52,453 nt of DNA from positions 1 through 52,453 of the IMG/VR virus record IMGVR_UViG_3300042546_000489, one strand, 5' to 3'. Shown here piece after piece: positions 1-52,453 of this stretch. The position numbers and the translations under genes are program-made. Each line of letters begins with the position of its first letter. Position 1 is the stretch's first letter. Below the pieces are notes generated by a model. It saw only the letters and a program-made list of their open reading frames with translations, was not told the origin of the DNA and ran no database searches. This stretch comes from a virus. Lineage: Duplodnaviria > Caudoviricetes.

Positions 1-318
1 GCTGGAAGCGGCTCGACGACAACACACGCCGCTACCGGATGGCGTACATCTCGACCGCAAAGAAGCAGGGCAAGTCCACGCTGCTTGCTGGTATCGGCCT
101 GTACCTTCTCGCCTTCGACGGCGAAGCCGGGGCCGAAATCTTCGGGTGCGGTGCCGATCGCGAGCAGGCGTCGATCGTGTTCCGCGAAGCGGCGAGCATG
201 GTGCGGGCGTCGCCCAAGCTCTCCCGCGTGCTGGAAGTCATCGACTCCCGCCGCACGATCGCTTACCGCAACGCGTCGTCGTTCTACCGAGTTCTGTCTG
301 CCGACGCGTTCCGGGCCG
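1..318. repeat. Terminal overlap, copy 1 (matches 52136-52453)
   Basis: Direct alignment; about 18 mismatches in positions 21-191, identical over 192-318. Confidence 0.95.
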
Positions 319-1415
319 AGGGTCTCAATATCCACGGGCTCCTCTTCGACGAGCTCCACGCCCAGCGTGACCGGCGGCTCTGGGATGCTCTGCGGTATGG
401 CGGTGCGGCACGCGAGCAGCCACTCATCGTGTCGATCACGACGGCAGGCTACGACCGCAACTCGATCTGCTGGGAACAGTACGCCTACGCCAAGGCGGTG
501 CTGCGAGATTGGACACACGATCCGACGTTCTTTCCGTGCATATACGAGGCCGAGGAGAACGACGAGTGGACGAGCGAGGACACGTGGCCGAAGGCGAATC
601 CGTCGTGGGGGGTGACGATCAAACCGGACGACTTCGCCGCCGACTGCCGGGAGGCCCAACTCTCCAGCACCAAGGAAAACTCGTTCCGCAGATACCGGCT
701 CAACCAGTGGACGCAGCAAGATACGCGGTGGATCAAGATGGAGACCTGGGACGCGTGCGCATCCGCCCCCCCTGCTCCGCTTGACGGCCGCGAGTGTTGG
801 TGCGGCCTCGACCTCGCAACGACGTACGACACGTCGGCGTTCGTCGCGGTGTTTCCGGAACCAGACGGCACGTTTGACGTGCTGTGCCGTTTTTGGATTC
901 CCGGCGTCAACGCACTCGACCGCGAAAAGCGCGACCGCGTGCCGTACATCACCTGGGCCAAAGACCCCGACACCGGGCTCGTCATGACCGACGGCAACGT
1001 CACCGACTACGACGTGATCCGCCGCGACATCAACGAGTTCGCCAAAAAATACAACGTGCGGCAGATCGCGATCGACCGCTGGAACGCGACGCAACTCTCC
1101 CTGCAACTGCAAGGGGACGGGATCGAGGTGGTAGGTTTCGGGCAGGGCTTCGGTTCGATGTCCAGCCCGTCGAAGCAACTCGAAGGGCTCATTGTTTCCG
1201 GCAAGCTCAGGCACGGCGGCAATCCGGTGCTGTCGTGGATGGCAAGCAACGCCAGCGTCAAGGTGGATGCCGCCGGAAACATTAAGCCGATCAAGCCGCC
1301 GCATGGAAGCTCCGACCGAATCGACGGCGTCGTGGCACTCGTGATGGGAATCGGATGTCACGCAGCGCAAAAGCCGCCTGACAGCACACCAGAACCCTCG
1401 ATGCTTTTCCTATGA
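39..1415 (+). CDS. terL: Terminase large subunit, C-terminal part (true start at 51931, across the junction)
   Basis: Walker A AKKQGKS, Walker B LLFDELH, nuclease GLDLA and DRIDGVVA; directly upstream of portal. Confidence 0.95.
   Translation: MAYISTAKKQGKSTLLAGIGLYLLAFDGEAGAEIFGCGADREQASIVFREAASMVRASPKLSRVLEVIDSRRTIAYRNASSFYRVLSADAFRAEGLNIHGLLFDELHAQRDRRLWDALRYGGAAREQPLIVSITTAGYDRNSICWEQYAYAKAVLRDWTHDPTFFPCIYEAEENDEWTSEDTWPKANPSWGVTIKPDDFAADCREAQLSSTKENSFRRYRLNQWTQQDTRWIKMETWDACASAPPAPLDGRECWCGLDLATTYDTSAFVAVFPEPDGTFDVLCRFWIPGVNALDREKRDRVPYITWAKDPDTGLVMTDGNVTDYDVIRRDINEFAKKYNVRQIAIDRWNATQLSLQLQGDGIEVVGFGQGFGSMSSPSKQLEGLIVSGKLRHGGNPVLSWMASNASVKVDAAGNIKPIKPPHGSSDRIDGVVALVMGIGCHAAQKPPDSTPEPSMLFL
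1105..1137 (+). promoter_or_regulatory. Candidate late promoter AACTGCAAGG-N17-TAGGTT inside terL
   Basis: One of five copies with identical spacing; upstream of the portal operon. Confidence 0.5.
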
Positions 1416-3268
1416 TTGCACCCTCAGACCGCATCCTCTGGCTTCCGACCTCAGAGTACGAGTCTCGCAACTGGGACTACGAGTCGGGCGGCTACGGCGG
1501 CAACCGCAATCCGTCGGGCGTGCGGATCGACCCCGAGACCGCGCTCCGCTCGACGGTCGTCCTCGCGTGCGTTCGCGTGCTCTCGTCCAGCGTGGCCGGG
1601 CTCCCGTTGCATCTCTACCGGCGGTTGCCCAACGGCGGCAAGGAAATCGCCCGCGAGGTGCCGCTGTACCGCATCCTCCACGAGCGTCCGAACGGCTGGC
1701 AGACGAGCTACGAGTGGCGAGAGCAGATCATGCTCCACCTGCTCACGCACGGGCAGGCGTTCGTCGAGATCGCCGGTGCCGGTCCTGCCACGCAGTTGAT
1801 CGTGCTGCACCCGAGCCGGATGCAGGTCGAGCGGATCGAGAATGGGCGACTGCGTTACCGCTACCGAGAGGATCGCGGCACCGAGACGATCTACTCGCAG
1901 GACGCGATCATGCACCTGCGGTGGCTGTCCGACGACGGCGTCAACGGCATGGTGCCGGTCGAGCTCGCCCGCGACGCGATCGGGCTGGCCCGTGCGTGCG
2001 AGATTCACGGCGCGTCGTACTTCGGCAACGGTGCCCGGCCCGGTGTGGTTCTGTCTACCGATAGCACGATCTCAGCCGAGGCGGCCGAGGCGCTTCGCAA
2101 CGGCTGGGAGCGGATGCACCGTGGCAGCGAGCGAAGTCACCGCACGGCGGTGCTCCAAGGCGGGCTCAAGCCGATCGAGCTCGGCGGCGGGAACATGCAG
2201 GAGTCGCAGTTTCTGGAGACCCGCCGCTTCGCCGTCGAGGAAATCTGCCGCATCTACGGCGTGCCGCCGCATCTCGTGGGCGACCTGACGCGGTCGTCGT
2301 TCTCGAACATCGAACAGCAGTCGCTCGATTTCGTGACGAACGGGCTGATGCCGTGGCTGCGTCGCATCGAGCTTGCGGTTGGTCGCGACCTCATCACCGA
2401 CGACACGCTCTTCGCGGAGTTCGACACTCGCGGCTCGCTGCGGGCAGACGCTGCGGGGCGTGGTGCCTACTACAACACGCTCTGGAACCTCGGCGTTCTG
2501 AGCGTCAACGAGATCCGGGCGCTGGAGAACCTCAACCCCGTCGATGGCGGCGACGTGCGGTTCGTGCAACTCAACATGACCACGCTCGACAAGGCTGCGG
2601 CCGAGCCCGAGCCGACGCCAGTCGTCGAAGAGATCGTCGTCGAGGAGCCGGTTGCCGAAGCCGCTTCACCGGAAGACGAACCCGCACCGGACGCCACGCC
2701 CCAGGTCGCCGAGGTCTCGCTCAACGGTGCCCAGATCACCGGGCTCATCGCGATCGTGCAGGCGATCTCCGATGGTCTCGTCACCCGCGAGGGCGCTGCG
2801 GCAATGATCGCTGCGTCATTCCCGAGCATCCCGCCCGCACAGATCGACGCGATCCTCGCAGGGGTGGTCGAGCGTCAACCGGCAGTAGCAGCGGATGCGC
2901 AGCCGCAGCAAGTGCCGGTCGTCGAAGACGCCCCCGCGAGGTCGCTCGAAGAGCGTGCCGAGCCCGGCACCGTCGCCGAGGGCGACTTCGTCTCGTGGGG
3001 CTCGTCTGGCGGTCGCGCCCGTGGGCGGATCGACCATGTGATGGACTACGGCACGCTCGACATCCCCGGCACCGACTTCACGATCGACGCAACCGAGGAC
3101 GACCCGGCGGCGCTGATCACGGTCTACGAAGAGGTCAGCGGCGGGTGGCGGGCAACCGAGACGCAGGTCGGACACAAGGTCTCGACGCTCACGAAGATCG
3201 ACGCGCTGCCCGAGCCGCCGCCTGCGGAGGAGCCACGGGCGAAGCCACGGAGGCGGAAGCGTGGCTAG
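1412..3268 (+). CDS. HK97-family portal protein with long C-terminal extension
   Basis: LHERPNGWQTSYEWRE, SYFGNGARPG, IYGVPPHLVG, SFSNIEQQ, NEIRALENL; about 220 extra aa at the C-terminus. Confidence 0.93.
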   Translation: MIAPSDRILWLPTSEYESRNWDYESGGYGGNRNPSGVRIDPETALRSTVVLACVRVLSSSVAGLPLHLYRRLPNGGKEIAREVPLYRILHERPNGWQTSYEWREQIMLHLLTHGQAFVEIAGAGPATQLIVLHPSRMQVERIENGRLRYRYREDRGTETIYSQDAIMHLRWLSDDGVNGMVPVELARDAIGLARACEIHGASYFGNGARPGVVLSTDSTISAEAAEALRNGWERMHRGSERSHRTAVLQGGLKPIELGGGNMQESQFLETRRFAVEEICRIYGVPPHLVGDLTRSSFSNIEQQSLDFVTNGLMPWLRRIELAVGRDLITDDTLFAEFDTRGSLRADAAGRGAYYNTLWNLGVLSVNEIRALENLNPVDGGDVRFVQLNMTTLDKAAAEPEPTPVVEEIVVEEPVAEAASPEDEPAPDATPQVAEVSLNGAQITGLIAIVQAISDGLVTREGAAAMIAASFPSIPPAQIDAILAGVVERQPAVAADAQPQQVPVVEDAPARSLEERAEPGTVAEGDFVSWGSSGGRARGRIDHVMDYGTLDIPGTDFTIDATEDDPAALITVYEEVSGGWRATETQVGHKVSTLTKIDALPEPPPAEEPRAKPRRRKRG

Positions 3269-4274
3269 GTATGACCACATCGACTTCTCGCCGCCGTCGG
3301 GCGTGCGGGAAGAGGCGGCCCGAGGGCTGGCATGGCGCGACGAGTACGGCCGAGGCGGCACGGCAGTCGGCGTTGCCCGAGCACGCGACCTGAGCAACGG
3401 GACGAACATCTCGCCCGACACGGCGAAGCGGATGGCGAGCTACTTCGCCCGGCACGAAGTGGACAAGCAGGGCGAGGGATGGAGTCCGGGGCAGGACGGC
3501 TTCCCGAGCGCGGGCCGGATCGCATGGGCTCTCTGGGGCGGCGATCCGGGGCAGGCGTGGGCGAGCAAGTTGACGCGGCAGATCGAGGCAGCGGACGAGA
3601 ACGACAGGAGCACGACGATGAACATCGAGCGACGTTCCCTCGCGATTGACGAGGTTGAATCGGCGGTCCCGCTGCTCGCGGTCGAGAGCCGCAGCGAGGA
3701 TGACGGCAGCGAGCGCGAGTACATCGTCGGCTACGCCGCGAAGTTCGGCGTCTTGTCGCTCGACCTCGGTGACTTCGTCGAGCGGATCGACCCAGGTGCG
3801 TTCGGTATCGTCGCCGAGCGTCGCGGGCGGCGGCGGCCGCTGGAGACTCGCGCCCTCTGGAATCACGACGCCAACTTCCCGCTGGCCCGCTATCCCGGCA
3901 CGCTGTCGATGAGCGTGGACGAGGTGGGGCTGCGGTATGAGTTCCCCGTGCCTGACACGACGTACGGGCGGGACATCGCGAGCAACATCCGTGCGGGCAT
4001 CGTCAAGGGCTCGTCGTTCTCGTTCACCGTGCCGAGCGGCGGCGACTCGTGGGCGGTCGAAGATGGCCGCAGTGTGCGGACGATCCAGAGGGTGGATTCT
4101 CTGATCGATTTGGGACCAGTCTGCTTCCCGGCATACCCGGATGCTGACGTGACGATCGCCCAGCGCTCCTACGATGCGTTTCGCCGTCAGCGTGACGCCG
4201 AGGCTCATCGCCGCATGGCTGCGGCGACCCGCGCCCGAGAACTCCGCGAGTACCTGACCAAGCATGGCCGCTAA
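3261..4274 (+). CDS. HK97-family prohead protease with N-terminal extra domain
   Basis: GYAAKF, FVERIDPGAF, ALWNHD, GSSFSF, PVCFPAY; lies between portal and capsid. Confidence 0.9.
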   Translation: MARYDHIDFSPPSGVREEAARGLAWRDEYGRGGTAVGVARARDLSNGTNISPDTAKRMASYFARHEVDKQGEGWSPGQDGFPSAGRIAWALWGGDPGQAWASKLTRQIEAADENDRSTTMNIERRSLAIDEVESAVPLLAVESRSEDDGSEREYIVGYAAKFGVLSLDLGDFVERIDPGAFGIVAERRGRRRPLETRALWNHDANFPLARYPGTLSMSVDEVGLRYEFPVPDTTYGRDIASNIRAGIVKGSSFSFTVPSGGDSWAVEDGRSVRTIQRVDSLIDLGPVCFPAYPDADVTIAQRSYDAFRRQRDAEAHRRMAAATRARELREYLTKHGR

Positions 4275-4440
4275 GTCCGGCGACACGTGCGAGCGGTGCA
4301 AAGCCGCTCGCCTCAACGTCGCGTCGAGTCAGGCGAGAGGCGAGTACCAGACTCGCTACCTGCGCTGCCCCCGCTGCGGGCACACAGACAAGCACGTCGT
4401 GCATTCCGAGCACGTGCGTCGTCGGGCTTTTACTTCATAG
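4264..4440 (+). CDS. Small zinc-ribbon protein (Ogr/Delta-like), 58 aa, not in the ORF track
   Basis: Translated by hand: MAAKSGDTCERCK...RYLRCPRCGHTDK; two CxxC pairs; overlaps the protease stop. Confidence 0.65.
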   Translation: MAAKSGDTCERCKAARLNVASSQARGEYQTRYLRCPRCGHTDKHVVHSEHVRRRAFTS

Positions 4441-4457
4441 TAAAAAACCCGGCGTCG

Positions 4458-4490
4458 AACTGGATGGGTGCCTGTCTGGCTCCGTAGGTT
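4458..4490 (+). promoter_or_regulatory. Candidate late promoter AACTGGATGG-N17-TAGGTT upstream of the major capsid gene
   Basis: Variant copy of the repeated bipartite motif, in the intergenic gap. Confidence 0.5.
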
Positions 4491-4541
4491 CGTGGATAGG
4501 TGGCGTGAGCGCCGCCGCATCCCGACCAAGGAGATCGCACC

Positions 4542-5912
4542 GTGGACAAGATCAAGCAGCTTCTCGACGAGCTCGCCCAGGTCGTCGCCGAGATGGAAGC
4601 GATGTCCGAGGCTCCCGCCGAGGGCGACGCCCCCGCGATGGACGCGGAGGAGGAGTCGTCGCTTCGCTCGCTGTCCGAGCGTGCCGACAAGCTCCGCAGC
4701 CAGATCGAGCTGCTGCGTGCCATCGAGGCGAAGAACCTCGAACTGCGTGCCGTGCTGGAGCGTGGTGCTCCCGCCAAGGCGATCGAGAAGGCTGCTGCCG
4801 AGGAGGCTCCCGTGGAGAAGCGAACCGTCCCCGCGATCCCCGTTAGCCACGGACCGCTCAAGGCGTTCCGCAGCGCCGAGTCAGCGTACCGCGCTGGCAT
4901 GCACCTGAGGGGCTACGTGTTCGGCGACGCCGAGGCTCGTCGGTGGTGCGTCGATCACGGCGTCGAGAGCCGCGCCCAGGCGGGCGGCGTCAACTCGCTC
5001 GGTGGTGTGCTGACCAGCCCCGAGCTCAGCAACGAGATCATCCGGCTCGTCGAGGAGTACGGCGTGTTCCCGCAGTACGCTCGCCGGGTGCCGATGTCGA
5101 GCGACACCCTCAACATCGCCCGTCGCACCGGTGGGCTCGCCGCCCGTCCGGTCGGTGAGAACGCCGAGGTTCTCGCGAGCGACGTGACGTTCGACAACGT
5201 CGAGCTCGTCGCGAAGATCTGGGGCGTGGCGAATCGCGTCCCGAACTCGCTGCTCGAAGACTCGGTCATCGACCTCGCCGACCTCATGGCCGTCGAGACG
5301 GCTCAAGCGTTCGCCGAGGCCGTCGATAATTCGGCGTTCGGTCCTGCCGACGGCGAGAGCACCTACCACGGCGTGGTCAGCATCACGAAGAAGATCGTCA
5401 AGGCTGCTCACTCGGCGTCGGTCGTCACCACGACCAACGGCACCGAGGACACCTACGGCGAACTGACCATGAAAAACTTCACCGACATGGTGGCGAAGCT
5501 GCCCACCTATGCTCGGCGGAACGCCCGGTTCTACATCTCCCCGTCCGGCTGGGGCGCTGCGATGCTCAGGCTCGCGATGCTCCCCGGTGGTGCGAGCGGC
5601 CCTGGCGGCAACTCGTCCAGCGACGTGGCCGCCGGGTTCGGTGAGCGGTTCCTCGGATACCCTGTCGTGCTCGTCTCGGCGATGCACTCCAGCCTCGACG
5701 ACAGCAGCGGCGAGGTGGCCTGCCTCTTCGGCGACCTCTCGCAGGCCGCCGTCTACGGCGAGCGTCGGGCGATCCAGATCCGCACGGCGTCCGAGCGGTA
5801 CATCGAGTACGACCAGACCCTCACGTTCGCCACGACCCGCAACGCGATCGTCGTGCATGACGTGGGCTCAACGAGCAAGGCTGGCCCGGTCGTGGCTCTC
5901 AAGTTCGGCTGA
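4542..5912 (+). CDS. Major capsid protein, HK97 fold with N-terminal delta/scaffold coiled coil
   Basis: Acidic coiled-coil N-terminus; GGVLTSPELSNEII, VPNSLLEDS, FLGYPV, LFGDLS; RBS AAGGAGA. Confidence 0.93.
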   Translation: MDKIKQLLDELAQVVAEMEAMSEAPAEGDAPAMDAEEESSLRSLSERADKLRSQIELLRAIEAKNLELRAVLERGAPAKAIEKAAAEEAPVEKRTVPAIPVSHGPLKAFRSAESAYRAGMHLRGYVFGDAEARRWCVDHGVESRAQAGGVNSLGGVLTSPELSNEIIRLVEEYGVFPQYARRVPMSSDTLNIARRTGGLAARPVGENAEVLASDVTFDNVELVAKIWGVANRVPNSLLEDSVIDLADLMAVETAQAFAEAVDNSAFGPADGESTYHGVVSITKKIVKAAHSASVVTTTNGTEDTYGELTMKNFTDMVAKLPTYARRNARFYISPSGWGAAMLRLAMLPGGASGPGGNSSSDVAAGFGERFLGYPVVLVSAMHSSLDDSSGEVACLFGDLSQAAVYGERRAIQIRTASERYIEYDQTLTFATTRNAIVVHDVGSTSKAGPVVALKFG

Positions 5913-5952
5913 TACGGCGACTGACTTTCAACCCTCCGAGGAGATCTGAACA

Positions 5953-6402
5953 GTGAACCATCTCGAAGCCACGAAGTCCGTCGTCGGCCACACCGAGAAC
6001 CTGACGGCGGCGCAGACCCACACGCTGGTGATCGACCGTCTCGGCTACGAGTACGTGTCGCTCGACGTTGCCCAGGAGCCGTGGACGAACGCGGGTTTCA
6101 CCTCGCAGGCGTCCTTCACGGTGCTGAAGCTCAGCGAGTCCGACAACAACTCGGACTACAGCGACGTGACGGCGTTCGTCGGTGGCGGCACCGGCGGCTT
6201 CACGCTGCCCACGCCGACCGCCACCGCTGGCGACGTGGTCGTGCGGATGGACGTGGATTGCCGTGGGAAAAAGCGGTACTTGAAGTTGACCGCGACTCCC
6301 TACACGACCGGCACCGTCTACACGGTCGCCCGGCTCGGCAAGGGCAACGACGGCCCGGTCAGCGCCTCGTCGAAGAACGTCAACGCCACGGTCAGCGGCT
6401 GA
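5953..6402 (+). CDS. Putative capsid decoration / head accessory protein
   Basis: Follows the capsid gene; beta-rich, LSESD...KRYLK pattern; strong RBS. Confidence 0.55.
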   Translation: MNHLEATKSVVGHTENLTAAQTHTLVIDRLGYEYVSLDVAQEPWTNAGFTSQASFTVLKLSESDNNSDYSDVTAFVGGGTGGFTLPTPTATAGDVVVRMDVDCRGKKRYLKLTATPYTTGTVYTVARLGKGNDGPVSASSKNVNATVSG

Positions 6403-6408
6403 TCCGGC

Positions 6409-6428
6409 TTGACACGACCGACACAGTG
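6409..6428 (+). promoter_or_regulatory. TTGAC-N8-CACAGTG motif
   Basis: Member of the repeated short-spacer motif family. Confidence 0.35.
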
Positions 6429-6429
6429 A

Positions 6430-6466
6430 GCGGCGGGTGGCGACGAGCCGCCCGCCGTTTCGCTTT
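6430..6466 (+). terminator. Intrinsic terminator-like hairpin after the head genes
   Basis: GCGGCGGGTGGC / GCCGCCCGCCGT stem followed by TTCGCTTT. Confidence 0.55.
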
Positions 6467-6478
6467 GGAGGGTGACGC

Positions 6479-7213
6479 GTGATCGTTCAAGTCGGCGATA
6501 CGTCGGTCGAAGTGCGTGCCGAGGCGGTGCTGTCGGCCCCGAGGTTTGGACCCTTGACGAACGTCTTCGCGTTCATCGAGAGCCTCATGCCGCTGCACAT
6601 TCGCCCGACGCTCGGGCAGGGTGCCTACTGGTCGATGGCCCTCACCCGGATGCTTGAGATGTTCTCGGATAAGACCGAGTACATCATCACGCTGGACTAC
6701 GACACGTTCGTCACACAGTCCGATGTCGAGCGGCTCTTCGCTCTGGCGATGACGTGCCAGTGCGACGCTCTCGCCCCGATCCAGGCGAAACGCGAGGACG
6801 GTCGTCCGATGCTCACGCTCCTCGACACGATGGACGCCCCGCCCGCCGACGGCAAAACCGAACTGCCGCTGTCGTGGTTTGCCGAGCCGGTGCAGCAGGT
6901 CGATACGGCGCACTTCGGCTGCACGATCATCTCCACCAGGGCGCTGCGGCGAACGCTCAAGCCGTGGTTTCACTCGAAGCCAGACGCCGAAGGCGGCTGG
7001 GGCGACGGGCGGGTCGATGATGATCTGTGGTTCTGGTCGCAGTTCAAGAAGTCGGGCAACCGCCTATTCATCACGCCTCGCGTCGTGATCGGTCACGGCG
7101 AGTATGTGATCTCGTGGCCGAGCAAGGATTTCTCCGGTCCGGTGTTCCAGCACACGACGAACTGGCAGCGGACGAAGCGACCGCCAGAAACTGCATGGAG
7201 GGTCGGCGAATGA
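6479..7213 (+). CDS. GT-A fold glycosyltransferase-like protein inside the head module
   Basis: ITLDYDTF (DxD), AHFGCTII, DDDLWF, VVIGH. Confidence 0.7.
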   Translation: MIVQVGDTSVEVRAEAVLSAPRFGPLTNVFAFIESLMPLHIRPTLGQGAYWSMALTRMLEMFSDKTEYIITLDYDTFVTQSDVERLFALAMTCQCDALAPIQAKREDGRPMLTLLDTMDAPPADGKTELPLSWFAEPVQQVDTAHFGCTIISTRALRRTLKPWFHSKPDAEGGWGDGRVDDDLWFWSQFKKSGNRLFITPRVVIGHGEYVISWPSKDFSGPVFQHTTNWQRTKRPPETAWRVGE

Positions 7214-7422
7214 CGACAATCAGAGTACGGATGAATCGTGCATACGGTGCCTACAAGGCGGGCGAGCTCGTCGAGGTGGACGAGTCCTTTGCCGCGAGGC
7301 TCTTCGCGTGGGGCTACGCGAAACGGGAGACGCAGCAATCGCTGATCGAGACGGCAGCGGTGGAGCCGGTCGCGGAGCGAGCAGACGTGACGCCACGACG
7401 TAAGGGGCGACGCCATGAATGA
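7210..7422 (+). CDS. Small head-associated hypothetical protein
   Basis: ATGA overlaps at both ends; YKAGELVEVD...GYA pattern. Confidence 0.65.
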   Translation: MTTIRVRMNRAYGAYKAGELVEVDESFAARLFAWGYAKRETQQSLIETAAVEPVAERADVTPRRKGRRHE

Positions 7423-8026
7423 CGGCAAGCGATACCGATCACTGAAGGTCGCCACGCAGCCGGTCGTCGAGCCGGTGAGCGTCGCCGACGCCAAGGCTCA
7501 CATTCGCGTCGATCACAATACCGACGACGCCTACATCGCTGCGCTCATCTCTGCGGCCCGCGAGTACTGCGAGACGTACATGGACGAGACGCTGGTGGAC
7601 ACGCAGTACGTGATGCGGCTCGATGCGTTCCCGGCGGTCATCGAGTTGCCCCGCCCGCCAATGTCGCAGACCACCGGACGCACGGCGGTCTCGATCGTCT
7701 ACACCGCGAGCGAGGCGGGCAACACGGCGACGCTCTCGACGACCGAGTACCGCGTCGATCGGGACGCGAAGCCTGGCACGCTGCGAACGCTCTACGCCGG
7801 ATCGTGGCCGAGCCATCTGCTCGACTACGGCAGCGTCACGGTGACGTGGTGGGGTGGCCGTGGCGACGACGGCAGCAAGGTGTCGCCCCGCGTCAAGGCG
7901 GCAATCCTCATGCTCGTCGGGCAGTGGTATGAGCGCCGCATGGCGGCCGACGCCGTGTCGCTTTCCGAGATGCCGTTCGGCGTGAAGGCGTTGCTCGACA
8001 GTGTGAAGTGGGGATCGTACACGTGA
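7415..8026 (+). CDS. Head-tail connector (HK97 gp6-like)
   Basis: EPVSVADAKAHIRVD...DDAYI...AAREYCE, AILMLVGQWYERR. Confidence 0.9.
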   Translation: MNDGKRYRSLKVATQPVVEPVSVADAKAHIRVDHNTDDAYIAALISAAREYCETYMDETLVDTQYVMRLDAFPAVIELPRPPMSQTTGRTAVSIVYTASEAGNTATLSTTEYRVDRDAKPGTLRTLYAGSWPSHLLDYGSVTVTWWGGRGDDGSKVSPRVKAAILMLVGQWYERRMAADAVSLSEMPFGVKALLDSVKWGSYT

Positions 8027-8340
8027 TTGATCCCGGCAAACTCCGCGAGCGGGTGACTGTGCAGATCGCCACCGGGGCGACGAACGCCATCGGCGAGACG
8101 GTACTGACGTGGAGCGACTCGACGGCCGTGTGGGCAAGCGTCGAGGGCGTGTCGGCCCGCGAGGCGCTGGCTGCGAATCAGCAGGAGGTGACCGTCACGC
8201 ACCGCGTGAGAACCAGATACATCCCGGGACTCACGCAGCAGATGCGGTTCGCGTGGCGCGGAAGGACGCTCGACATCGTGTCGCTCCTCGAACACAACAA
8301 CCGCAGCGAGCACGAGTGCATCTGCGAGGAGCGGACGTAA
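8023..8340 (+). CDS. Head closure / head-tail adaptor (SPP1 gp16-like)
   Basis: PGKLRERVTVQ, VWASVE, THRVRTRY. Confidence 0.88.
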   Translation: MIDPGKLRERVTVQIATGATNAIGETVLTWSDSTAVWASVEGVSAREALAANQQEVTVTHRVRTRYIPGLTQQMRFAWRGRTLDIVSLLEHNNRSEHECICEERT

Positions 8341-9008
8341 TGGCAGACACTCGCGTCAAGGTCGAGTTCGACACACAGGAGCTCGCCGTCCTGCGAGCGG
8401 CTTTTAGCAGGCTTCCGAAGAACATCTCGGCACGCTACCTCGGCGCCGCCCTGCGGTCTGCATCGAGGCCCGCACTCGCGAAGTTGCGTCAACTCACTCC
8501 CAGAGGCCCGACCGGCAACCTCAAGCGGTCGATCGCCACGAAGGTGAAGCGATACAAAAGCGGAAACGCCGTCTCTCTCGTGGGCTACCAAGCGGCGACC
8601 GGCGCTGGCCAGAAAGCGAGGGGCTTCCATCAAGGGTTCGTTGAGTTCGGCACAAAGCGTCGAACGGCCAAGGGCAGGTACGCATCGACCTACTGGAGCA
8701 AGACCGTAGATCGTCAGGGCAAGTTCCAGGTCTTGACGACCAAGCGAGGTAAGAACGCCGGAAAGATTCGGACGAAGCCGTTTCCGAAGTCATTCTTCAA
8801 GGTCGCCAAGCGAGGCCAGAAGGTTGAGCTCGGCAAGATGCCGGTCGGCGGAAAGCGAGGGATTGCGCCAGTCAAGACCGCATGGGCTCGCTCGCTGCCC
8901 GAGGTTCGGAAAACTCTTGAACTTCAGATGGCGGTGCGGCTTGAAAATGCTCTCAAGGACTTGGCTACCGGCGTGAAGAGTCGCGGCTTCGGACGAGGTA
9001 GGAGATGA
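8340..9008 (+). CDS. HK97 gp10-like tail component
   Basis: PTGNLKRSI, FVEFGT; basic; synteny. Confidence 0.8.
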   Translation: MADTRVKVEFDTQELAVLRAAFSRLPKNISARYLGAALRSASRPALAKLRQLTPRGPTGNLKRSIATKVKRYKSGNAVSLVGYQAATGAGQKARGFHQGFVEFGTKRRTAKGRYASTYWSKTVDRQGKFQVLTTKRGKNAGKIRTKPFPKSFFKVAKRGQKVELGKMPVGGKRGIAPVKTAWARSLPEVRKTLELQMAVRLENALKDLATGVKSRGFGRGRR

Positions 9009-9418
9009 GCTACAAGTCCCCGGAAAAAGTGCTGCTCGATGTTCTGGTGACGGCCACCGCCGTAACCAGCGTCGTCGGCACGCGGATCTACCCTCTGCTC
9101 GCCCCAGCCTCGTCTGCCCTGCCGTTCGTCACGTGGAGGCGCACCGGCATCGAGCGGACCCAGACGCTCGGCTCGCCTCACGGCGTGCCACGGGTTTCCG
9201 TGGACTACACGGTCGTGGCGGCGACCTACAACCAGGCCCGCGAGGCGGCTGATGCCATGCGTCGCACTCTGGATGGGTACGGCGGCACGGTGGACAATAC
9301 GGTTGTGGAGCAGGTCAGCCTCGAAAACGAGGTCGATGACTTCGTCACGCTGGCAGGCTCCGACCAGCCGCCTTCGTATTCGGTCACGCAGTCCTACGAC
9401 ATTTGGTGGAGAGAGTGA
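9005..9418 (+). CDS. Tail terminator / completion protein (DUF3168-like)
   Basis: VGTRIYPLLAP...LPFVTW; synteny. Confidence 0.8.
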   Translation: MSYKSPEKVLLDVLVTATAVTSVVGTRIYPLLAPASSALPFVTWRRTGIERTQTLGSPHGVPRVSVDYTVVAATYNQAREAADAMRRTLDGYGGTVDNTVVEQVSLENEVDDFVTLAGSDQPPSYSVTQSYDIWWRE

Positions 9419-9421
9419 CGC

Positions 9422-9799
9422 ATGTCATACAGCACGCCGCATGATTCGTCCGGCACGAACTTCTCCTTCGCTGGTGTGACCTACACGGTCACCCAGATCA
9501 CGTACAACCTCAACGACGTGGCGGCTGGCGACACGATCGACGTGTCGCATCTCGGGCTCACGACCGGAGCTCAGGTCGCCACGATGGACCGCCCGCTGAA
9601 GGGCTCCGCGACCGACACGGGCCGCGAGGTGACGATCGAGTATCTCGGCAACACGGTCATCAACGACGCCACGACGGGCACGCTCGCGATCACGGGCGGC
9701 ATCACGCTCTCGAAGTCGGCGACCGTGTCGAGCTCGTCGGTCACCCTCGCGACGAACGATGTGATCCGTGGTTCGGCCACGTTCCGCGTGGCTCGCTGA
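9422..9799 (+). CDS. Tail tube (major tail) protein, putative
   Basis: TIDVSHL motif, Thr/Ser-rich, follows the terminator gene. Confidence 0.7.
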   Translation: MSYSTPHDSSGTNFSFAGVTYTVTQITYNLNDVAAGDTIDVSHLGLTTGAQVATMDRPLKGSATDTGREVTIEYLGNTVINDATTGTLAITGGITLSKSATVSSSSVTLATNDVIRGSATFRVAR

Positions 9800-9817
9800 C
9801 GCGGGGAGGTTCCCGCA

Positions 9818-10132
9818 GTGGCGACGTACTCGACGGGCATCTCGGCGACGTGGGGCAGCGTGACGTTCACCGAGATCTCCGGTCTTTCGTGGACATACGG
9901 CGGCGAGAACGTCGGCCGGTCTGCGAACTTCAACCCGAATCCCGGCAGCGTCTCGGTGACTGCGTTCGGCACCGTCCCGAGCATCTCGCTCGTCGGCAAC
10001 CGTGACACCATCACGATCACGGGTGGCGGCGTGAACTTGACTCAGAAGGCAGTATTGGACTCGGTGTCCGCTGCCGCTGAAGTCAACGGCGTGGCTCGGT
10101 ACACCGCTGAGTTCACCCTTTTGGACAACTGA
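9818..10132 (+). CDS. Second tail-tube-like protein
   Basis: Similar to the preceding gene (ITGGG, NGV/NDV, terminal F-x-hydrophobic). Confidence 0.5.
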   Translation: MATYSTGISATWGSVTFTEISGLSWTYGGENVGRSANFNPNPGSVSVTAFGTVPSISLVGNRDTITITGGGVNLTQKAVLDSVSAAAEVNGVARYTAEFTLLDN

Positions 10133-10133
10133 A

Positions 10134-10472
10134 ATGGCACTGACGCGAGAGCAGATCGAATCTTCTTCGGCGCGTATTGCCCCCGTCGAGGCGTTCGGCG
10201 GCGAGTGCTTCGTGCGGGTGATGAGCGTCGGAGATCGCGACGCCTACGAAGTGCTGGTGATCGAGCACGGCGGCAAGATATTCCCTGACTTTCGCAGCGA
10301 GCTCGTGTCTCGAACGCTGTGCGACGAAAAGGGGAAGCTCCTGTACCCAGGCGGCGATGGAATAGAGGCGATAAAGCAGTTGCCTTCGGATCACGTCCAC
10401 AAGGTATGGACGGCCGCGATGAAGCACAACGCCATGACCGAGGAGGAGATTCGCAAACTCGCGGGGGAATAA
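10134..10472 (+). CDS. Tail assembly chaperone (gpG-like)
   Basis: RTLCDEKG motif; upstream of tape measure; ends in a slippery sequence. Confidence 0.8.
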   Translation: MALTREQIESSSARIAPVEAFGGECFVRVMSVGDRDAYEVLVIEHGGKIFPDFRSELVSRTLCDEKGKLLYPGGDGIEAIKQLPSDHVHKVWTAAMKHNAMTEEEIRKLAGE

Positions 10473-10771
10473 ACGCCCGGCCCTCGCTGCTGTTCAAGCT
10501 GCGTCTGGCTGGGCATCTCGGGAAAACGCTCGCTGAAATCGACCAGATGGACTCGCGAGAGTTCTCGACGTGGATCGCGTACTCGCGATGGTTTCGCCCG
10601 CTCAACGACAGTTGGATGCAGATGGCAATGCTCGCCACGTGCGAGCTCGCTCCGCACACAAAGAAAACGCCGAGCCCGGAGCAGTTCATTCCAATCGACA
10701 CAAGTACGCCGCAGCACTGGACTCAGATTCACGCGACGATCGCGAAGATGAAGGCAGACTTGGAAGGATAG
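10463..10771 (+). CDS. Tail assembly chaperone gpGT extension reached by -1 frameshift at GGGGGAA (10463-10469)
   Basis: Open -1 frame (LAGHLGKTLAEIDQMDSREFSTW) running to just before the tape measure ATG. Confidence 0.8.
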   Translation, partial: GGINARPSLLFKLRLAGHLGKTLAEIDQMDSREFSTWIAYSRWFRPLNDSWMQMAMLATCELAPHTKKTPSPEQFIPIDTSTPQHWTQIHATIAKMKADLEG

Positions 10772-10772
10772 C

Positions 10773-12989
10773 ATGGCTACCGATCTTGCGCTCGCGATGC
10801 AGATCAGCGCGAACACGACGCAACTCGCGTCAGCGGCTCGCGATGTGTCAGCGAAGCTGCAAGGCATGGCCCAGGCTGGACGCAAGGCTTCCGCCGACCT
10901 GGGCGTTCTGAAGACGATCGAGATTTCCCGCGTATTCGTGTCGTCCATCACGGCGGCGACAAGGTCGCTCTCGGCGATTGTCTCCGGTTCTGCCGCAGCG
11001 ATCGCAGGCGTGGACGACCTGAGCAAGCGCACGGGCGCTAGCACGCAGGCACTTCAGGCGTATCAGTTCGCCGCCGAGCAAAGCGGCGTCAGCGTCGAGA
11101 CGTTTGGTCGCAGCGTCCAGAAGCTCGGCATCAATCTGGGCGAGGCGCAGACGGGCAACAAGGCTACCGCGAAGTCATTCGCGGACCTTGGGCTGTCGGT
11201 CGATCAGTTGACGCAACTGAGCCCAGAGGCGGCGTTCGAGGCGGTAGCGGCAGCGATCGCGAAACTCCCAAACCCAGCGCAGCAGGCGGCGGCTGCGGTC
11301 AGCGTGTTCGGCAAGGCTGGTGCCGAACTTGTGCCTGTGTTTGCAGAGGGAGCAGGTTTTCTTGCGGACATGCGGGGCGAGGCGGTGCGTCTCGGTCTCG
11401 TCCTCGGCGAGCCGCAGGTGAGAAGCCTCGCTACGCTCGACGACTCGCTCGGAAAGGTATCGGCTACGTTTCGTGCCTTCACGGCTCGCGTAGTTGCGGA
11501 GCTTGCCCCCGCGCTGGTTGACGCAGCGGAGAACGCCGCCACCTTCATCGCATCCCTCGACGTGCGACAGATCGCCACGTCGATCACATCTCTCCTCGGC
11601 GGTGCGTCCCAGGTTGTTTCAGCGTTCGGCGAGGCATTCCTGTCGGTCTATCAATCGACGGCTCCGCTGGCGGCGACTGTGTTTCCGGCGATTGCGAGCT
11701 CACTTTCTTTCATCGCCAAAAACCTTCAAGGCGCTGCTGTCGGTGCTCTGGCTGCTGCCGGTGCGCTGGCTGGGTATTCATTAGCGGGACTGTCGGCTGC
11801 CACTGCCACGGCAACGCTTTCGGCAGCGATCACGACTCTCCTGTCTCGCACTGGTATCGGGCTCATCGTCGTGCTGGCAGGCACTGCGGCTGGGGCTCTC
11901 TTGAACTGGGCATCGTCTGCCAGCGACGCAGGAGCGGAGTCGCAGGCTGCAATCGCAAAAGCAAACGCTGCTATCGCGATCGCCGAGCAGTCCACTCGCG
12001 ACGCAACACAAGCCGTGCGTGAGTTTGGCAACGAGGCGACGCAGGCTTTCAAGTTGCCAGCCGAGATCACTGAGCAGACGCTCGTTCAAGACAGCATCAA
12101 CGAGGCTAGCACCGCGTTCCGCAATCTTGCGAAAGAGGCTGGCGGTCTGGCGAATGTTCCCGTCGCCGTCGGAGAGGCGTTCGAGACGCTAACGTTCTAC
12201 ATCCAAGGCGTTGAGAAGGGCATCGTCGATTCAGCGAGTCAGCAGGAAGCGATCGCCGAGTCGGCCGCAGTCGTTCTCGTCGAGATTCAGAAGATCGTCG
12301 AGGCACGCAAGGCTGAAGAGGAGGCGACGAAGGCGGCAGCCCAGGCGGCGCAGCAGGCGTCCGATGCGGCACGCAAGAGAACGGAAGAACTCGCTTCGGC
12401 TGGCGTTTCGGCGGCAGAGCAGTCTCGCGTCCAGTTGTCGAAGGATTTGCTCGCCATCACGCAGTCGCTCGCTGACGCCGAGGCGGCTGTCGCGGCGGCG
12501 AAGCAGAGCGGCGATCGGGCTTCGCTCCAAGCGGCGCAGGAGCGGCTGCGTCTGACTCAGGAGACCGCAGCGGCTGCGACGATTGAAGCTAAGCGGCAGG
12601 CCAGAGAGCGCGACCTCGCCGCCTTTGGCATCGACGAAGGACTCCTGAAGCCGGTGACGACGCTGCGAGACCAGTTCGTGAAGGTCCGCGAGGCTTTCGA
12701 TCGAGGTCTCGTCAATGGGGGCGAGGCAAGGCAGGCGCTCGAAAACCTCGCCGCCGAGGGAATTTCAATACGCGCCGACATTGCTGCCGAGCTCAGCCGC
12801 CCCGCGCAGAGGGCGCTCAGCGTCAACGACTTGCGGACCGCAGAGGGGGCGTCGCAGTTTCTCGCTTTCGCGACAGGGCGTGAAGACCCAGCCGTCGAGC
12901 AGGCACGCCAGCAAGTGCGGAAGCTCGATGAGATCAAGCAGGCACTCATCGCTATCGGTGCGAATCCGGTCGAGATCCTCGGCGGCTAA
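10773..12989 (+). CDS. Tape measure protein
   Basis: 738 aa Ala-rich helical protein after the chaperones; LSKRTG...LQAYQFAA, VFGKAG. Confidence 0.9.
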   Translation: MATDLALAMQISANTTQLASAARDVSAKLQGMAQAGRKASADLGVLKTIEISRVFVSSITAATRSLSAIVSGSAAAIAGVDDLSKRTGASTQALQAYQFAAEQSGVSVETFGRSVQKLGINLGEAQTGNKATAKSFADLGLSVDQLTQLSPEAAFEAVAAAIAKLPNPAQQAAAAVSVFGKAGAELVPVFAEGAGFLADMRGEAVRLGLVLGEPQVRSLATLDDSLGKVSATFRAFTARVVAELAPALVDAAENAATFIASLDVRQIATSITSLLGGASQVVSAFGEAFLSVYQSTAPLAATVFPAIASSLSFIAKNLQGAAVGALAAAGALAGYSLAGLSAATATATLSAAITTLLSRTGIGLIVVLAGTAAGALLNWASSASDAGAESQAAIAKANAAIAIAEQSTRDATQAVREFGNEATQAFKLPAEITEQTLVQDSINEASTAFRNLAKEAGGLANVPVAVGEAFETLTFYIQGVEKGIVDSASQQEAIAESAAVVLVEIQKIVEARKAEEEATKAAAQAAQQASDAARKRTEELASAGVSAAEQSRVQLSKDLLAITQSLADAEAAVAAAKQSGDRASLQAAQERLRLTQETAAAATIEAKRQARERDLAAFGIDEGLLKPVTTLRDQFVKVREAFDRGLVNGGEARQALENLAAEGISIRADIAAELSRPAQRALSVNDLRTAEGASQFLAFATGREDPAVEQARQQVRKLDEIKQALIAIGANPVEILGG

Positions 12990-12992
12990 CTC

Positions 12993-13859
12993 ATGGCAAT
13001 CCTGCAAACCACCGAGATCCTCCCTCGCACGTTCGAGCACCGGTTCGGCTCGTCGCCGACGGCCCAGCGCAAGGTCATCGTCACGGTCGATGCGCCAGAG
13101 ACGCAGCAGGCTGTGCTCGATGCGGTCGGGATCTACCACGGCAGCACGCACCCAGAGTACGCGTACCTCGTCTGCACGAATGGGTCGTTCACCGAGACCG
13201 ACCGATACCACGTCGAGGCGACGTACAGTTACGAACTCCCGCAGGTCGGCACGACGGATTTTCAGCCGAACCCTCTCGCTCGTCCTGACGTGTGGTCGTT
13301 CTCGACCGGCGGTGCCCAGGTGCCTGCCCTCGTCTACTACCACGGCAGCGGCAACGGCGACCGACGCCCGCTCGTCAATGCCGCCAATGATTATTTCGAG
13401 GGACTGACCACGCTCGAAGCCGAGGTGCGAGCGACGATCGCATGGAATCGTGCCGCGTTCCCGTCGGCGCTCGCCTCGGCTGTCACGAACTGCGTCAACG
13501 CCGGTCCGTATCTCTGGGGTGCCAAGCACACGTGGCAGTGCGCGGGTATCTCAGCGAGCAAGCAATCTGAGGTCGTCAACGGCGTCGAGGTCAACTACTG
13601 GAGCGGCACGACTGAGCTCGTGTTTCGGCAGACCGGGTGGAATCTGCTTTTGCCCAACATTGGGCTGAACTACATCCAAGGCAGCGAGAAGAAGCGAGCG
13701 ACCGTAGAGCTGAATGGCGAGGCGATCGCGTCGGCGAATCCCGTCGCGCTGACAGAGTCTGGAGACCTCGCAGCAGAAGGCTCTCTGCCGATCATTCTTG
13801 AGCGTCGCGTTTTTCGCGAGGTTGATTTCTCTACTTACTTCGGCACCCCACCGTTCTGA
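12993..13859 (+). CDS. Putative tail tip / distal tail protein
   Basis: Immediately after tape measure; no specific motif. Confidence 0.55.
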   Translation: MAILQTTEILPRTFEHRFGSSPTAQRKVIVTVDAPETQQAVLDAVGIYHGSTHPEYAYLVCTNGSFTETDRYHVEATYSYELPQVGTTDFQPNPLARPDVWSFSTGGAQVPALVYYHGSGNGDRRPLVNAANDYFEGLTTLEAEVRATIAWNRAAFPSALASAVTNCVNAGPYLWGAKHTWQCAGISASKQSEVVNGVEVNYWSGTTELVFRQTGWNLLLPNIGLNYIQGSEKKRATVELNGEAIASANPVALTESGDLAAEGSLPIILERRVFREVDFSTYFGTPPF

Positions 13860-13867
13860 GGCACGAC

Positions 13868-14236
13868 ATGGCAGACGTGAACTACACGATCAACGGGCAA
13901 GTCGCAAAGGGCGCGCTCTCGCAGTCGTTCGCCGCGAGCGGCGTGACTGCGGACATGAACACCACGGGTATGATCGCCCTGACGCTGAACCTCGGGACCG
14001 CTACGCAGGCGATCTCGACAGCGTCGCTCTCCAGCGTCGGGATCGCTTTCGCTCGGTCGCTCGCGACGACCGGTACGCACACCGTGTCGTTCGGCAGGCT
14101 GGACGGCACGACGCTCTACGAAGCCGTGACGCTGCGTGCTGGCGAGGCTGCGGTGATGCGACTCGCGGCAGGCGACTACGGCGCGAAGGCGGTGGTCGCC
14201 AACTCTCGTCTCGTCATCTTGATCTACGAGGGCTGA
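13868..14236 (+). CDS. Putative virion structural protein
   Basis: Tail operon, beta-rich composition. Confidence 0.55.
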   Translation: MADVNYTINGQVAKGALSQSFAASGVTADMNTTGMIALTLNLGTATQAISTASLSSVGIAFARSLATTGTHTVSFGRLDGTTLYEAVTLRAGEAAVMRLAAGDYGAKAVVANSRLVILIYEG

Positions 14237-14237
14237 G

Positions 14238-14795
14238 ATGCCCCAGAGGCCGGACGGACAAGCGGCACGGCCGCAGCGCGTGACGTTCACGAAGGGCTCT
14301 GCCGAGCGGATCGCGGCGGTCGTGCGTGACTACGAGGCGGGAGATCGGAGCGCCTTGCCACTGCGGTTCGGAGTCGTCTCGTCTGACTCGCAGAAGACCT
14401 TCCGCATCGCCACGTTCTCGGGTGCGTGGAGCCCGAACAGCACGAAAACTGTCGAGATCGTGCTGACGGGACAGACGGTCAACGCGTTCAATCGCACATT
14501 CCCTCTCTCCAGTGTTCCTGCAAACAATGAAATCGCGTGCAGTATCGCCAAGGACGGTACGGCATGGCACCTCGTGGACGTTGGGAAAAACCAGAGTTTC
14601 GGCCACCTCTTCGCGGGCGGCATTACGACACGCACGGTCGTCACCGACATGCTCATCGCCGCGACGCTCAACACCACGAACTGCGCGATCACAGTAACAA
14701 AGACTCCGGTCACCGCCACGGTGACGATAGTGTTTTCGACATACACGGCTTCGTTCTTGTCGCTGGCCGGAATGACCTACCAGCCTGGAGTGTAA
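14238..14795 (+). CDS. Putative tail-associated protein
   Basis: Tail operon, tight gene coupling. Confidence 0.55.
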   Translation: MPQRPDGQAARPQRVTFTKGSAERIAAVVRDYEAGDRSALPLRFGVVSSDSQKTFRIATFSGAWSPNSTKTVEIVLTGQTVNAFNRTFPLSSVPANNEIACSIAKDGTAWHLVDVGKNQSFGHLFAGGITTRTVVTDMLIAATLNTTNCAITVTKTPVTATVTIVFSTYTASFLSLAGMTYQPGV

Positions 14796-14798
14796 GCC

Positions 14799-15317
14799 AT
14801 GGCGTGCCCTTGCTGCAGTCCTCAAATATCATGCGCCACTGAATGCAACGGAAACGGAGTGCCATCGCAGATATCGATGCAAATTACCCAAGTGTCATTT
14901 GGCGCGAACTCCGAGTTCGATGAGAGCGACCTAGAGTTTGCCGTGCCGTCCACGTTCATTCTTCCTCTGCGTGACCCTGACTCTGGATGCACGCTGTGGG
15001 ATGCAAGTTTTTTCCCTCGTGCGACACTATGTAGTGAGTGCGGTCAGAGCGGATTCAACCCGGGGAGCGCCGGTCTCGCAATTAGCGTCGATCGTCGCGT
15101 TATCCCGAACCAACTGAATGTCGTGATCGTCATTCGATTCGGGGATGTAACCGTTTTTGGCAACTGTATCGGCGCTTCAGGGCGTTTTTTTGCTACTGCA
15201 ATCGGCAGTGTTTGCGCGCTGCCGCTGAGCGGCACTGCCAACATCCGGAGACCGGGAGTGGGAGGGTGCGATTCCTTCAACATTAGCTCCGTCGCGTTTA
15301 CGCTGGAGGCGGCTTGA
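14799..15317 (+). CDS. Cys-rich hypothetical protein (MACPCC...), lower GC
   Basis: Coupled ORF at the end of the tail operon; visibly more AT-rich. Confidence 0.6.
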   Translation: MACPCCSPQISCATECNGNGVPSQISMQITQVSFGANSEFDESDLEFAVPSTFILPLRDPDSGCTLWDASFFPRATLCSECGQSGFNPGSAGLAISVDRRVIPNQLNVVIVIRFGDVTVFGNCIGASGRFFATAIGSVCALPLSGTANIRRPGVGGCDSFNISSVAFTLEAA

Positions 15318-15694
15318 TGCACTGCGAGTGGTTGCCGTGCGACGGCGGCAGTATGCGATGCTCTCGGTGCGGTCGCGAGGTGAAGTGTCTAGGTCAGCCG
15401 GTCTTTGCCACTTGCGGCATTGAGCCGCCACTGCCATCCGGCCCCGGCACTGAACTCTCCAAACTCCTGAAGCGATTCGGCATCGAGCCGACGCCGACCT
15501 GCCAGTGCCGAGCGAAGGCAACTGAGATGAACGCGTGGGGTGCAGACGAGTGCGAGAAGCCCGAACGCATCGAGGAGGTCGTCGCCGTGATGCGTGCGGA
15601 AGCGGAGGCTCGCGGACTCCCCTTCCTTGACATCGCCGGTCGCCTGCTCGTGCGCCGTGCCATCCGCAACGCCCGGCGTGCCGCTGCGAATTGA
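15317..15694 (+). CDS. Cys-rich hypothetical protein
   Basis: CSRC, GPGTEL...CQC...MNAWG. Confidence 0.65.
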   Translation: MHCEWLPCDGGSMRCSRCGREVKCLGQPVFATCGIEPPLPSGPGTELSKLLKRFGIEPTPTCQCRAKATEMNAWGADECEKPERIEEVVAVMRAEAEARGLPFLDIAGRLLVRRAIRNARRAAAN

Positions 15695-15710
15695 CACTCT
15701 ATCCACCATG
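15691..15710 (+). promoter_or_regulatory. TTGAC-N8-CACCATG motif
   Basis: Repeated motif directly upstream of an AGGAGG RBS. Confidence 0.45.
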
Positions 15711-15730
15711 GACGCAGGAGGACGGGTGCC

Positions 15731-16018
15731 GTGGCGGATGATCACACGATCACGATCGCGGGCGAGAAGTGGCTCCTGCGCTTCTCGCGTCTCACAGGCA
15801 AGGCTGACGGCTGGACGTGCTATGACGAAAAGCCGCCGAAGATGCTGGTCGATTCTCGACTGACCGGCTCGCAGCGTCTCGAAACCGTCCTCCACGAGAT
15901 CGCCCATGCGGTGCTCGGCTCCACGATCTCCGAGGAGACGGTGACCGAGTTGGCCCGCGTCCAGCGTCGTGTCCTCTGGCAGATCCTGCGTTACCGGGAG
16001 GTGCCGCGTGGCGAGTAA
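15731..16018 (+). CDS. Small HExxH zinc metallopeptidase-like protein
   Basis: ETVLHEIAHA...EETV. Confidence 0.7.
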   Translation: MADDHTITIAGEKWLLRFSRLTGKADGWTCYDEKPPKMLVDSRLTGSQRLETVLHEIAHAVLGSTISEETVTELARVQRRVLWQILRYREVPRGE

Positions 16019-16283
16019 GCAGAAGCGTGTCTCGATTGCGGACGACGTGCTCGGGCGAGCCGCCAACTATCAGCCGGGATTCGTCGCGTGGCACTGCAAG
16101 CTGCCGCCCGACGCACTCGCGGAACTGGAGTCGCTGCGGTCCAGGTGGGCGAGTGGCGAGGTGGCGATCCAGAAGAGGGCGCTCGCGAGGGCGATCATCG
16201 AGACGTGTCGTGAGCGTGGGTTTCCTGTCAGCGGCGTGCAAGGAGTCGAGCATTGGCTCAACGCAGCGCGAAAGACTCACTGA
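16008..16283 (+). CDS. Hypothetical protein
   Basis: GTG start after GGGAGG; overlaps both neighbours. Confidence 0.6.
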   Translation: MASKQKRVSIADDVLGRAANYQPGFVAWHCKLPPDALAELESLRSRWASGEVAIQKRALARAIIETCRERGFPVSGVQGVEHWLNAARKTH

Positions 16284-17332
16284 CCGACAGCGTCATCACT
16301 GCCGCCGCGACGGCCGAGCAACTCGCAGCCGACGCCGAGGTCGCACGCCTTCGTGCCGAGGTGGCGGCGCTGAAGGGGCGCTACCGATCCGCACTCGCTC
16401 AGATCGACCGCGAGCGGGAGCGTGCCGACGCGTTCGTCGGGCTCAAGGGTATCGAGGCGAAGCGCCCGCTAACCAAAAGCGTAAAGGGCAAGCGGCACCC
16501 CGCGTCGATGGTCGTGTTGCTCTCCGACATCCACTGCGAAGAGACGGTGCGGAGCGAGCAGGTCAACGGACTCAACGCCTTCGACCTCGACGTGTGCGAC
16601 GCCCGGCTCGCCGAGTTGAGCGAGCGATTCTTCGCCCTGCTCGAACACGAGCGGCAACTGTGCAAGATCGACCGCGTCGTCGTCTGGCTGGGCGGCGATC
16701 TCATCTCTGGGATGATCCATCCCGAGCTCGCGGAGGAGAACTCTCTGCACCCGCTCGCGGCTCTCCGGTGGATCGGCGAGCGGCTGCGTGGATTCATCGA
16801 CGCCGTGAGCGACACGGCCAGCGAGGTGCTGGTCGTCACGTCGTGCGGGAATCACGGGAGGACGACCGAGAAGCTCCGCACGAACGAAGCGGATACGTCC
16901 TACGAACACCATCTCTACGTGACGATGGCGGCTGCGGAGTCGCGGAAGAACGTCGCGTGGCGAGTGGGCGAAGGGCACCTCAACTATGTCGATCTCGACG
17001 GGTTCACTATTCGGTTCATGCACGGACACGCCGTTCGGTACCAGGGCGGCATCGGCGGGATTCACGTCCCGCTGAACAAGGCGATCGCCGCGTGGGACTC
17101 GACGCGACGTGCGGACCTCACGTGCCTCGGGCACTGGCACCAGTTTTCGTGGTCACGCTCGGGACGCTACGTCACGAACGGAAGCGTGATTGGACCGTCT
17201 GCGTACTCTGTGCGAATCAAGGCGAGCTACGAGCCGCCGTGTCAAGCGGCGTTCGTGGTCGATCACCATCGCCGCGAGGTGACGCGAGCCTATCCCGTGT
17301 TCTGCGATCGAGACCTCCGAGGAAAGACATGA
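16253..17332 (+). CDS. Calcineurin-like metallophosphoesterase with N-terminal coiled coil
   Basis: SDIH, GGD, GNHG, HGH, GHWH motifs. Confidence 0.88.
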   Translation: MAQRSAKDSLTDSVITAAATAEQLAADAEVARLRAEVAALKGRYRSALAQIDRERERADAFVGLKGIEAKRPLTKSVKGKRHPASMVVLLSDIHCEETVRSEQVNGLNAFDLDVCDARLAELSERFFALLEHERQLCKIDRVVVWLGGDLISGMIHPELAEENSLHPLAALRWIGERLRGFIDAVSDTASEVLVVTSCGNHGRTTEKLRTNEADTSYEHHLYVTMAAAESRKNVAWRVGEGHLNYVDLDGFTIRFMHGHAVRYQGGIGGIHVPLNKAIAAWDSTRRADLTCLGHWHQFSWSRSGRYVTNGSVIGPSAYSVRIKASYEPPCQAAFVVDHHRREVTRAYPVFCDRDLRGKT

Positions 17333-17916
17333 CCGAAGCAACGCTCGAATCAGCCAACGCCGCCCTTCGCAACGCCGTCGAGTCCCGCCTCGCTGGACGA
17401 TCACCGATGGCGGCGAGCCTGGAGGGATGCCAGCCTGCACTGGAGGCGGCGACGAGGGTGCTGAGCGACGCGGCAGCCACCGAAGAATCATCCGAGGTCT
17501 ACGCCGAGTGGACGCCGCCCGAATACGCCGCGCGGGTCGAGGCGGTCAAAGGTTTCGCCCGACTCGTCGAGGAGGCGCGGCCCGCGCGGGTCGCGAGGGA
17601 GACGCATCCCACGTCGCAGGCGTTCTTCGACTTGTGCGATCAGATGAAGGAGATGCACCGGCGGAAGAGCCGAGACTACGGGTGCCCGAGCGGCGAAGAT
17701 CCGCTCGCGAACATCCGCAACGGGGCGCGGTTCGTCGGCATCCCGTCGTGGAAGGGCGCGATGGTCAGGCTCTCCGACAAGGTCACGAGGCTCGCCGCCT
17801 ACAACGCCACCGGGCGGCTGGAGAACGAGTCGCTCGAAGACAACCTGTTCGACCTCGCGTCCTACGCACTGCTCGCCTTGCTCCTGCACCGTGAGGATCG
17901 CGATGCCGAAGCGTGA
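17329..17916 (+). CDS. DUF1599 / nucleotide-modification-associated domain protein
   Basis: RKSRDYG...ANI...VRLSDKVTRL...ESLEDNLFDLASY; ATG 17329 overlaps the upstream stop. Confidence 0.7.
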   Translation: MTEATLESANAALRNAVESRLAGRSPMAASLEGCQPALEAATRVLSDAAATEESSEVYAEWTPPEYAARVEAVKGFARLVEEARPARVARETHPTSQAFFDLCDQMKEMHRRKSRDYGCPSGEDPLANIRNGARFVGIPSWKGAMVRLSDKVTRLAAYNATGRLENESLEDNLFDLASYALLALLLHREDRDAEA

Positions 17917-18091
17917 CTCGCACCCGCCACTCACCGAGGACGACCTCGCGCAGATCGAGCACCGCGCCCGGCGGTTCAGCGGTGCCTACACCGGCACGAG
18001 CGGCACGCTCGCTGGCGACGTGATCCGCCTGCTCGCGGAGCGGGCTCGCCTCCTCGCGATCATCGCCGTGCTCCAGAGCGAGGACGCGTGA
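17903..18091 (+). CDS. Hypothetical protein
   Basis: Coupled small ORF with GAGG RBS. Confidence 0.55.
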   Translation: MPKRDSHPPLTEDDLAQIEHRARRFSGAYTGTSGTLAGDVIRLLAERARLLAIIAVLQSEDA

Positions 18092-18312
18092 TGTTCGGCG
18101 ACCTGCGGCGACGCGTCGATCAACTGGCGTCCGTTGTCGCCGTGATGGCGTCGAACCAGCGGTCGATGGCCGAAGCGATGCGGACGCTCGTAGAGTCTGC
18201 CAACCAGAACGCCGAGCACTGCAACCGGAATTTCACGTCAATCGTCGAGTCGCTCCAGCAAATCGTCGATCGCCTCGGCGAAGATACGTCGGACGATTGG
18301 TGGAAAGAGTGA
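18088..18312 (+). CDS. Hypothetical coiled-coil protein
   Basis: GTGA overlap; converges on the integrase. Confidence 0.55.
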   Translation: MMFGDLRRRVDQLASVVAVMASNQRSMAEAMRTLVESANQNAEHCNRNFTSIVESLQQIVDRLGEDTSDDWWKE

Positions 18313-18318
18313 CCCTGG

Positions 18319-19176
18319 TCAGTTGATTCCCGGTAGCACCTCGCAAGGCGGCGGATCGCGATCAGTCAGGCGGCGATCGAGATACCAGCGGTGTGTGATT
18401 CGCGGGCTGGAGTGATCTAGCAACTTGACGGCGTCGCCCCCGAGGGCGGCGTAGTGCGATGCCGCAGAGCGTCGCAACTGATGAAAGCCGCACTTGCGGC
18501 CCGTGGGCAATCCGGCACGACGCACGACATCGCGATACTTCGTCCAGAGGTACTCTCGCGAGCCAGGCCACTCGAACACGCGGTTTTTGCCGCACGCTCT
18601 GGCGACGAGGTCATACGTCACCGGAGTGAGCCGGTACGCACGGTCTCGCTTGCCGCCCTTCCGATACTCGGCTCGCACGCTGAGAAACGGCGAGGCCAAG
18701 TCCTCTGGCCGACATGCCAGCACGGCTCCGATACGCTCGGCTGTTTCCCACAGCACGTTCACGAGCGCGGCGTACCAGATGCCCGCTGGCACCGTGCCGA
18801 CGCGTCCAGGTGTCGCCACGGCGGCACGCACGAGGGACCGCAACTGATCGACGCTCCACGCCTCTGGAATGCGGTCTGGCAGCGGAGCGGGCGGCACGCA
18901 CGGCCGGTCCCGAACGAATCCGCGATCAGCGGCGAACCGCCAGAGCGCGATGAGCTGCGTGCGTTCCTTCTCGGCCGTGTATGGACTGCGCGTGCTGCCA
19001 CGGTGCTCAAGAAACCGGCTGATCGTCAGATCGGTCAGGTCGTCAATCGTCGGCTCGTGCCGCAGCCACTTCCAGAACGAGCGAATCGTGCATCCGTACA
19101 GGCGGCTCGTGTTTGCTGATCGTCCGCGCAGCCGCAGCGGACGGTAGTAGTCATCGAACAGATTCTGCAGCGTCAT
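18319..19176 (-). CDS. int: Tyrosine integrase
   Basis: Catalytic set ETAER, RKGGK, FHQLRR, LLDHSS, HRWY; GAGGAGG RBS before ATG 19176. Confidence 0.9.
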   Translation of the reverse strand: MTLQNLFDDYYRPLRLRGRSANTSRLYGCTIRSFWKWLRHEPTIDDLTDLTISRFLEHRGSTRSPYTAEKERTQLIALWRFAADRGFVRDRPCVPPAPLPDRIPEAWSVDQLRSLVRAAVATPGRVGTVPAGIWYAALVNVLWETAERIGAVLACRPEDLASPFLSVRAEYRKGGKRDRAYRLTPVTYDLVARACGKNRVFEWPGSREYLWTKYRDVVRRAGLPTGRKCGFHQLRRSAASHYAALGGDAVKLLDHSSPRITHRWYLDRRLTDRDPPPCEVLPGIN

Positions 19177-19267
19177 CGCGTGCCTCCTCGTAGGGGATAG
19201 GTCACGCATCCAAGCGTCGCAAGTCGGCTCCTGCCTGTAGGGGTTGAAACGATTAGTCGGCCGTCCG

Positions 19268-19285
19268 CGAATCCTGTCCCCGCCA
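19268..19285 (+). other. Candidate attP core matching the 3' end of an initiator tRNA-Met
   Basis: CGAATCCTGTCCCCGCCA resembles T-loop, T-stem and acceptor stem; lies between int and an Xis-like gene. Confidence 0.6.
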
Positions 19286-19287
19286 TT

Positions 19288-19323
19288 GCACGCCCGCCAG
19301 TCCGAGGGGATTGGCGGGCGTGC
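19288..19323 (+). terminator. Hairpin immediately downstream of the attP core
   Basis: GCACGCCCGCCAGTCC / GGATTGGCGGGCGTGC stem. Confidence 0.55.
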
Positions 19324-19356
19324 CTTGCTTCGATCGAAACTACAGGATCGCGAACA

Positions 19357-19575
19357 ATGGTCAAGCAACCGGACTACATTTCGGTTCCGAAGGCTGCAGA
19401 AATCCTCGGATGCTCGGACGTTTGGGTCATTCGGATGATCGAACGCGGCGAGCTCGAAGGCTTCCGGCTCTCTGGCCGCGCGTGGGCGGTGAGCCGCGCG
19501 TCAGTGGCGAAAAACCACGAGGAGTACCTCAAGCGAGACCCCACCCTCTCGGGAAGAAAGCGGTCACGCGCGTGA
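19357..19575 (+). CDS. Excisionase/MerR-like HTH DNA-binding protein
   Basis: ISVPKAAEILGCS...MIERGELEG...AWAV. Confidence 0.8.
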   Translation: MVKQPDYISVPKAAEILGCSDVWVIRMIERGELEGFRLSGRAWAVSRASVAKNHEEYLKRDPTLSGRKRSRA

Positions 19576-19630
19576 CTCAGCGTATTGACTCGACGCGTCA
19601 TCGAGACTACGAATGGAGGTGAACGGGCAG

Positions 19631-19870
19631 ATGGGAGAAAAGGACGTGGTCTACCTGTCGATGGAAACTGCCGCGAAGCGACTCGGCTGCTCGTCGCCGA
19701 CCGTGCGGCGCATCGCGAAGTCGCGCGGCGTCGGAATCCTCGCTGACGGCACCCGCATCGTCGCGGTCGCCGAGCACGAGCTCGCCCTGCTCAAGCCGTT
19801 TATCCACGAGACGAGCGGCAATCCGGTCTGGATCGCCTCCAGGGGCAAGGCGAAGCGGAAGCGGTCCTAG
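19631..19870 (+). CDS. Second excisionase-like HTH protein
   Basis: YLSMETAAKRLGCSSPTVRR; GGAGGTG RBS. Confidence 0.7.
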   Translation: MGEKDVVYLSMETAAKRLGCSSPTVRRIAKSRGVGILADGTRIVAVAEHELALLKPFIHETSGNPVWIASRGKAKRKRS

Positions 19871-20110
19871 GCGTTATAGAGAAGAAAAACGCAGGGCCAA
19901 AAAGGCTTCGCGGCGTCGCGTTTTTCGCGGGGCGGCTCCTAATCCCTTGCGGCGCAAAGGATTGCGGCCCGATAAAACGCCCGCGAAAACGGGTTTTGAC
20001 GCGAAAACTCTGGCGTCTACGGATCAGCATCGACTTTTTGGACGCCGCCCCAATCCGAAAAACCCCTTCTATATAGGGAAAAACGGCCCTCCCACGATTT
20101 TTTCGAAAGC

Positions 20111-20168
20111 CTATTGACGCGAAACGCCGATAGGTTATAATGCAGGGGTCAACGCGGCGGACACCGCG
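20111..20168 (+). promoter_or_regulatory. Early promoter 1: TTGACG-N16-TATAAT with overlapping inverted repeat and leader hairpin
   Basis: -35 at 20114, -10 at 20136; near-duplicate at 22604. Confidence 0.75.
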
Positions 20169-20191
20169 AGACGCCAAACGGAGGACGAACG

Positions 20192-20440
20192 ATGAAGGCT
20201 TCCAGCAAGTTCGGTCGGGGCGGCTGCTACACGTGCGGCGACTGCTGCCGCCAGACCCGGCAGACCGGGCGCGGTGACAACGAGAACTGCGGGCTGTGCG
20301 TCGAGTGCTTTGAGCGGAGCAGCATTGAGAACCAGATGAGCGACGAGGGCGAGACGCCCGAACTGCTCCGCGAGTGGCAGGGCTACATCGACACCTGCAT
20401 CGCCAAGGGCGGCAAACCCAGCCAGACGAAGTGGTGGTGA
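20192..20440 (+). CDS. Small Cys-rich early protein
   Basis: CYTCGDCC, CGLCVEC; ACGGAGGAC RBS. Confidence 0.7.
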   Translation: MKASSKFGRGGCYTCGDCCRQTRQTGRGDNENCGLCVECFERSSIENQMSDEGETPELLREWQGYIDTCIAKGGKPSQTKWW

Positions 20441-20505
20441 TTGTTCGGATACCCGCACTGCGGACGTTCCGCAGTGCGGGCGGGACTTCAACGGAGGACG
20501 AGACG

Positions 20506-21141
20506 ATGAAGATCACCACGAAGCACCCGGGCTACCCGTCGCACGTAGTGCGGCGAGCCGCCCGCTGGGCGGCGAAGCAGATCGGGCTCGACGGCAAGGT
20601 TCTGCGGACGCTGAACGTCGAGGTCGGCTACCGCAAGTCGGCACAGTGGAAGAACGGCGATACGTGGGGCGGCTGGTACAAGCATGGCGAGCGGCTCGTG
20701 CAAGTGCTGCTCGGTCGCAACATTCGGTACCCGACGCCAGCAGGCCACAACCGCAGCGAGGCGGATCGGTTTGCCAACGACGAGTGGGAAGTGTTCGTCA
20801 TGATGCTCGCCCACGAACTTGAACACGCACGCTGCTATGCGGTCTCGCGAACATGGGACGAACGAGCAAGGCTCAACTCCGAACCGCGCGTGCGTGCGAT
20901 CCACTGGCGAACCCTGCTCGCCTTCCGCGAAGCCCGCGAGACGCTGCTTGCTGAGTGGCTCCGCGAGCCGTCCAAGCGGCCGGTGAAGCCGAAGCCGAGC
21001 GTCGTGGATCGCCGGGCCGAGCGGGCTGCAATGCTCCTCGCCCAATGGGAGCGGAAGCTCAAGATGGCGAAGACGAAGGTGAGCAAGTACCGCCGCAAGG
21101 TCAACTACTACGGTGCCGCCGCCGCCCGGCGGCAGGGATAA
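20506..21141 (+). CDS. HExxH metallopeptidase-like early protein with basic C-terminal coiled coil
   Basis: LAHELEHA...SE; ACGGAGGAC RBS. Confidence 0.7.
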   Translation: MKITTKHPGYPSHVVRRAARWAAKQIGLDGKVLRTLNVEVGYRKSAQWKNGDTWGGWYKHGERLVQVLLGRNIRYPTPAGHNRSEADRFANDEWEVFVMMLAHELEHARCYAVSRTWDERARLNSEPRVRAIHWRTLLAFREARETLLAEWLREPSKRPVKPKPSVVDRRAERAAMLLAQWERKLKMAKTKVSKYRRKVNYYGAAAARRQG

Positions 21142-21175
21142 TTGTTCGGGACTGCTAACAACGGAGGACGATGCG

Positions 21176-21436
21176 ATGACGAAGCGAATCGAGCAATGGC
21201 TAGAGCAGCACGGGTTCAAAAACGGAGATTGGCACTGGGACTTCAACAATCTCCGAGTCGCTGCAATCGGCCACGAGTTCCTCATCATGATGTTCTGGGG
21301 GCGAGCAGGCGAGACGCCGCTGGCATGGTCGGCTGCGTTCCCCTGCCCCGACGGCAAGTTGTCCGCACCGGAAGACGTGGTGCTGGAGACGATCAAGCAG
21401 GCGTTCAAGCACGCTGACGTATCGGAGGTGCGGTAA
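21176..21436 (+). CDS. Hypothetical early protein
   Basis: ACGGAGGAC RBS; TAATG overlap with the next gene. Confidence 0.65.
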   Translation: MTKRIEQWLEQHGFKNGDWHWDFNNLRVAAIGHEFLIMMFWGRAGETPLAWSAAFPCPDGKLSAPEDVVLETIKQAFKHADVSEVR

Positions 21437-21903
21437 TGCAAACCTTCCTGCCCTACCCCAACATCTGGGCCTCGGCCCGGTGCCTCGACAATCGGCGACT
21501 CGGCAAGCAGCGGGTCGAGTGCAAGCAGATTTTGCTCACGCTCGGAGTCGACGTTGGCGAGCATCGCGGCAACCCGGCATCGCGGTGGCGGAACCATCCC
21601 GCTGTCCGTATGTGGCGAGGCCACGAGCTTGCCCTGGCCGAGTACGCCGAGATCATGTGTGCGGCGTGGCGGAATCGCGGATTCAAAGACACGCTGCGGG
21701 AGCAGTTCCGTGCTGTGTGCGACCGACTGCTGTCAAGCAGCCGGTGGCACTCCTCGCCCAACTGGCTCGGCTACGACCGGCTGCACGCCTCGCACCGGAG
21801 CAACCTGCTCCGCAAGGACGCCCGACACTACGGTCAGTTCGAATGGCAGGAGCCAGCCGACCTTCCGTACTGGTGGCCTGTGGACAAGGAGGTGGCGGCA
21901 TGA
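21436..21903 (+). CDS. Pyrimidine-dimer DNA glycosylase family protein (MSMEG_6728-like)
   Basis: MQTFLPY...LDNRRLGKQRVE...HPAVRMWRG...HASHRSNLLRKD. Confidence 0.85.
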   Translation: MQTFLPYPNIWASARCLDNRRLGKQRVECKQILLTLGVDVGEHRGNPASRWRNHPAVRMWRGHELALAEYAEIMCAAWRNRGFKDTLREQFRAVCDRLLSSSRWHSSPNWLGYDRLHASHRSNLLRKDARHYGQFEWQEPADLPYWWPVDKEVAA

Positions 21904-22049
21904 GCAAGCCGAGCGACCTGGAGATGCGGATGATGATGCTCGGTGCCGCGCTCGCGCGGTGGAACCCCGAGGCGGCAAAGATTGTGGCTGACGCTATGGT
22001 CGAATTGGAAAAGACCCGCAAGGCGAAGGCAAGAAGGAGAAAGAAATGA
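21900..22049 (+). CDS. Hypothetical protein
   Basis: AGGAGG RBS, ATGA overlaps. Confidence 0.55.
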   Translation: MSKPSDLEMRMMMLGAALARWNPEAAKIVADAMVELEKTRKAKARRRKK

Positions 22050-22333
22050 AACGGCAGGCGTTCTTCTACAAACGGCAGACGAAGTTCGTTCGACGGCCTG
22101 CAGAGATCGAGATGCGGCGTCACGAAGACGTAGTCGGCATCGGAGTCTGGCCCGCACGTGACGCGACCGATCCGCACGAGCGGCTTCCGGCTCTGATATT
22201 CCTCACGCCGCAGGAAGCGATGGCTGTGGCGTCGTGGCTGTCGGAAAGCGCCGAGCACTTGATGGCGAAGGCGGCGCGTGCTGCGGCACGCAAGGCGGCG
22301 AAGCTCGCGGCGAAGCGGGAGGCGCAGTCATGA
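22046..22333 (+). CDS. Hypothetical protein
   Basis: AAGGAG RBS, ATGA overlaps. Confidence 0.6.
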   Translation: MKRQAFFYKRQTKFVRRPAEIEMRRHEDVVGIGVWPARDATDPHERLPALIFLTPQEAMAVASWLSESAEHLMAKAARAAARKAAKLAAKREAQS

Positions 22334-22557
22334 TCCGCGACCTCGTCCGCACCGCATGCGTCGTGCTCGTCATGGTCGTCGCTGCGGCGCTCGTGGTCGA
22401 AGTCCGCGAACGGCTCGCTGTGCTCGACATGGCGGTGCGGATGCAGCCGGTCACGTACGGCTACGCCCCGCAGCCAGCACCGGAGCCTCGCCCGCTAGCC
22501 CGGTTCGGGCGGGCCACGCTCGATTTGGCCGACGCGGCCCTGGGGGTGATCCGGTGA
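22330..22557 (+). CDS. Small membrane protein
   Basis: N-terminal hydrophobic helix; GGGAGG RBS. Confidence 0.6.
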   Translation: MIRDLVRTACVVLVMVVAAALVVEVRERLAVLDMAVRMQPVTYGYAPQPAPEPRPLARFGRATLDLADAALGVIR

Positions 22558-22603
22558 ACCCCTGAAACACGGGGCAAAACGAGGCAAAAAATATTTTGGA
22601 AAG

Positions 22604-22661
22604 CCTATTGACGGCGAAAGCCGATAGGGTATGATGAGGGAGTTCGCGGCGGACACCGCGA
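22604..22661 (+). promoter_or_regulatory. Early promoter 2: TTGACG-N16-TATGAT with the same inverted repeat and leader hairpin
   Basis: -35 at 22608, -10 at 22630; duplicate of the 20111 element. Confidence 0.75.
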
Positions 22662-22686
22662 CAGACGACGAAACGGAGACACGACG

Positions 22687-22890
22687 ATGACCCCAGCCAG
22701 CAAGATGGACTTCAAGAAGATCAAGGACGCGATTAACTACCTCGGCCGCGACGACATGCGGACGCGGCTCACGACGAAGGTCGGAGACAATCCAGCCAGC
22801 GTGGATGCCACACTCGCGTTGATCGAGAGCCTGTGTGCCGTGATCCGGCAGCAGGAAGGACTTGTGGTCGAGGAGATCACGGTCGGCTGA
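22687..22890 (+). CDS. Hypothetical early protein
   Basis: First ORF after promoter 2; ACGGAGA RBS. Confidence 0.6.
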   Translation: MTPASKMDFKKIKDAINYLGRDDMRTRLTTKVGDNPASVDATLALIESLCAVIRQQEGLVVEEITVG

Positions 22891-22976
22891 TTGTTCGGAT
22901 ACGTAATCGGCCCGGCCTCGTCGGCCGTGCCGCTGGACTGATTGTTTAGGTTCGGTAACTAACGGAGGACTCTGAC

Positions 22977-23858
22977 ATGACGACGATGATTGCGAACAAC
23001 GTGGCGGATCGCGTGCGTTCTGCGTTCGGTTTCAGCGTGGACAAGTTCCCGCTCTCGGGACCGGATGGTATGCGGACGCCGTTCTACGGGCTCTTCAAGA
23101 GCGACGACGGCGCGGCGGTCGGATACGGATCGGTCAGCGATCGATACGAGCCGCACACGACCGACGATGTGCTGGCCCTCGTCGAGGCTGCTGGGCATGC
23201 GTTCGATGGCGTGGCCGACGTGAAGTGTCATTTCGACCACGGTCACTACGTCTCGATTCAGCCGAGCAAGGAGCAGCGGCTCGCGGTGTACGGCACAGCC
23301 GACAACGTGTTTCCGCGCATCGTGATCGACGCGGGCTACGGTGGGCAGGCGTTCCGGGCCTCGCTCGGTCTGTACCGCGACCTGTGCCGCAACATGATGA
23401 TCCTGCGGCAGGCCGAGGGCACGACCGTGTCGATCCGGCACACGTCGAGCCTGAGACTCCAGATGGACGAGCTCGTCACGACGTTCGCTTCGCTGGAGCA
23501 GACGTGGGGCAACCTGCAGACGGTCGTGCAGCAGATGGCGAACCGCGAGGTTCGCATGGTCGAGTTCCTCAATGCCGTCTACGGAGAGCCGAAGAGCGAC
23601 GAGGGGCGGTCGGTGACGATCCACCGCAACCGCACCGAGGCGATATTCCGGCGACTCCAGAGCGAGCGGGTTCGCACCGGTCGCGGCACGATGGGCAACG
23701 ACTTTGTCGTGACCGGCTGGGATGCGTTCAACGCCGTGCAAGGGTTCGTCCAGCACGACGCGACGCGACGCGGACGACCGACCGAAATGGAGCGGATCAT
23801 CAGCGCGCTGCACGACACGAAGGTCGCAGCCGCCGAGCGAATCGCTCTCGCACTCTGA
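22977..23858 (+). CDS. DUF932-family protein
   Basis: VSDRYEPH, LYRDLCRNM, SIRHT, TGWDAFNAV...H. Confidence 0.75.
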   Translation: MTTMIANNVADRVRSAFGFSVDKFPLSGPDGMRTPFYGLFKSDDGAAVGYGSVSDRYEPHTTDDVLALVEAAGHAFDGVADVKCHFDHGHYVSIQPSKEQRLAVYGTADNVFPRIVIDAGYGGQAFRASLGLYRDLCRNMMILRQAEGTTVSIRHTSSLRLQMDELVTTFASLEQTWGNLQTVVQQMANREVRMVEFLNAVYGEPKSDEGRSVTIHRNRTEAIFRRLQSERVRTGRGTMGNDFVVTGWDAFNAVQGFVQHDATRRGRPTEMERIISALHDTKVAAAERIALAL

Positions 23859-23882
23859 CCGTGGCTTAGTCCACCACGGTTC

Positions 23883-23935
23883 GCCCGGCGGGAGCGGGTT
23901 TCCTCCGTTCTCCCGCCCCGCCGGGCTCTTTCTTT
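23883..23935 (+). terminator. Intrinsic terminator
   Basis: GCCCGGCGGG / CCCGCCGGGC stem followed by TCTTTCTTT. Confidence 0.65.
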
Positions 23936-23964
23936 CAAACGAACGGACGCAGGGAGTGCGAGTC

Positions 23965-24240
23965 ATGTTTCGGGTCTACGTGTTCGTGTCGTCTTACGAC
24001 CAGCAGGTCATCGCGCACATCAGCGAAGTCGAGCCGGTCGAGTGGCAGGGCAAGACGATGTATCGGGATCTCGCCACAGGCCGAGTCGATCCGAACTACG
24101 GGCGTGAGGACGAGCCCGTGTTCGCCACGAGAGAGGAAGCCGTTGCCGAAGCGATCGCAGGGCTCGGGCGTCTCGAAGAGCAGTTCGCGGCGGCCTGCCG
24201 CAGCAAGATCGAAGAGTTGCAGACGGAGGTGGCAGCGTGA
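23965..24240 (+). CDS. Hypothetical protein
   Basis: GGGAG RBS; coupled to the next gene. Confidence 0.6.
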   Translation: MFRVYVFVSSYDQQVIAHISEVEPVEWQGKTMYRDLATGRVDPNYGREDEPVFATREEAVAEAIAGLGRLEEQFAAACRSKIEELQTEVAA

Positions 24241-24521
24241 ACTGGCATGTCAAGACCGGCGAGCGTTCGGTTCTCGGCGTCGGCTCGGCGATCGACATCG
24301 TCGTCGGGCGATTGGAGTACCTCGTCCAACACGGCAGTAGGTGCAACCAAGAGAAGCTGCTCGGCGAGGCGATCGAGTACGCGAGGTTGCTGCGCGGGTG
24401 GATTCGCGAGCACGAGCCGAGGGTAGAGCTCAAGCAGTGGACGTGCGACGGAAGCATCGAGTCGCAGAGTCGGCAGGTGCTTCGCGCTGGTGGCAAGGCT
24501 GGCCCGATGAGCGACGGTTGA
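24237..24521 (+). CDS. Hypothetical protein
   Basis: GGAGG RBS, GTGA overlap. Confidence 0.55.
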   Translation: MNWHVKTGERSVLGVGSAIDIVVGRLEYLVQHGSRCNQEKLLGEAIEYARLLRGWIREHEPRVELKQWTCDGSIESQSRQVLRAGGKAGPMSDG

Positions 24522-24536
24522 AAAAGGAGAAGAGCA

Positions 24537-25949
24537 ATGAGTTGGCACGACTCGTTCGATCGCATGAAGCGGCGTCCGCATCTGCTCGTCGTCTGCCCGC
24601 AAGCCGTTGCACCGGCCTGGGGGCGCGTCGTCGAGGCTGCGACGCGAGGTGAGTTGGCCGCGTGGTCGCATCAGTCGCAGGCTGCGGCGTGGTACGCCGA
24701 GCGGCACGCCGGAATGCTCGCGATGGATATGGGCACCGGCAAGACGTTCGCGGCCCTGCTGGCCCTCGACGCGATGCGGCATCCGCTGGTCTATCTCGAC
24801 CTGTCCCGTGGCACGGGCAAGCAGCGAGCCGAGCGGCTGCAGTCCGCCTTGTCGGTCGCGGGCGGGAAGTGCCTCGTCGTCGTGACGAACTACGAGTCGA
24901 TCTGGCGGTCGGCTCTGGCTCCGACGATCGAGTTGGTCAAGTGGGCGGCGATCGTGCTGGACGAGTCGCATCGGATCAAGGCACCGGGCGGTGCCGCGAG
25001 TCGATATCTCGCGAGGCTCGCTGCGAAGCAGCCGCATGCGAGGAGGCTGTGCCTCACCGGGACGCCGATGCCGCACTGGCCGCTCGACCTGTACGGGCAG
25101 TTTCGGTTCCTCGATCCGCAGGTGTACGGCACTTCGTTCGCGAGGATGCGTGCTCGATTCGCCGAGTGTGACACGAGGTTTCCATCGAAGGTGAAGTATT
25201 GGAAAAACCAAGACGAGTTGACCGCGAAGCTCGACGCGCACTCGTTCCGCGTCACGGCAGACGAGGTGCTCGACCTGCCCGAGGCGATTCATGAGACGTT
25301 GCCGGTGGAGTTGTCGCCGAAGGTTCAGCGGTTCTATCGGTCGCTCGAATCGGAGATGGTCGCGGAGATCGAGTCTGGGACGGTCACGGCGGCGAACGCG
25401 CTCACGAAGCTCCTGCGGATGCAGCAGGCGACCGGCGGATATGCCCGCATCGACGGCAGTGCGGAGGTCGTGCCGATCGACGGCACGCCAGCGAAGCGGA
25501 TGGTGCTGGCCGATCGTCTCGAAGACCTGCCGGTGACCGAGCCGGTAGTCGTGTTCTGCCGGTTTCGCTCCGACCTCGAAGACGTTGCCGCCGTGGCACG
25601 CGAGTTGGGACGCGAGTACGCCGAGGTATCCGGCGAGCGGAAAGACCTCGAACGGTGGCAGCGAGGCGACGCGGTGATTCTCGGCGTGCAGATGCAGTCA
25701 GGAGGCGTTGGCATCGACTGCTCGCGTGCCGCTTACGCCTTCTACTACTCGCTCGGCTTCAGCCTGGGCGACTACGAGCAGAGTCTGGCACGGCTGCGGC
25801 GACCGGGGCAGACGCGATGCGTGCGTTACTACCACCTCGTCTGTGAAGGCACGGTGGACGCGCAGGTGTATGCAGCACTACGGGAGCGTCGGCACGTCGT
25901 CGAGGCAGTGCTGCAACGGTTGACGCCGAGACAGGAGTCGGTGGCATGA
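24537..25949 (+). CDS. SNF2-family (SF2) helicase
   Basis: MGTGKT, TNYE, LDESHRIK, LTGTP, QSGGVGID, QSLARLRRPGQ. Confidence 0.92.
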   Translation: MSWHDSFDRMKRRPHLLVVCPQAVAPAWGRVVEAATRGELAAWSHQSQAAAWYAERHAGMLAMDMGTGKTFAALLALDAMRHPLVYLDLSRGTGKQRAERLQSALSVAGGKCLVVVTNYESIWRSALAPTIELVKWAAIVLDESHRIKAPGGAASRYLARLAAKQPHARRLCLTGTPMPHWPLDLYGQFRFLDPQVYGTSFARMRARFAECDTRFPSKVKYWKNQDELTAKLDAHSFRVTADEVLDLPEAIHETLPVELSPKVQRFYRSLESEMVAEIESGTVTAANALTKLLRMQQATGGYARIDGSAEVVPIDGTPAKRMVLADRLEDLPVTEPVVVFCRFRSDLEDVAAVARELGREYAEVSGERKDLERWQRGDAVILGVQMQSGGVGIDCSRAAYAFYYSLGFSLGDYEQSLARLRRPGQTRCVRYYHLVCEGTVDAQVYAALRERRHVVEAVLQRLTPRQESVA

Positions 25950-26404
25950 GCACTAGATTTGAAGACGAGATCGACGGACAGCACGAACAATCCATGCAGT
26001 TGTCGAAACTGCTGGAGCGCGTGGCCGAGTTGCAGGACGCCAAGGACCGCATCTCGGCGGAACTGGCGAAGGTGAGCAAGGAACTGAAAGGCGTGGAGTC
26101 GCTCGCCGTCGAGCAGTTGTCGCTCTCGGGCCTCGACGGCGTGCGTGCGGCGGGCAAGTCGTGGTTCGTGCGGGAGTTCTTCGCGGTGTCGATTCCGACT
26201 GAGAACAAGGAGCGGGTGCTGGAGATCGCCAGCGAAGCCTGCCCCGAGCTCGTGTCGGTCAACACGGCGAGCTTGAAGAGTTGGTTGCTGGAGGAGCGGC
26301 GCGGACAGGACGGCACCGAAGGCGGGCTGGCCGAGGGCACGCCGTTCGAGGGTTTGATTTCGGAGTTCCGTGAGATGCGGCTGTCGCATCGCACGCTCGG
26401 TTGA
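25946..26404 (+). CDS. Coiled-coil replication/recombination accessory protein
   Basis: Position between helicase and SSB-like gene; VNTASLKSW. Confidence 0.55.
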   Translation: MSTRFEDEIDGQHEQSMQLSKLLERVAELQDAKDRISAELAKVSKELKGVESLAVEQLSLSGLDGVRAAGKSWFVREFFAVSIPTENKERVLEIASEACPELVSVNTASLKSWLLEERRGQDGTEGGLAEGTPFEGLISEFREMRLSHRTLG

Positions 26405-26447
26405 TTGTTCGGGTATCGTTTCTATCCTCAAAGAAAGGAGTGCCACG

Positions 26448-27209
26448 ATGGCACCGACAGGTGAGTTGATTACTGGGACGGACTCCAAGTTCCTCGCGCT
26501 GCGTCCCGACTCGGACGTGCGCGAGGCTCTGATGGCGAACCTGGGACCGGGCGAGACGCTCAACGCGTCGGACCTGCCCCGTGTGCCGACGCCCGCTGGC
26601 GGAGGCAAAGTCTGGAGTTGGATGGACAGCGGCAACAACGAGCAGAGTGCCAAGTCCATCGACGGCGTGCTCGTCTACTACGGCGTGCGTGGCACGCTGT
26701 GGGGATCGGAGGAACCGCAGGGCAAGGTGTCTCCGGTGCTCGTCTCGTATGACCTCATGACTGCGGTCAGGGTCAACGACGACATCGGCGACCTCGACGA
26801 GGATGCGTTGGAGTCGTGTCGCGTTGGCGACCGGCTCTATGACTGGACGAGGCTTCCGTACAACCAGTACGGCACGAGCAAGTCCGGTCGCGGCAAGCGG
26901 TGCAAGGAGAGCAGGCTGCTCGCCGTGCTGCGGCAGGACGAGGCGTGGCCGCTGCTGGTCACGGCTGGGCCGGGGTCGCTGAAGACTGTGACGCCGTTCG
27001 TGAAGCGGCTTCCGGTGCCGCACTTCCGCGCGGTGGTCAGCCTGACGCTCGACCGGGTTGAAAACGCGGGCGGCCAGCCCTACTCGCAGATCGTGCCGAA
27101 GCTCACCGGCACGCTCTCGAAGGAGGAAGGCGAGATCGTGAAGCGGCTCTACACGGTGCCGCTGTCCCGCGTGGCGACTCAGATCGACGTGACGCAGGAA
27201 GCGTCGTAG
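26448..27209 (+). CDS. Putative ssDNA-binding/annealing protein
   Basis: YNQYGT...GKRCKE...PGSLK pattern; AAAGGAG RBS; replication module. Confidence 0.55.
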   Translation: MAPTGELITGTDSKFLALRPDSDVREALMANLGPGETLNASDLPRVPTPAGGGKVWSWMDSGNNEQSAKSIDGVLVYYGVRGTLWGSEEPQGKVSPVLVSYDLMTAVRVNDDIGDLDEDALESCRVGDRLYDWTRLPYNQYGTSKSGRGKRCKESRLLAVLRQDEAWPLLVTAGPGSLKTVTPFVKRLPVPHFRAVVSLTLDRVENAGGQPYSQIVPKLTGTLSKEEGEIVKRLYTVPLSRVATQIDVTQEAS

Positions 27210-27237
27210 TCAGGGATCGGCTCGTCGGTCGCATGTA

Positions 27238-27267
27238 CCCCCCGCCGCGTGGAGACGCGGCGGGGGG
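27238..27267 (+). terminator. 13-bp GC hairpin upstream of the primase gene
   Basis: CCCCCCGCCGCGT-GGAG-ACGCGGCGGGGGG; weak U tract. Confidence 0.45.
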
Positions 27268-27289
27268 GCTCTCATCACACGGAGGAATC

Positions 27290-29008
27290 ATGACCACGTC
27301 GATTGTGAACGTCGCGCTTTCGTACGCGGCGCGAGGATGGAAGTTGGTGCCGCTCTACGGCGTCACCGAGCCAAAGGTCTGCACTTGCTGGAAAGGCAAG
27401 GACTGCGGGACGCCGGGCAAGCACCCGGCAGGAGGAGACGGCTGGCAACTGCACGCATCGGACGACGAGGAGACGATCCTGTCGTGGTTTCAGGGCAACA
27501 AGCCGGTCAACATTGGAGTCCTGCTCGGGCCTGCGTCTGGCGTCGTGGACGTTGAGCTTGACGACGACGATGCGAAGGCGGCGTGGGAGTCGCTCGGCCT
27601 GGGTGAAGTCTGGACGCCGACGTATCGCGCCGGTCGTGGTCCGCATCGGCTGTTCCGCTGGGACGAGGGTCTGCCTGCGGTGCAGGTGCGCAAGCCGCTC
27701 GGCATCGAGGTTCGTATCGGCAACGGCGGCAAGGCGGCGCAGTCGGTGCTGCCGCCGAGTCGGCACCATACCGGCGTCTACTACGATTGGGTTCCGGGAC
27801 TGTCGCCGGACGACGTGGAATTGGCACCGCTTCCTGAGAAGTTGGTCGCCCTGCTCTGGAATGACGACGGCAGCGGGCAACTGCGGACGAGCGTAGCGAG
27901 GTCGCCAGCGCGCGAGGTGCTGCACCGCGACGTGAAGACCGGAGAGCGGAACAACGAACTGCACCGCTTCGCCGTCTCGGAGGCGTTTCGTGCGGGGCCG
28001 AACCTCGACGATGAGCGAGAGCAGCAAGACCTGCTGCTCAAGTTGCGTGCCGTCAACGTCGTGATGTGCAAGCCGCCGCTCGAAGACTCCGAGATTGTGG
28101 CGGTCTATCGCTCGGCGATCTCGTGGGTGCGAAAGAACCGATCGGCAGGCGTGGACGAGCGGGCCGCGATCGCGGCGGCGGCGACGATCGCGCCTACTCC
28201 GCGCAACACCGGGGCTGCGATTCCGACGCAGGGATGGCAGCGGGTGTTCACGGAGATCGGGCTTTCGTTCGCACCGCTCGTGCCGGATTCCGGCAGCGAT
28301 CCCGAGTGGGGGCCGGGCGAATGGCGGCTGACGGTCGTCCACTCCGACCCACTGGAGTACCGGCTGCACGTTCCCGCGTGGCGTCAGCACACAGCCGACG
28401 GCACGGGCAACGTGTCACTGACGGTGGATCAGTACCGCTCTGCTACGAAGACGGCGGCGCAGGTGCTGGCCGCGACGGGTACGGTGATGCTCGACGATGA
28501 TCCGAAGCGGTGGAAGAAAATCTGGGACGGCGGCTACAAGGTCGTGGACTCCCGCGACGACGACGGCAAGGCACGCACGAGTCACACGGCTCGCGGCGTC
28601 AAGGCGAAGCTCTTGGACAACCCGTCCCACGAGCAGCCAGGAGCATCGAGCCTGCGGTACGTGCTCCTGGCTACATGGCTTTACGACCGGCTGTCGCAGG
28701 CGTCGCAGCCGTCGGACGACGACGTACCCGATCCGACCGGACGGGCGTCGTGGCGGCAGGACGGCACGCTCTGGTTCGCCTGGGGCAAAGTCTGGGAGGA
28801 CATCGAGCGGCAGCACCGGGTGAACGACGGTGAGCGGATTGCCCTCAAGAGGCGTCTGCTGGCCCGTATCGGAGGCGATCGGGACTTCACCCACCGGGAA
28901 CACCGTCATCTCGGAGGAGCCCGCAAATCGTACGTGGTGTGGTCTCGGAGGGAGTTCGCTGTGCTGGAGGAGATGGCGGCTACGGAGCGTGCCGAGGGCG
29001 TTGTATAG
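27290..29008 (+). CDS. Bifunctional primase-polymerase (AEP) with PriCT-like domain
   Basis: YAARGWKLVPL, CTC...C...GKHP, NIG, VDVELD, GPHRLF, VLPPSRH, GERNN, CKPPL. Confidence 0.88.
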   Translation: MTTSIVNVALSYAARGWKLVPLYGVTEPKVCTCWKGKDCGTPGKHPAGGDGWQLHASDDEETILSWFQGNKPVNIGVLLGPASGVVDVELDDDDAKAAWESLGLGEVWTPTYRAGRGPHRLFRWDEGLPAVQVRKPLGIEVRIGNGGKAAQSVLPPSRHHTGVYYDWVPGLSPDDVELAPLPEKLVALLWNDDGSGQLRTSVARSPAREVLHRDVKTGERNNELHRFAVSEAFRAGPNLDDEREQQDLLLKLRAVNVVMCKPPLEDSEIVAVYRSAISWVRKNRSAGVDERAAIAAAATIAPTPRNTGAAIPTQGWQRVFTEIGLSFAPLVPDSGSDPEWGPGEWRLTVVHSDPLEYRLHVPAWRQHTADGTGNVSLTVDQYRSATKTAAQVLAATGTVMLDDDPKRWKKIWDGGYKVVDSRDDDGKARTSHTARGVKAKLLDNPSHEQPGASSLRYVLLATWLYDRLSQASQPSDDDVPDPTGRASWRQDGTLWFAWGKVWEDIERQHRVNDGERIALKRRLLARIGGDRDFTHREHRHLGGARKSYVVWSRREFAVLEEMAATERAEGVV

Positions 29009-29160
29009 GAAAAAAATACATACCCTCTGAGGCTTCGCGGCAGTTCGTTTTTCCCGTCAACGTGCGTTTGGTGCCGTAAAACGCGGCACCAAACGTGCCG
29101 TGAAAAACCGCGAGAAAACGGTTTTTGGAACCAAAAAAAGATCGTGTCAACTTTTTGTAT
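29009..29160. other. AT-tract-rich intergenic region with a 12-bp inverted repeat; candidate replication origin
   Basis: CGTTTGGTGCCG (29065-29076) / CGGCACCAAACG (29084-29095); between primase and helicase. Confidence 0.45.
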
Positions 29161-29181
29161 GACTCCTGCGAGGGGGTGCCT

Positions 29182-30831
29182 GTGAAGATAGCGAGACTGA
29201 TCGGTGCCGCTGGCAGCGGAAAGACGACCGAGTTGTTGCGGATCATGGAGGGAGCCCTGCCGCAGTTAGGCAACGACCCTCTACGCCTTGGATTCGCGAG
29301 CTTCACGCGGGCGGCGCGGGCCGAGGCGGTCGGGCGGGCGAGCGTGGCGTGGGGCGTCGATCCGAGCCTGCTGGAGGGCCGTGGTTGGTTCCGCACCGTG
29401 CATTCGACCTGCAAGCGATGCTTGGAGGTGCAGCCGGGGCAACTGATCGGCGACACGCAGAAGGACTTGGAGTGGATCAGCAACGTGCTCGGCGTGCGGC
29501 TCTCGACGGAGTTGGACGACGAGGTCGGAAGGCAGCGGTTCATCGGCGATCCGGTCGTCTCTGCCTCGCTCAACTGCTGGTCGCTGTGCCGGTCGTCGCT
29601 GATGCCTCTAGACGAGGTCGTGAGGCGGATGCGATCCGTGGATGACGACGTTCCCGACTATGCGGCGATTGTTCGCATATCCGAACGGTACGAGATGGCG
29701 AAGCGCGTCGAAGATCGGCTCGACTTCACCGACCTGCTGACGCGATTCGCTGGACTGCGTGTCGATCCTTCCAGCGGCATCTCCCGCGTCGAGCCGGAAG
29801 GTTACTTGCCGCCCGTCGAGGCGTGGCTGTTCGACGAGCAGCAGGACGCGAGTCCGCTGCTCGACATCGTGTGCAAGCGTCTCGTGACGGCACCGAGCGT
29901 GAAGTGGTGCTACGTCGTCGGCGATCCGTTCCAGGCGATCTACGGCTTCGCAGGATCGTCGGCGGATTGCTTCCTCGGCTGGCCCGCCGCGAAGGAACGG
30001 ACCATGCCGAAGTCCTACCGCTGCCCTGCTCCGATTCTTGAGCTCGGCGAGCGGTGCTTGCGGAGGATGAAGCGTGGCTACTTCGATCGCGGCGTCGCGC
30101 CAGCGGATCATGTCGGGTGCGTTTTCGAGGCCGATGACCTCGAAAAACCGATCAGCATCGCCAATCCGAATGAGGACTGGCTTTTTTTAGCGCGTACTAA
30201 CTACCACGCAAAACGCATGATCGCAGCCCTGCACGTGGCCGGAAAGCCGTGCCGCTGGGTGAAGTCGCCCGACGGAGCGACGAACCGAGGCGACGGGCTC
30301 AAGGCGCTCTTCGCGCTGGAGCGAGACGAACCGATCAGTGGCAAGCAGTGGGCGCACGCTCTCGAACTTCTGCCGACGACGAACAAGGACAAGCAGCCGA
30401 TTCTGACACGCGGCACAAAGACGCGCTGGGCGAAGGAACACTGCGACGATTGGGACACGATCTTCGCGTCCGACCTTTCCAGCGTCGGCGTCGCCGAGGC
30501 TGGCATCGATGCGATCCGGTCTGGCTCGTGGTGCTCGCTGGTTGATCGCGGTGAGCAGTGGCGGCGGCAGGCCGTGACGTGGGGGGCCGAACTCGCGGCG
30601 AACCCACGCATCCGCGTCGGAACGATTCATTCGGTCAAAGGTGCCGAAGCCGACAACGTCGCCGTGCTGACCACGATCGGCTCCCGCGTCGAGCAGGGCA
30701 TGGAGAACCCTGACCAAGCAGACGAGGAGCACCGCATCGCCTACGTCGCCGTGACGCGTGCGAGACGGAATCTGTACGTCGTGAACGAGGGCAAGGCCGG
30801 AAGGCGGGTGCCACGCATGGAGGTGCTATGA
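29182..30831 (+). CDS. UvrD/Rep-like SF1 helicase
   Basis: GAAGSGKTT, FRTVHS, DEQQD, VGDPFQAIYGF, SYRCP, TIHSVKGAE, YVAVTRAR. Confidence 0.92.
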   Translation: MKIARLIGAAGSGKTTELLRIMEGALPQLGNDPLRLGFASFTRAARAEAVGRASVAWGVDPSLLEGRGWFRTVHSTCKRCLEVQPGQLIGDTQKDLEWISNVLGVRLSTELDDEVGRQRFIGDPVVSASLNCWSLCRSSLMPLDEVVRRMRSVDDDVPDYAAIVRISERYEMAKRVEDRLDFTDLLTRFAGLRVDPSSGISRVEPEGYLPPVEAWLFDEQQDASPLLDIVCKRLVTAPSVKWCYVVGDPFQAIYGFAGSSADCFLGWPAAKERTMPKSYRCPAPILELGERCLRRMKRGYFDRGVAPADHVGCVFEADDLEKPISIANPNEDWLFLARTNYHAKRMIAALHVAGKPCRWVKSPDGATNRGDGLKALFALERDEPISGKQWAHALELLPTTNKDKQPILTRGTKTRWAKEHCDDWDTIFASDLSSVGVAEAGIDAIRSGSWCSLVDRGEQWRRQAVTWGAELAANPRIRVGTIHSVKGAEADNVAVLTTIGSRVEQGMENPDQADEEHRIAYVAVTRARRNLYVVNEGKAGRRVPRMEVL

Positions 30832-31322
30832 ATCGACGAGCAAGGAGGCTCGAAGCGCTTTTGACCGAAATACGCGAAGAAGTGCTGTGCTGGGACTCAA
30901 ACCACAAAGGAAAGCGATGGGAGTCCGATTTCGCTGCTGCGTGCCGCGAGCGCGGGCTGTGCGTTGAAGAACCACAAGGCCGCGAAGACTTGCGAGTGAA
31001 CGGACTCAAAGTGCAGTGCAAACATATTGACCAAGTACAAAAAAGCGGACGCATCGACATCACCAATCGCATCCCGGTGAAGTCGAATGGAGGGCTGCGA
31101 GGCTATGTGACTTCTGAATGCGACGTGCTGGCGCTCAAGCACGAAGACGAGCTGTTTCTCGTTCCATCGACAACGCTGTGCGACGACAACGGAATCATTC
31201 AGAAGAGCGTCTATCCGTCTTCGCTACGACGGTTCCTGGACTACTGGGAGGTGTTCGAGACGGGATACGAACCGCCGCGCGTCGCTGTTCAAAATTGGCT
31301 TTTTGACGTTGAGGAATCATGA
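30828..31322 (+). CDS. Putative PD-(D/E)xK-like endonuclease, lower GC
   Basis: E...DLRVNGLKVQCK...Y...CDVLA pattern. Confidence 0.5.
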   Translation: MNRRARRLEALLTEIREEVLCWDSNHKGKRWESDFAAACRERGLCVEEPQGREDLRVNGLKVQCKHIDQVQKSGRIDITNRIPVKSNGGLRGYVTSECDVLALKHEDELFLVPSTTLCDDNGIIQKSVYPSSLRRFLDYWEVFETGYEPPRVAVQNWLFDVEES

Positions 31323-31660
31323 TCGACCTCTACGAAAGTAACCTCGTCTGCTACCGCTGCTCGGCGTCGTCGTGGGAACACGTTGGCGAGTTCGTCCCGA
31401 TGAAAGGGCCGAGGCAGGACGTTCTGGCGTGCGCGTTCTGCGGCGTTCGGATGCGGGTTGATGCCGCAGCTAGGTCGGCTGCGGCTGAGCCGCGAGCCGA
31501 CTGGGCTGAGTTCCGTTTCCAGTACGGGCGGTTCAAGGGCATGACGATCGCAGAGGCGGACGCCGAGCCAAACGGGCGTCGGTATCTGGAGCACCTTCGC
31601 GACACGAACGAGAAGTTGAAGACACGCATCGAGGAATACCTCGCCGCGTCCTCGGCGTAG
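31319..31660 (+). CDS. Zinc-ribbon protein with C-terminal FQYGRFKG domain
   Basis: CYRC, CAFC, YGRFKGMTIAE...YLE. Confidence 0.6.
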   Translation: MIDLYESNLVCYRCSASSWEHVGEFVPMKGPRQDVLACAFCGVRMRVDAAARSAAAEPRADWAEFRFQYGRFKGMTIAEADAEPNGRRYLEHLRDTNEKLKTRIEEYLAASSA

Positions 31661-31727
31661 CGGCTGCAGTCATCGGCCGCATGGATCGCCAAACCGTGAG
31701 AGGCGACGTATCCACGGAACCCAGTAG

Positions 31728-31766
31728 CCGCCCCGCCGTGAATCTCCAGCACGGCGGGGCGGTTTG
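31728..31766 (+). terminator. Intrinsic terminator
   Basis: 13-bp stem CCGCCCCGCCGTG / CACGGCGGGGCGG then TTT. Confidence 0.6.
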
Positions 31767-31787
31767 CTTGACAGCGACTGTCAAGTG
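31767..31787 (+). promoter_or_regulatory. Palindrome CTTGACAG-CGA-CTGTCAAG; variant TTGAC-N8 site
   Basis: Perfect 8-bp inverted repeat; TTGAC 25 nt before the ATG. Confidence 0.45.
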
Positions 31788-31792
31788 GCGGC

Positions 31793-32539
31793 ATGAGCGT
31801 CGCTACGCTGGCACGAAAGCCGCAGTGGCACGATGAGCCTCTCGGCCCGTCGGAGAATCCATTCTCGACCAACAAGGTCACCGGGCATTCGCTGAACTTC
31901 CCGATCATCGGGACGTGCACGCCAACGCTCGTGTGTTCCGATACGTGCTACTTCGCCCGTGGCCCCGCGACTTGGACGGCGAGCTTGGCAAAGCAGCATC
32001 GGCTCTTGAACTCATTGCGTGCCGATCCGCAGAGGCTCGCCGGTCGCATCGCTCATTGGTCAACGCGGCTGCGGCTCACGTTCATTCGCTGGTGCGGCGG
32101 CGGCGACCTCGTAGCTGAGACGCCAGCCTGCATCGACGCCGTAGCCTTGATGCTTCCAGGCGTGCCGCAGTGGGTCGTCACGCGCAAGCCTGAGATCGCT
32201 TCAACGATTCAGCCTCGCGACAACGTCTACGTTCACTTTTCGGTAGATCGGGCATCGTGGGCAAGGCTGGAAGAGTTTCGCGTGTTGGCTCCTCGCGGCC
32301 TGAAGTGGTTCTGGTCGTACCAGTGCGATCGAGGAGAGTCTCCAAGCGACGACGTTGCTCCTGTTGTGTTTCGGCATGGCTATGACCTTGACGGATCGCA
32401 GCCGATTGCGAGAGACTGCCCGCTCAATCTGAGCGAGTCGATTGTTCGGGTATGTGAATCATGCCGTCGCTGCTTCAACGGCGACGCTGTTCAAGGGGCA
32501 ACGGAATGCCACGGGAATCCAACATCGTCGCCGCGATAG
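31793..32539 (+). CDS. Gp88-like Fe-S / radical-SAM-related protein
   Basis: TCTPTLVCSDTCY, FIRWCGGGD, VVTRK, FSVD, C-terminal CP...CESCRRC. Confidence 0.7.
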   Translation: MSVATLARKPQWHDEPLGPSENPFSTNKVTGHSLNFPIIGTCTPTLVCSDTCYFARGPATWTASLAKQHRLLNSLRADPQRLAGRIAHWSTRLRLTFIRWCGGGDLVAETPACIDAVALMLPGVPQWVVTRKPEIASTIQPRDNVYVHFSVDRASWARLEEFRVLAPRGLKWFWSYQCDRGESPSDDVAPVVFRHGYDLDGSQPIARDCPLNLSESIVRVCESCRRCFNGDAVQGATECHGNPTSSPR

Positions 32540-32781
32540 TTCGGGAAGCCAAACAAGCAGGGTGGTGGGTCATGAAGATCCACGGCGGTCCGCATCAGTT
32601 GGCTGGCGTCCCCGACCTGCTCTGTCTTCGACGCGGCAAGGCGGTGTTCCTGGAAGTGAAGCAGCCGGGCAAGAAAGCCACGCCGCTGCAGGTCGCACGC
32701 ATGAGGGAGATCGAGACGCAGGGAGGCGCACCATGCAAGGTCGTTACGTGTCGCGAGGAGGCGATAGCCGCTCTGTCCTAG
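32506..32781 (+). CDS. VRR-NUC domain nuclease
   Basis: ESNI, GVPDLL, FLEVK, TPLQ. Confidence 0.88.
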   Translation: MPRESNIVAAIVREAKQAGWWVMKIHGGPHQLAGVPDLLCLRRGKAVFLEVKQPGKKATPLQVARMREIETQGGAPCKVVTCREEAIAALS

Positions 32782-32974
32782 GCTTCAAGATTCCTGTCGA
32801 TCGCGAGCCACCGGCTCCGACGCCGCTGGATGAAGTCATGTCAGTCATGTTTTTGGAAAGCGCACCGTGGGTGCAATCAAGAATCAAAAAACTGCGGTTG
32901 TCTGGCAGGCTCGTGCGCGGCTGGACACCGCCGACAGTGCCGGACCCGTGCGCCGCTTCGCCCGTGGAGGATTT

Positions 32975-33118
32975 ATGAGTGCACCGCTTCTGCTGTTCGT
33001 CTCTCTGCTTTACTGGGCTGTCGCGATCGAGCAGTGGTGGAAGGGCTCGCCAGCAGGGTTCGTCGTGTGGGCGAGCTACGGCACGGCGAACTGGGGGCTG
33101 ATGTGGATGACGAGGTGA
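32975..33118 (+). CDS. Small membrane protein
   Basis: GGAGG RBS; two hydrophobic segments. Confidence 0.6.
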   Translation: MSAPLLLFVSLLYWAVAIEQWWKGSPAGFVVWASYGTANWGLMWMTR

Positions 33119-33127
33119 GCAGCACAG

Positions 33128-33189
33128 CGATCCCGGCGGGCAGGCACCGGCCCGATAATCCGGCACGCCGAACCCGCCGGGATCGTTTT
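33128..33189 (+). terminator. Hairpin with TTTT just before the attC-like site
   Basis: CGATCCCGGCGGG / CCCGCCGGGATCG. Confidence 0.5.
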
Positions 33190-33281
33190 GAGAACACGGA
33201 AGATCAACGGCGGCCACCGGAGGACTCAACCATGACACATGGCGTAGCAGGGCCGTCCGTTGCATCGCTTGGTTCTCCGAC
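33190..33281 (-). mobile_element. Integron attC-like recombination site
   Basis: R box GAGAAC/GTTCTC, unpaired spacer, L box with extrahelical T33256 and C33263. Confidence 0.7.
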
Positions 33282-33477
33282 TATCGCGTACCGCGTGGTG
33301 GCGGCGAGCAGCGCAAAGGCACTGGAGACGGAGGTAGCACTGTTGATCGCACAGGGATACTTGCCGATAGGTGGCGTCTCAGTGGCAGTGCTGCACAGGG
33401 AGTGGGAAAACCAACTCAAGGGCTACACCGAGAGCGACGCCGACTGGGAGTATTCGCAGGCCATGCTGCGGCAGTGA
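33232..33477 (+). CDS. DUF1737-like protein (cassette gene)
   Basis: YRVV...LETEV...QGYLPIGGVS...YSQAM; GGAGGA RBS. Confidence 0.7.
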   Translation: MTHGVAGPSVASLGSPTIAYRVVAASSAKALETEVALLIAQGYLPIGGVSVAVLHREWENQLKGYTESDADWEYSQAMLRQ

Positions 33478-33542
33478 CGGTCGGAGAACTTGTGTTTCTA
33501 CTGTCCGTATGTTACGCCGCTTCCGTGTATCACGCCTCCGCT

Positions 33543-33575
33543 AACTGCAAGGCCACTAGCCTCGCGTGCCATGAT
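33543..33575 (+). promoter_or_regulatory. Candidate late promoter AACTGCAAGG-N17-CATGAT
   Basis: Repeated motif; 5 nt before the protease ATG. Confidence 0.5.
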
Positions 33576-33580
33576 CGGGC

Positions 33581-34372
33581 ATGCGACTCGTGGCGACTCT
33601 CATCGCCGTGTCGGCCCTCGCGGCATCCGCCGCCACGATTGACGAGTCGAAGGGCGACGGCCGCTACCTCGACTACGGTGCGACGTTCTCTGGCTACGTC
33701 GTGCGGGTCGTCGGCAACAACGCCGAAGGCGTGCCGCTCGCTGGTTCTGGCACGCTCATCTCGCCGCACTGGGTGCTCACGGCGGCACACGTGCCGCACG
33801 AGATGACGGCGGTGACCGTCGTTATCGGCGGCGAGCGTCTCGCGTGCGACCGCGTCGTGCGGCATCCCGAGTGGGAGGGCATCCACGGGTGGCACGACAT
33901 CGCCCTGGTGCGGCTCGGGCGGCATCGGCACGCCGACGTGTATCCACGGCTCGCTGACGGCACCGAGCGGCTCGGGAGCGTCGCCGCCGCCGCTGGGTAC
34001 GGGATGACAGGCACGCTCACACGCGGGCTCACGGGCGGCGACCAGCGGCTGCGGGCGGGGACGTGCGTCCTCGGGTCGATCGAGCACGGCGTGTATGTCT
34101 GCCCGATTCGCAGGACGCCCGACGCTGGGCCGCTCCCGGCGTGCATCGCACCTGGCGACTCGGGTGGCCCGCTCTGGGCGACGGCGATCGACGGCTCGAC
34201 GAGGATTGTGGGCGTGAACTCGTACGTGGCCCGCGTCGGCGGGAAGACGAAGTACGTCCTCGGCGAGGAGTCGGGTCACACGCGCGTGGTGCTCTACCTC
34301 GATTGGATTCGCAGCGTGACCGGCGAACTTGACTCGCCATGCACGATGCCTGAATGCCAACCGCCACGCTGA
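33581..34372 (+). CDS. Secreted trypsin-like (S1) serine protease
   Basis: Signal peptide; triad LTAAH, HDIAL, GDSGGP. Confidence 0.9.
   Translation: MRLVATLIAVSALAASAATIDESKGDGRYLDYGATFSGYVVRVVGNNAEGVPLAGSGTLISPHWVLTAAHVPHEMTAVTVVIGGERLACDRVVRHPEWEGIHGWHDIALVRLGRHRHADVYPRLADGTERLGSVAAAAGYGMTGTLTRGLTGGDQRLRAGTCVLGSIEHGVYVCPIRRTPDAGPLPACIAPGDSGGPLWATAIDGSTRIVGVNSYVARVGGKTKYVLGEESGHTRVVLYLDWIRSVTGELDSPCTMPECQPPR
34329..34348 (+). promoter_or_regulatory. TTGAC-N8-CACGATG motif
   Basis: Repeated motif; ATG follows 5 nt later. Confidence 0.45.
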
Positions 34373-34575
34373 GATTCCGCCTGCCCGAGGACGAGGGCGA
34401 TTTCCGCGACTGCGTCGAAGGCTCGCGGGCGAAGTCGATCGTCATCCTGCTCGATGACCACCTCGCCACCGAGATCAAGGGCGGCGAGCTCGGCCACGAT
34501 GTCGAGGTGGCGTACCAGGAGCTCCGCGAGTGGCTGCGGAGTCAGTGTGCGGAGCACGGGCTCGATCTGCTGTGA
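34354..34575 (+). CDS. Hypothetical protein
   Basis: ATLRFRLPED start; GTGA overlap with the next gene. Confidence 0.65.
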   Translation: MPTATLRFRLPEDEGDFRDCVEGSRAKSIVILLDDHLATEIKGGELGHDVEVAYQELREWLRSQCAEHGLDLL

Positions 34576-34970
34576 CCATCACGCTGTCCATCCCCGGCGA
34601 TCCGGTGCCGCAACCGCGCCCGCGAGTGTCAACGCAGGGCGGGTTCGCTCGCGCGTACGTACCGAAGAGCCATCCAGTTCACGCCTACCGACAGGCGATC
34701 GCATTAGCGGCAAGCGTCGCCGGGCTCCGCGAGCAGGAGAAACCAGTCAGCGTCGTCATCGACGCGGTGTTCGCACGACCGAAATCTCACATGAACAAGG
34801 CAGGCGTGAAGCCGACCGCACCGGCACTGCCGCGACCCGACGTAGACAACCTGGGCAAGGCGGTCCTCGACGCATTGCAGGACGTGATGGGAGACGACAC
34901 GCACGTCGCACGGCTCGTCGTCGAGAAATCGTGGGGCACCGAAGGACGCACGACGGTGCGGATCACGTGA
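34572..34970 (+). CDS. rusA: RusA-like Holliday junction resolvase
   Basis: PVPQPRPR, RPDVDNLGKAVLDAL, DDTHV. Confidence 0.9.
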   Translation: MTITLSIPGDPVPQPRPRVSTQGGFARAYVPKSHPVHAYRQAIALAASVAGLREQEKPVSVVIDAVFARPKSHMNKAGVKPTAPALPRPDVDNLGKAVLDALQDVMGDDTHVARLVVEKSWGTEGRTTVRIT

Positions 34971-35563
34971 GCGTCGCGATCTTCACGAGCGCGGGTGTCG
35001 GCACGCCGTGGGCAGAGCTCACGGTGGCGAACCGTCTCGCGTACTGCGTGCGGCACGACTACACGATGGTGTGGCGGTGCGAGGCGTACTCGCAGGCGTT
35101 GTCGAACTTCTGGCGGATCGGGCAACTGCTCGAACACCATGACCTCGTGTGGACGCTGGACGCCGACTGCGTGATCACGAACCTGACGACCCGGATCGAG
35201 GACGTGCCCGATCTCGGGCCGCACATGACGATCTGCGAGGAGGGTATCGGCGCTCACGCCCTGGTGAACGGCGGGTCGATCGTGTGGCGTGCAACTCAAG
35301 GCACGCTGTCGCTGCTCGCCGACATCGTCGCTGCAGAGGACGAGTGGCGCTCGATGGAGTGGAACGTCCAGCAGTGGCTGATGAAGCACCGCGAGCGGCT
35401 AGCGGATCGCATGACGATCGCGCCGAAACGGGCTTTCAACTCTGTGCATCTCGGGCAGACGAACCACTGGCAGCACGGCGACCTGGTTTATCACCCGTGC
35501 GGTAATCCGCCCGCCATCCGATGCGACTTGATCCGCGAGTACCTGGGGCGGGTGGTCACATGA
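34967..35563 (+). CDS. Glycosyltransferase (GT34/MNN10-like)
   Basis: NRLAYCVRHDY, WTLDADCVITN, VNGGS, GDLVYH. Confidence 0.72.
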   Translation: MSVAIFTSAGVGTPWAELTVANRLAYCVRHDYTMVWRCEAYSQALSNFWRIGQLLEHHDLVWTLDADCVITNLTTRIEDVPDLGPHMTICEEGIGAHALVNGGSIVWRATQGTLSLLADIVAAEDEWRSMEWNVQQWLMKHRERLADRMTIAPKRAFNSVHLGQTNHWQHGDLVYHPCGNPPAIRCDLIREYLGRVVT

Positions 35564-36129
35564 GCTACCAGTTCACGCACGACTGGTTCTCGATGCGCAC
35601 GAACGCATGGCGAGAGCACGTGCTGCCTCGCCTGCCGCACCCGTGCCGATGGCTGGAGGTCGGCTCGCACGAGGGTCGCTCGGCGTGCTGGATGCTCGAT
35701 GAGGCGCTGAAGCCCGGCGACGTGATCACGTGCGTGGATACGTGGGGCGGGCCGTTCGACGGGTACTCGTCGGAGAATCCCGAGGCGCGGTTCGAAGCGA
35801 ACCTCGCGGGACGTGCCGAGAAGTTCAAGGGACGCTCGCACGTATTCTTCGCCCGTGCTCTCGCCGAGCATCGGATGTTCGACGGCGTCTACATCGACGG
35901 CGGGCACGAGGGCCGCACGGTGCTCGAAGACACCGTCCTCGCGTGGCGTCTGCTCAAAGTCGGCGCGGTCATCGTGTGGGACGACTACGAATGGCGCGAC
36001 CCGCACCCGAACCGGCAGCACCTGCCGACGCCGAAGCCCGCGATCGATGCGTTCCTCTCGCTCTACGGTCAATACCTCGACGTGCTGCATCGTGAGTGGC
36101 AAGTCATCGCCGTGAAGCGGGGCGAGTAA
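35560..36129 (+). CDS. Class I SAM methyltransferase (Methyltransf_24-like, probably O-methyltransferase)
   Basis: LEVGSHEGRS, YIDGGH, LLKVG...DDY. Confidence 0.82.
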   Translation: MSYQFTHDWFSMRTNAWREHVLPRLPHPCRWLEVGSHEGRSACWMLDEALKPGDVITCVDTWGGPFDGYSSENPEARFEANLAGRAEKFKGRSHVFFARALAEHRMFDGVYIDGGHEGRTVLEDTVLAWRLLKVGAVIVWDDYEWRDPHPNRQHLPTPKPAIDAFLSLYGQYLDVLHREWQVIAVKRGE

Positions 36130-36734
36130 TGGACATCTACGCGATCACGACGAGCGTCAACTACGCGGACTACCTGGCGATTTGCCTCAACTGCCTCGCC
36201 GGTCAGGTCACGGGCGTCTGCGTTGTCACGGAGACGAACGACGCGAGCATCGCTGTCGCCGAGAAAGCCGAGGCGACGGCGCTGATCTATGACGGGTGGC
36301 ACGCCGACGATGCAGCGTTCAATAAGGCGGGTGCGATCCGGTTCGCCCAGGAGCACCTTCACGCCGCGTACCCGGAGGCGTGGTATCTGCTGATCGACGC
36401 CGACGTGATGGTGCCGACGAACGCACGCCAGATCATCGAGCAGGACGCGACGAATCCCGAGACGCTCTACGGCGCGAGGCGGGTCGATTTCCACACGCCC
36501 GAGCGGCTCATGGACGGCAAGCCGAACAAGGCATACGCCTCGATGTTCGCCGGATTCTTTCAGCTGTACCGGCGGCACGTGCTGTACCCGGAGTGGTCAC
36601 GCACGGCCGAGCTCTGCGACCTGTCGTTCGCGAAGCAGTTCGCGTCGTGCGTCGTGCTGCCGATGACGGTCGGTCACTGCGGCGTCGAGGCGGTCAACTG
36701 GGAGGGGCGGCGTTCGCCGCTCTGGAAATGCTGA
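36129..36734 (+). CDS. GT-A glycosyltransferase-like protein
   Basis: VNYADYL, FNKAGAI, LIDAD, GFFQLY. Confidence 0.72.
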   Translation: MDIYAITTSVNYADYLAICLNCLAGQVTGVCVVTETNDASIAVAEKAEATALIYDGWHADDAAFNKAGAIRFAQEHLHAAYPEAWYLLIDADVMVPTNARQIIEQDATNPETLYGARRVDFHTPERLMDGKPNKAYASMFAGFFQLYRRHVLYPEWSRTAELCDLSFAKQFASCVVLPMTVGHCGVEAVNWEGRRSPLWKC

Positions 36735-37501
36735 CCATCTTCACGCTCGTGCTCAACGGGCAGCCGTACATCGAGCAGCACCTCGCGACGTTTCGCCAGC
36801 TCACGATCCCGTGGCAGTGGCGGATCGTCGAGGGCGTCGCGGCACCGACGCACTGCACCGCGTGGTGTCAGACGATGCCGGACAAGTGGCACCGGGACTT
36901 CGTCAGCGTGGACGGTACGCACGAGTACGTGCGGGCGGTGAACAACACGCCGAACGTGACCTGCTCGTGGCGTCACTCACCGTGGGACGGCAAGATCGCG
37001 ATGATCGCACGCGCCCTCGAAGGCGTCGAAGGCGGCGTCGTCATGCAGGTGGACAGCGACGAGCTCTGGCAGGCGTGGCAGTTGGAGCGGATCTACTGGC
37101 TGATGATGCAGCAGCCGGTGGCGACCGCCGCCCGGTTCGCGTGCCGCTACTGGGTCGGGCCGTCGAAGCTCCTGACGAGCACGACGGGCTGGGCACGCGG
37201 CGACCTCGAATGGCTGCGAGCGTGGCGTTGGGGACCGGGCATGCGGTTCCTCCGACACGAGCCGCCGATCGTCACGGGGTTTGACCGGTGCGTCACGATC
37301 GAATCAACGCAGGCGGCCGGGCTCGTGTTCGATCACTTCGCGTACACGACCGAGCAGCAGATTGCCATGAAGCAGGACTACTACGGGTACACGGGGCTGA
37401 CCGATGCGTGGCATCGGCTCCAGGCGACGAGCGGGCCTGTGAATCTTCAAGAGTTCTTTCCGTTCGCCATCGGGGCGACAGCGGATGACGTGGGGATATG
37501 A
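36728..37501 (+). CDS. GT-A glycosyltransferase-like protein
   Basis: VLNGQPYI, SVDGT, QVDSDELW, DHFAY. Confidence 0.7.
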   Translation: MLTIFTLVLNGQPYIEQHLATFRQLTIPWQWRIVEGVAAPTHCTAWCQTMPDKWHRDFVSVDGTHEYVRAVNNTPNVTCSWRHSPWDGKIAMIARALEGVEGGVVMQVDSDELWQAWQLERIYWLMMQQPVATAARFACRYWVGPSKLLTSTTGWARGDLEWLRAWRWGPGMRFLRHEPPIVTGFDRCVTIESTQAAGLVFDHFAYTTEQQIAMKQDYYGYTGLTDAWHRLQATSGPVNLQEFFPFAIGATADDVGI

Positions 37502-38358
37502 CGACCTACACCATCACCGCCTCCGACATCGAGGCTCACCGCCCCGACGTGCTGCTCCCGCCCGACGAGGAGTTCGTGGAGCAGTACGCCGAAGCCGTGC
37601 GTGTCGGGCGAGAGGTCGCAGCCGATCGCACGGCCTCGCTGGTTGCCATCTGCCGCAATGCCATGCCCTGGCTGCCGCAGACGCTCGGGCTCGTAGAGGA
37701 GACGGGCGCGATGTTCCGCTCGTGGTCGGCGTACATCTTCGAGAACGACTCGTCCGACGAGACGAAGGACGCGCTCGCGGCGTGGGCCGATGGCACGCAG
37801 AGGCAAGTGTCGCTGAACATCAACCACCGGCCGCACCTCTCGCATACGATCGACACCGAGCGGACGGTCGCACTCGCGGAGTACCGCACGCAGTGCCAGC
37901 GGTGGGTGCGGCACGGCGAGCCGTGCGACTATGTCGTCGTGTTCGACTCCGATGCCTGGGGCGGCTGGAGCGTTGACGGCGTCGCGACGAGCGTGGGACA
38001 TATCGAGGCGGCTCGCGGGGCGTCGTGCATGGCGAGCTATTCGTGGGCGGAGCACAACGGGTACGCGATCCACTACGACGCATTCGCGGCACGGTGGAAT
38101 CACTGGCGGCGTCGCGATCAAACGTGGTTCCATCACTGGCACCCGCCTGTCGGCTCGCTGCCGCTGCGATTCAACAGCGCCTTCGGGCAACTGGCGCTCT
38201 ACCGGAGGGACGCCTACCTCGCCATGCGGTACAGCGGCGAGGACTGCGAGCACGTGTGTGCTCATCGCACGATGCCGGGGCGGTTGTATCTCAACCCGTC
38301 GAGCCGGTGCGTCTCCTACTGGACACCACGCGATGCCGGGCAACACGGCGACAATTGA
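37498..38358 (+). CDS. Glycosyltransferase, CAP59/GT69-like
   Basis: ICRN, FENDSSDET, LAEYR, FDSD, SAFGQLALY, CEHV. Confidence 0.68.
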   Translation: MTTYTITASDIEAHRPDVLLPPDEEFVEQYAEAVRVGREVAADRTASLVAICRNAMPWLPQTLGLVEETGAMFRSWSAYIFENDSSDETKDALAAWADGTQRQVSLNINHRPHLSHTIDTERTVALAEYRTQCQRWVRHGEPCDYVVVFDSDAWGGWSVDGVATSVGHIEAARGASCMASYSWAEHNGYAIHYDAFAARWNHWRRRDQTWFHHWHPPVGSLPLRFNSAFGQLALYRRDAYLAMRYSGEDCEHVCAHRTMPGRLYLNPSSRCVSYWTPRDAGQHGDN

Positions 38359-38728
38359 CGCCGCGATCCTGCGCGTGCAGTGGGAATCGCAGATGCCGAT
38401 GGCGGAAATCTGCACCCACTGGACGATTGCGAAAGATCAATTGATACGCCTGCGCGACGTGTGGCATCTGCCGAAACGTCACGACCGCTCGCTCCGCTAC
38501 AAGCCGCCCCGCGACCCCGGCCCCGATGACGAGGAGGAACGGGCGAGCCGCGAGAGCCTGTCGCTGGCTCCGCAGATCGCCGCCCGTGCGACGTGCGTGC
38601 AGGCGCTCTGGACCGAGCAGCAACGCCGCGATCGCACGATGGCGACCACGCCGAGCGGAGGGATGCTGCGGTGGATCAACGCGAAGGACATCGTCCAGCG
38701 GTTCGCCAATGACGAACTGCAAGGCTAG
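38333..38728 (+). CDS. Hypothetical protein, possible HTH
   Basis: MAEICTHWTIAKDQLIRL...LPKR. Confidence 0.5.
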   Translation: MPGNTATIDAAILRVQWESQMPMAEICTHWTIAKDQLIRLRDVWHLPKRHDRSLRYKPPRDPGPDDEEERASRESLSLAPQIAARATCVQALWTEQQRRDRTMATTPSGGMLRWINAKDIVQRFANDELQG

Positions 38729-38747
38729 GGGGGCGAGGTGGCAGACT
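38715..38747 (+). promoter_or_regulatory. Candidate late promoter AACTGCAAGG-N17-CAGACT
   Basis: Repeated motif heading the 38.8-45.6 kb operon. Confidence 0.5.
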
Positions 38748-38772
38748 CGGGGAATCCCCCGGAGTACGTGCC

Positions 38773-39078
38773 ATGGACGCCCGCGAGCTCGGTGCCACGC
38801 CCGACGAGATCACGCAGTACGGCGCGACGCTGTCGTTCTGGGACGCACTGCGGTTGCTCCAGAAGTATTCGCCGGTCGTGAACTACGCCCGTGCGTTCAT
38901 CGGTGAGATCGACCCGTACAAGAAGGGCTTGGTCGTCGCCGATGCGTGCGAGTGGATCGCCCAGCAGACCGACGCGCGGCTCGACGACGAGCTCGTGCGG
39001 CACGTTGCGGCGGTGCTGAAGACCGCCGAGGGCGAGGCGCTGGTCCGGTTCTGCCTCTTCCAGGTCGGGGTGAAGTGA
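38773..39078 (+). CDS. Hypothetical protein
   Basis: GGAG RBS; first gene of the operon. Confidence 0.65.
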   Translation: MDARELGATPDEITQYGATLSFWDALRLLQKYSPVVNYARAFIGEIDPYKKGLVVADACEWIAQQTDARLDDELVRHVAAVLKTAEGEALVRFCLFQVGVK

Positions 39079-39079
39079 G

Positions 39080-39700
39080 ATGACGACCGATGCACTCCTA
39101 CGCATCATCGCCGTCGCTGCTGCGGTTGCTCTGCTCGCTGCGCCGTACGCAGGGTACATCCGCGCTGCGGCCACCGCAGCCGCCGAAGCCATCCGGCAGC
39201 ACAGCGGGATCATCGGGCGTCTGATCGCCGCGAGCCTGCTCATCGCAGCCGCGTGGGGCAAGGTGCCGATGCCGACGCTGCCAGCCGTGGGCGGTGGCGT
39301 GGTCGCTCCGGGGCTCGCCGTCGAGGAGCCGAGTGCCGCCATGCGTGAGACCGTCGAGCCGATCGCAAAGCAACTCCGGGGCATGAGCATCTCGGATCGA
39401 ATGCTCTGGGCGGCGACGTGGTCGAAGGTCGCGCTCGTCGCGGCAGGCGACGTGGCGACCACCGAGGTCGTGTTCTCCGATACCCGTGCCCTGCGGATGT
39501 ACACGGCGCTCAGCCTCGACATCGCGTGGCGACGCATCGGCGGTCACAAGCCGGGCAACGAACCGCTTCGCTCTGCCGTCGAGGCGGCGTACGCACCGGC
39601 GGTCGGTGACGCGATCGTGCCGGTGGACGCCAGCGTCCGCGAGCGGTACGTAGCGTTCTGCCGAGCGGTCGCTTGGGCGGCCATGCCAGCCGGGGGGTGA
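39080..39700 (+). CDS. Membrane protein
   Basis: Two N-terminal hydrophobic helices. Confidence 0.65.
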   Translation: MTTDALLRIIAVAAAVALLAAPYAGYIRAAATAAAEAIRQHSGIIGRLIAASLLIAAAWGKVPMPTLPAVGGGVVAPGLAVEEPSAAMRETVEPIAKQLRGMSISDRMLWAATWSKVALVAAGDVATTEVVFSDTRALRMYTALSLDIAWRRIGGHKPGNEPLRSAVEAAYAPAVGDAIVPVDASVRERYVAFCRAVAWAAMPAGG

Positions 39701-39702
39701 GC

Positions 39703-40641
39703 ATGACCGCCGACGCATTCGTGCCTCTCTTCGGCTACACACCCGACCCGGATGGGGCGGCGGCGTTCGTGTCGTCGCTGCCGCGCCCGACGCTCGCCGA
39801 GGCCGGGCCGAACCTCCAGGCGGCGAACGAGGACGTGTTCCTCGGACAACACCTGCTTGCCTGCATGCCTGCGTGGAAGCGTGGCTCGCAGCCTATCGGC
39901 TCGTGCGTGGGCTGGGGCTTCGCGATGTGCGTAGACGTACTCGCCGCGTGCGATGTCGTCGTGCGTCGCGAGCCCGAAGTCTTCGGCGGTCGCACGATCG
40001 AGGCGAGCGTCTACGGGCTGTCTCGCGTCGAGGCTCGCGGGCGATCGTCCGCGCCGGGCGGCGACGGCTCGACGGGATTCCACGCCGCCAAGGCTGTCCG
40101 AGATTGGGGCGTGCTGCACTACGGTCAGCAGTACGGCGACGTGCGGTTCGATCGCCAGTTCACCGGCACCGAGGAGAAGGCGTGGGGCCGAGACGGTCTG
40201 CCCGACGTGCTGGAACCCTACGCGAAGAAGCGACGCTGCACCGAGGTCACGCTCGTGCGGTCGTTCGACGACTGTGCGAAAGCGATCAGCAACGGATACC
40301 CCGTCGCACTGTGCTCGATGCGTGGGTTCTCGATGCGGTTTGCGGATCGCGGCTCGCTCGGTGGTGGCTGGCTCACGCCAGCCGGGTCGTGGGCGCACTG
40401 CATGATGGCTTGCGCTCTGCGTGTCGATCGCCCTGCCCTGCTCGTGCCGAACTCGTGGGGCAACTGCTACTCGGGTGCGGTGGACGAGCGACTGCCCGAG
40501 GCGTTCCAGCGCACCAGCGGATGGGTGGACGCCGAGGTCATCGACGATATGTGCCGTGGCGGCGACTCCTACGCGCTCGCCGGGTTCACTGGCTTCGAGC
40601 CGACTGTGATGCCGACCGGGTGGCTGCGGGGGATTCTCTGA
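39703..40641 (+). CDS. Papain-like (C1) cysteine peptidase
   Basis: QPIGSCVGW, WAHCM, NSWG. Confidence 0.82.
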   Translation: MTADAFVPLFGYTPDPDGAAAFVSSLPRPTLAEAGPNLQAANEDVFLGQHLLACMPAWKRGSQPIGSCVGWGFAMCVDVLAACDVVVRREPEVFGGRTIEASVYGLSRVEARGRSSAPGGDGSTGFHAAKAVRDWGVLHYGQQYGDVRFDRQFTGTEEKAWGRDGLPDVLEPYAKKRRCTEVTLVRSFDDCAKAISNGYPVALCSMRGFSMRFADRGSLGGGWLTPAGSWAHCMMACALRVDRPALLVPNSWGNCYSGAVDERLPEAFQRTSGWVDAEVIDDMCRGGDSYALAGFTGFEPTVMPTGWLRGIL

Positions 40642-40889
40642 TGCGCTGGCTCATCGTACTCGTCGTCGTCGCGATCGGCTGCGTGGCGTCTCTGCCGCCG
40701 GATGACGTGACCGTATCCGCCGACCTCGCCGCCGAGGCTGCACGCATGGTGGTCAAGATGCGGAGCGAGATCGGCCCGGCACCGAAGCCGGTCGATGAGC
40801 GGTGCTCGAACTGCAACGGCACCGGGAAGATCGGCGACGGGAGGATCGTGATGCAGTGCCCCGAATGCGGAGGCACCGGCAAGCGATGA
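40641..40889 (+). CDS. Exported/lipoprotein-like protein with DnaJ-type zinc finger
   Basis: Hydrophobic leader ending AIGC; CSNCNGTG and CPECGGTG. Confidence 0.65.
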   Translation: MRWLIVLVVVAIGCVASLPPDDVTVSADLAAEAARMVVKMRSEIGPAPKPVDERCSNCNGTGKIGDGRIVMQCPECGGTGKR

Positions 40890-41245
40890 CCCGCGACGAA
40901 CTCTACGAGCACGTGTGGAAGCGACTCCCCATGCGGAAATACATGGTGGGGAGAGAGACCGTCCATGACCTGACGACGCTGGCGATCGAGAACTGGGAGG
41001 GCGAGTACCTGGGCCACGCCGAGAGCGAGGAGGGCCGCGACATCGTCGCGATGTCGATCGCAGGGAAGGTCAAGAGGGCGCATCAGTGGCAGAGCGGTCG
41101 CGAGCCGCAGGAGTACGGCTTTTTCTGGACGCTGATGCTCGGTGCGATCGTCAATGCGATCGTGCAAATCATCGTCAAGTGGTGGCTCGAACGTAGTGTC
41201 AATCGCGTTCTCATGGCGGCGTGGCAACAGGAGTTGACTCGATGA
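40886..41245 (+). CDS. Membrane-associated hypothetical protein
   Basis: C-terminal hydrophobic helix; ATGA overlaps. Confidence 0.6.
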   Translation: MTRDELYEHVWKRLPMRKYMVGRETVHDLTTLAIENWEGEYLGHAESEEGRDIVAMSIAGKVKRAHQWQSGREPQEYGFFWTLMLGAIVNAIVQIIVKWWLERSVNRVLMAAWQQELTR

Positions 41246-41511
41246 CCAGCGAGCAAGTGCAGAGCACGTTCCTCACGATGATCCGAGACTACGGTTTCGC
41301 AACTGTCGTGGCGTTAGCGTGCCTCTACGTCGGCAGACAGGATGTCCTGTTACCCCTCGTGAAGGCGCACTCTCAGTTCCTCGAAAAACTCGCGCAGACG
41401 CAGATCGAGATCGCCGGTGCGGTACAGGAGCAAACCCGCCTGCTCTACGCGCTCCAGCCGGGCGCACGCGAGACGCCGTACAAGGTCAGCGCCCCGGTGC
41501 AGGAGAAGTGA
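41242..41511 (+). CDS. Holin-like single-TM protein
   Basis: YGFATVVALACLY helix then coiled coil. Confidence 0.45.
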   Translation: MTSEQVQSTFLTMIRDYGFATVVALACLYVGRQDVLLPLVKAHSQFLEKLAQTQIEIAGAVQEQTRLLYALQPGARETPYKVSAPVQEK

Positions 41512-41512
41512 C

Positions 41513-41848
41513 ATGGCAGAGTTTTCCCTGCTACCAGGGCAGCTTGCCCTGAAAACACGCCAAGGCGACGAGTTTTCGGCGACCGTCACGCTCTCGCAGG
41601 GCACGGCGGCGTTCAGCCTGACCGGATACACGGTCACGGCGGGCATCACGTCGCTCGTGGACGGCACCAGCGTGGACGACTTTACCTGCTCGGTTGTCTC
41701 GGCGACTGCGGGCACGGTGTCGATCTCCCTGCAAGAGAACGAAACCTCGGCGCTTGCATCGGGTTCGTATGCTTGGTCGTTGCGGTGGATCGCGCCGGGC
41801 GCGGTCACTCGCACCGCACTATCGGGCGTATTGGAGGTGACGCGGTGA
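41513..41848 (+). CDS. Virion structural protein (BppU-like fibre adaptor)
   Basis: QGDEF, LTGYT, GTVSISL...ETSAL...GSYAW. Confidence 0.55.
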   Translation: MAEFSLLPGQLALKTRQGDEFSATVTLSQGTAAFSLTGYTVTAGITSLVDGTSVDDFTCSVVSATAGTVSISLQENETSALASGSYAWSLRWIAPGAVTRTALSGVLEVTR

Positions 41849-42129
41849 GCATCACGGCGAGCGTCTCGGGATCACCGATCACGGCGAGCGTGACCGAAAG
41901 CGGCGCGAGCGTCGCAGTGTCGCCCGTGGCGATCTCGGCGACGGTGCTCGCTGGCATCGGGCCGCAGGGACCGGCGGGCGCGACCGGCGAAGGCGGCGGT
42001 GCGACGAGCCTCGCGACGCTGTCCGACGTGGAGATCACCGCTGCCGCCGACGGCGATGTGCTTCGATACAACGGCTCGAAGTGGGCCGACTACGCCGAGA
42101 TTCAACTCACCGATGGGGGAAATTTCTGA
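41845..42129 (+). CDS. Short fibre-associated protein
   Basis: GPQGPAGATG collagen-like run, LSDV...GDVLRYNGSKW, terminal DGGNF. Confidence 0.65.
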   Translation: MSITASVSGSPITASVTESGASVAVSPVAISATVLAGIGPQGPAGATGEGGGATSLATLSDVEITAAADGDVLRYNGSKWADYAEIQLTDGGNF

Positions 42130-43205
42130 TGCCCAACACAATCCGCATCAAGCGTCGCGCATCGTCCGGTGGTGCCGGAGCGCCCAGCTCGCTGGCGAAC
42201 GCGGAGCTCGCGTTCAACGAGAACTCGAACATCCTCTATTACGGCACAGGAACGGGCGGCGAGTCTGGCTCGGCGACCAGCGTGATTGCGATTGCCGGAT
42301 CGGGCGCGTTCGTGTCGATCACCGAAGTGCGCGCTGCGAACACGGTCCTCGCTGGTCCGACGAGCGGTGCCGCAGCTGCGCCGACGTTCCGGGCGCTGAC
42401 CTCCGCCGACATCCCGTCGCTCTCGGGCGTCTACATCCCGATGACGGGTTCGGCGACGCCGACCGGGACGTACACGTTCAGCGGCACGGTCAACGTCACG
42501 GGTACGTTCCAGGTCGGCTCGACCACCGTCACGTCGAGCGCCGCCGAATTGAACCTCGTAGACGGCTCGATCGCGAACACGGTGGTGAACTCGAAGGCTG
42601 TCATCTACGGCTCGGCCGGTCAGATCGCAGCGACGACGATCACGACCAGCGGCAACGCGACGGTCGGCGGCGATCTCACGGTGACCGGCAACCTGACGGT
42701 CAACGGCACGGTCACGACCGTGAACAGCACAACCGTCACCGTGGACGACAAGAACATCGAGCTCGGGTCGGTCTACTCGCCGACGGACACGACCGCTGAT
42801 GGCGGCGGCATCACACTCAAGGGCTCGACCGACAAGACGATTCTCTGGCTCAACGCGACCGACTCGTGGACATACAACCAGAACATCGAGCTCACCTCGG
42901 GCTACGCCTACCGCATCGACGCCGTGTCAGTGCTGAGCAAGACGACTCTGGGTTCCACGGTCGTGTCGTCTTCGCTCACGAGCGTCGGCACGATCGCCAC
43001 CGGTGTCTGGCAGGGCACAGCCGTCGGCGTCGCCTACGGCGGCACCGGGCTCACGTCCGCACCGCAGGGCTCGGTGCTCGTGGCGAACACGGCGAACACG
43101 TACACCGCGCTTGACGGCGGCGGTACGAACGATGGACTCCTCGCCTACACGGCATCGAGCGACACGATCGCCTGGGCGACGAGCATCGACGGCGGGACTT
43201 TCTGA
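42129..43205 (+). CDS. Tail fibre protein
   Basis: IRIKR...PSSLANAELA N-terminus, GNLTVNGT beta-helix-like repeats, terminal DGGTF. Confidence 0.78.
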   Translation: MPNTIRIKRRASSGGAGAPSSLANAELAFNENSNILYYGTGTGGESGSATSVIAIAGSGAFVSITEVRAANTVLAGPTSGAAAAPTFRALTSADIPSLSGVYIPMTGSATPTGTYTFSGTVNVTGTFQVGSTTVTSSAAELNLVDGSIANTVVNSKAVIYGSAGQIAATTITTSGNATVGGDLTVTGNLTVNGTVTTVNSTTVTVDDKNIELGSVYSPTDTTADGGGITLKGSTDKTILWLNATDSWTYNQNIELTSGYAYRIDAVSVLSKTTLGSTVVSSSLTSVGTIATGVWQGTAVGVAYGGTGLTSAPQGSVLVANTANTYTALDGGGTNDGLLAYTASSDTIAWATSIDGGTF

Positions 43206-43208
43206 CGT

Positions 43209-45308
43209 ATGCCCACGTATCCAATCCAAATCAAGCGCAGCGGAACGGCAGCATCCGCTCCGTCGTCGCTGGCTCACGGCGAGTTAGCACTGAACTACGC
43301 CGACAAAGTGCTGTATTTCAAGGACGCCTCGAACGTCATCCAGTCGTTCACGTTTCAGTCCTACGCGCTCGCGTCACACACGCACTCGATCTCGGATGTG
43401 ACGGGGCTGCAAACCGCCCTCGACGGCAAGGCGTCGAGCAGCCACACGCATTCGATCTCGGATGTGACCGGATTGCAGGCGGCCCTCGACGGCAAGGCGT
43501 CGTCGTCGCACGCCCACGCCGCCAGCGACATCACCTCCGGCACGCTGGACATCGCCCGCATCGCCAACGACGCCGTCACCTACGCCAAAATCCAAAACGT
43601 CAGTGCCACCGACCGCCTGCTCGGTCGCTCGTCGTCCGGTGCAGGCGACGTGGAGGAGATCACCTGCACGTCGTTCGGTCGTTCCTTGATTTCGTCAGCC
43701 GATGCCGCAGCGGCGCGCACCACGCTCTCGGTGCAGCCGACAGCCAGCCCTGCGTTCACCGGCGCGGCGACGTTCGACAACACCGGCAACGTCGTCCCTC
43801 TGACGATCACAAACGCAGGCACCGCAAACTCGTTCGTCGTCAACGACGCGAGCGGGGATACGACGCCGTTTGTGATTGATGCCGACGGCAACGCGGGCAT
43901 CGGTTACTCCACCCCCAGCGACTACGGCAAACTCGTTGTGAGCGGCGGCACGGCCGCCAACGCTCCGGTCGTCACTATCGAATCGACGGCGTTCAACGCA
44001 TCACAGGGCTGCTCGCTGGACTTCGCTCGCGCTGGGTTCACGCAGAAGGTGCAAGCGAGGCTTGCGACGCAAGACAACGGCGCGTCCGCGTCGAACTTCA
44101 TCATCTACACAAAGGCCGACGGCACCGCTGGTGCTCTGTCTGCACGCCTCACCATCTCCTCCACCGGCGTCGCCACGTTCGCGGGGCAGATCGTCGGGCA
44201 GGCGGGGGCGGCGATCTCTGGTGGTGCTGTCACTGTCACGTCGCCACTGCGACTCACAGGCACCGTCGCTGGCAACAACAGAATGCTGGAGTGGCAGACC
44301 AGCGGAACTACGCGATGGCAGGTGTCGGCCCACTTCAACGCCGAATCTGGAAGCAACGCCGGGTCAGACCTCTACGTGAGTCGATGGTCTGATTCTGGCG
44401 TTTTTCTTGGCACTCCTCTCCAGATTCGACGTGACACTGGAATGGTGACGTGCGAGTCAGGGCTGACCGTGCAAAACAGTCCCGTGACGGTTATTGGGGG
44501 CAGCGTCTCAACGTGCAGCGTGGCACCGAGCGGCGATCCCAATACGGGGCTGTATTTTCCGGCGGCGAACGTCGCGGCGGTGGTGACGGATGGAGTAGAG
44601 CGAGTGCGGGTGGATGCGAGTGGACGAGTAGGCATAGGAGTAGCGCCCGGCAGCACTTCGCCGTACGCACTGACCGTCTACAGAGGCTCCGTCGATTCAG
44701 TCATCATGGCGCAGGGCTTGCTCACCGATTCGCCGTTCAATGGGACCGGCAAGTCTGCGGTGCAACTAGACGTGGACGGAAAAGGCGGGTTCGCGTGGCA
44801 AAACGATGCCAGCGGCGGGACTCGCACGCTCAAACTCCTGAGCAACAGCGGATACGGGGCAGGCGATTCGACGCTGATGACCGTGTCGTCCGGAGGAACA
44901 ATCACCGCATCGCAGGTCTACAGCGACACCGTCGGCGCGACGAACCGCGACCTGTTCGTAGACAGCACCGGCAAGTTCGGCTACGTCTCCTCCATCCGCG
45001 AGTCGAAGACCGACATCGTCACGCTGGACGACGTGTCATGGCTTTCCGCGCTCTCGCCCGTCTCGTACCGCTACCGCAAGAAGAACTCCGACGGCACCTA
45101 CAGCGACGAAGCGGACGGCGTCACCGACTACGGTCTGATCGCGGAGGACGTGGAAGCGGTACGGCCGGAGTTGTGTTTCTACGACCAAGTGGACGGCGAG
45201 CCGCAACTGCGTGGCGTCACGTACAGCAAACTCATCACGCCGATGCTGCGGTACATCCAGCAACTGGAAGCACGCATCGCCGCACTAGAGGAGCGACTCA
45301 ATGGCTGA
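43209..45308 (+). CDS. Tail fibre with C-terminal S74 intramolecular chaperone
   Basis: IQIKRS...LAHGELA; SSIRESKTDI, GLIAEDV, terminal coiled coil. Confidence 0.88.
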   Translation: MPTYPIQIKRSGTAASAPSSLAHGELALNYADKVLYFKDASNVIQSFTFQSYALASHTHSISDVTGLQTALDGKASSSHTHSISDVTGLQAALDGKASSSHAHAASDITSGTLDIARIANDAVTYAKIQNVSATDRLLGRSSSGAGDVEEITCTSFGRSLISSADAAAARTTLSVQPTASPAFTGAATFDNTGNVVPLTITNAGTANSFVVNDASGDTTPFVIDADGNAGIGYSTPSDYGKLVVSGGTAANAPVVTIESTAFNASQGCSLDFARAGFTQKVQARLATQDNGASASNFIIYTKADGTAGALSARLTISSTGVATFAGQIVGQAGAAISGGAVTVTSPLRLTGTVAGNNRMLEWQTSGTTRWQVSAHFNAESGSNAGSDLYVSRWSDSGVFLGTPLQIRRDTGMVTCESGLTVQNSPVTVIGGSVSTCSVAPSGDPNTGLYFPAANVAAVVTDGVERVRVDASGRVGIGVAPGSTSPYALTVYRGSVDSVIMAQGLLTDSPFNGTGKSAVQLDVDGKGGFAWQNDASGGTRTLKLLSNSGYGAGDSTLMTVSSGGTITASQVYSDTVGATNRDLFVDSTGKFGYVSSIRESKTDIVTLDDVSWLSALSPVSYRYRKKNSDGTYSDEADGVTDYGLIAEDVEAVRPELCFYDQVDGEPQLRGVTYSKLITPMLRYIQQLEARIAALEERLNG
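43377..43508 (+). repeat. Two tandem 66-bp repeats (HTHSISDVTGLQxALDGKASSS)
   Basis: Copies start at 43377 and 43443. Confidence 0.9.
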
Positions 45309-45612
45309 CATCCACACGCTGTACGCTGCCGAGCCGTTGTCTTACGCAGCCACGTATGACCGCCTGTGGGTCCGCGAGATCGTCGTCTCATCCCAGACAG
45401 GCGGCGAAGCCGAAGCCCGCGTGACGTTGGTCCGATTCCGCACCACCGAGACAGGCGTGGAGGAGGCACCGGCCGAGCCGGTGCGGCTTCATGTCCGCGA
45501 CCTGCTCGCTGGAGCGGAGGCCGACGCGGACCTCGCGGCGGCGGTGGGGGCGTTGATGAACTACGTGGCGAAGGTTGGCGTGGCAGAGGGCGTCGTCGCG
45601 GCGGGCGAGTGA
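45301..45612 (+). CDS. Hypothetical protein, possible fibre assembly factor
   Basis: Coupled to the fibre gene; GAGGAG RBS. Confidence 0.6.
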   Translation: MADIHTLYAAEPLSYAATYDRLWVREIVVSSQTGGEAEARVTLVRFRTTETGVEEAPAEPVRLHVRDLLAGAEADADLAAAVGALMNYVAKVGVAEGVVAAGE

Positions 45613-45613
45613 T

Positions 45614-46549
45614 ATGGTCGTCCTGTCGTCGATCCTGCGTCGCGAAGAACCGCAGCGCGAGCGACGCGAGCGGGTGCCGCTACCCGGCGAGCTCGCCGTC
45701 GTCTGCGTGTTCTGGAATCCTGCCGGGTGGCGATCGCTGCGGCGGAACTACCTCCGGTTCCTCCACGAGATGCGGTGGTGGGGCGTGCCGACGTTCAACG
45801 TCGAGCTCGCCTACGAAGGGCAGGCGTTCACGCGCGACGACGCGTGGCTCACGGTCCGAGGCGGCGACCGAAACGTCCTGTGGCAGAAAGAGCGCCTCAT
45901 CAACCTCGCAGTCGAACGCCTGCCCGACCGCTTCGACAAGGTGGCATGGATAGACGCCGATATGGTCTTCCTCGACCACCAGTGGCCCGAGCGGCTGTGC
46001 CGCACGCTCGAAGAGTGGCCGGTGGTGCAGATGTGGAACGAGTGGCACTGTGCCGGGCCAGACGGGCAGATCGAGAGCAAGAAGTTCTGCGTCGGACATC
46101 GCTGCGAAAGGTATCTCAGCGAACAGAACTGCTGTCCTGGCGGTGCGTGGGCGGCACGACGCGACATCTGGCCGCTCTACGATCGGCACATCGTCGGCAG
46201 CGGCGATTCGATGATGGTCGAGGGATGGACGAACCACCAAGTGAAACGCTGCCTGCGGATCATGAACGAGCCGATGGCGAAGCACTTCCGCGAGTGGAGC
46301 GAGGTGGCGTACGCGAAGGTGAAAGGCGAGATCGCGTGCCTGCCCGGTGACGCGATGCACCTGCACCACGGGAGCCTCGCCGACCGGCAGTATCACTCCC
46401 GGTGGTATCCCGTCGTGAACGGCGGATATGACCCGGCGACGCACGTCGAGGTGGACGAGAACGGTCTGCTTCGATGGACGGACTCGGCACCCGAGACGCT
46501 CGTCGAGTGGGTGCGAGGCTACTTCGCGAGCCGAAACGAGGACGGCTGA
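45614..46549 (+). CDS. GT-A glycosyltransferase-like protein
   Basis: LWQKERLIN, VAWIDAD, GGAWAARR, GSGD, HLHHG. Confidence 0.65.
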   Translation: MVVLSSILRREEPQRERRERVPLPGELAVVCVFWNPAGWRSLRRNYLRFLHEMRWWGVPTFNVELAYEGQAFTRDDAWLTVRGGDRNVLWQKERLINLAVERLPDRFDKVAWIDADMVFLDHQWPERLCRTLEEWPVVQMWNEWHCAGPDGQIESKKFCVGHRCERYLSEQNCCPGGAWAARRDIWPLYDRHIVGSGDSMMVEGWTNHQVKRCLRIMNEPMAKHFREWSEVAYAKVKGEIACLPGDAMHLHHGSLADRQYHSRWYPVVNGGYDPATHVEVDENGLLRWTDSAPETLVEWVRGYFASRNEDG

Positions 46550-46550
46550 G

Positions 46551-46570
46551 TTGACACGTGCCGCACCATG
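46551..46570 (+). promoter_or_regulatory. TTGAC-N8-CACCATG motif
   Basis: Repeated motif; ATG follows 5 nt later. Confidence 0.45.
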
Positions 46571-46575
46571 CGGGC

Positions 46576-47502
46576 ATGGACATATCAACCAAGCGAATCC
46601 TCGTCACGGGCGGTGCCGGGTTTCTCGGCAAGGCAGTCTGCCGCGTGCTGCACAGTCGCGGATGCCGTCACGTGATCGTGCCTCGCCGGGTCGCGTGCGA
46701 CCTGACCAGCGAGGAGGACACGATCGACCTGTTTGACGACCACCGGCCCGAAGTCGTTCTGCACCTCGCGGCCGAAGTCGGCGGCATCGGGGCGAACATG
46801 GCGACGCCGGGAAGGTTTACCTACGCGAACCTCGCGATGGGGCTGCACGTGATCGAGCAGTGCCGACGGTTCGAGGTCGAGAAGGTCGTCGTCGTCGGCA
46901 CGGTGTGCAGCTACCCGCTCGATCCGCCCGTGCCGTTCGTCGAATCGGACTTGTGGAACGGCTACCCCGAACCAACGAACGCCGGATACGGCGTGGCGAA
47001 GCGTGCGGTCTACGAACTACTCAAGCAGTACAACAAGCAATATTCGCTCCCCGGTGCCGTTGTGATTCCGACAAACCTGTACGGCCCGCACGACAACTTC
47101 GACCCGGTGTCTTCGCATGTGATCCCGGCGATGATCCGGCGATTCTGCCGCACCGATCCGGTGACGCTCTGGGGGACGGGATGTGCGTCGCGAGAGTTCC
47201 TCCACGTGGACGACGCTGCCGAAGGCATCGTGCGAGCAGCGGAGAAGGTGACGACGCCCGATCCGATCAATCTCGGTGGTGGCGGCGAGGTGCAGATGAG
47301 GAAGCTCGCCGAGATGATCGCGGGCGAGTGCGGCTACATGGGCACGATCCGCTGGGACTCCTCGAAGCCAGACGGACAGCCGAGGCGTGCGGTCGATGCG
47401 ACCCGAGCCCGCGAGATTCTCGGGTGGACGCCGAGAGTCAGCCTACAGAACGGCATCGCCGAGACGGTCTCGTGGTGGAGGGATCAATGCGTGTCGCTCT
47501 GA
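46576..47502 (+). CDS. fcl: GDP-L-fucose synthase
   Basis: [54 protein letters not shown]. Confidence 0.93.
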
Positions 47503-48455
47503 TCACCGGCATCACCGGGCAGGACGGCTCCTATCTCGCTGAGCTCCTGCTCGCGAAGGGCTATATCGTCCACGGCATCGTGCGGCGGTCGAGCACGTTC
47601 GGCACGCAACGAATCGAGCACATCTTCCACCGGCTCAACCTGCACTACGGCGACGTGACCGACGGCGGTGCGATGGCAAGGCTCGTCGCTGAGATCGAGC
47701 CAGACGAGCTCTACAACCTCGCGGCGCAGAGCCACGTGCGGGTGTCGTTCGACCAGCCCGCGTACACGGCGGAAGCGGTCGGGCTCGGAGCGCTCAACGT
47801 CCTCGAAGCAGCCCGCGTCGTGCCGGGATGTCGTGTCTATCAAGCGTCCTCCTCCGAGATGTACGGGCAGGTCGCCGAGACACCCCAGCGGGAGACGACG
47901 CCGTTTCGTCCACGATCACCGTACGGCGTGGCGAAGGTCTACGCTCACTGGATCACGGTGAACTACCGCGAGAGCTACGGGATGCACGCATCGTGCGGCA
48001 TCCTGTTCAATCACGAGAGCCCGAGGCGCGGCGAGACGTTCGTGACCCGCAAGATCACGCGGGCGGCGGCACGCATCGCCAGCGGCATCCACGAGACGCT
48101 GTACCTGGGCAACCTCGACGCCCGGCGGGATTGGGGCCACGCAGCCGACTACGTCGAGGCCATGTGGCTCATGCTGCAACAGGACGAGCCCGACGACTAC
48201 GTCATCGCCACGGGCGAGACGCACAGCGTGCGGGAGTTCTGCGAGCGGGCGTTTGCCCACGTGGGGCTCGACTACCGCGACCACGTCGAGATCGACCCAC
48301 GCTACTACCGACCGGCTGAGGTGGACCTGCTCCAGGGCGACGCGAGCAAGGCACGCAGGCAGTTGGGCTGGGTGCCGAGCGTGACGTTCGAGGGGCTCGT
48401 GGCGGGCATGATGGACGCGGAACTGCAAGCGTTACGGGGACGCGTGGTAGCGTGA
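47487..48455 (+). CDS. gmd: GDP-mannose 4,6-dehydratase
   Basis: [52 protein letters not shown]. Confidence 0.96.
48421..48453 (+). promoter_or_regulatory. Candidate late promoter AACTGCAAGC-N17-TAGCGT
   Basis: Repeated motif; 6 nt before the HNH ATG. Confidence 0.5.
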
Positions 48456-48459
48456 GGCT

Positions 48460-48801
48460 ATGCCGCAGCGGATACCGACGTGCCGCCCTCCTCGGCTACG
48501 AACTCCACGCAAGCCCGAGGCTCGACCCAACGCCTACCAGCGTGGCTACTGCGACGAGCGGCACCGGGCGTGGCGGCTGGCCGTGCTATTGCGTGACGCG
48601 TGGACGTGTCGCCGGTGCGGGCGGGTATGCGCCAACAAGCGGGAAGCCCACGCGGACCACGTGAGCCCGGTCGTGCATGGGACTGACCACTGCGAGGATG
48701 GACGCAGTCGGTATGACGTGGATGGCGGGCAGTGCCTCTGCGTCGCGTGCCATGCCAGCAAGACAAAAACCGATCAGCATCGACTTTCTGGAGGACACTG
48801 A
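48460..48801 (+). CDS. HNH endonuclease (packaging-associated, HK97 gp74-like)
   Basis: AYQRGY, CRRC, ADH, QCLCVACHASKT. Confidence 0.88.
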   Translation: MPQRIPTCRPPRLRTPRKPEARPNAYQRGYCDERHRAWRLAVLLRDAWTCRRCGRVCANKREAHADHVSPVVHGTDHCEDGRSRYDVDGGQCLCVACHASKTKTDQHRLSGGH

Positions 48802-48991
48802 GTTGCCGAAGGCCGATATAACCACCCGCAGAACCCCCGACAGGGGGGGGGCGGGTCGAGCCTTGCCGGGGGCTTTTAATAAAAACCCCGGTTGCCCTTG
48901 AGCGTGCGCGGCCGGGGGTTTTTGGCCCCCCCTCCGCGAGCCCCGCACATGCGTTCTGAGGCCCGTTTCCACTAGCCAATAGCTCCCACAC
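48802..48991. other. Non-coding region with C/G-run inverted repeats; candidate cos/packaging site
   Basis: Lies between HNH and the ParB...TerS block, as cos does in HK97-like phages. Confidence 0.4.
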
Positions 48992-49627
48992 ATGAACATT
49001 CGAAACCGCGTCAAATCGCTCCGTATGGTCCCTGCGAGCGACCTCCGGCCCAATCCGAAGAACTGGCGAACGCACCCGAAAGCCCAGCAGGACGCCCTCC
49101 GGGGCGTGCTGGCCGAGGTCGGGCTGGCCGACGCCTGCCTCGCCCGCGAACTGCCCGACGGCTCCCTCATGCTGATCGACGGCCACCTTCGAGCCGAGAC
49201 GCTTGGCGACGGCGACGTGCCAGTTCTGATCCTCGACGTGACCGAGGCCGAGGCCGACAAGATTCTCGCGACGCTCGACCCGCTCGCTGCGATGGCGGAC
49301 TCCGACGCGGCCAAGTTGGAGGAGTTGCTGCACACGGTCAACACGAGCAGCCAAGCGTTGCAGGAGTTGATCGCGGCGACAGCGTCGCAGGCCGGGCTGT
49401 ACGAAGACCTGAACGCAGAAACGTCAGAAGAAGGCGACGATCCGAGCGACGAAGACGAGGCCGACGATCCGCCGCCGAGTGGCGTTCGCATGGTGCAGTT
49501 GTTCCTCGACGAGTCGAATATCGGCGAGTTCCAAGACGCCTGCACCAAACTTGCCGAGGAGTACGCGACCGAGAACATCACCGACACCGTGATGGAGGCG
49601 GTTCGCCGTGCAAGTGCATCACTGTAA
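48992..49627 (+). CDS. ParB/Srx-like N-terminal domain protein
   Basis: LRPNPKNWRTH, LIDGHLR, acidic linker. Confidence 0.82.
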   Translation: MNIRNRVKSLRMVPASDLRPNPKNWRTHPKAQQDALRGVLAEVGLADACLARELPDGSLMLIDGHLRAETLGDGDVPVLILDVTEAEADKILATLDPLAAMADSDAAKLEELLHTVNTSSQALQELIAATASQAGLYEDLNAETSEEGDDPSDEDEADDPPPSGVRMVQLFLDESNIGEFQDACTKLAEEYATENITDTVMEAVRRASASL

Positions 49628-50525
49628 GGAGAAGTTCCAAGCCGACTACCTCGCAGGAACCAAGCTCGACGAGTCGCACTACGACCACCTGCTTGGCGGC
49701 GACGAACCGTGTGACGTGTTCAAGCCTGACGGAACGCCTCTCGTGAAGTACCGCCCGCGTTGGTTCAGCGAGGGGCTGTGCAAATCGGTTATGCCTGCGT
49801 GCCGCAAGGCGGCGACGAAAACGAACAACCGGGGTATGGCCGCTGGTGACATCAAGGAAGTTGAACTCGGAACGCAAAGACCGATTGCGGCGCTCACCAA
49901 AACGCACTTCCGCACTATCAAGGAAGACGGCACGATCAGCAACACGACGCGAGGCGGCGAGGTAGAGAGCGGCATCATCGGCTACTTCGACCGGAGCGCC
50001 AGGTTCCCGTTCTGCCGCCAGACCTCATTCCTCATCTCGCAGGCCGCGTCGTGGAAGCGTTTCCTCCCGTACATCGAACGAGCCGACGAAGGTTTCCGCG
50101 AGCTCATGCCCGACCGATGGGCGGTGCAGCGCGGGTACGCCAGCCGCACCGCGTCGGATTGGGTGATCCCGCAAAGCACGTTCACGACGGTCACGGTCAA
50201 CAAGAACTTCCAGACCGCGACCCATAAAGACGCTGGCGACCTCGCATCTGGCTTCGGCGTGATGTCGTGCCTGCGGAACGACAAGTACGACGGAGCGTAT
50301 CTGGTGTTCCCGGCGTACCGCGTTGCGGTGAACTTCGGACACGGCTGCCTCTGCCTCGCAGATGTCCATGAGTGGCACAGCAACACGCCGTTCACAAGAA
50401 TGCGGCTCGGCTACGAACGCATCACGCTCGTTTTCTACTACCGCGAGAACATGATTCACTGCAAGGAAGCGAAGGCGGAAGTCGAGTGGGCGAAGAACAG
50501 AAAAAGAGGGGAGCCACTGGCGTAA
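49608..50525 (+). CDS. TET/JBP-family 2OG-Fe(II) dioxygenase
   Basis: FTTVTVNKNFQTATHKDAGD (HxD), WHSNT (H), ERITLVFYYRENM (R). Confidence 0.85.
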   Translation: MQVHHCKEKFQADYLAGTKLDESHYDHLLGGDEPCDVFKPDGTPLVKYRPRWFSEGLCKSVMPACRKAATKTNNRGMAAGDIKEVELGTQRPIAALTKTHFRTIKEDGTISNTTRGGEVESGIIGYFDRSARFPFCRQTSFLISQAASWKRFLPYIERADEGFRELMPDRWAVQRGYASRTASDWVIPQSTFTTVTVNKNFQTATHKDAGDLASGFGVMSCLRNDKYDGAYLVFPAYRVAVNFGHGCLCLADVHEWHSNTPFTRMRLGYERITLVFYYRENMIHCKEAKAEVEWAKNRKRGEPLA

Positions 50526-51469
50526 TGGCTGTATGCCTTTTCTATCTCGCGGAACCGAAGTACGGCGGATGGCCAACCTACACGTCGCATCTCTACAGAG
50601 GACTCGCGGAAATAGGCAAACGACCTGTCCTGTTCAAGATAGGAAACACAACTGACGGCAGGATGCGACCGTACGGCAGGGGGATTGAATACACGAACGT
50701 CACGCTAAGCGATGCAGTTTCAATGGCGCGTGGTAACCCCTGCTTCATCACCGCAGTCGGGAAGGGCTACTACGACGCCGCTTGCAGTTTGATGCTGTCA
50801 GGTGCATCCGTTTGCGTGCACGACCCAACGGAGCTGAAAGAACCTTTCGCATCGGCACTCCCAGCCGCAAAGGTGATTGTGATCCGTGAGTCGATGCTTT
50901 CGCACCTACCTCGCGCGAAGTTCATCCTTCATCCTTACGCGCCTCGCGGGCAGCAAGGAACCAAAGAAAAACTAGCGTGCGCGATATCAAGAATCGACCA
51001 TGACAAAAACACAGCCATCATCGCATCTGCGAACGAACGGCTAAAAGAGCCCGTTCAACTTTACGGCGCGATCAACCGCATCTACTCATACTTCACGCTA
51101 GACGCGAAGCACCCCGGCTGGGAGAAGAACTACGTCTTAGCACCGAGCGCGAGCAGCCTCTGGGCGTGCCAGAAAATCGCTTGCGGATACAAGAAAGTGG
51201 TCGATCTGTCCGTCATCAAGAAAGACGGCAGAGGAACGCAGTATACGTTTCTTGAGGCCGTGGACGCAGGCTGCTCGCTGGTTTTGCACAAAGCGTGGGA
51301 ACCGACTGGGTTGCTTTCGCAGTTGAGTCGCACCGTGCAAGATGCAGACGGCTTGGTCGAAGAGCTTTCGAGGCCGTGCAAGTTCGACAAGAAAGCCGCC
51401 AGCCGATTGTTGGCACACCACTGCCACAAAAAAATAGCGGCACAAACCTGCGAAGCGATAGGAGCCTGA
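50525..51469 (+). CDS. GT-B-like glycosyltransferase adjacent to TET/JBP
   Basis: YGGWPTY, VHDPTE, ISRIDHDK, GTQYTFLEA. Confidence 0.7.
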   Translation: MAVCLFYLAEPKYGGWPTYTSHLYRGLAEIGKRPVLFKIGNTTDGRMRPYGRGIEYTNVTLSDAVSMARGNPCFITAVGKGYYDAACSLMLSGASVCVHDPTELKEPFASALPAAKVIVIRESMLSHLPRAKFILHPYAPRGQQGTKEKLACAISRIDHDKNTAIIASANERLKEPVQLYGAINRIYSYFTLDAKHPGWEKNYVLAPSASSLWACQKIACGYKKVVDLSVIKKDGRGTQYTFLEAVDAGCSLVLHKAWEPTGLLSQLSRTVQDADGLVEELSRPCKFDKKAASRLLAHHCHKKIAAQTCEAIGA

Positions 51470-51470
51470 C

Positions 51471-51998
51471 ATGGGAAAGCGCGGCCCCGCCCCTGAACCG
51501 TCGATCCTGAAATACATTCGCGGCAACCCGTCGAAGACGGCGCTGCCGACGAACGAGCCGACGCCAGACCTGCTCGACAAGCTCGACCCGCCAGCCTCGA
51601 TCAATGACGATCCGGTCGCCGTGCAAAAGTGGCACGAGACCGTTCCGACGCTGCGGCGGATGCGCGTGTTCACGGAGGCCGACGTGGATGCGTGGGCGAT
51701 CTATTGCCACACGTGGTCTAAGTGGATTGAGGCGAAAGAGAAGTGCAAGCAGTTCGGCCGCGACAACGTGCAGATGGAGCCAGACCCGAATCGAACCGAC
51801 GGGAGGATGCGGATCAAGTGGACGCAGCCGTACTCGTGGGCGGTTGACGAGCGATCGCTCCGCAACGATCTGCGTCGCCTTCAGCAGGACTTCGGCATGA
51901 CGCCGAGCAGCCGTTCGCAGGTGAGCACGCATGCCCAAGAAGAAGCAGACCCGGTTGCCGATTACGCTGCGAAGAGACGCCGAACGCCAGGGGCTTGA
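51471..51998 (+). CDS. terS: Terminase small subunit (P27-like)
   Basis: GKRGPAPEP...RGNPSK, FGMTPSSR. Confidence 0.9.
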   Translation: MGKRGPAPEPSILKYIRGNPSKTALPTNEPTPDLLDKLDPPASINDDPVAVQKWHETVPTLRRMRVFTEADVDAWAIYCHTWSKWIEAKEKCKQFGRDNVQMEPDPNRTDGRMRIKWTQPYSWAVDERSLRNDLRRLQQDFGMTPSSRSQVSTHAQEEADPVADYAAKRRRTPGA

Positions 51999-52453
51999 CT
52001 ACTACTTCGATCCAGAGGCTGCGCAACACGTCGTCGGCTTTTTCGAGAAGTGGCTGCGACACTCGAAGGGCAAGCACGCAGGCGAGCCGTTCGCGTTGCT
52101 CGATTGGCAGACCGCGATGCTCGGCGAGTTGTTCGGCTGGAAGCGGCTCGACGACGGATCTCGCCGCTACCGGATGGCGTACATCTCGACCGCAAAGAAG
52201 CAGGGCAAGTCCACGTTGCTTGCTGGCATCGGCCTGTACCTTCTTGCCTTCGACGGTGAGATCGGGGCGGAAATCTTCGGGTGCGGGGCCGACCGCGAGC
52301 AGGCGTCGATCGTGTTTCGCGAGGCTGCGAGCATGGTGCGGGCGTCGCCCAAGCTCTCCCGCGTGCTGGAAGTCATCGACTCCCGCCGCACGATCGCTTA
52401 CCGCAACGCGTCGTCGTTCTACCGAGTTCTGTCTGCCGACGCGTTCCGGGCCG
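51931..52453 (+). CDS. terL: Terminase large subunit, N-terminal part (continues at window start)
   Basis: Hand translation MPKKKQ...YYFD...LRHSKGKHAGEPF.LLDWQ...LFGW, in frame with ATG 52174, which corresponds to position 39. Confidence 0.9.
   Translation, partial: MPKKKQTRLPITLRRDAERQGLDYYFDPEAAQHVVGFFEKWLRHSKGKHAGEPFALLDWQTAMLGELFGWKRLDDGSRRYRMAYISTAKKQGKSTLLAGIGLYLLAFDGEIGAEIFGCGADREQASIVFREAASMVRASPKLSRVLEVIDSRRTIAYRNASSFYRVLSADAFRA
52136..52453. repeat. Terminal overlap, copy 2 (matches 1-318)
   Basis: Same TerL segment as the window start. Confidence 0.95.

Follow-up and report, generated by a model that had tools for sequence, protein, structure and literature searches.

Integrons are bacterial gene-capture devices, and the host integron recombinase is usually linked to stress responses. 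For their attC sites, the available text of Nivina et al. 2016 describes a bottom strand with the AAC triplet in its 5′ arm and extrahelical bases in the arm opposite. The same text gives spacers of 5–6 nt, a first extrahelical base at position 16 (usually G) and a T at 23/24, a 6-bp stem between these two bases, a length of 57–141 nt and R boxes of the form RYYYAAC / GTTRRRY. Double-stranded cassette entry sites, attI and attG, at which crossover occurs next to GTT/AAC, are described in the accessible part of a preprint (Loot et al. preprint 10.1101/2022.09.11.507474).

Phage-borne attC sites are already published, a few having been demonstrated in recent work. In the portion of the paper available, integron parts are reported in 21 of 10,705 genomes of phage isolates, including 17 integrase-less attC clusters, and five of the six phage attCs tested were recombined by IntI1, so that phage attC sites can be functional (Qi et al. 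2023, Front Microbiol 14:1091391). The locus and the family described below resemble these phages in carrying attC without IntI and in the presence of DNA methyltransferase cassettes (their five; C5, N6/N4, Dam and Mom enzymes among 150 cassette proteins here). In contrast, the usual cassette orientation is typical of the phages of Qi et al. 2023, and that portion of the paper reports no reversed polarity with a start codon in the loop, no conserved phage docking site and no planctomycete phages. The element family studied here also fills at least 120 virus-contig stretches, compared with their 21 phages. In the literature surveyed, most of it judged by abstract and with supplements outside the survey, we found no report of reversed cassettes with an attC-loop start or of an integrase-less docking platform in planctomycete phages.

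The window, i.e. the whole stretch of DNA analysed, is an entire virus record (52,453 bases, completeness rating 100%), with nearly all genes on the + strand. Genes for the large terminase, portal, major head protein, tape measure, helicases and primase are present and, together with a tyrosine integrase, identify a temperate tailed phage, whose hosts are in all likelihood Planctomycetota (Pirellulales-type hosts). No blastn match to positions 32400–34400 was found among 50,697 records of isolated phages. Two genes for different junction-resolving nucleases, a VRR-NUC-type endonuclease (32461–32781) and a RusA-like resolvase (34530–34970), bracket the locus under study. Elsewhere in the window (46860–48455) lies a gene for a nucleotide-sugar epimerase (phrog_540, E 2e-87), which suggests a phage gene for surface-sugar modification. 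The features of the locus, and the integrase, are as follows.

32975–33118, + strand: small membrane-protein gene (47 aa), left backbone; conserved in 14 of the 19 relatives compared
33123–33190, + strand: long hairpin followed by TTTT, with 18-nt arms 89% complementary and a 32-nt loop; part of the left flank, not of the cassette
33190–33277, + strand: attC-type recombination site, read on the bottom (recombinogenic) strand; assigned by covariance model, geometry and covariation
33195–33488, + strand: putative cassette unit of 294 bp, attC and gene, bounded by two R′ boxes
33232–33477, + strand: cassette gene, an open reading frame of 81 aa starting in the attC loop
33484–33489, + strand: second R′ half-site, the cassette/docking junction; homology of relatives starts at 33480–33486
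33490–33536, + strand: attI-like docking site, a conserved core right after AAC with two direct repeats of about 15 nt
33504–33518 and 33522–33536, + strand: the docking direct repeats
33581–34372, + strand: trypsin-like serine protease gene, right backbone (PF00089, E 2.5e-13)
18319–19368, − strand: the phage's own tyrosine integrase (PF00589, 27.9 bits; phrog_1 integrase, 102 bits)

We consider it likely that 33195–33488 is an integron-type cassette at an integrase-less platform, where a host IntI would exchange the folded + strand at AAC. The absence of an IntI-like gene from the phage, already remarked on in an initial annotation made from the sequence, was borne out: TIGR02249 gave no match at E ≤ 1 in the window, and 32 related virus records, of which 15 have a completeness of 90% or more, likewise yielded no IntI. 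The integrase at 18319–19368 lies 14 kb from the cassette and has only weak Xer-type matches (≤35 bits); by its profile matches it is of the ordinary phage type and not an integron integrase. Tyrosine recombinases are encoded in the window and, above the family cut-off, in two of five related records; none was found in two others, which are 31% and 57% complete. The window holds no serine recombinase at E ≤ 1. A complete integron has intI next to attI and array; with no intI, the locus is classed not as an integron but as a platform lacking the integrase (single attC / CALIN type).

The attC-type site itself, 88 nt in length, can be divided as follows.

33190–33195, + strand: R′ box, with the AAC triplet at 33193–33195 and a putative cleavage point between 33194 and 33195
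33196–33201, + strand: unpaired spacer, 6 nt
33202–33215, + strand: 5′ stem arm, pairing with 33251–33266
33216–33250, + strand: variable loop, 35 nt
33251–33266, + strand: 3′ stem arm, with extrahelical T33256 and C33263
33267–33271, + strand: unpaired spacer, 5 nt
33272–33277, + strand: R′′ box, forming 6 of 6 pairs with 33190–33195

The attC geometry that the initial annotation had claimed for 33190–33277 was recovered in every listed feature, each at the position given. The inverted R′ and R′′ boxes carry AAC and GTT, and these pairs are kept in 20–21 of 21 variants; the spacers are unpaired and of 6 and 5 nt; C33263 and T33256 lie opposite the AAC arm at positions 16 and 23, separated by 6 bp, the proximal base being a C where G is usual. 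Structure is kept while sequence varies, and the length falls within 57–141 nt. Of the full 7-nt consensus RYYYAAC / GTTRRRY only the AAC/GTT triplets match, with purines at Y positions of R′ and C or T at R positions of R′′. These departures are also found in integrase-adjacent host sites and thus read as a taxon-specific variant.

Folded alone as DNA, the + strand of the site reached −17.8 kcal/mol (z −1.7; 15 of 200 shuffles as good) and the opposite strand a z of −2.0 (6 of 200), so that the hairpin alone is only marginally more stable than expected by chance. A chance hairpin could be ruled out on comparative evidence, single-sequence folding alone being insufficient. Over 21 variants the 20 modelled pairs were paired in 93.5% of cases, with compensatory changes in 9 of them and in 8 of the 14 L-stem pairs. 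The covariation score was reached by none of 500 shuffles, and controls in which the partners had been slid paired at 29–49%.

Two covariance models were used. Model R2 was built from 35 chromosomal sites in two IntI-adjacent arrays of a complete Pirellulaceae genome; since these had been collected with the phage-trained model R1, they may be the most phage-like of the chromosomal sites. As a surrogate for the IntegronFinder attC model, with which the initial annotation had proposed to check the site, R2 matched the window element over its full length and on the + strand only (61.6 bits, E 7.7e-15), the next match in the window being at 12.2 bits. With R1 the element scored 95.6 bits, as high as any family member, and was itself a training member of that model. 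All 20 modelled pairs are intact in it, and both scans found one attC-type element in the window. The pairing and covariation of the family, together with the R2 match, place the hairpin beyond chance, and by these sequence comparisons the window element and the attC sites of planctomycete chromosomal integrons are members of one site family. On the − strand at 38318–38383, a partial match to the attC model was also seen (17.8 bits, E 0.008); it is weak, has several broken pairs, and could be a relic or chance.

The first 26 nt of the element are found exactly in 12 other virus contigs. There, an element of about 86 nt precedes unrelated genes, including N6 and C5 DNA methyltransferases, with homology ending at the 3′ R box; this type-1 element is almost identical before more than eight unrelated genes. 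Related contigs contain arrays of variants with the same architecture and other stem sequences. A degenerate family pattern occurs in at least 120 stretches of uncultured virus contigs and in 37 stretches of bacterial genomes, nearly all Planctomycetota; R1 counted 287 copies in 89 virus loci and 157 in the 37 bacterial loci. The strand of the elements is uniform in 126 of 127 element-bearing virus loci, and their median start-to-start spacing is 402 bp.

The geometry of phage elements was examined with a scanner that allowed spacers of 5–7 and 4–6 nt, and the counts are conditional on the geometry it required: among 194 scanned elements the spacers were of 6 nt in all 194 and of 5 nt in 191, the distal extrahelical base was a T in 183 and the proximal one a C instead of G in 189, as it was in 20 of 21 host sites. 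Short forms of 46–60 nt, and forms without a start in the loop, retain the full geometry. Rfam contains no family matching the window region or the 8-element array in virus locus L010, the only hits being miRNA-model noise (E 0.5–1.6).

In the complete Pirellulaceae genome, two long one-strand arrays end 430–440 bp from integron integrases, whose TIGR02249 score is 405 bits (cut-off 265). IntI above the cut-off was found in four of the five array-bearing genomes examined. The sites of the window and of these chromosomal integrons share the order R′, 6-nt spacer, extrahelical bases at 16 and 23, variable loop, 5-nt spacer and R′′, and a putative crossover at AAC; arrays of the family lie on one strand, with a spacing of 0.25–0.9 kb. 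The two differ in that the chromosomal arrays adjoin intI and attI, with the top-strand gene ahead of attC, whereas the phage has no intI and places a bottom-strand gene behind attC, with the start codon inside the loop.

Some further features of host arrays were observed. An IS91-type transposase (Y2_Tnp and a zinc-binding domain) lies within an integron array on host chromosome G006 (L180, 13801–15897), and both G006 arrays contain further tyrosine-recombinase fragments scoring 113–117 bits with the IntI model. Unlike in G006, IntI on contig C19 of genome G009 (L033 / L172) appears opposite the model strand of its array, an ‘inverted integrase’ layout; the position of L033 within the contig is provisional.

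With AAC in the 5′ arm and the extrahelical bases in the arm facing it, the + strand of the window is by this rule the bottom strand. As this is also the coding strand, the attC stands in front of its gene and not behind it. The gene thus runs opposite to normal cassette polarity, as the initial annotation had proposed: in a canonical cassette a promoterless top-strand ORF is followed by attC, and here a bottom-strand ORF begins within the attC loop and leads away from the site. The intI gene of the host array is on the model strand and the cassette genes (cytochrome P460, Imm50, NADAR) are on the other, whereas in phage contigs the genes are on the model strand. Comparison of stop-free frames between elements was uninformative on orientation because both strands are often open in this G+C-rich DNA; gene orientation was therefore judged by the placement of start codons and by Pfam matches.

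A ribosome-binding site and ATG had been assigned to the attC loop, and the translation start (33219–33234, + strand) is indeed located there: GGAGGA at 33219–33224, a 7-nt gap and ATG at 33232–33234. The same layout, with an ORF of at least 50 aa extending past the element, was found in 205 of 271 phage elements compared with 1 of 21 in the host array; 201 of the 205 loop starts are ATG and 194 are in one frame. No sigma-70-type promoter or simple intrinsic terminator of the consensus types scanned was found in 32400–34000, and none of the 24 metagenome runs found to contain the stretch is listed as RNA.

The first 15–17 or so residues of the cassette protein are encoded by the attC loop and 3′ arm, residues 7–15 being read from the 3′ arm of the hairpin, in line with the proposal that an attC arm encodes the N-terminus. 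The N-terminal motif predicted on this basis for other phage proteins was recovered in 150 cassette proteins of other phage contigs, in which the predicted S, A, S, G and S positions each show conservation of 90% or more. Among the 150, families could be assigned to DUF551 (17), C5 methylase (5), N6/N4 methylase (4), Dam (2) and Mom (1); most have none.

Residues 1–17 of the window protein are predicted to be disordered (pLDDT 46–63 for residues 1–20), and residues 19–80 to form a compact beta-alpha-beta-beta domain (pLDDT at least 94 for 21–80). Only three homologues occur in a set of 5.8 billion proteins; two homologues, of 65 aa, are without the first 16 residues. From these shorter homologues and the predicted disorder, the attC-encoded N-terminal tag is an add-on. 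The designation ‘DUF1737-like’ holds as a weak likeness (PF08410, 17.8 bits, E 0.003) and fails as a family assignment, the score being below the 24-bit cut-off. No PHROGs or NCBIfam family was found for the protein, and the domain 19–80 matched no solved fold at E ≤ 0.001, the best TM-scores (0.4–0.5) being to small beta-alpha-beta-beta nucleic-acid-binding proteins.

The boundaries of the unit were examined in related loci. The 10-nt stretch at 33272–33281 is, as had been described, the exact inverse of 33480–33489, and no further exact copy occurs in the window. In virus locus L002, homology to the window extends from the first R box to the second, so that the cassette lies between two other attCs. 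Locus L003 carries the same cassette with the right boundary in common, and then diverges into a different flank. These boundaries define a unit of 294 bp, in agreement with the cassette of about that size first suggested for 33195–33488. In L184, the homology of the left backbone stops at 33195, the predicted crossover, and in L200 the same attC is followed by a different, methyltransferase-like gene.

The trypsin-like protein of the right backbone is encoded in 19 virus contigs or loci, in 15 of them at 93–97% identity. The right flank starts exactly after AAC in 13 of the 18 relatives with upstream sequence, and the docking stretch is absent in the other 5. To the left of the junction, where the initial annotation had suggested looking for other genes, 11 different sequences with 0–4 attCs were found in those relatives. 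By blastn, the right backbone starts at 33480–33486 of the window in 11 relatives. The gap between the two backbones ranges from about 10 nt (L195, nearly empty) to about 2.2 kb with four attCs (L196).

In the docking site, a short imperfect inverted repeat at the crossover is followed by the two direct repeats. As a marker of these repeats, the motif TCCGTNTAT has one match in the window against 0.46 expected, which is not significant alone. Among virus contigs, 35 distinct junctions were found in which the docking core follows a variable left side ending in AAC; as 22 of these belong to unrelated virus loci, the core is a general feature of these phages. It resembles attI and attG as an entry site, and differs from attI in having no adjoining integrase gene. 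It is also more conserved and more reused than required by the 3-nt GWT consensus given for attG in the accessible part of the preprint (Loot et al. preprint 10.1101/2022.09.11.507474). When compared by eye with the DNA that separates intI from the last cassette in two host genomes, it showed a short common core; the likeness to host attI regions is loose and suggestive only.

On the left side, no family was found for the 47-aa membrane protein. The left backbone occurs with or without the hairpin 33123–33190, which is found alone in L192 and L194. The consensus terminator scan did not call this hairpin, which could be a terminator or else an attC-like element in decay. R-box-like hexamers stand on either side of the hairpin in L186 and L188, where the spacers are shorter and extrahelical bases are lacking. 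In these two loci, at about 2860–2925 between the hairpin and the docking site, two R′ hexamers also lie about 45 nt apart with no gene; the pair may be what is left of a cassette that was excised or had no gene.

The stretch is present in 24 lake and freshwater metagenome runs, in all of them as assembled contigs, and four runs were compared with the window at 85% likeness. An empty site, which the initial annotation had suggested should be sought in relatives, is approached in the nearly empty L195 and was seen in contigs of two of the four runs, joining 33189 to 33515 through 32 letters. The 32 letters read as one R box and a variant docking core, and the contig comes from a relative; since its shorter matching side is only 23 letters, this is a weak observation. 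In other contigs the match to the window ends at 33189, where a different attC follows, or at 33276, where different genes follow. Over the attC the summed depth was 100–950, as against 7–30 over the gene body, which fits a repeat common to many phages.

From this, a mechanism can be proposed. The + strand would fold during lysogeny or replication, a host integron integrase would bind the folded site and exchange strands at the AAC of the R′ box, and the partner would be the double-stranded attI-like site 33490–33536 or another attC. Such exchange would insert, excise or swap cassettes. Because each cassette would bring its own translation start, it could be expressed wherever it has landed in the rightward phage transcript, the 3′ hairpin arm being translated as a disordered N-terminal tag. 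We infer from sequence comparison that the acting enzyme is a host IntI, and likewise that this copy is still active and that recombination takes place at the stages named.

The same observations could be explained otherwise. True recombination points might be served by another agent, either homologous recombination within the 86-nt repeats and docking sites (‘linker sequence’ mosaicism) or a phage recombinase such as that at 18319–19368. The near-identical type-1 elements before more than eight unrelated genes, with homology ending at the 3′ end (as also in L200), are what recombination inside a common repeat would leave, and tyrosine recombinases are encoded by the window and two of the five related records. 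However, the left sides at the 35 docking junctions have only AAC in common, too little for homologous exchange. The stems covary within an integrase-specific geometry that homology-driven exchange would not select. The phage integrase, moreover, is 14 kb away and not IntI-like, and two of the five related records yielded no tyrosine recombinase (at 31% and 57% completeness). We therefore regard another agent as unlikely. An ancestral single insertion, now a fixed gene with a decaying attC and with the variation at the locus due to other causes, is quite unlikely: the single element of the window and a cassette gene without assigned function would agree with such a fossil, but all 20 modelled pairs are intact and the R1 score is 95.6 bits (from a model that had the element in its training set). 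Relatives 93–97% identical in the neighbouring gene also carry other cassettes at the same junction, and lake runs show several alternative continuations at 33189 and 33276. Intact pairs, differing cassettes in close relatives and alternative continuations together point to recent turnover.

The structure might also act at the RNA level only, as a conserved 5′ leader whose loop exposes the ribosome-binding site and start codon, or to which a phage regulator or nuclease binds; the resemblance to attC would then be inherited or coincidental, and cassettes would move without it. This would account for the position of the start in 205 of 271 phage elements, 194 of them in one frame, and for a structure on the transcribed strand, and it agrees with the fact that the right kind of phage integrase was not found. 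Against it, the same family lies beside host IntI antisense to cassette genes, where a role in mRNA is unlikely; the 46–60-nt and start-less forms retain the full geometry; relatives break exactly at AAC; R boxes, spacers and extrahelical bases fit the needs of an integrase point by point; and Rfam has no match. We consider an exclusive RNA role very unlikely. A dual role, in recombination and in translation start, is instead part of the cassette explanation that we prefer.

Beyond the single locus, these phages could harbour a mirror-image parasitic integron, made of a docking site and cassette arrays with no integrase, using host IntI, a private cassette pool and a portable start module; we give this wider proposal an even chance. 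The pool would be private because phage genes lie on the strand opposite to that of host cassettes: phage cassettes would not be expressed from a host integron, nor host cassettes from a phage. Any gene body behind the attC loop would be expressed in any phage context, and phages could shuffle DNA-modification and other accessory genes at integron pace.

If the cassette interpretation is correct, a whole phage group uses the integron system without its enzyme and with the cassettes turned round, and a DNA recombination hairpin doubles as the start of a protein-coding message, a natural case of attC embedded in coding sequence. It would further explain in concrete terms how the well-known hypervariable ‘accessory gene’ regions of phages arise, and would offer a testable example of a host recombinase exploited by a virus. 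In such arrays, cassette genes will be mis-assigned by integron surveys that look for the gene upstream of attC.

Finally, genes just upstream of elements were inspected in several virus loci (L005, L006, L010, L011, L013, L014, L015, L189 and L197–L199). Many encode small proteins, with a common internal motif of about ‘LTDxEREAI’ and a C-terminus like ‘LLERLG’. The TGA stop of cassette genes of the ‘LTDxEREAI’ type overlaps the next R′ box.
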